From positions 1-10,832 of the forward strand of contig CAYWGS010000051.1 in the NCBI GenBank assembly GCA_964457525.1: a stretch of DNA of 10,832 nucleotides, written 5' to 3'. The notes beneath the pieces were generated by a model that saw only the letters and a list, made by a program, of their open reading frames with translations, had not been told where the DNA came from and did not search any database. Position numbers and translations under genes: made by a program. Shown here one piece after another: positions 1 through 10,832 of this stretch (its first letter is position 1; each line of letters starts with the position of its first letter). The stretch is from an uncultured Erysipelotrichaceae bacterium. Its GTDB lineage: Bacteria > Bacillota_I > Bacilli_A > Erysipelotrichales > Erysipelotrichaceae.

Positions 1-45
1 AGCGCTCCTCACTTCCAAACCCTGTTTCTCGGTGAGTGCCTATTA

Positions 46-74
46 ATAATACCAAACGAAATACCTTGTGTCAA
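46..74 (-). promoter_or_regulatory. Putative sigma-A-type promoter firing leftward out of the window
   Basis: Read on the minus strand: TTGACA (74..69), a 17-nt spacer, then TGG-TATTAT (-10 at 51..46, with an extended TG). The remaining ~45 nt to the window edge would be a 5' leader ending in GAGGAG (10..5), a likely SD. The gene it serves lies outside the window. Confidence 0.4.
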
Positions 75-145
75 CGCTTTTTAACGTGTTTTTTCGTCTT
101 TTTCATTTTATTTTTATGAGAGTTTCATTCTTCGATTAAAACACG

Positions 146-679
146 TTATTTCTGTTGATTTAATGCGATGTATTGTTTCAAATACGTTTGTATAACATCC
201 TCTTTAAATGGATATTCTGAGTTATGTACTAAATTTAGTATGCCATCTAATCCATATTCTATTACTTCCTTCAGTTCGTCTGAGTATTCCATCAACACAG
301 AATGATCTTGATATTCATCTTCATCTAAGATAAGTTCATTCCCATCAGGGAAGACTTTCACATCAAGATCGTAATCTATGTTCTTAATCGCTTCTCCATC
401 AAATAAACTCGGTGATGCAATATTACAATAGTAATAGATACCCGTTTTCCGAACCATCGCTATAATGTTATACCATCGATTCGTATAGAAGAAACATATT
501 GCTGGCTCACGAGTGAACCAACGTCTTCCATCCGCTTCAACTACCCATGTTCGATTATTCGCAACAACATAATGGTCTTCGTGTACAGCCAAGACCTTGG
601 ATGTTAACCATGTGCGATGAAGTGTCCCATCATGTTTGTAACTTTGTATTGTTATGTTTTGTCCCACTTCAAGTTTCAT
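146..679 (-). CDS. ntdP: DUF402/UPF0374-family nucleoside tri-/diphosphate phosphatase (Ntdp; B. subtilis YgaC-like)
   Basis: 177-aa ORF. An AAGGAG SD (690..685) sits 5 nt upstream of the ATG. Length and sequence blocks (QSYKHDG..HRTW, NRWYNI, IDYDLDV) match my recollection of the Ntdp/YgaC family. No homology search was run. Confidence 0.85.
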   Translation of the reverse strand: MKLEVGQNITIQSYKHDGTLHRTWLTSKVLAVHEDHYVVANNRTWVVEADGRRWFTREPAICFFYTNRWYNIIAMVRKTGIYYYCNIASPSLFDGEAIKNIDYDLDVKVFPDGNELILDEDEYQDHSVLMEYSDELKEVIEYGLDGILNLVHNSEYPFKEDVIQTYLKQYIALNQQK

Positions 680-702
680 GTTTTCTCCTTAAGTGCTTTA
701 TT

Positions 703-708
703 ATTATA
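703..708 (-). promoter_or_regulatory. Candidate -10 box (TATAAT) for ntdP
   Basis: The minus strand reads ...acggTATAATaataaagcacttAAGGAGaaaacATG. The -10 hexamer is perfect, but I see no convincing -35. Confidence 0.35.
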
Positions 709-725
709 CCGTTTTTTGCGTCATA

Positions 726-764
726 TAAAAAGAGGTCCTCTTTTAAATTTAGCGGTCCTCTTTC
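726..764 (-). terminator. Weak candidate intrinsic terminator downstream of thiT
   Basis: Minus strand: agAAAGAGGaccgctaaatttaAAAGAGgacCTCTTTTTat. The 3' arm CCTCTTT can pair with either of two upstream AAAGAGG copies (plus-strand direct repeat GGTCCTCTTT at 734..743 and 754..763). Stems are short and AT-rich, and much of the T-run is used up in the stem. Confidence 0.3.
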
Positions 765-779
765 TATATTATATATACA

Positions 780-1301
780 CTAGCGATTTGTAATTATTTT
801 TATTCGCTTATAAATGAGTGGTGTAAATATCAAACCAACAACCAATGTCATAAACATATAACCGAAATTATATACGAAAGATCCCCACCATGTAATTCCC
901 CAAAAGTACACACCTGCTACTAAGTGAATAATAAATCGAATTCCATTTACAATGATAACTCCAGTCATAATTTCAAACTTATAATGGATTGTTGGAAATA
1001 ACGACGCAAGTCCATAGAGCCCAAACGCAATAACATATTCAAGAATGAATCCAAATACATTCACAAAATAAAATGGGGCAAAGAATCCTTGTAAAGGGAG
1101 TGTGAGCAATGACACAACTACTCCTTTCTTCCAACCCAAATGATAACTTGCTAGTAGTAATACAATTGTACTAAATCCAATTGTCCCTCCATTTGGCATC
1201 TTAAAAATAGGTACTTGATTTGAGATGTAATCCAGCGCAATAAATAAAGCCACATATACACCGATCCATACCATATCCAAAACAACTCTTGATCTTTTCA
1301 T
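780..1301 (-). CDS. thiT: Thiamine transporter ThiT (ECF-transporter S component)
   Basis: 173-aa, very hydrophobic multi-pass membrane protein of the size typical of ECF S components. A GGAGGTG SD lies 7 nt upstream of the ATG. A TPP riboswitch sits immediately upstream on the same strand. Confidence 0.85.
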   Translation of the reverse strand: MKRSRVVLDMVWIGVYVALFIALDYISNQVPIFKMPNGGTIGFSTIVLLLASYHLGWKKGVVVSLLTLPLQGFFAPFYFVNVFGFILEYVIAFGLYGLASLFPTIHYKFEIMTGVIIVNGIRFIIHLVAGVYFWGITWWGSFVYNFGYMFMTLVVGLIFTPLIYKRIKIITNR

Positions 1302-1304
1302 AAA

Positions 1305-1416
1305 AAAACACCTCCATGAGGCGTAAGGATAGTGTAACTCCCTACGCTAGTCTTAACTAGATCAGGTGATGAGGGTCTGCATTCGCATCTCAGCCATTTG
1401 GCACCCCTGTTCACAG
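1305..1416 (-). promoter_or_regulatory. TPP (THI-box) riboswitch controlling thiT
   Basis: Minus strand: gtgaacaGGGGTGCcaaatgGCTGAGAtgcgaatgcagACCCtcatcACCTGATCtagtTAAgactaGCGtAGGGAgttacac. This matches the conserved TPP-aptamer core (GGGGUGC...CUGAGA...ACCC...ACCUGAUC..UAA..GCG.AGGGA). P1 is GTGAAC/GTT(A)CAC. The expression platform contains CGTAGGGA...TCCTTACG (8 bp) and CCTCatgGAGG overlapping the SD, so SD sequestration is likely. Confidence 0.9.
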
Positions 1417-1417
1417 C

Positions 1418-1445
1418 TTGATTATAGCATACTTTATGATAGAAT
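1418..1445 (+). promoter_or_regulatory. Putative sigma-A promoter for the msrC-like gene
   Basis: TTGATT (1418..1423), a 16-nt spacer, then TGa-TAGAAT (1437..1445). The AGGTGA SD at 1455..1460 and the ATG at 1466 follow. It overlaps the divergent thiT promoter. Confidence 0.45.
1421..1429 (-). promoter_or_regulatory. Extended -10 promoter (TGC-TATAAT) for the TPP riboswitch/thiT transcript
   Basis: Minus strand reads aagtaTGCTATAATcaagctGTGAAC. The predicted start falls about 7 nt downstream, right at the 5' side of riboswitch P1. The -35 is weak. Confidence 0.5.
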
Positions 1446-1465
1446 ATCGTACATAGGTGACCATT

Positions 1466-1933
1466 ATGCATGAACTAAATAAATCCGATGATTATTCATT
1501 ATTATTAAAGCAAGTCGTTGCGCTTATTGATTCAGAACCTGATCGATTAGCGAATATGGCAAATATCGCTTCTTTTATCTACCATATGATCCCTGACTTA
1601 AATTGGTCAGGATTCTATTTACTTAAAGGTGAAGATCTTGTCCTAGGTCCATTTAATGGACTTCCAGCTTGTACTCGCATCCCAATGGGCAAGGGTGTTT
1701 GTGGAACATCCGCCGCATTTAAACAAGTTTTAAATGTTGAGAACGTACATAATTTTGAGGGACACATTGCTTGCGATAGTGCAAGTAACTCCGAACTGGT
1801 TGTACCAATGATTTATCAAAATAAAGTTATTGGTGTTTTGGACATTGATTCTCCTGTCTTAGATCGATTTGATATAAAACTTGAAGAATTTGCGATTCAG
1901 GTTGTTAATGAACTAATAAAAAGATGGGATTAA
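1466..1933 (+). CDS. msrC: GAF-domain protein, free methionine-(R)-sulfoxide reductase family (MsrC/YebR/YtsP-like)
   Basis: The ORF track begins at GTG 1457, but ATG 1466 sits 5 nt after the AGGTGA SD. Family hallmarks are present: GKGVCG and HIACDSASNSELVVP. The length of about 155 aa is typical. Confidence 0.85.
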   Translation: MHELNKSDDYSLLLKQVVALIDSEPDRLANMANIASFIYHMIPDLNWSGFYLLKGEDLVLGPFNGLPACTRIPMGKGVCGTSAAFKQVLNVENVHNFEGHIACDSASNSELVVPMIYQNKVIGVLDIDSPVLDRFDIKLEEFAIQVVNELIKRWD

Positions 1934-1950
1934 TTAGTCCCATCTTTTTT
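1918..1950. terminator. Bidirectional intrinsic terminator shared by convergent msrC and ogt
   Basis: Perfect 12-bp inverted repeat AAAAAGATGGGA (1918..1929) / TCCCATCTTTTT (1938..1949) around the loop TTAATTAG. The A-run and T-run flanks give a U-tract on both strands. Both stop codons (TAA 1931..1933 on plus, TAA at 1936..1934 on minus) lie in the loop. Confidence 0.75.
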
Positions 1951-2371
1951 CATGATTTAACAATAATTCTTTATAGAATAGTCCACCAGCATATCCGGTT
2001 AATTTACCATTTTTACCAATGACTCGATGACATGGTACGATTATCCCAATTGGGTTACGGTTGCATGCACCACCTACCGCTCTTAATGCCTTAGGTTGGC
2101 CAATTCTTTGTGCTATTTGTTGATAAGAACGTGTTTCCCCATAAGGAATTTCTAATAGCGCATTCCAAACTTTTAGTTGGAATTCTGTTCCCTTAAGATG
2201 TAAAGGTAAATCAAATACTTTACGTGATCCTTTTTCATATTCTGTGAGTTGTTTTTGAATGTCACTGTTCAAATCAATTGATGCATCAATATTATCTACA
2301 AAAGACATTCCAACAATACCTTGTTCATCAAAGTTTATTTCTATTGTTTGGCCAAATAATTTTGCGAACAT
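1934..2371 (-). CDS. ogt: Methylated-DNA--protein-cysteine S-methyltransferase (Ogt/MGMT family)
   Basis: 145 aa with the active-site block NRNPIGIIVPCHRVIG (PCHRV). A GAGGAG SD lies inside the last codons of the upstream gene. The start overlaps the upstream stop as TAATG. Confidence 0.9.
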   Translation of the reverse strand: MFAKLFGQTIEINFDEQGIVGMSFVDNIDASIDLNSDIQKQLTEYEKGSRKVFDLPLHLKGTEFQLKVWNALLEIPYGETRSYQQIAQRIGQPKALRAVGGACNRNPIGIIVPCHRVIGKNGKLTGYAGGLFYKELLLNHEKRWD

Positions 2372-3171
2372 TAGAGGTTCTCCTCAAGGTAGCGTTGTGT
2401 GCTTCGTACGGCATATTCCAAATCGAAACTTTTCACAACTGAATTACCTAATAAACTCAAACTAACTTTATTTTCAAGTTCCATATTTCGACCTACTTGA
2501 TTAAAATCATTCGAATCAAAATCATGACTTAGAAATTTAACCCATTCTTCTTTAGATCCTACAACCATTCTAGATCCTTGTATGATAATTGGTCTTTTTT
2601 GACTTAGTACTTCTCCCAAATGCATTCCTGTACATGAATCGTACTCGACTCCGATGAGAAGCACTTTTGTTTTTAATTCTACCATCTTAGCGATGGGAGA
2701 TCTTAGACCAAACATATCATTAAGTGGATGGCTTTGAGTAATCCATTTTGCATGTTTACCATGAGACATCATGCTTACTTGTGGGTGGTTCGAGAAGTAT
2801 ACTGAGGGTCTTTTTTGCAAAGCTACCGCAAGTTGTCCCATTCCATATAAGTCATCAAATTTTCCTTTAAAGCTAGGTGTATTCTCTCTAATCGTTTGAT
2901 ACAATGCGACATCAATGGGCGGCTTTTGAAAGTATGCTGGTTCACTATTATCACTTGAATGGGCACTCATAACAATTGTCCCTTCAAAACCAATCGTTTC
3001 AAGAATTGCATCGAGTAGTGCATTAGCACCACCTAACATAAATCCTATTGATTTCATTGAAGCATGCACTTCTAAAACATCGCCATTTTGAATGCCGATA
3101 TTTCTTAATAATGTTTTTGCATCTTCAATTGTAATAACTGAAGAGACTTCTTTATTCTTCAATGACCCCAT
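2371..3171 (-). CDS. AAC(3)-family aminoglycoside N3-acetyltransferase-like protein (Antibiotic_NAT fold; B. subtilis YokD-like)
   Basis: 266 aa. Family-typical blocks are present: GDVLEVHASMKSIG, GGANALLDAILETIG..GTIVM, and LLIGVEYDSCTGMHLGE. The only ATG near the N-terminus is at 3171, which overlaps the upstream gene by 20 nt and has no SD. Confidence 0.8.
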   Translation of the reverse strand: MGSLKNKEVSSVITIEDAKTLLRNIGIQNGDVLEVHASMKSIGFMLGGANALLDAILETIGFEGTIVMSAHSSDNSEPAYFQKPPIDVALYQTIRENTPSFKGKFDDLYGMGQLAVALQKRPSVYFSNHPQVSMMSHGKHAKWITQSHPLNDMFGLRSPIAKMVELKTKVLLIGVEYDSCTGMHLGEVLSQKRPIIIQGSRMVVGSKEEWVKFLSHDFDSNDFNQVGRNMELENKVSLSLLGNSVVKSFDLEYAVRSTQRYLEENL

Positions 3172-3574
3172 TTTCGATTAACCGAGCTTTAAACTCATCT
3201 TCAGTGTCTGTTTGTGCGAGAGAGAATTGATCTTTAATTTTGCCTTCCTCAACTACAAATAGAATAGGGAAACTGTACGGGAAAGGTTCATTTTGATTTA
3301 GATATGTTGTAACAAGTACGTCTAAATCTTCTTGTGATTCCTTATCATATTCAATGAAATAAACAGTTGTTCCTGTTTCTTTTATAACACTTTCAACGAT
3401 ACTTCTAAAGATTTTACATGCGGAACAATAAGAAAGCCCTAAGTAAACCACAAATGTTTCATTTGCTGCAAATTTATCTGTAATTTCTGTTGGTTTAACT
3501 TGTGTTAAGCCTTGAGTACTACAGCCACTTAGGATAAGTCCTAATATCATTGTAATAAATAATAATTTCTTCAT
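3152..3574 (-). CDS. Thioredoxin-like lipoprotein with a CxxC motif
   Basis: 140 aa. The signal peptide MKKLLFITMILGLILSGC has lipobox LSGC. A CSAC redox motif sits in a thioredoxin-like context (VVYLGLSYCSACKIF). An AGGAGA SD lies upstream. Confidence 0.75.
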   Translation of the reverse strand: MKKLLFITMILGLILSGCSTQGLTQVKPTEITDKFAANETFVVYLGLSYCSACKIFRSIVESVIKETGTTVYFIEYDKESQEDLDVLVTTYLNQNEPFPYSFPILFVVEEGKIKDQFSLAQTDTEDEFKARLIENGVIEE

Positions 3575-3585
3575 TTTGTCTCCTA

Positions 3586-4047
3586 TTAAGCGTTATGAGC
3601 TATACGACTCGCAGCAGCTGCCGCAAGTGCACCAACAATATCATCTAGGAATGTATGACACATTGTTTTGTGTTCGTTGAGTGTTTTAATTATGAGTGGT
3701 TTTTCTCGATCAATGTAACCAAAATTGGTCAGTGCGATAGAACCATAAAGATTGCATATCCCATAAGCTAAAACCTCATCAATTCCATATAATGATTTGT
3801 CATTTATTAGTATATCATGTAGTACCTCATCCTGTAATGAATTCGATTCGGCTAATTTATCAAGCGTTATACCTGTAATGATTGCGTGTTGAACTTCTCG
3901 TTTACGAATCACGTTTTTTATTACTTCAATTACTTCTAACTCTTCGATTTCAGGATGATGTTGCTTTTGCAAATATAATACACATTGTGCAATGTCACTT
4001 AGACTTACACCTCTTTCTTCTAATAGATTAATACATTTATCGTACAT
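3586..4047 (-). CDS. PgpA-family (phosphatidylglycerophosphatase A-like) protein, YutG/LtrC-like
   Basis: 153 aa. The C-terminal block HTFLDDIVGALAAAAASRIAH, together with YGSIALTNFGYIDREKP, matches my recollection of the Bacillus YutG / Listeria LtrC group. A GAGGG SD lies upstream. Confidence 0.7.
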   Translation of the reverse strand: MYDKCINLLEERGVSLSDIAQCVLYLQKQHHPEIEELEVIEVIKNVIRKREVQHAIITGITLDKLAESNSLQDEVLHDILINDKSLYGIDEVLAYGICNLYGSIALTNFGYIDREKPLIIKTLNEHKTMCHTFLDDIVGALAAAAASRIAHNA

Positions 4048-4098
4048 AATTAGCCCTCATTTTATGCTTAGTTTATCTATATTCTTGTGATTTTACAA

Positions 4099-5034
4099 TT
4101 AAAAAACTTCTCTTTCTATAAAAATCTCAGATTTTATTTTCTTAAGTGTTTCAATATTAAGCGTATCCACAACCGTATCTTCTGATTGAACCGTTAAATA
4201 GGAAGCACATAATCCCCATTCACAAGCTTCAACCATTGAATATCCCTTTAAGCGATAGCTTAAGTAAACACCTAGTAACGCATCCCCAGCTCCTGTAGTA
4301 TTTACTGTATTTACCGCTTGATGTCTAAGATGATATTTGTGTAATCCATCTGTAAAGTATAACCCTTTATCACCGCATGTAAGAATCGTTTCTTTTACAC
4401 CTGATTGAACGAAGTAATCGAGTGCTTTATGAATATCTTCATCTGTTTTAATTTGAAATCCACAGACAAGCTCCGCTTCGATTATATTCGGTTTAAATAC
4501 ACTTAAATATCTTAAAATCGTCTTTGCCTTAATTGCCTTTTGACTCGAAATTGGATCCATAGCTAATTTAGCAGGAATTCTCTTACATAATGATTCTAGT
4601 ACCTCTACCGATAGGTTTGTATCAATTGAACAATAATCTTCTTGAGTCATATGATCAATTCCATGATCAAAATCATGTTCTCCTATTTGACTTAATATTT
4701 CCATATCTGCTACAGCACAGTTCATTTCACCACTGTTTTGTAGTAATGCTAAATAGGTTGCGGAGCGTTGATTTTCTTTAATCTTACTAAAATTAAGATT
4801 CATCCCAAGTTGATCACAATATTGATAGCAGAGTTGACCAAAAGCATCATCACCAAATAGTGACATCAAAACAACTTCAGTATCACATCTCACCGCATTC
4901 TCCGCAATATTTCGCGCAACTCCTCCAAACGATAATTTTATCGTCCCTGGATTTGAATCATGTAGTTTCAAGGGTTTATATGGACTTCCTACAAGATCAA
5001 CAGTAACTCCACCTATAGCATATAGTTTCGGCAT
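4099..5034 (-). CDS. PfkB-family carbohydrate/nucleoside kinase (pseudouridine kinase PsuK/YeiC-like)
   Basis: 311 aa. N-terminal GGVARNIAEN and C-terminal NTTGAGDA motifs are PfkB hallmarks, and GGVxRNIAxN is typical of the YeiC/PsuK subgroup. An AAGGAG SD lies 5 nt upstream. Confidence 0.75.
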   Translation of the reverse strand: MPKLYAIGGVTVDLVGSPYKPLKLHDSNPGTIKLSFGGVARNIAENAVRCDTEVVLMSLFGDDAFGQLCYQYCDQLGMNLNFSKIKENQRSATYLALLQNSGEMNCAVADMEILSQIGEHDFDHGIDHMTQEDYCSIDTNLSVEVLESLCKRIPAKLAMDPISSQKAIKAKTILRYLSVFKPNIIEAELVCGFQIKTDEDIHKALDYFVQSGVKETILTCGDKGLYFTDGLHKYHLRHQAVNTVNTTGAGDALLGVYLSYRLKGYSMVEACEWGLCASYLTVQSEDTVVDTLNIETLKKIKSEIFIEREVF

Positions 5035-5045
5035 ATTTTCTCCTT

Positions 5046-5071
5046 AGAAAAGCGTGGATTTCTCCACGCTT
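5046..5071 (-). terminator. Intrinsic terminator after the EF-G-like gene
   Basis: Minus strand: tAAGCGTGGAgaaaTCCACGCTTttct. The stem is 9 bp and GC-rich with a GAAA loop and a short T-tract. The stem begins within the TAA stop of the EF-G-like gene and ends 1 nt before the kinase SD, so it is probably leaky. Confidence 0.65.
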
Positions 5072-7151
5072 ATTCGTCTTCATCATCATCTAAGTTACGA
5101 GCCGCATGTGCTATAACTTTATCAGCGATTGGTTGAGGCGCTATTTCATAACGATCAAATCGTTGAGTATAAGTACCGATACCTTGAGTAAAGGATCTTA
5201 ACTCTGTTGAATAACGCATTACTTCAGACATAGGGACTTCTGCGGAGACGACTTGTTCACCTTCTTCATTGAGATCCATACCTAGAATCAAACCACGACG
5301 TTTATTGAAATCACCAATAATTGTACCAGTAAATTCTTCTGGCGCAACAACATCTAGTCGAACAATTGGTTCAAGTAGTACTGGTTTCGCTTGTGGCATA
5401 CCTGCTTTATAAGCAAGCTTAGCAGCCATTTTAAATGCAATTTCCTTGGAATCAACTTCATGATATTTACCATCAACTAAAGTCGCCTTAACACCAACGA
5501 CACGATAGCCAGCTAATACCCCTTTGTTCATCGCTTCTCTTAAACCAGCTTCAACTGCAGGGAAGTATTGTCGAGGAACTGCTCCACCGAATACTTTTTC
5601 TTCAAACACCATATCAAGTGAATCACATGGTTCAAAGGTAATGAATACATCCCCGAATTGTCCAGCACCACCCGATTGTTTCTTATGTTTACCTTCAACA
5701 GTAACGGTAGAACGAATGGTTTCACGATATGGAATACGCGGTTCTTTTAAATCTACATCTACTTTGTATTTAGTTTTAAGTTTATTGACAACTACATCAA
5801 GGTGCTGATCACCAAGACCATAAACAACGAGTTCATTAGTCTCAGTATTTTTAACCATCTTGAAGGATGGATCTTCTTCTTCAACACGTTGTAGTGAAGT
5901 ACTCATTTTATCTTCATCTAGTTTACTCTTTGGCCAAATACTCATCGCCAATAAACCTTCTGGGAATACAATTGGTTGATGTGTCACTAACTTAGCTTTT
6001 GTCGCTAATGTATCGTTGGTTTGAGTGTATTGTAATTTAACGATTGCGCCTAAATCACCTGTAAATAACTTACCAACAGCGAGTTGATGTTTACCCTTAA
6101 TAACAAATACTTGACTTACTTTTTCAGCTTTATCTTTTTGAACATTATAGACTTGAGTATCACTCGTTAAAGTACCACTCATTACTTTGATAAAGGAAAT
6201 CCTTCCTACAAATGGGTCAATAATTGTCTTATATACTAGCGCACTGAACGCTTCTGATTCATCTGTACGTAACGATACTATCTCACCATTCGTATCTTTT
6301 GCTTCTACAGTACCAAGTTCACCATAGGATGGGAAATATTCCCCAATTAAGTCCATAAGTCTTTCGATACCTAACATCTTAATTGCACTACCCGCATAAA
6401 CAGGTCTAATTTCACCAGAACGAACACCAAGTCTTACACCTTGAATGAGTTCCGCTTCAGTGAACACTTCACCTGAGAAGAATTTTTCCATCAATTCATC
6501 ACATGTCATCGCAATCGATTCACTGATTTGAGCTAAGTAATCATCTACAACCGGTTTTAACTCAGCTGGAACTTCCTTCGCATTTTCACGATCATTTAAA
6601 TACCATGCTTTGTTACGTAAGATATTTACAGATCCAACGATATTCCCATTTTCTACAATTGGTATTTCAAATGGAATAATTGTTTTTCCAAATTTCTCTC
6701 TTAATTGTGTATAGACTTTATCGAAGCTTGTATTTTCTTCATCTAATTTATTAATGAAGAAGATGGTAGGAATCTTACGTTTAGACACTTGTTTAAACGC
6801 TCTTAATGTACCGGTTTGAATACCGTCTTTACCATCTACTACAATAAGCGCATTATCCGCAACGGCTAACCCAGACTCTAATTCTTGTGCATAGTCGAAG
6901 TATCCTGGAGTATCGATAAAATTAATCTTATGATCCTTCCATTCAATTGGGGCAACAGATGTAAATATGGATAATCCACGTTTTACTTCTTCAGCATCAT
7001 AATCTAAAACAGACGTCCCATCGAGGGTTTTACCCATACGATCGGTTGCTTTGGTAAAGTAGAGCATCGATTCAACAATCGTCGTTTTACCGGAACCAGA
7101 GTGTCCAAGTAAACAAATATTCTTCACTTCATTCGCTGCATAATCTTTCAT
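5070..7151 (-). CDS. Elongation factor G paralogue (EF-G II / EF-G-2 type translational GTPase)
   Basis: 693 aa with full five-domain EF-G collinearity. Motifs seen: G1 GHSGSGKT, switch I RGLSI, G3 DTPGY, G4 NKLD, KKQSGGAGQFGDV, and the domain IV block DGKYHEVDSKEIAFKMAA. It is not in an rpsL-rpsG-fusA-tuf context. AGGGGA SD upstream. Confidence 0.9.
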   Translation of the reverse strand: MKDYAANEVKNICLLGHSGSGKTTIVESMLYFTKATDRMGKTLDGTSVLDYDAEEVKRGLSIFTSVAPIEWKDHKINFIDTPGYFDYAQELESGLAVADNALIVVDGKDGIQTGTLRAFKQVSKRKIPTIFFINKLDEENTSFDKVYTQLREKFGKTIIPFEIPIVENGNIVGSVNILRNKAWYLNDRENAKEVPAELKPVVDDYLAQISESIAMTCDELMEKFFSGEVFTEAELIQGVRLGVRSGEIRPVYAGSAIKMLGIERLMDLIGEYFPSYGELGTVEAKDTNGEIVSLRTDESEAFSALVYKTIIDPFVGRISFIKVMSGTLTSDTQVYNVQKDKAEKVSQVFVIKGKHQLAVGKLFTGDLGAIVKLQYTQTNDTLATKAKLVTHQPIVFPEGLLAMSIWPKSKLDEDKMSTSLQRVEEEDPSFKMVKNTETNELVVYGLGDQHLDVVVNKLKTKYKVDVDLKEPRIPYRETIRSTVTVEGKHKKQSGGAGQFGDVFITFEPCDSLDMVFEEKVFGGAVPRQYFPAVEAGLREAMNKGVLAGYRVVGVKATLVDGKYHEVDSKEIAFKMAAKLAYKAGMPQAKPVLLEPIVRLDVVAPEEFTGTIIGDFNKRRGLILGMDLNEEGEQVVSAEVPMSEVMRYSTELRSFTQGIGTYTQRFDRYEIAPQPIADKVIAHAARNLDDDEDE

Positions 7152-7163
7152 GACATAATTCCC

Positions 7164-7832
7164 CTATTTCAGTAACGGTTTAAGTTCCGTTAAACAATCA
7201 GTTCTAACATAATGAATTGCTTTATTACCTTCGGAATCAATAAGCTCTTTATTTGCACCATGATCAAGTAGGTATTGAACAAGCTCTGCATAACCACTGT
7301 AAGCAGCACGCATTAGAGCTGTGCAACCATTCTTGTCTTGTTCATTAATTTCAACGTTCTTATCGACCAATAGTTTAATAACATCGTATCTAAATGCTAA
7401 GCACGCTTCCATTAATACTGTACGACCCATTTCGTCTTTCGCGTTTACGTTTGCACCTTTTTTAAGAATTAAATCCACCACTTCATTGTGTCCTAAGAAC
7501 CCAGCACGCATTAATGCTGTACGGCCCTTAATGTCTTGAACATTCACATCAGCACCAGCATCCACTAACATCTTCACGATTTCGAAATGACCTTTTTTAG
7601 CAGCACCCATAAGTGCTGTCTTACCATTGTTGTCTTTCGCATTCACATCTGCACCGTGATCAATTAGATAACGCACGATTTTTTCATGCCCACGTTTTGC
7701 GGTGCGCATTAAAGCAGTTCTTGCTTCCGCATTACGAACATTGACGTCCGCTCCTTGGTTTAGTGCTGCGACGACTTTTTGAAAGTCACCACTTGCAGCC
7801 GCTTCCCAGAATAATTGATTTGTTTGATCCAT
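7164..7832 (-). CDS. Ankyrin-repeat protein (six 33-aa ANK modules), cytoplasmic
   Basis: The ORF track starts at TTG 7856, which has no SD. ATG 7832 is preceded by AAGGAGG with a 7-nt spacing. The repeat pattern G.TALM.A...GH.E.V..L...GADVNA.D recurs every 33 residues. There is no signal peptide or TM segment. Confidence 0.9.
   Translation of the reverse strand: MDQTNQLFWEAAASGDFQKVVAALNQGADVNVRNAEARTALMRTAKRGHEKIVRYLIDHGADVNAKDNNGKTALMGAAKKGHFEIVKMLVDAGADVNVQDIKGRTALMRAGFLGHNEVVDLILKKGANVNAKDEMGRTVLMEACLAFRYDVIKLLVDKNVEINEQDKNGCTALMRAAYSGYAELVQYLLDHGANKELIDSEGNKAIHYVRTDCLTELKPLLK
7182..7820 (-). repeat. Tandem 99-nt (33-codon) ankyrin modules within the ANK gene
   Basis: Protein-level periodicity: the T of TALM/TVLM falls at track residues 47, 80, 113, 146 and 179, with a degenerate cap at about 212. 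The DNA copies are diverged. Confidence 0.7.
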
Positions 7833-7862
7833 ATTGGTTCCTCCTTGGTTCTTCAAACAAAG

Positions 7863-7896
7863 AAAATAAAAAAGATGGACACACGTGACCCATCTT
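7863..7896 (-). terminator. Intrinsic terminator between the leader ORF and the ANK/EF-G-like operon (attenuator candidate)
   Basis: Minus strand: ttttTAAGATGGgtcacgtgtgtCCATCTTTTTTATTTTc. The stem AAGATGG (7896..7890) / CCATCTT (7878..7872) can gain two G-U pairs and is followed by TTTTTTATTTT. On the plus strand it is followed by an A-run, so it is minus-specific. Confidence 0.65.
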
Positions 7897-7990
7897 AAAA
7901 ATCATTCATAAAGCATTCACAGCCTAAGACATCAACCTCGGTTGTTTGATTGTCTTGAGTGACAAGAAAAACAATTTCTACCCTTGTCAT
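7895..7990 (-). CDS. 31-codon leader ORF (MTRVEIVFLVTQDNQTTEVDVLGCECFMNDF), putative regulatory leader peptide
   Basis: It is too short to appear in the ORF track. An AAAGAGGTG SD (8005..7997) lies 6 nt upstream of ATG 7990. The TAA stop (7897..7895) overlaps the first bases of the terminator 5' arm. The ORF lies between a promoter-like element and the terminator. Confidence 0.45.
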   Translation of the reverse strand: MTRVEIVFLVTQDNQTTEVDVLGCECFMNDF

Positions 7991-8022
7991 TATGAACACC
8001 TCTTTCCAAACTTTATAACTCC

Positions 8023-8050
8023 ATTGTAACCAATTTATTTTTTATTGCAA
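8023..8050 (-). promoter_or_regulatory. Putative sigma-A promoter for the leader/ANK/EF-G-like transcript
   Basis: Minus strand: TTGCAA (8050..8045), a 16-nt AT-rich spacer, then TACAAT (8028..8023). The predicted start near 8016 gives a leader of about 184 nt. Confidence 0.5.
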
Positions 8051-8070
8051 GCGTATACACTGAAAACTTT

Positions 8071-9009
8071 TTATTGCTTTGTTTCAGGATAAACATACTC
8101 CGCAAACTCAATATATTCTTCTGCTGTTAAGGTCTGATCTGTACTTTCATCAAACTGATGTTTACCATCTTGAAGGAATTGTTTTTTATCCAAAAGATAA
8201 TAAGAATATAGAACTCTTCCATCTCGATCAGGAATTGGATCATTGAATGTCGTGTCAATAAACTTCCAGTTTAAACCATCATAAACCAGATTCCATGCAT
8301 GAAACATACTGATTGAAGAAACCATTAGTGATGGAATATCTGCATCATGCGCCATTACATTAAAGGCTCTTGAGTATCCACTACATACCGCTGTATTGTA
8401 ATCAAAAACTCCTACAGCTGAAAAGGAAGGATGTTTGACAGATGCATTTAAAACAATTTCTAAAACACTTGTATCATATTCTGTATTAAGAACTATTTTA
8501 TCGTGTATTGACTTAATCTTCTCACGGATTCCCATATCTGTCGTGATGATAGAATCGTTCCATTCACTAGCACTATTAAAAATACGCTTATAGTCTGTAT
8601 CGTTAGGCTTGATTTCCAACGAATACAATGTCATCAAGACCACATCTTTTCGCGAGTAAGGAATTTCAGTAATCACGATATTAAACGTATATGGGATAAC
8701 ACTCTCGATATATGAAAATGTTCGATCAATCGATATTTCGTTATCACTCACATAATAGACTTTTAGTTGATCTTCTCTTTCTTGTAGAATCGATAATAGA
8801 GCGAGTTCTTTTTCATTTTCGATTCGATAAACTTCATCTTCATCGACATAACTTGGTAATCCAGCGAGTATAAATTGTCTATTTTCACCCGATATTCCTT
8901 TTATGATGATTGATTCATCCACTTCAGGACGCGAAGAAAAAATCGAACATGCGCCTAATTGAAGAATTATTAGTAAAATAAGTATCCGTTTTGTATAGTT
9001 TATCATCAT
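8071..9009 (-). CDS. Transglutaminase-like (Cys-His-Asp) lipoprotein, putative cysteine peptidase
   Basis: 312 aa. The signal peptide has lipobox LGAC (MMINYTKRILILLIILQLGAC). The C-terminal half carries the transglutaminase-core signature: AVCSGYSRAF (Cys), FHAWNLV (His), and WKFIDTT (Asp). The N-terminal ~190 aa match nothing I recognise. Confidence 0.75.
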   Translation of the reverse strand: MMINYTKRILILLIILQLGACSIFSSRPEVDESIIIKGISGENRQFILAGLPSYVDEDEVYRIENEKELALLSILQEREDQLKVYYVSDNEISIDRTFSYIESVIPYTFNIVITEIPYSRKDVVLMTLYSLEIKPNDTDYKRIFNSASEWNDSIITTDMGIREKIKSIHDKIVLNTEYDTSVLEIVLNASVKHPSFSAVGVFDYNTAVCSGYSRAFNVMAHDADIPSLMVSSISMFHAWNLVYDGLNWKFIDTTFNDPIPDRDGRVLYSYYLLDKKQFLQDGKHQFDESTDQTLTAEEYIEFAEYVYPETKQ

Positions 9010-9013
9010 TGTG

Positions 9014-9022
9014 ATTATACCA
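9014..9022 (-). promoter_or_regulatory. Extended -10 promoter (TGG-TATAAT) abutting the start codon of the transglutaminase-like gene
   Basis: Minus strand reads catGGTATAATcacaATGATGata. Only 4 nt separate the -10 from the first ATG (7 nt from the second), and no SD is present. Confidence 0.4.
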
Positions 9023-9078
9023 TGTCATGCTTTTATTTTGCGGTTTCACGCGTTAAAATAGAACAAGAGGTAATTATC

Positions 9079-10773
9079 ATGAAATTTAATGAATATGTCT
9101 ATCAAAGACCCGATTATGATACGGTCAAAACAGAGTATTTAGATTTACTTGACGGATTCAAGAACTCAGTCGATGGAGCTGAACAAAGAGCTTTTTTTAA
9201 GAAGATTAATCAACTAAGACTAAAAATTGAATCGATGTCTACATTATCGAGCATTCGCCACTCAATCAATACTCAAGATCCTTTCTATGAAACAGAAAAT
9301 GAATATTGGGATAATCAAGGTCCGTTGTACGCTGAATTAAATAATCAATTTTATCAAGCTGTACTTAGTTCTGAGTTCTTAGAGGATTTAAAGGATGTTT
9401 ATCCGATTACATTCTTTCAATTAGCTGAGAATGCACTTAAAACATTTAAACCAGAAATCATTGAATTACTACAGGAAGAAAACAAGTTAGTTTCTGAGTA
9501 CTATAAGCTCATGGCAAGTGCTCAAATTGAGTTTGATGGTGGTGTTTATACCTTAAGTCAAATGACCCCATTTACTCAAAATCCTAATCGTGATACACGT
9601 AAACGCGCTTTTGAAGCACGTACATCTTTCTTAATTCAAAACGAAGCTAATCTTGATAAGATTTATGATGATCTTGTAAAAGTAAGAACTAAGATTGCGC
9701 ATGAACTCGGGTTTGAAAATTACATTCCTTTAGGCTATTTAAGAATGAATCGCCTAGATTATGATGCTAAGATGGTTGCGTTCTATCGTGAACAAGTACT
9801 TGAATATGTTGTTCCGCTTGCACAAAAACTCTATAAGAAACAAGCTTCTCGCTTAGACTTAGATAAACTTGCTTATTATGATATTAACTTTGACTTCAAG
9901 TCAGGTAATCCTACACCTAAGGCAAGTCCAGAAGAAATGGTACAAATCGCAAAAGAAATGTATCACGAACTAAGTCCTGAAACAGGCGAGTTCTTTGATT
10001 TCATGGTTGAACATGATCTTCTTGACTTAGAATCTAAGAAAGGTAAACAAGGCGGAGGATATTGTACCTATATCCCTGAGTATTCTTCTCCATTCATCTT
10101 CTCAAATTTTAATGCGACTGCAGGTGACGTTGAAGTTCTAACGCATGAAGCTGGACATGCATTCCAAGTCTATCAATCAAGATGGGTTGATGTTCCTGAA
10201 TGTGCATTCCCAACTTATGAAAGTTGTGAAATACACTCAATAAGTATGGAGTATCTCACATGGCCATGGATGGATCGTTTCTTCAAAGAAGATACGGATA
10301 AATTCAAATATGCACACATGTCAGATAATGTTAAGTTCTTACCGTATGGTGTATCCGTTGACCATTTCCAACATGAAGTATACGCTAATCCAAATATGAC
10401 TCCTGATGAAAGAAAAGCAATCTGGAGAAAACTTGAAAAGATGTATGTTCCACACAAAGACTATACAGAAAATGAATTCTTAGATAAGGGAACATTCTGG
10501 TATAATCAAGGTCATATTTTCTCCACACCGTTCTATTACATTGACTATACCTTAGCAGGTGTATGTGCAATGCAGTTCTGGAAACGTGCAGCTCAAAATG
10601 ATCCAAATACATTTAAAGATTACTTAAAAATCTGTAATATCGGAGGTACAAAATCATTTGTTAACATCGTTAAAGATGCGAACTTAATTTCACCTTTCGA
10701 AAAGGAATGTATTCCTTCTATTATTAAAGATGTCGAAGAATTCCTATATTCAATCGACGATACTAAACTATAA
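9079..10773 (+). CDS. M3-family oligoendopeptidase (PepF-like, M3B zinc metallopeptidase)
   Basis: The ORF track starts at 9022, but ATG 9079 follows an AGAGG SD by 8 nt and gives the family-typical N-terminus MKFNEYVYQRPDY. The zinc site is THEAGHAF (HEXXH) with a downstream Glu in SCEIHS. The product is about 564 aa. Confidence 0.88.
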   Translation: MKFNEYVYQRPDYDTVKTEYLDLLDGFKNSVDGAEQRAFFKKINQLRLKIESMSTLSSIRHSINTQDPFYETENEYWDNQGPLYAELNNQFYQAVLSSEFLEDLKDVYPITFFQLAENALKTFKPEIIELLQEENKLVSEYYKLMASAQIEFDGGVYTLSQMTPFTQNPNRDTRKRAFEARTSFLIQNEANLDKIYDDLVKVRTKIAHELGFENYIPLGYLRMNRLDYDAKMVAFYREQVLEYVVPLAQKLYKKQASRLDLDKLAYYDINFDFKSGNPTPKASPEEMVQIAKEMYHELSPETGEFFDFMVEHDLLDLESKKGKQGGGYCTYIPEYSSPFIFSNFNATAGDVEVLTHEAGHAFQVYQSRWVDVPECAFPTYESCEIHSISMEYLTWPWMDRFFKEDTDKFKYAHMSDNVKFLPYGVSVDHFQHEVYANPNMTPDERKAIWRKLEKMYVPHKDYTENEFLDKGTFWYNQGHIFSTPFYYIDYTLAGVCAMQFWKRAAQNDPNTFKDYLKICNIGGTKSFVNIVKDANLISPFEKECIPSIIKDVEEFLYSIDDTKL

Positions 10774-10832
10774 GAATAATAGAGGCTGTAACGAAATAGA
10801 ATAATTAATTCGTTGAAAAAACAATTAATCAT

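Follow-up and report, generated by a model that had tools for sequence, protein, structure and literature searches.

An ankyrin-repeat protein linked to an EFG II paralogue behind a candidate leader attenuator: a probable translation module of one Erysipelotrichaceae clade

Introduction

EFG II paralogues of elongation factor G are the most widespread duplicated translation factors in bacteria, and their role is debated; among the proposals are, for Bacteroides, a slow translocation that needs no GTP and, for mycobacteria, the trapping of ribosomes. In no EF-G2 system known to us has an upstream gene for a dedicated partner, or an attenuator with a leader ORF, been described. Small proteins that serve a translation component have been described in other settings. 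FusB and FusC of staphylococci bind EF-G and free it from fusidic-acid-stalled ribosomes; FusB acts on the housekeeping EF-G, is usually horizontally acquired, and is not co-transcribed with its target. Yar1 is a yeast ankyrin-repeat chaperone of the ribosomal protein uS3. On the regulatory side, the E. coli pyrBI leader and the rph-pyrE attenuator both consist of a promoter, a short ORF and a terminator.

Here we analyze a 10,832-nucleotide stretch of an uncultured Erysipelotrichaceae bacterium (contig CAYWGS010000051.1; hereafter, the window), in which an ankyrin-repeat (ANK) gene precedes an EFG II-type gene. We found no prior description of such an ANK/EFG II module in the literature, and the comparative evidence points to an undescribed ANK helper for EFG II. 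All coordinates below refer to the window, and all features lie on its minus strand.

Results and discussion

The downstream gene encodes an EFG II-type paralogue

The EF-G-like gene (7151..5070, from ATG 7151 to a TAA stop) encodes a 693-aa protein with full-length Pfam matches to GTP_EFTU, EF-G_D2, EFG_III, EFG_IV and EFG_C, that is, to all five EF-G domains, G' included. It retains the nucleotide-binding motifs (G1 GHSGSGKT; G2 RGLSI, within KRGLSIF; G3 DTPGY; G4 NKLD) and the domain IV loops, and the catalytic His of switch II (canonical DTPGH) is replaced by Tyr. Across the family, G3 His occurs in none of the 74 readable loci (80 loci in all), with Y, F, L, D or A in its place. The protein scores 862.7 bits against NCBIfam NF009381 (cut-off 583) and 634.9 bits against the TIGR00484 EF-G equivalog, under the cut-off of 659.4. 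The curated EF-G2 models NF009377 (558.9; cut-off 890) and NF058620 (556; cut-off 1000) also fall short, and by these scores the resemblance to NF009377 and to the Bacteroidota EF-G2 of NF058620 lies at the subfamily level only. A canonical fusA-type EF-G was rejected on the TIGR00484 score and on DTPGY in place of DTPGH. Likewise, a tetracycline ribosomal protection protein was rejected at 314.1 bits against NF012153 tet_protect (cut-off 775), and the specific NCBIfam models for Tet(M), Tet(Q) and Otr(A) all remain far under cut-off.

The closest PDB G domain is that of chain 7uvp/8dmf (DCPGS, YGYSV), which we take to be B. thetaiotaomicron EF-G2. The EF-G2 paralogues of M. smegmatis, B. thetaiotaomicron and T. 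thermophilus (EF-G-2) resemble the window protein in their five-domain fold, P-loop Gly, relaxed G2 with Ser, replaced catalytic His (by Tyr in both the window protein and Msm EF-G2, by Ser in chain 7uvp/8dmf) and gene position outside the str operon. By analogy, ribosome binding with slow or no GTP hydrolysis would be expected of it too. In M. smegmatis EF-G1, an H88Y substitution nearly abolishes the GTPase, and Tyr is the native residue there in Msm EF-G2 (bioRxiv 10.64898/2026.05.25.727771).

The EFG II subfamily was defined by Margus, Remm and Tenson in 2011 (PMC3150367), and its diagnostic residues can be read in the window protein. P-loop position 16 is Gly in EFG II (GHxxxGKT), not Ala (PMC3150367, Table 1), as it is in GHSGSGKT. 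The RGITI of G2 is relaxed in EFG II, with Ser for Thr and RxxSI in a Clostridia sub-subgroup (PMC3150367), and KRGLSIF is relaxed in the same way. Position 25 is Leu in EFG II and Thr in EFG I (PMC3150367); with the register judged by eye, its equivalent here is Ile (GKTTI), a different residue though hydrophobic like Leu. The sequence-only reading had named the gene an EF-G II-type paralogue, an assignment with which both the published residues and the NCBIfam scores agree.

Could the gene nonetheless be the sole housekeeping EF-G, with ANK an unrelated gene upstream? Its PGAP-type name, "elongation factor G", and its score above the NF009381 subfamily cut-off would fit. We consider this hardly credible, however, given the replaced catalytic His in all family members read, the missed TIGR00484 cut-off, the EFG II signature in G1 and G2, and a neighborhood away from rpsL, rpsG and tuf. 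The gene lies outside the rpsL-rpsG-fusA-tuf cluster, among genes for a transglutaminase-like protein, an M3 peptidase, PfkB, PgpA and others; neither rpsL, rpsG nor tuf was found near it, and no canonical trGTPase occurs within any retrieved locus. Moreover, EFG II was never the only EF-G of a genome in the 2011 survey, being always accompanied by another (usually EFG I), and lone EF-G genes were always EFG I (PMC3150367). From the lost His, the sub-threshold TIGR00484 score, the non-str context and this survey, we infer that a separate canonical fusA is probably present in the same genome.

A conserved ankyrin-repeat protein precedes EFG II

The ANK gene (7832..7164; ATG 7832, stop TAG 7166..7164) follows a Shine-Dalgarno sequence (SD) AAGGAGG at 7846..7840 and encodes 222 aa. 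Pfam matches (Ank_2, 3.9e-50; also Ank_4 and Ank) and the repeat parse resolve six 33-residue ANK repeats and a partial C-terminal cap. The N-terminus, MDQTNQLFWEAAASGD..., has no hydrophobic signal sequence, and the protein is cytoplasmic to judge by its sequence. ORF, Pfam, repeat parse and N-terminus thus bear out the initial description of a six-repeat ANK protein that lacks a signal peptide and ends at TAG 7166..7164. Searches of Pfam and NCBIfam returned ankyrin models, one weak DUF match and marginal NCBIfam matches, and nothing FusB-like; PADLOC anti-phage models gave only generic ANK-repeat and P-loop matches to the ANK and EFG II proteins, none of them specific.

Conservation is concentrated on the concave face of the repeats, which averages 6.8 on a 10-point scale vs 5.0 for the convex face. 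The highly conserved concave residues are R38, K46, R47, K71, K79, K80, R104, F112, L113, R137 and Y178, and the first seven of these make the groove strongly basic. Among described proteins, FusB and FusC offer a functional analogy, as small cytoplasmic proteins whose counterpart here would bind EF-G 1:1 and alter its ribosome cycle; binding by ANK is predicted only, and the folds are unrelated. Yar1 is alike in being a cytoplasmic, all-ankyrin protein of ~200 aa that serves one translation component, which provides a precedent for ANK as a dedicated chaperone. Yar1 differs in being eukaryotic, in having a ribosomal protein rather than a GTPase as its client, and in its lack of operon context.

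ANK and EFG II are linked in both directions

Every one of the 27 Erysipelotrichaceae-type genome loci for which upstream DNA is available has ANK as the gene immediately before EFG II, and so does one further, truncated locus. The same arrangement occurs in none of 52 loci from Clostridia or other Bacillota; the Clostridia EFG II loci have neither an ANK gene within 6 kb of flank nor the leader described below. In the reverse direction, EFG II is the next gene downstream in 35/35 metagenome loci with an ANK orthologue (at least 59% identity), vs 0/45 metagenome matches to generic ANK proteins (at most 48% identity), and no ANK orthologue stood apart from EFG II among the metagenome loci. Overall, the arrangement recurs in 62 independent genome and metagenome loci, with an ANK length of 222-223 aa in every one, which is more than chance. 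The pair persists where all other neighbors differ (loci L020, L022, L023, L024, L031 and L056). A dedicated ANK/EFG II module is well supported, and the adjacency first noticed in a single contig is not strain-specific: a neighborhood survey recovers it in 27/27 genome and 35/35 metagenome loci even where the remaining neighbors have fully turned over.

Within the sampled genome loci, the pairing is restricted to the Erysipelotrichaceae-type branch of EFG II. This clade includes the human-gut lineages L102, L108 and L115, abundant anaerobic-digester organisms, and the cultured Anaerorhabdus furcosa. Confinement to one clade also fits a purely historical adjacency, in which a single ancestral ANK insertion upstream of EFG II was never separated and has no functional tie. 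Such an origin is very unlikely to be the whole account, as divergent genera have reshuffled their other neighbors but retain the pair, its 222-223 aa length, the junction and the leader; ANK is under purifying selection three to five times that on the flanking genes; and no ANK orthologue was found away from EFG II. In numbers, dN/dS is 0.02-0.04 (about 0.03) for ANK, 0.04-0.05 for EFG II and 0.07-0.16 for the neighbors. ANK and EFG II also diverge in step, with identities of 49-95% and 53-94%, respectively, that correlate at r = 0.99.

The junction between the two genes is equally conserved. In the window it reads TAGGGGAATTATGTCATG; the segment 7166..7152 holds the stop codon TAG (7166..7164), a GGGGA SD and a 12-nt gap to the EF-G ATG. 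Across the 27 genome loci the gap measures -1 to 18 nt, the purine-rich SD of EFG II abuts the ANK stop codon, and an aaaTAGGAG motif (stop plus SD) recurs. The sequence-only reading proposed translational coupling from the 12-nt junction with its SD at the ANK stop; the junction is confirmed in the window, and the arrangement is conserved across loci. Given the two-way linkage, the coupled translation and the equal constraint, ANK is most likely a dedicated partner that binds EFG II stoichiometrically.

Alternatively, ANK and EFG II might act in the same stress response without binding each other, the operon merely co-expressing them while ANK targets another acidic or nucleic-acid partner such as a ribosomal protein, the L7/L12 stalk, rRNA or tRNA. 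EFG II is not the only plausible ligand for the strongly basic, conserved groove, which could also accommodate RNA or acidic ribosomal proteins; Clostridia EFG II proteins do without ANK in the 6 kb examined; and no clade-specific surface patch was found on EFG II. Indeed, because its clade-specific substitutions are spread across all domains, no interface patch stands out, and the acidic C-terminal tail, a potential fit for the basic ANK groove, is shared by the ANK-less Clostridia proteins. On the other side, two-way linkage in 62/62 loci, junctions of -1 to 18 nt, an SD on the stop codon and near-identical rates are typical of one complex. A correlation between operon order and complex assembly is well established. 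We regard separate targets as unlikely, and retain direct partnership as the preferred reading.

A leader ORF ends at the foot of a terminator

Upstream of ANK is a leader with the elements of an attenuator. A consensus scan places the operon promoter at 8050..8023 (-35 TTGCAA 8050..8045, 16-nt spacer, -10 TACAAT 8028..8023), and the -10 box is nearly invariant across genera when the upstream regions of 17 lineages are aligned. In L009, L014 and L023 the upstream gene is divergent, so transcription of the leader must start from a promoter of its own. A short ORF (sORF) of 31 codons, MTRVEIVFLVTQDNQTTEVDVLGCECFMNDF, plus TAA follows at 7990..7895, with an SD AGAGGTG 8 nt before its ATG. The terminator scan then identifies an intrinsic terminator and candidate attenuator at 7896..7863, with the stem AAGATGGGT / GTCCATCTT at 7896..7872 followed by TTTTATTTT, so that the second base of the leader stop codon is also the first of the terminator 5' arm. 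A GTTTGAA motif (7858..7852), which two alignments show to be conserved in most lineages, lies after the terminator and before the ANK SD. The distance from terminator to ANK ATG is 30-47 nt in most loci and about 55 in a few, too short a stretch to hold another promoter. This leader is more elaborate than first described, the sORF ending at the terminator having been overlooked.

All but one of the 49 distinct leaders (48/49) contain an sORF, 19-43 codons long, with an SD and ATG. In 48/49 the stop codon sits at the terminator foot, with an offset of -1 in 29 of the 39 that were picked up automatically. This stop may be TAA, TGA or TAG; the peptide is poorly conserved despite the kept ATG and SD; and indels between close relatives are multiples of 3. 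Gene callers predict the sORF on public contigs. Across genera, 89.9% of the cells of the hairpin alignment are paired and 5/8 pairs are changed on both sides; the covariation score was reached by 0/500 shuffles. In L023, L100, L101, L108 and L112 the same layout is rebuilt with unrelated hairpin sequences, and a single locus, L024, lacks the leader altogether. The leader has no match in Rfam. With its own promoter, an SD and start codon, a short ORF and then a terminator of conserved pairing before the structural gene, it has the parts of a leader-peptide attenuator and is a candidate new cis-regulatory family.

The tet(M) orf12 leader of Tn916 is alike in having a promoter, a short translated ORF and an intrinsic terminator just before the structural genes, and tet(M) likewise encodes an EF-G-like ribosomal GTPase. 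In the tet(M), pyrBI and pyrE attenuators termination is prevented when a ribosome reaches or covers the 5' arm, as it would be in the ANK leader; the sequences are unrelated, and only in the ANK leader is the stop fixed at the very foot of the stem. No alternative antiterminator pairs consistently with the terminator arms in 13 lineages, which favors this occlusion type (pyrBI, pyrE, tet(M)) over the trp or erm type. From the observed geometry, we infer a ribosome-position attenuator. Its signal might be a nucleotide pool, the speed of translation, termination or an antibiotic.

A leader that senses nothing is also conceivable: the sORF might be untranslated and the hairpin a leaky insulator or RNA-stability element, or the leader might fold into an RNA that a protein recognizes, with ANK or EFG II itself conceivable as the autoregulator. 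Consistent with this, no antiterminator was found, and many lineages, with differing sequences, have a predicted pairing between the leader SD and the 3' end region of the sORF, although it beats shuffles in only about half of them overall (19/39 lineages with z < -1.5). The comparable leader-peptide model for tet(M) was unsupported by toeprinting in one study (bioRxiv 10.1101/2021.03.24.436905). Yet a non-sensing leader would hardly be expected to fix its stop at the stem foot while TAA, TGA and TAG interchange, to retain ATG and SD over an almost wholly diverged peptide, to confine sORF indels to threes, or to rebuild its layout with unrelated hairpins in five loci. We therefore judge it distinctly improbable, and favor the attenuator.

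At the other end of the operon, a terminator-like hairpin, AAGCGTGGA-GAAA-TCCACGCTT, then TTCT (5071..5044), overlaps the TAA stop of EFG II with its paired part (5071..5050). The TTCT U-tract is short and pfkB starts only 36 nt further on, so this organism may allow some read-through into pfkB. Of 28 other loci, most have a hairpin (-12 to -31 kcal/mol) immediately after the EFG II stop. Together with the conserved -10 box and leader, these hairpins uphold the earlier proposal of a discrete two-gene unit that has a promoter, leader and terminator to itself.

A proposed translation module

We propose that the leader attenuator, ANK and EFG II probably constitute a self-contained, three-part translation module of one Erysipelotrichaceae clade, with ANK as the partner of EFG II. 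The leading ribosome, once the leader stop codon had entered its A site, would cover the 5' arm of the hairpin, blocking the terminator and allowing RNA polymerase to continue; if the ribosome were absent at that moment, transcription would terminate in the leader. With the terminator opened or closed by ribosome occupancy, expression would depend on the position of the leading ribosome relative to the polymerase. Read-through transcripts would yield the ANK protein and then, by translational coupling, EFG II. If it behaves like the EF-G2 proteins of M. smegmatis and B. thetaiotaomicron, EFG II should engage ribosomes and either translocate them or hold them in place while hydrolyzing little or no GTP. 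ANK would bind EFG II through its conserved basic and hydrophobic concave groove and would govern the on/off ribosome step of this hydrolysis-deficient factor, whether as a holdase, an anti-factor or a FusB-like release aid.

A more tentative extension, possible but rather doubtful at present, is that ANK is an obligate cofactor for the cycling of a hydrolysis-dead EF-G, either keeping it off ribosomes until needed or removing it after translocation in place of GTPase-driven release. If the leader also switched the operon on by gauging how long a ribosome stays at a stop codon, or how promptly it arrives there, the whole would be a closed feedback loop, detecting a translation defect and correcting it.

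A clade in which EFG II has an invariant and equally constrained partner provides a concrete handle on the role of this paralogue. Where ANK binds, and what this does to ribosome association or release, would reveal which step of the EFG II cycle is limiting, while the leader with its stop codon at the terminator points toward the cellular condition that the module answers. Anaerorhabdus furcosa offers a cultured system for such experiments. Finally, PGAP-type annotation calls these EFG II proteins "elongation factor G".

A conserved ankyrin-EFG II gene pair

The ankyrin gene ANK (ATG 7832 to TAG 7166..7164, minus strand) encodes a 222-aa protein that consists almost wholly of ankyrin repeats (Pfam Ank_2, 3.9e-50). 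It parses into six 33-residue repeats and a short C-terminal cap, and no hydrophobic signal sequence was found at its N-terminus. Twelve nucleotides after its stop codon, the EF-G-like gene EFG II (ATG 7151 to TAA 5072..5070, minus strand) encodes a 693-aa protein with the complete EF-G domain set (Pfam). The junction reads ...AAA TAG GGGAATTATGTC ATG, which places the purine-rich ribosome-binding site for the EF-G gene right against the stop codon of ANK, and a hairpin (AAGCGTGGA-GAAA-TCCACGCTT; 5071..5050, minus strand) overlaps the EF-G stop codon. The sequence-only reading had described a six-repeat ankyrin protein without a signal peptide, a Shine-Dalgarno (SD) sequence of the EF-G-like gene at the ANK stop codon, and a terminator downstream of the pair; based on the open reading frames, repeat parse, junction and hairpin, that description is accurate.

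One genome per GTDB species was scanned with the EF-G paralogue, yielding 80 loci in which ANK orthologues were sought by tblastn with the ANK protein. Every Erysipelotrichaceae-type locus with upstream DNA (27/27) has an orthologue of full length (222-223 aa, 49-96% identity) directly upstream of the EF-G gene; counted beside these complete loci is L004, a contig that starts inside ANK. No ANK orthologue was detected by tblastn at the 52 EFG II loci of Clostridia and other Bacillota (EF-G identity 43-53%). The pair persists with all other neighbours changed in L020, L022, L023 (Absicoccus intestinalis), L024, L031, and L056 (Candidatus Merdibacter). For the reverse test, a protein search with ANK was dominated by generic ankyrin proteins and did not recover the orthologues, and metagenome contig DNA was scanned instead. 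EFG II occurs 10-28 nt downstream of ANK in 35 of 35 metagenome loci with an orthologue (at least 59% identity) and downstream of none of 45 generic ankyrin genes (48% identity or less). The cultured species Anaerorhabdus furcosa features the same arrangement. Across all genome loci the junction measures -1 to 18 nt, mostly a TAG followed at once by GGAG, and a strong hairpin lies 3' of EFG II in most lineages. Overall, ANK-EFG II is a discrete, conserved bicistronic unit. The finding is real and not strain-specific: the adjacency, which the sequence-only reading allowed might be confined to one strain, recurs in 27 genome and 35 metagenome loci.

In the window, ANK and the EF-G gene share a reading frame and are separated by one TAG and four codons (5070..7832, minus strand). 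A fusion of the two by TAG read-through was considered and rejected; frame relations 0, 1, and 2 all occur across lineages, and because the relation is not conserved, read-through fusion is unlikely.

Several loci of the survey carry features of their own. An 11,057-bp metagenome contig (RRZU011504771.1) encodes ANK and EFG II proteins 100% identical to those of the window (entry L081, L162-L165). Records of the identical ANK protein occur in 290 blocks of the assembly collection, which indicates that the organism is common in sampled environments. In a lake or sediment metagenome contig (L098:4687-5400), EFG II is interrupted by an in-frame TAA at codon 205 (...DIVAS*CDQIIEAV...), reflecting either a pseudogene or an assembly error; the ANK gene upstream is intact. 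The ANK stop and EF-G start codons of L024 (CALVGN010000041.1, ~5133-6001) overlap (TAAATG). Finally, among Clostridia loci L025-L043 and L075, many EFG II genes are preceded by a near-invariant ribosome-binding region (AAGGGGGAAT...ATG), and many have a divergent gene pair (~341 and 365 aa) upstream.

Classification of the EF-G-like protein

The EF-G-like protein passes NCBIfam subfamily model NF009381 (862.7 bits, cut-off 583) and does not reach the EF-G equivalog TIGR00484 (634.9 vs 659.4). It also falls short of the curated cut-offs of both named EF-G2 equivalogs. A resistance-gene reading was rejected, as the protein scores far below the tetracycline-protection models (314 vs cut-off 775); a defence-system reading of the pair was likewise rejected, PADLOC having given generic matches only.

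The GTPase motifs point in the same direction as the models. G1 (P-loop) is GHSGSGKT, where canonical EF-G has Ala at the first position; G2 is RGLSI rather than RGITI; and G3 is DTPGY rather than DTPGH, so that the catalytic histidine is lost. For G1 and G2, published signatures of the EFG II subfamily are available, with RxxSI marking a 'Clostridia' sub-subgroup (Margus et al. 2011, PMC3150367), and the window protein matches the defining residues of both motifs by these criteria (PMC3150367). G3 could be read in 74 of the 80 related genome loci; the histidine position holds Y, F, L, D, or A in these and H in not one of them, and none of the 165 loci examined encodes a canonical DTPGH protein. 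The closest PDB chain to the G domain, deposited as 'TetQ' (7uvp/8dmf), has DCPGS and YGYSV at the corresponding places; we take it to be the structure of B. thetaiotaomicron EF-G2. The domain IV loops QSGGAGQFG and YHEVDS resemble the canonical decoding-centre loops. According to a 2026 preprint (bioRxiv 10.64898/2026.05.25.727771), M. smegmatis EF-G2 has a natural Tyr at the G3 His position and traps post-translocation ribosomes under stress, and an H88Y substitution in M. smegmatis EF-G1 nearly abolishes ribosome-dependent GTPase activity.

Because of these model scores, the G1, G2, and G3 motifs, and the PDB and M. smegmatis comparisons, we classify the gene as probably an EFG II-type paralogue, the assignment made in the sequence-only reading; the protein would bind GTP and the ribosome and hydrolyse poorly or not at all. 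That it is instead the housekeeping, or only, EF-G of this organism is scarcely credible. Loss of the catalytic histidine argues strongly against it, as do the sub-threshold TIGR00484 score, a genomic context outside the str cluster, and the published observation that EFG II never occurs without a further EF-G (PMC3150367).

Constraint on the ankyrin protein

Sequence identities of ANK and EFG II track each other almost one-to-one (r = 0.99 for either data set). Close comparisons give a dN of 0.033-0.035 for ANK and of 0.040-0.059 for EFG II; in the flanking genes (transglutaminase-like and PfkB) it is 0.20-0.24. The corresponding dN/dS ratios (about 0.02-0.04 for ANK, 0.04-0.05 for EFG II, and 0.07-0.16 for neighbours) are approximate because dS is close to saturation. 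We consider it very improbable that the adjacency is simply inherited and functionless.

Within the repeats, the concave ligand-binding face is conserved above exposed convex positions (6.8 vs 5.0 on a 10-point scale), and its conserved positions make up a groove of basic and hydrophobic character (R38, K46, R47, K71, K79, K80, R104, F112, L113, R137, and Y178). Such constraint is the pattern expected for a protein with one conserved macromolecular partner. Direct binding of EFG II by ANK is marginally favoured as the explanation; that ANK serves the same response as EFG II but has another target appears rather unlikely. Clade-specific EFG II substitutions, sought as a putative ANK interface, comprise 24 positions scattered across all domains. 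The acidic C-terminal tail of EFG II was rejected as a dock for ANK, as the tail is also present in Clostridia proteins that lack an ANK partner.

A putative attenuator in the leader

The pair is preceded by its own promoter and leader, in agreement with the sequence-only reading. The -10 box TACAAT (8028..8023, minus strand) is nearly invariant across genera. It is followed on the same strand by a short ORF (SD and ATG at 7990, 31 codons), an intrinsic terminator (7896..7872) plus T-run, and, between the T-run and the ANK SD, a GTTTGAA(C) motif (7858..7852; alignments A1 and A3). The motif is kept in most genera despite varying spacer length and sequence and has no fixed frame with ANK.

The leader ORF itself is conserved and its peptide sequence barely so. 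A simple scan identified the ORF and terminator in 39 of 49 distinct leader sequences, and in 29 of these 39 the stop codon, which may be TAA, TGA, or TAG, starts exactly one base before the stem. Nine of the remaining ten show the same layout by eye, some on unrelated hairpin sequences, with the stop codon at the foot of, or within, the 5' arm or loop; L024 is the sole Erysipelotrichaceae-type locus without the ORF and terminator. Where close relatives differ by indels, the indel lengths are multiples of three. Covariation is seen in the terminator stem (89.9% of cells paired; compensatory changes in 5/8 pairs), with a score reached by none of 500 shuffles. Since only 30-47 nt separate it from the ANK ATG in most loci (about 55 nt in a few), ANK and EFG II must be transcribed by read-through, and since the upstream gene is divergent in several loci, the hairpin is not that gene's terminator. 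Neither leader nor ANK was found at Clostridia EFG II genes, and the leader had no match in Rfam.

Based on this layout, the leader is likely an attenuator. Folding of 13 leaders with and without the terminator 3' arm revealed no consistent alternative pairing, and an antiterminator was rejected. A second ORF, from an AUG or GUG in the terminator 5' arm to the ANK start, was also rejected, its frames and end points being inconsistent between lineages. With no antiterminator found, we propose occlusion as the simplest mechanism: a ribosome with the leader stop codon in its A site, which covers roughly the next 10-12 nt, would mask the whole terminator 5' arm. The quantity read out may be how fast the polymerase moves, how fast elongation proceeds, or how long the ribosome dwells at the stop codon. 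It is a separate question whether the leader is a translational sensor at all; that it is not seems quite unlikely. The leader may work like the attenuators of pyrBI, pyrE, and tet(M), to which it is unrelated in sequence. In pyrBI and rph-pyrE the ribosome occludes the terminator 5' arm, and an occlusion mechanism has been proposed for the tet(M) orf12 leader.

A helix between the SD/start region of the leader ORF and the ORF's 3' part is predicted for many lineages (window 7895..8016, minus strand; L001-L115, L161), formed by sequences that differ by genus (GAGGUG..., ACGGGG:GCCCGU, GAAGGGAG:CUCUUUUC, and GGUGGUAAUA:UGUUAUUACC). This SD-sequestering helix is better than shuffles in just 19 of 39 leaders and is therefore suggestive only; such pairing could restrict leader translation to a co-transcriptional window.

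Proposed mechanism and relation to known systems

We moderately favour an overall picture, drawn from comparative evidence, in which the position of the ribosome on the leader would gate the operon. The two proteins would be produced at a constant ratio and would associate via the ANK groove, and ANK would control either how the hydrolysis-deficient factor reaches the ribosome or how it leaves it. The system would comprise an EFG II, an accessory protein dedicated to it, and a switch of its own that reads ribosomes, the partnership and regulatory logic both being inferred by comparison.

No described counterpart of the ANK partner was found in full-text literature on ankyrin with elongation factor G or Erysipelothrix and, as far as that literature could be searched, the pair has not been previously described. 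FusB and FusC, EF-G-binding proteins that promote the release of EF-G, and Yar1, a uS3 chaperone built wholly of ankyrin repeats, offer functional analogies to ANK only, with no family relationship. The pair is of interest in that it makes EFG II function experimentally approachable in a cultured organism.

Other genes in the window

A thiamine transporter gene of the ThiT/YuaJ type (780..1301) is immediately preceded by a TPP riboswitch (1322..1418, minus strand; Rfam RF00059, 65.1 bits, E = 2.8e-11), an ordinary and known arrangement. An aminoglycoside 3-N-acetyltransferase-family gene (2371..3171, minus strand; Pfam Antibiotic_NAT, 4.7e-54) is located 2 kb downstream of the operon on the same strand. 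Its overlap with the lipoprotein gene before it is 20 nt long, and its final base is also part of the start of the MGMT gene. Synteny of this gene with the ANK/EFG II pair holds in closer relatives and not in distant ones. Finally, the M3 peptidase gene (9022..10773, plus strand) spans 583 aa as a mechanical ORF and 564 aa in public gene calls; its true start is probably the internal Met 20 (MKFNEY...).

Follow-up and report, generated by a model that had tools for sequence, protein, structure and literature searches.

A conserved leader reading frame ending at an intrinsic terminator precedes the ankyrin and EF-G paralogue genes of Erysipelotrichaceae and is a candidate ribosome-occlusion attenuator

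The window, that is the whole stretch of 10,832 nucleotides of Erysipelotrichaceae DNA analysed here, carries on its minus strand the gene of an ankyrin-repeat protein followed by the gene of an EF-G paralogue. The ankyrin gene, called ANK in the following, occupies positions 7164–7832, starts with the ATG at 7832–7830 and codes for 222 aa that match the Pfam Ank families. The EF-G paralogue (5070–7151, 693 aa) was recognized by family profiles and motifs. In every Erysipelotrichaceae locus the ANK gene, at 49–96% identity, lies immediately before the EF-G paralogue.

The switch II motif of the EF-G paralogue reads DTPGYFDY (6914–6891) instead of DTPGH, the catalytic histidine being absent, and its G1 motif is GHSGSGKT (7106–7083). 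Among the 85 loci checked the switch II motif was found in 70, and wherever it was found it reads DTPGY or DTPGF, rarely with D, L or A at the Y/F position; the histidine-less form is present in all Erysipelotrichaceae loci with the ANK gene. The best family of the paralogue is the EF-G subfamily NF009381 (863 bits, cut-off 583). With 635 bits it stays below the cut-off of 659 of the canonical EF-G equivalog TIGR00484, and with 314 bits below the cut-off of 775 of the NCBIfam family tet_protect; its closest relative in the PDB is a canonical EF-G. Judged by the switch II histidine and the TIGR00484 score the regulated copy does not appear to be a canonical EF-G (fusA), and it is predicted not to be a tetracycline ribosome-protection protein. 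The histidine-less paralogue is probably impaired as a GTPase. An EF-G paralogue with a G-initial G1 motif and an altered GTPase centre also occurs in Bacteroides as EF-G2, which we take to be controlled by a transcription factor and not by a leader. In the protein studied here it is the switch II histidine that is altered, to Tyr or Phe; moreover, the paralogue is far below the EF-G2 family cut-offs (559 vs 890 and 556 vs 1000) and, in contrast to EF-G2, is always paired with an ankyrin-repeat gene. The G1 pattern of the EF-G2-type proteins has been described (PMC12172202). In the literature we found no paper that links an ankyrin protein, an EF-G paralogue and Erysipelotrichaceae, nor one that describes the leader reported here. 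The leader flags an uncharacterised conserved operon that consists of an ankyrin-repeat protein and an EF-G paralogue without the catalytic histidine.

Upstream of the ANK gene and on the same strand we could locate all the elements that the preliminary description of this DNA had named, namely a promoter, a Shine–Dalgarno sequence, a 31-codon open reading frame, a stop codon inside a terminator and then the ANK gene itself. A consensus scan yields the sigma-A-type promoter TTGCAA-16-TACAAT (TTGCAA 8050–8045, TACAAT 8028–8023) between the stop of the upstream gene (8071) and the leader ORF. The Shine–Dalgarno sequence AAAGAGGTG (7997–8005) is found 6 nt before the ATG (7990–7988) of the leader ORF (7895–7990), which comprises 31 sense codons, ends with TAA at 7897–7895 and has the predicted product MTRVEIVFLVTQDNQTTEVDVLGCECFMNDF (31 aa). 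The intrinsic terminator hairpin (7872–7896) has a stem of 9 pairs, and the AA of the leader stop codon forms the first two bases of this stem. The U-tract TTTT A TTTT CT (7861–7871, the TTTT-A-TTTT part reaching 7863) follows the stem and is separated by 17 nt from the Shine–Dalgarno sequence AAGGAGG of the ANK gene (7840–7846); a second promoter before the ANK start is not evident. The stem sequence is not unique to the leader: a similar stem, AAGATGGG/CCCATCTT at 1918–1950, is an ordinary bidirectional terminator. Another hairpin overlaps the stop codon of the EF-G paralogue, so that stop-embedded hairpins are also present at ordinary gene ends.

Within the window alone these features are not above chance, and it is their conservation that makes them real. 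There are 42 promoter-like sites in the window when 43 are expected and 7 terminator-like sites when 4.8 are expected, and the minimum-free-energy fold of the window's leader has a z of -1.1. Orthologue sets were assembled by a genome scan with EF-G and by a DNA pattern scan of metagenomes; a protein search that started from the ankyrin protein mainly brought up generic ankyrin repeats and could not be used to find orthologues. Promoter, Shine–Dalgarno sequence with ATG, open frame and overlapping terminator are present in 23 of the 24 Erysipelotrichaceae lineages that have the ANK/EF-G-paralogue pair. The sole pair without the leader is that of lineage L030, which is also without the helix around the ANK ribosome-binding site described below. 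The alignment of orthologous upstream regions, which the preliminary description had named as a check, shows in the same 23 of 24 lineages that the open frame and the juxtaposition of stop and terminator are conserved, and the comparative data thus strongly support its main proposal, an attenuator architecture of a translated leader ORF and a terminator in the ANK/EF-G operon.

The single elements are conserved as well. A TTGnnn-16/17-TAnAAT promoter is found at the same place in the orthologues, 21–50 nt upstream in the leaders compared, and all 24 leaders have a Shine–Dalgarno core at a distance of 6–11 nt upstream of their ATG. Hairpin and U-tract occur together in 23 of the 24 lineages; a T-run follows the stem in all leaders, and the predicted terminator dG is -8 to -20 kcal/mol (20 lineages). 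The nine stem pairs are retained in 16 aligned leaders, with G-U pairs and few double changes, and the stem sequence UUUUAAGAUGGA...UCCAUCUU itself is conserved beyond what the structure alone would account for. The arrangement is kept across about a dozen diverged clades, and it stays with the ANK gene even where the upstream gene differs. The possibility, raised before, that the hairpin serves only to terminate the upstream transglutaminase-like gene does not hold: a conserved promoter intervenes, and the leader tracks the ANK gene. In clostridial EF-G paralogues without an ANK gene we found neither a leader ORF nor a terminator, and for this reason we rejected the idea that the leader is older than the pairing with ANK and shared with the EF-G paralogue.

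The leader frame is open for 19–33 codons in 23 lineages. By chance the frame would be open with a probability of about 0.16 in each lineage, giving a product of 6e-15 over 18 leaders, which are however not fully independent. The three codon positions have equal shares of the substitutions, and the peptide is not conserved. In clade B all leader ORFs have exactly 30 codons and zero indels despite up to 35% nucleotide difference; conserved blocks within clades exist at the nucleotide level, for example, CCTGTCTTTGTTGT inside the ORF, which is invariant in clade B. Neither a regulatory codon run nor a conserved arrest peptide was found in the leaders compared, and the peptides differ between clades. 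It therefore appears that the translation of the leader is conserved, but not its peptide product. The position of the stop codon is confined: in all leaders its first base lies between 8 nt before and about 12 nt after the stem base, and in 16 of 24 tabulated leaders the stop, be it TAA, TGA or TAG, shares bases with the beginning of the stem. Frameshifts between sister taxa shift the stop by just 2–4 codons, and some sister lineages have it 6–8 nt upstream or in the loop with the element still kept. A U-run, usually with a Phe codon, precedes the stop, and the stop-codon context and the final residues vary among the leaders compared. Two further uses of the end of the ORF were considered and rejected. 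A -1 frameshift at U UUU UAA could fuse the leader to the ankyrin protein, as the window has an open -1 frame that is in phase with the ATG of ANK; the phase varies between lineages, however, with stop offsets of 65, 64, 55, 70, 56, 73 and 69 nt. UTP sensing in the manner of pyrL would call for a U-rich stretch before the terminator, and the leaders do not share one: their last 11 codons contain 39% U on average, and clade D is A-rich.

Two other structures accompany the leader. A conserved helix is predicted to bracket the ANK ribosome-binding site, whose Shine–Dalgarno sequence sits in the loop. The 5′ arm is TTTGTTTGA (7853–7861), of which GTTTGA is invariant in 16 leaders, and the 3′ arm is TCAAACAAA (7819–7827) in ANK codons 2–5, where synonymous change is suppressed (top-codon share of 0.92 vs 0.56 in the rest of the gene). 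Both arms change together in distant lineages, namely to CCUUGA/UCAGGG in L062, to UUGAUUC/GAAUCAA in L075 and to GAUUGAUC/GAUCAAAUC in L026. The other structure is a hairpin that holds the UG of the leader AUG (P1, 7960–7989, arms 7989–7983 and 7966–7960). Of 23 leaders folded locally, 18 have a paired start codon, with arms that differ by clade (UGACAAG/CUUGUCA, UGGGCAA/UUGUCCA, AAAACA/UGUUUU), and the statistical support is weak (mean z -0.65). The leader ribosome-binding site pairs more strongly with its own gene body (mean -12.1 kcal/mol) than do those of ANK (-7.9) and EF-G (-7.1; Wilcoxon p = 7e-5, the lineages not being independent). Compared with shuffled sequences, the accessibility of the leader Shine–Dalgarno sequence was not significant in most lineages. 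Sequestration of this site as a significant feature was rejected on the shuffle test, and only the comparison with the ribosome-binding sites of real genes is suggestive.

The aligned leaders thus show that the architecture and the stop position are conserved, that the peptide is unconstrained and that no antiterminator is conserved among them. The leaders have a promoter-proximal ORF with a ribosome-binding site, an intrinsic terminator and an ORF end within the ribosome footprint of the 5′ arm, as an attenuator of the occlusion type should; the conserved antiterminator and the regulatory codon run or arrest peptide of a classical attenuator are absent. We masked the leader with a ribosome at successive codons, using equilibrium folds with an assumed footprint and not kinetics. 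In most lineages the terminator probability stays near its unmasked value until the last 3–4 codons, and a loss common to every lineage, to a probability of ~0, is obtained only with the ribosome on these codons or on the stop. Dips at internal codons appear in isolated lineages only, most clearly in the leader of the window, and at positions that are not conserved. By geometry a ribosome at the leader stop covers the entire 5′ arm of the terminator, and in the window 35–37 nt separate the P-site codon (7900) from the expected release point 7–9 nt past the stem. This can be compared to the spacing between P-site and active site of 34 nt in collided and 38 nt in coupled expressomes (bioRxiv 10.1101/2020.03.01.971028). 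Of the two mechanisms considered in the preliminary description, occlusion of the 5′ arm by a ribosome that has reached the final codons or the stop is therefore supported, as it is the only simulated effect in all lineages and also fits the conserved stop position.

We consider it moderately probable that the leader is a ribosome-dependent transcription attenuator of the occlusion type known from pyrBI and pil1 and proposed for tet(M), in which the translating ribosome itself is the antiterminator. We infer termination, read-through and a sensed signal at the leader, which would work as follows. The dedicated promoter would give a leader RNA with a good Shine–Dalgarno sequence and a short ORF, of which only the openness and the length matter, and which reaches the 5′ arm of the intrinsic terminator or enters it by a few codons. 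If no ribosome is present while the polymerase makes the 3′ arm and the U-tract, the hairpin would form and the transcript would end at about 7863–7868. If the pioneering ribosome is on the last 3–4 codons or on the stop, the 5′ arm would be held, the hairpin blocked and the polymerase would continue into ANK and the EF-G paralogue. Read-through would accordingly measure how close the ribosome is to the RNA polymerase and not a specific stall inside the leader, and this closeness would be set by ribosome loading and by the elongation rate relative to the speed of transcription. The leader start site, which tends to be folded back by the ORF body, may limit loading to a short co-transcriptional window, and the helix around the ANK ribosome-binding site may add a translational layer. 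Occlusion requires that the polymerase pauses or is slow, as the ribosome has only about 125 nt in which to reach it; we found no pause signal that is conserved among the leaders, and in many Bacillota transcription presumably runs ahead of translation. The conservation of the stem sequence beyond its structure is unexplained by occlusion. The predicted direction, less expression upon slower translation, is not obviously what would be expected for a back-up translation factor.

The closest parallels to this model also differ from it. In the pyrBI (leader ORF pyrL) and pyrE operons of enteric bacteria the leader ORF likewise extends up to or through an intrinsic terminator and an antiterminator hairpin is not needed. 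A ribosome close behind the RNA polymerase prevents the pyrL hairpin, and a coupled ribosome lowers termination in vitro (PMC10135430). However, pyrL is 49% U and senses UTP by pausing, whereas the U content here has the lower mean given above; the pyrL ORF continues beyond the terminator, whereas the stop of the present leader is usually at the stem base; and the genes found here are unrelated to pyrimidine synthesis and belong to another phylum. The pil1/pil3 leader of Streptococcus gallolyticus likewise belongs to a Gram-positive bacterium, and its read-through depends on the distance from stop to terminator. In pil1 a stop 4 bp before or inside the terminator gives read-through and a stop at least 28 bp upstream gives none, and ATG and stop mutants confirm ribosome occlusion (PMC3894217). 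The switch of pil1 is genetic, as phase variation of GCAGA repeats alters the frame, whereas here the stop is fixed in a position capable of the ON state; any regulation would therefore have to be kinetic or physiological. The orf12 leader of tet(M) in Tn916 is a short ORF with a terminator before the gene of an EF-G-family GTPase, again in Bacillota. According to the tet(M) model faster translation of the leader lets the ribosome catch the polymerase and suppress termination; the model relies on rare codons, is poorly supported, and no toeprint was seen on the leader ribosome-binding site (bioRxiv 10.1101/2021.03.24.436905). In contrast to tet(M) the protein studied here is not a ribosome-protection protein by its family scores, and the leaders are without sequence similarity. 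The trp, his, ermK, vmlR/ABC-F and bmrB leaders also have a promoter-proximal ORF with Shine–Dalgarno sequence before an intrinsic terminator, but they use an arrest peptide or regulatory codons together with mutually exclusive terminator and antiterminator, neither of which is conserved here.

If occlusion holds true, the leader would be a family-wide conserved natural case in which ribosomes occlude an intrinsic terminator, by means of an element without antiterminator, sensor peptide or regulatory codons, and it could serve as a compact reporter for the relative pace of ribosome and polymerase in Bacillota related to Mollicutes. Tight, translation-linked control of the ANK/EF-G pair would suggest that the pair has a role in translation under particular physiological states. 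A wider proposal, which we regard as speculative and rather doubtful, is that the leader gauges the kinetic state of the ribosome, either its coupling to the polymerase or its dwell at the stop codon, and sets the level of the histidine-less EF-G paralogue and its obligate ankyrin partner accordingly. Such a gauge would form a feedback loop between the capacity for translocation or recycling and an alternative translocase, and it would work in a lineage of Bacillota where functional coupling of transcription and translation is not generally expected.

The other mechanism of the preliminary description was a stall-sensing attenuator similar to the trp, erm and ABC-F leaders, in which a ribosome stalled within the leader by an antibiotic, by a hungry codon or by its nascent peptide would expose an upstream segment; pairing of this segment with the 5′ arm would then prevent termination. 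In the leader of the window masking codons 10–17 indeed lowers the terminator probability to 0.2–0.5, and the chain of pairings on which the proposal was built is in part real: the start-codon pairing TGACAAG/CTTGTCA and the pairing AAGACAATCAA/TTGATGTCTT are both in the minimum-free-energy fold, and the start-codon hairpin recurs in other lineages. The antiterminator proposed with them does not recur. A stall at codons ~9–15 that would free TTGATGTCTTA has its simulated effect in the window sequence only and has none in L008, the closest other species (EF-G 92% identical); the dip is likewise missing in L012 and almost all other lineages. The duplex TGTCTTA:TAAGATG is weaker than in most shuffles, and more generally shuffled sequences offer the 5′ arm upstream partners that are just as stable (fraction at least as good 0.09–0.87, window 0.87), and the position of the best partner is not conserved. 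Candidate duplexes of -5 to -9 kcal/mol are not stronger than the terminator (-8 to -12 kcal/mol), and RNAalifold on the aligned leaders yields no antiterminator helix. A conserved antiterminator was thus rejected by ribosome-mask partition functions, by folds of truncated transcripts and by the duplex search against shuffles. The conserved blocks within clades, such as that of clade B, and a GUCC motif complementary to the terminator arm that recurs in clades B, C and D speak for stall sensing, whereas the lack of a conserved peptide and of a codon run, together with the frameshifts between sister taxa, speaks against it. We therefore consider this mechanism unlikely. The analogy to antibiotic-sensing leaders is not supported either, as a conserved arrest peptide, a regulatory codon run and a conserved antiterminator are all absent.

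A sharper form of occlusion, in our estimate improbable, is that the ribosome blocks the hairpin only while it awaits release or recycling at the stop at the stem base, so that slow termination or slow recycling dependent on RRF and EF-G would raise the EF-G paralogue in a feedback loop. The overlap of all three stop codons with the first stem bases in 16 of 24 leaders, the U-run and usual Phe codon before the stop, the coverage of the whole 5′ arm by a ribosome at the stop and the kinship of the regulated gene to EF-G agree with it. However, sister lineages shift the stop 6–8 nt upstream or into the loop and retain the element, stop context and last residues vary, and as only the first ribosome on each transcript matters its arrival and not its departure would likely be limiting. 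It is quite unlikely, in our view, that the ORF is secondary and that a trans-acting factor, for example, the ankyrin protein, the EF-G paralogue or a ribosomal protein, binds the conserved hairpin and/or the helix at the ANK start and sets termination or translation. Autoregulation by binding to the leader is common in translation-related operons, and such a factor would fit with the observation that hardly any change is seen in the stem sequence, in the U-run beside it, in GTTTGAAC and in ATGGATCAAACAAA, while the remainder of the leader diverges freely, and that the synonymous sites of ANK codons 2–5 are constrained. On the other hand, a search of Rfam 15, which covers riboswitches, T-box elements and ribosomal-protein leaders, with the window and two orthologues gave no match at gathering or permissive thresholds, the best sub-threshold match being the L20 leader in two of the three leaders tested (16.6 and 15.2 bits vs 58.7; none in L013). 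There is also no conserved structured domain upstream of the terminator, the frame that is open up to the terminator is left unexplained, and the like stem at 1918–1950 serves as an ordinary bidirectional terminator. Finally, the leader might be no regulator at all but a micro-protein gene with its own terminator, or a leaky insulator, with constitutive read-through to ANK and EF-G. In favour of this, gene callers report the 31-aa ORF, the terminator is only modestly strong, and the hairpin at the EF-G stop codon exemplifies an ordinary gene end of this kind; nevertheless the leader peptide is without purifying selection, ANK has no evident promoter of its own after the terminator, and the arrangement is held across about a dozen diverged clades in linkage with ANK and not with the upstream gene, which leaves this explanation very unlikely. 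The 31-codon ORF, which is called as a gene on metagenome contigs, is better annotated as a leader than as a hypothetical protein.

The layout given in the preliminary description proved accurate, and all features were found on the minus strand. Past the end of a transglutaminase-like lipoprotein gene (8071), the leader promoter TTGCAA-16-TACAAT (8050–8023) is followed by the SD AAAGAGGTG (8005–7997) and an ORF of 31 sense codons with its ATG at 7990. The AA of the stop codon TAA (7897–7895) opens a terminator hairpin of nine pairs (7896–7872), which is followed by TTTT-A-TTTT. The next gene, with the SD AAGGAGG (7846–7840) and the ATG at 7832, codes for an ankyrin-repeat protein (ANK) of 222 aa, and twelve nt past it starts the gene of an EF-G relative of 693 aa (7151–5070), likewise on the minus strand. 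In the window alone this layout is statistically unremarkable: promoter-like and terminator-like matches occur at the same frequency as in shuffled sequence, and the fold of the leader, which had been proposed as a check, is no better than that of shuffles (z = −1.1).

Many metagenome contigs encode the exact EF-G protein in an identical context, and the 31-codon ORF is called as a gene there. A genome scan with one genome per species yielded 80 loci, a pattern scan of metagenome DNA contributed more lineages, among them a new clade (loci L090, L092, and L097), and the final comparative set comprises 24 distinct leaders from about a dozen diverged clades. Upstream of the ANK gene, 23 of the 24 lineages have a TTGnnn-16/17-TAnAAT promoter, an SD 6–11 nt from the ATG, an ORF of 19–33 codons (mostly 26–32) and a hairpin with a U-tract; the sole exception, locus L030, has a plain promoter-SD-ATG and no leader. 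Both the open frame and the juxtaposition of stop and terminator, for which an alignment of orthologues had been suggested, are kept across lineages. Directly 5′ of the EF-G gene, every Erysipelotrichaceae locus has an orthologous ANK gene, even where EF-G identity is as low as 53%. Loci from Clostridia and other Bacillota have the EF-G gene without a preceding ANK gene, and no comparable leader was found for EF-G paralogues outside the Erysipelotrichaceae. This distribution assigns the leader to the ANK/EF-G operon. The gene 5′ of the leader is transglutaminase-like in some lineages and unrelated in others, and the promoter lies in between; the hairpin therefore does not serve just to terminate the upstream gene, a role that had been considered for the transglutaminase-like gene. 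Judged from sequence comparison, the cis-regulatory leader is real and conserved, and it appears to be undescribed so far, as searches of Rfam and the literature returned nothing matching it.

The same comparison indicates that the conserved trait is the translation of the leader, not its peptide. The peptide sequence differs from clade to clade and within clades substitutions are equal at codon positions 1, 2, and 3, unlike in a protein under purifying selection. The leader frame is open, whereas over the same stretch each of the other two has about two stops on average. Per lineage, ∼16% of composition-matched shuffles keep an open frame; the per-lineage values multiply to 6e-15 over 18 leaders, a figure that is too extreme given the common ancestry of the lineages. 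In one group of leaders, clade B, all ORFs have exactly 30 codons despite differences at up to 35% of positions. Some ORF blocks are invariant at the nucleotide level within clades. In clade B (L013, L016, L018, L019, and L091) this holds for the 14-nt block CCTGTCTTTGTTGT (e.g., L013:3224–3237), whose flanking codons differ by 30–40%; with many G-U pairs, this block could pair with the region of the leader SD.

The leader stop overlaps the first stem bases in 16 of the 24 tabulated leaders, and TAA, TGA, and TAG all occur there. Four sister pairs (L020/L023, L024/L025, L026/L028, and L092/L090) differ by a one-base indel that shifts the frame; the stop of the frameshifted sister lies in the loop or 6–8 nt 5′ of the stem, and in no case at a greater distance. 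Thus, the rule is that the ORF reaches the terminator, whatever the context of the stop. Conservation extends beyond the structure to the sequence of the stem and to the U-run before it. In nearly all lineages, and in any reading frame, this run of 4–5 U (UUUUAAGAUGG; window 7898–7905) stands directly before the 5′ arm of the terminator; the constraint therefore acts on nucleotides, with the usual final Phe codon as its by-product, and a polymerase pause is one possible reason for it. The stem AAGATGG/CCATCTT is also found in an ordinary bidirectional terminator, AAAAAGATGGGA-TTAATTAG-TCCCATCTTTTTT (1918–1950), which separates the convergent genes of a GAF-domain protein (1457–1933) and a methyltransferase (1934–2371); both proteins have the same C-terminal residues, KRWD-stop, encoded by the two arms.

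Two mechanisms had been proposed, namely that a ribosome stalled at codons ∼9–15 frees a segment that pairs with the terminator 5′ arm, or that a ribosome at the last codons or the stop covers this arm. For each codon in turn, we masked a ribosome footprint (P-site −12 to +14) and calculated the terminator stem probability. Unmasked, the terminator forms in all leaders (P 0.83–1.0), and a ribosome on the last 3–4 codons or the stop abolishes it in all of them, so that the covering of the arm is their common denominator. Drops at internal codons are confined to isolated lineages, at a different position in each; the clearest, at codons 10–17, is that of the window's own leader; L008, the next species, lacks it and has C in place of the A of TGTCTTA. 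The best partner that the 5′ arm finds upstream does not exceed shuffles in stability, nor is its position conserved, and RNAalifold on 16 leaders retains two helices only, that of the terminator and one surrounding the start of ANK. Thus, the stalling mechanism is unsupported.

When the stop occupies the A site, the first base of the P-site codon is 7900, and release 7–9 nt past the stem places the RNA 3′ end 35–37 nt from it. In cryo-EM expressomes the P site is 34 nt (collided) or 38 nt (coupled) from the polymerase active site (bioRxiv 10.1101/2020.03.01.971028). By these distances a closely trailing ribosome would sit on the last codon or the stop when termination is decided; the ORF would therefore have to reach that far and need go no further. 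In pil1 of Streptococcus gallolyticus, whose leader ORF ends at or in the hairpin, ribosome occlusion of the terminator was shown genetically (PMC3894217); for pyrL it was shown biochemically (PMC10135430), and for tet(M) it was proposed with weak support (bioRxiv 10.1101/2021.03.24.436905). We lean slightly towards placing the leader, as a further candidate, in the pyrBI/pil1 class of ribosome-occlusion attenuators, which it resembles.

Such an occlusion design would report ribosome loading and speed relative to the speed of the polymerase. UTP sensing as in pyrL is unlikely, since U-richness is not universal among the leaders; a sensor of stop-codon dwelling and a leader bound by a factor are possible minority readings. 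A coupling or termination gauge, if true, would control an alternative translocase, which would make the element more interesting. The pairing described for the UG of the leader AUG has counterparts that differ in sequence (UGACAAG/CUUGUCA, UGGGCAA/UUGUCCA, AUGCAA/UUGUAU, AAAACA/UGUUUU), and at least two AUG bases are locally paired in 18 of 23 leaders, with weak z-scores. The leader RBS region can pair with the ORF body at −12.1 kcal/mol, compared with −7.9 for ANK and −7.1 for EF-G (p = 7e-5, the lineages not being independent); a shuffle-based test of RBS accessibility was not significant in most lineages. The folds are suggestive of ribosome loading confined to a short co-transcriptional window, which would suit a coupling gauge.

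The helix around the ANK start, a second conserved element that lies beyond the interval of the preliminary description, joins TTTGTTTGA (7861–7853) to the complementary ANK codons 2–5 (TCAAACAAA, 7827–7819). It is conserved with 8–9 bp (UUUGUUUGA/UCAAACAAA) and holds the ANK SD and AUG in a loop of 21–27 nt. Both arms are invariant in 16 leaders and changed together in distant lineages (CCUUGA/UCAGGG, UUGAUUC/GAAUCAA, GAUUGAUC/GAUCAAAUC). Synonymous variation in codons 2–5 is suppressed (top-codon share 0.92 vs 0.56 in the rest of the gene), and the helix is missing from L030, the sole lineage without the attenuator. Its role may be to damp translation, to confer stability, or to serve as a binding site.

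The EF-G relative matches an NCBIfam EF-G subfamily with 863 bits. With the respective models it scores just below the canonical EF-G equivalog cut-off and far below those of Tet and EF-G2, and its closest relatives of solved structure are canonical EF-Gs. The catalytic residue of translational GTPases is the switch II histidine. The motif was found in 70 of 85 loci checked, and wherever found DTPGH is replaced by DTPG-Y/F, rarely D, L, or A (window 6891–6914); thus, GTP hydrolysis is probably impaired. The replacement also occurs in clostridial paralogues without an ANK gene, and G1 in the Erysipelotrichaceae loci reads GH-x-G-x-GKT. The ANK protein is unusually conserved (95% identity where EF-G has 92%), and no literature on the pair was found. 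A minus-strand hairpin, AAGCGTGG-AGAAA-TCCACGCTT (5050–5072), whose base overlaps the TAA of the EF-G paralogue, is followed by a short U-run and immediately by the SD of a PfkB-family kinase gene; it may act as a second partial terminator that is sensitive to translation. The window also contains a TPP riboswitch (Rfam RF00059, 65 bits, above threshold; 1322–1418, minus strand) upstream of a YuaJ/ThiT-type thiamine transporter gene (780–1301).
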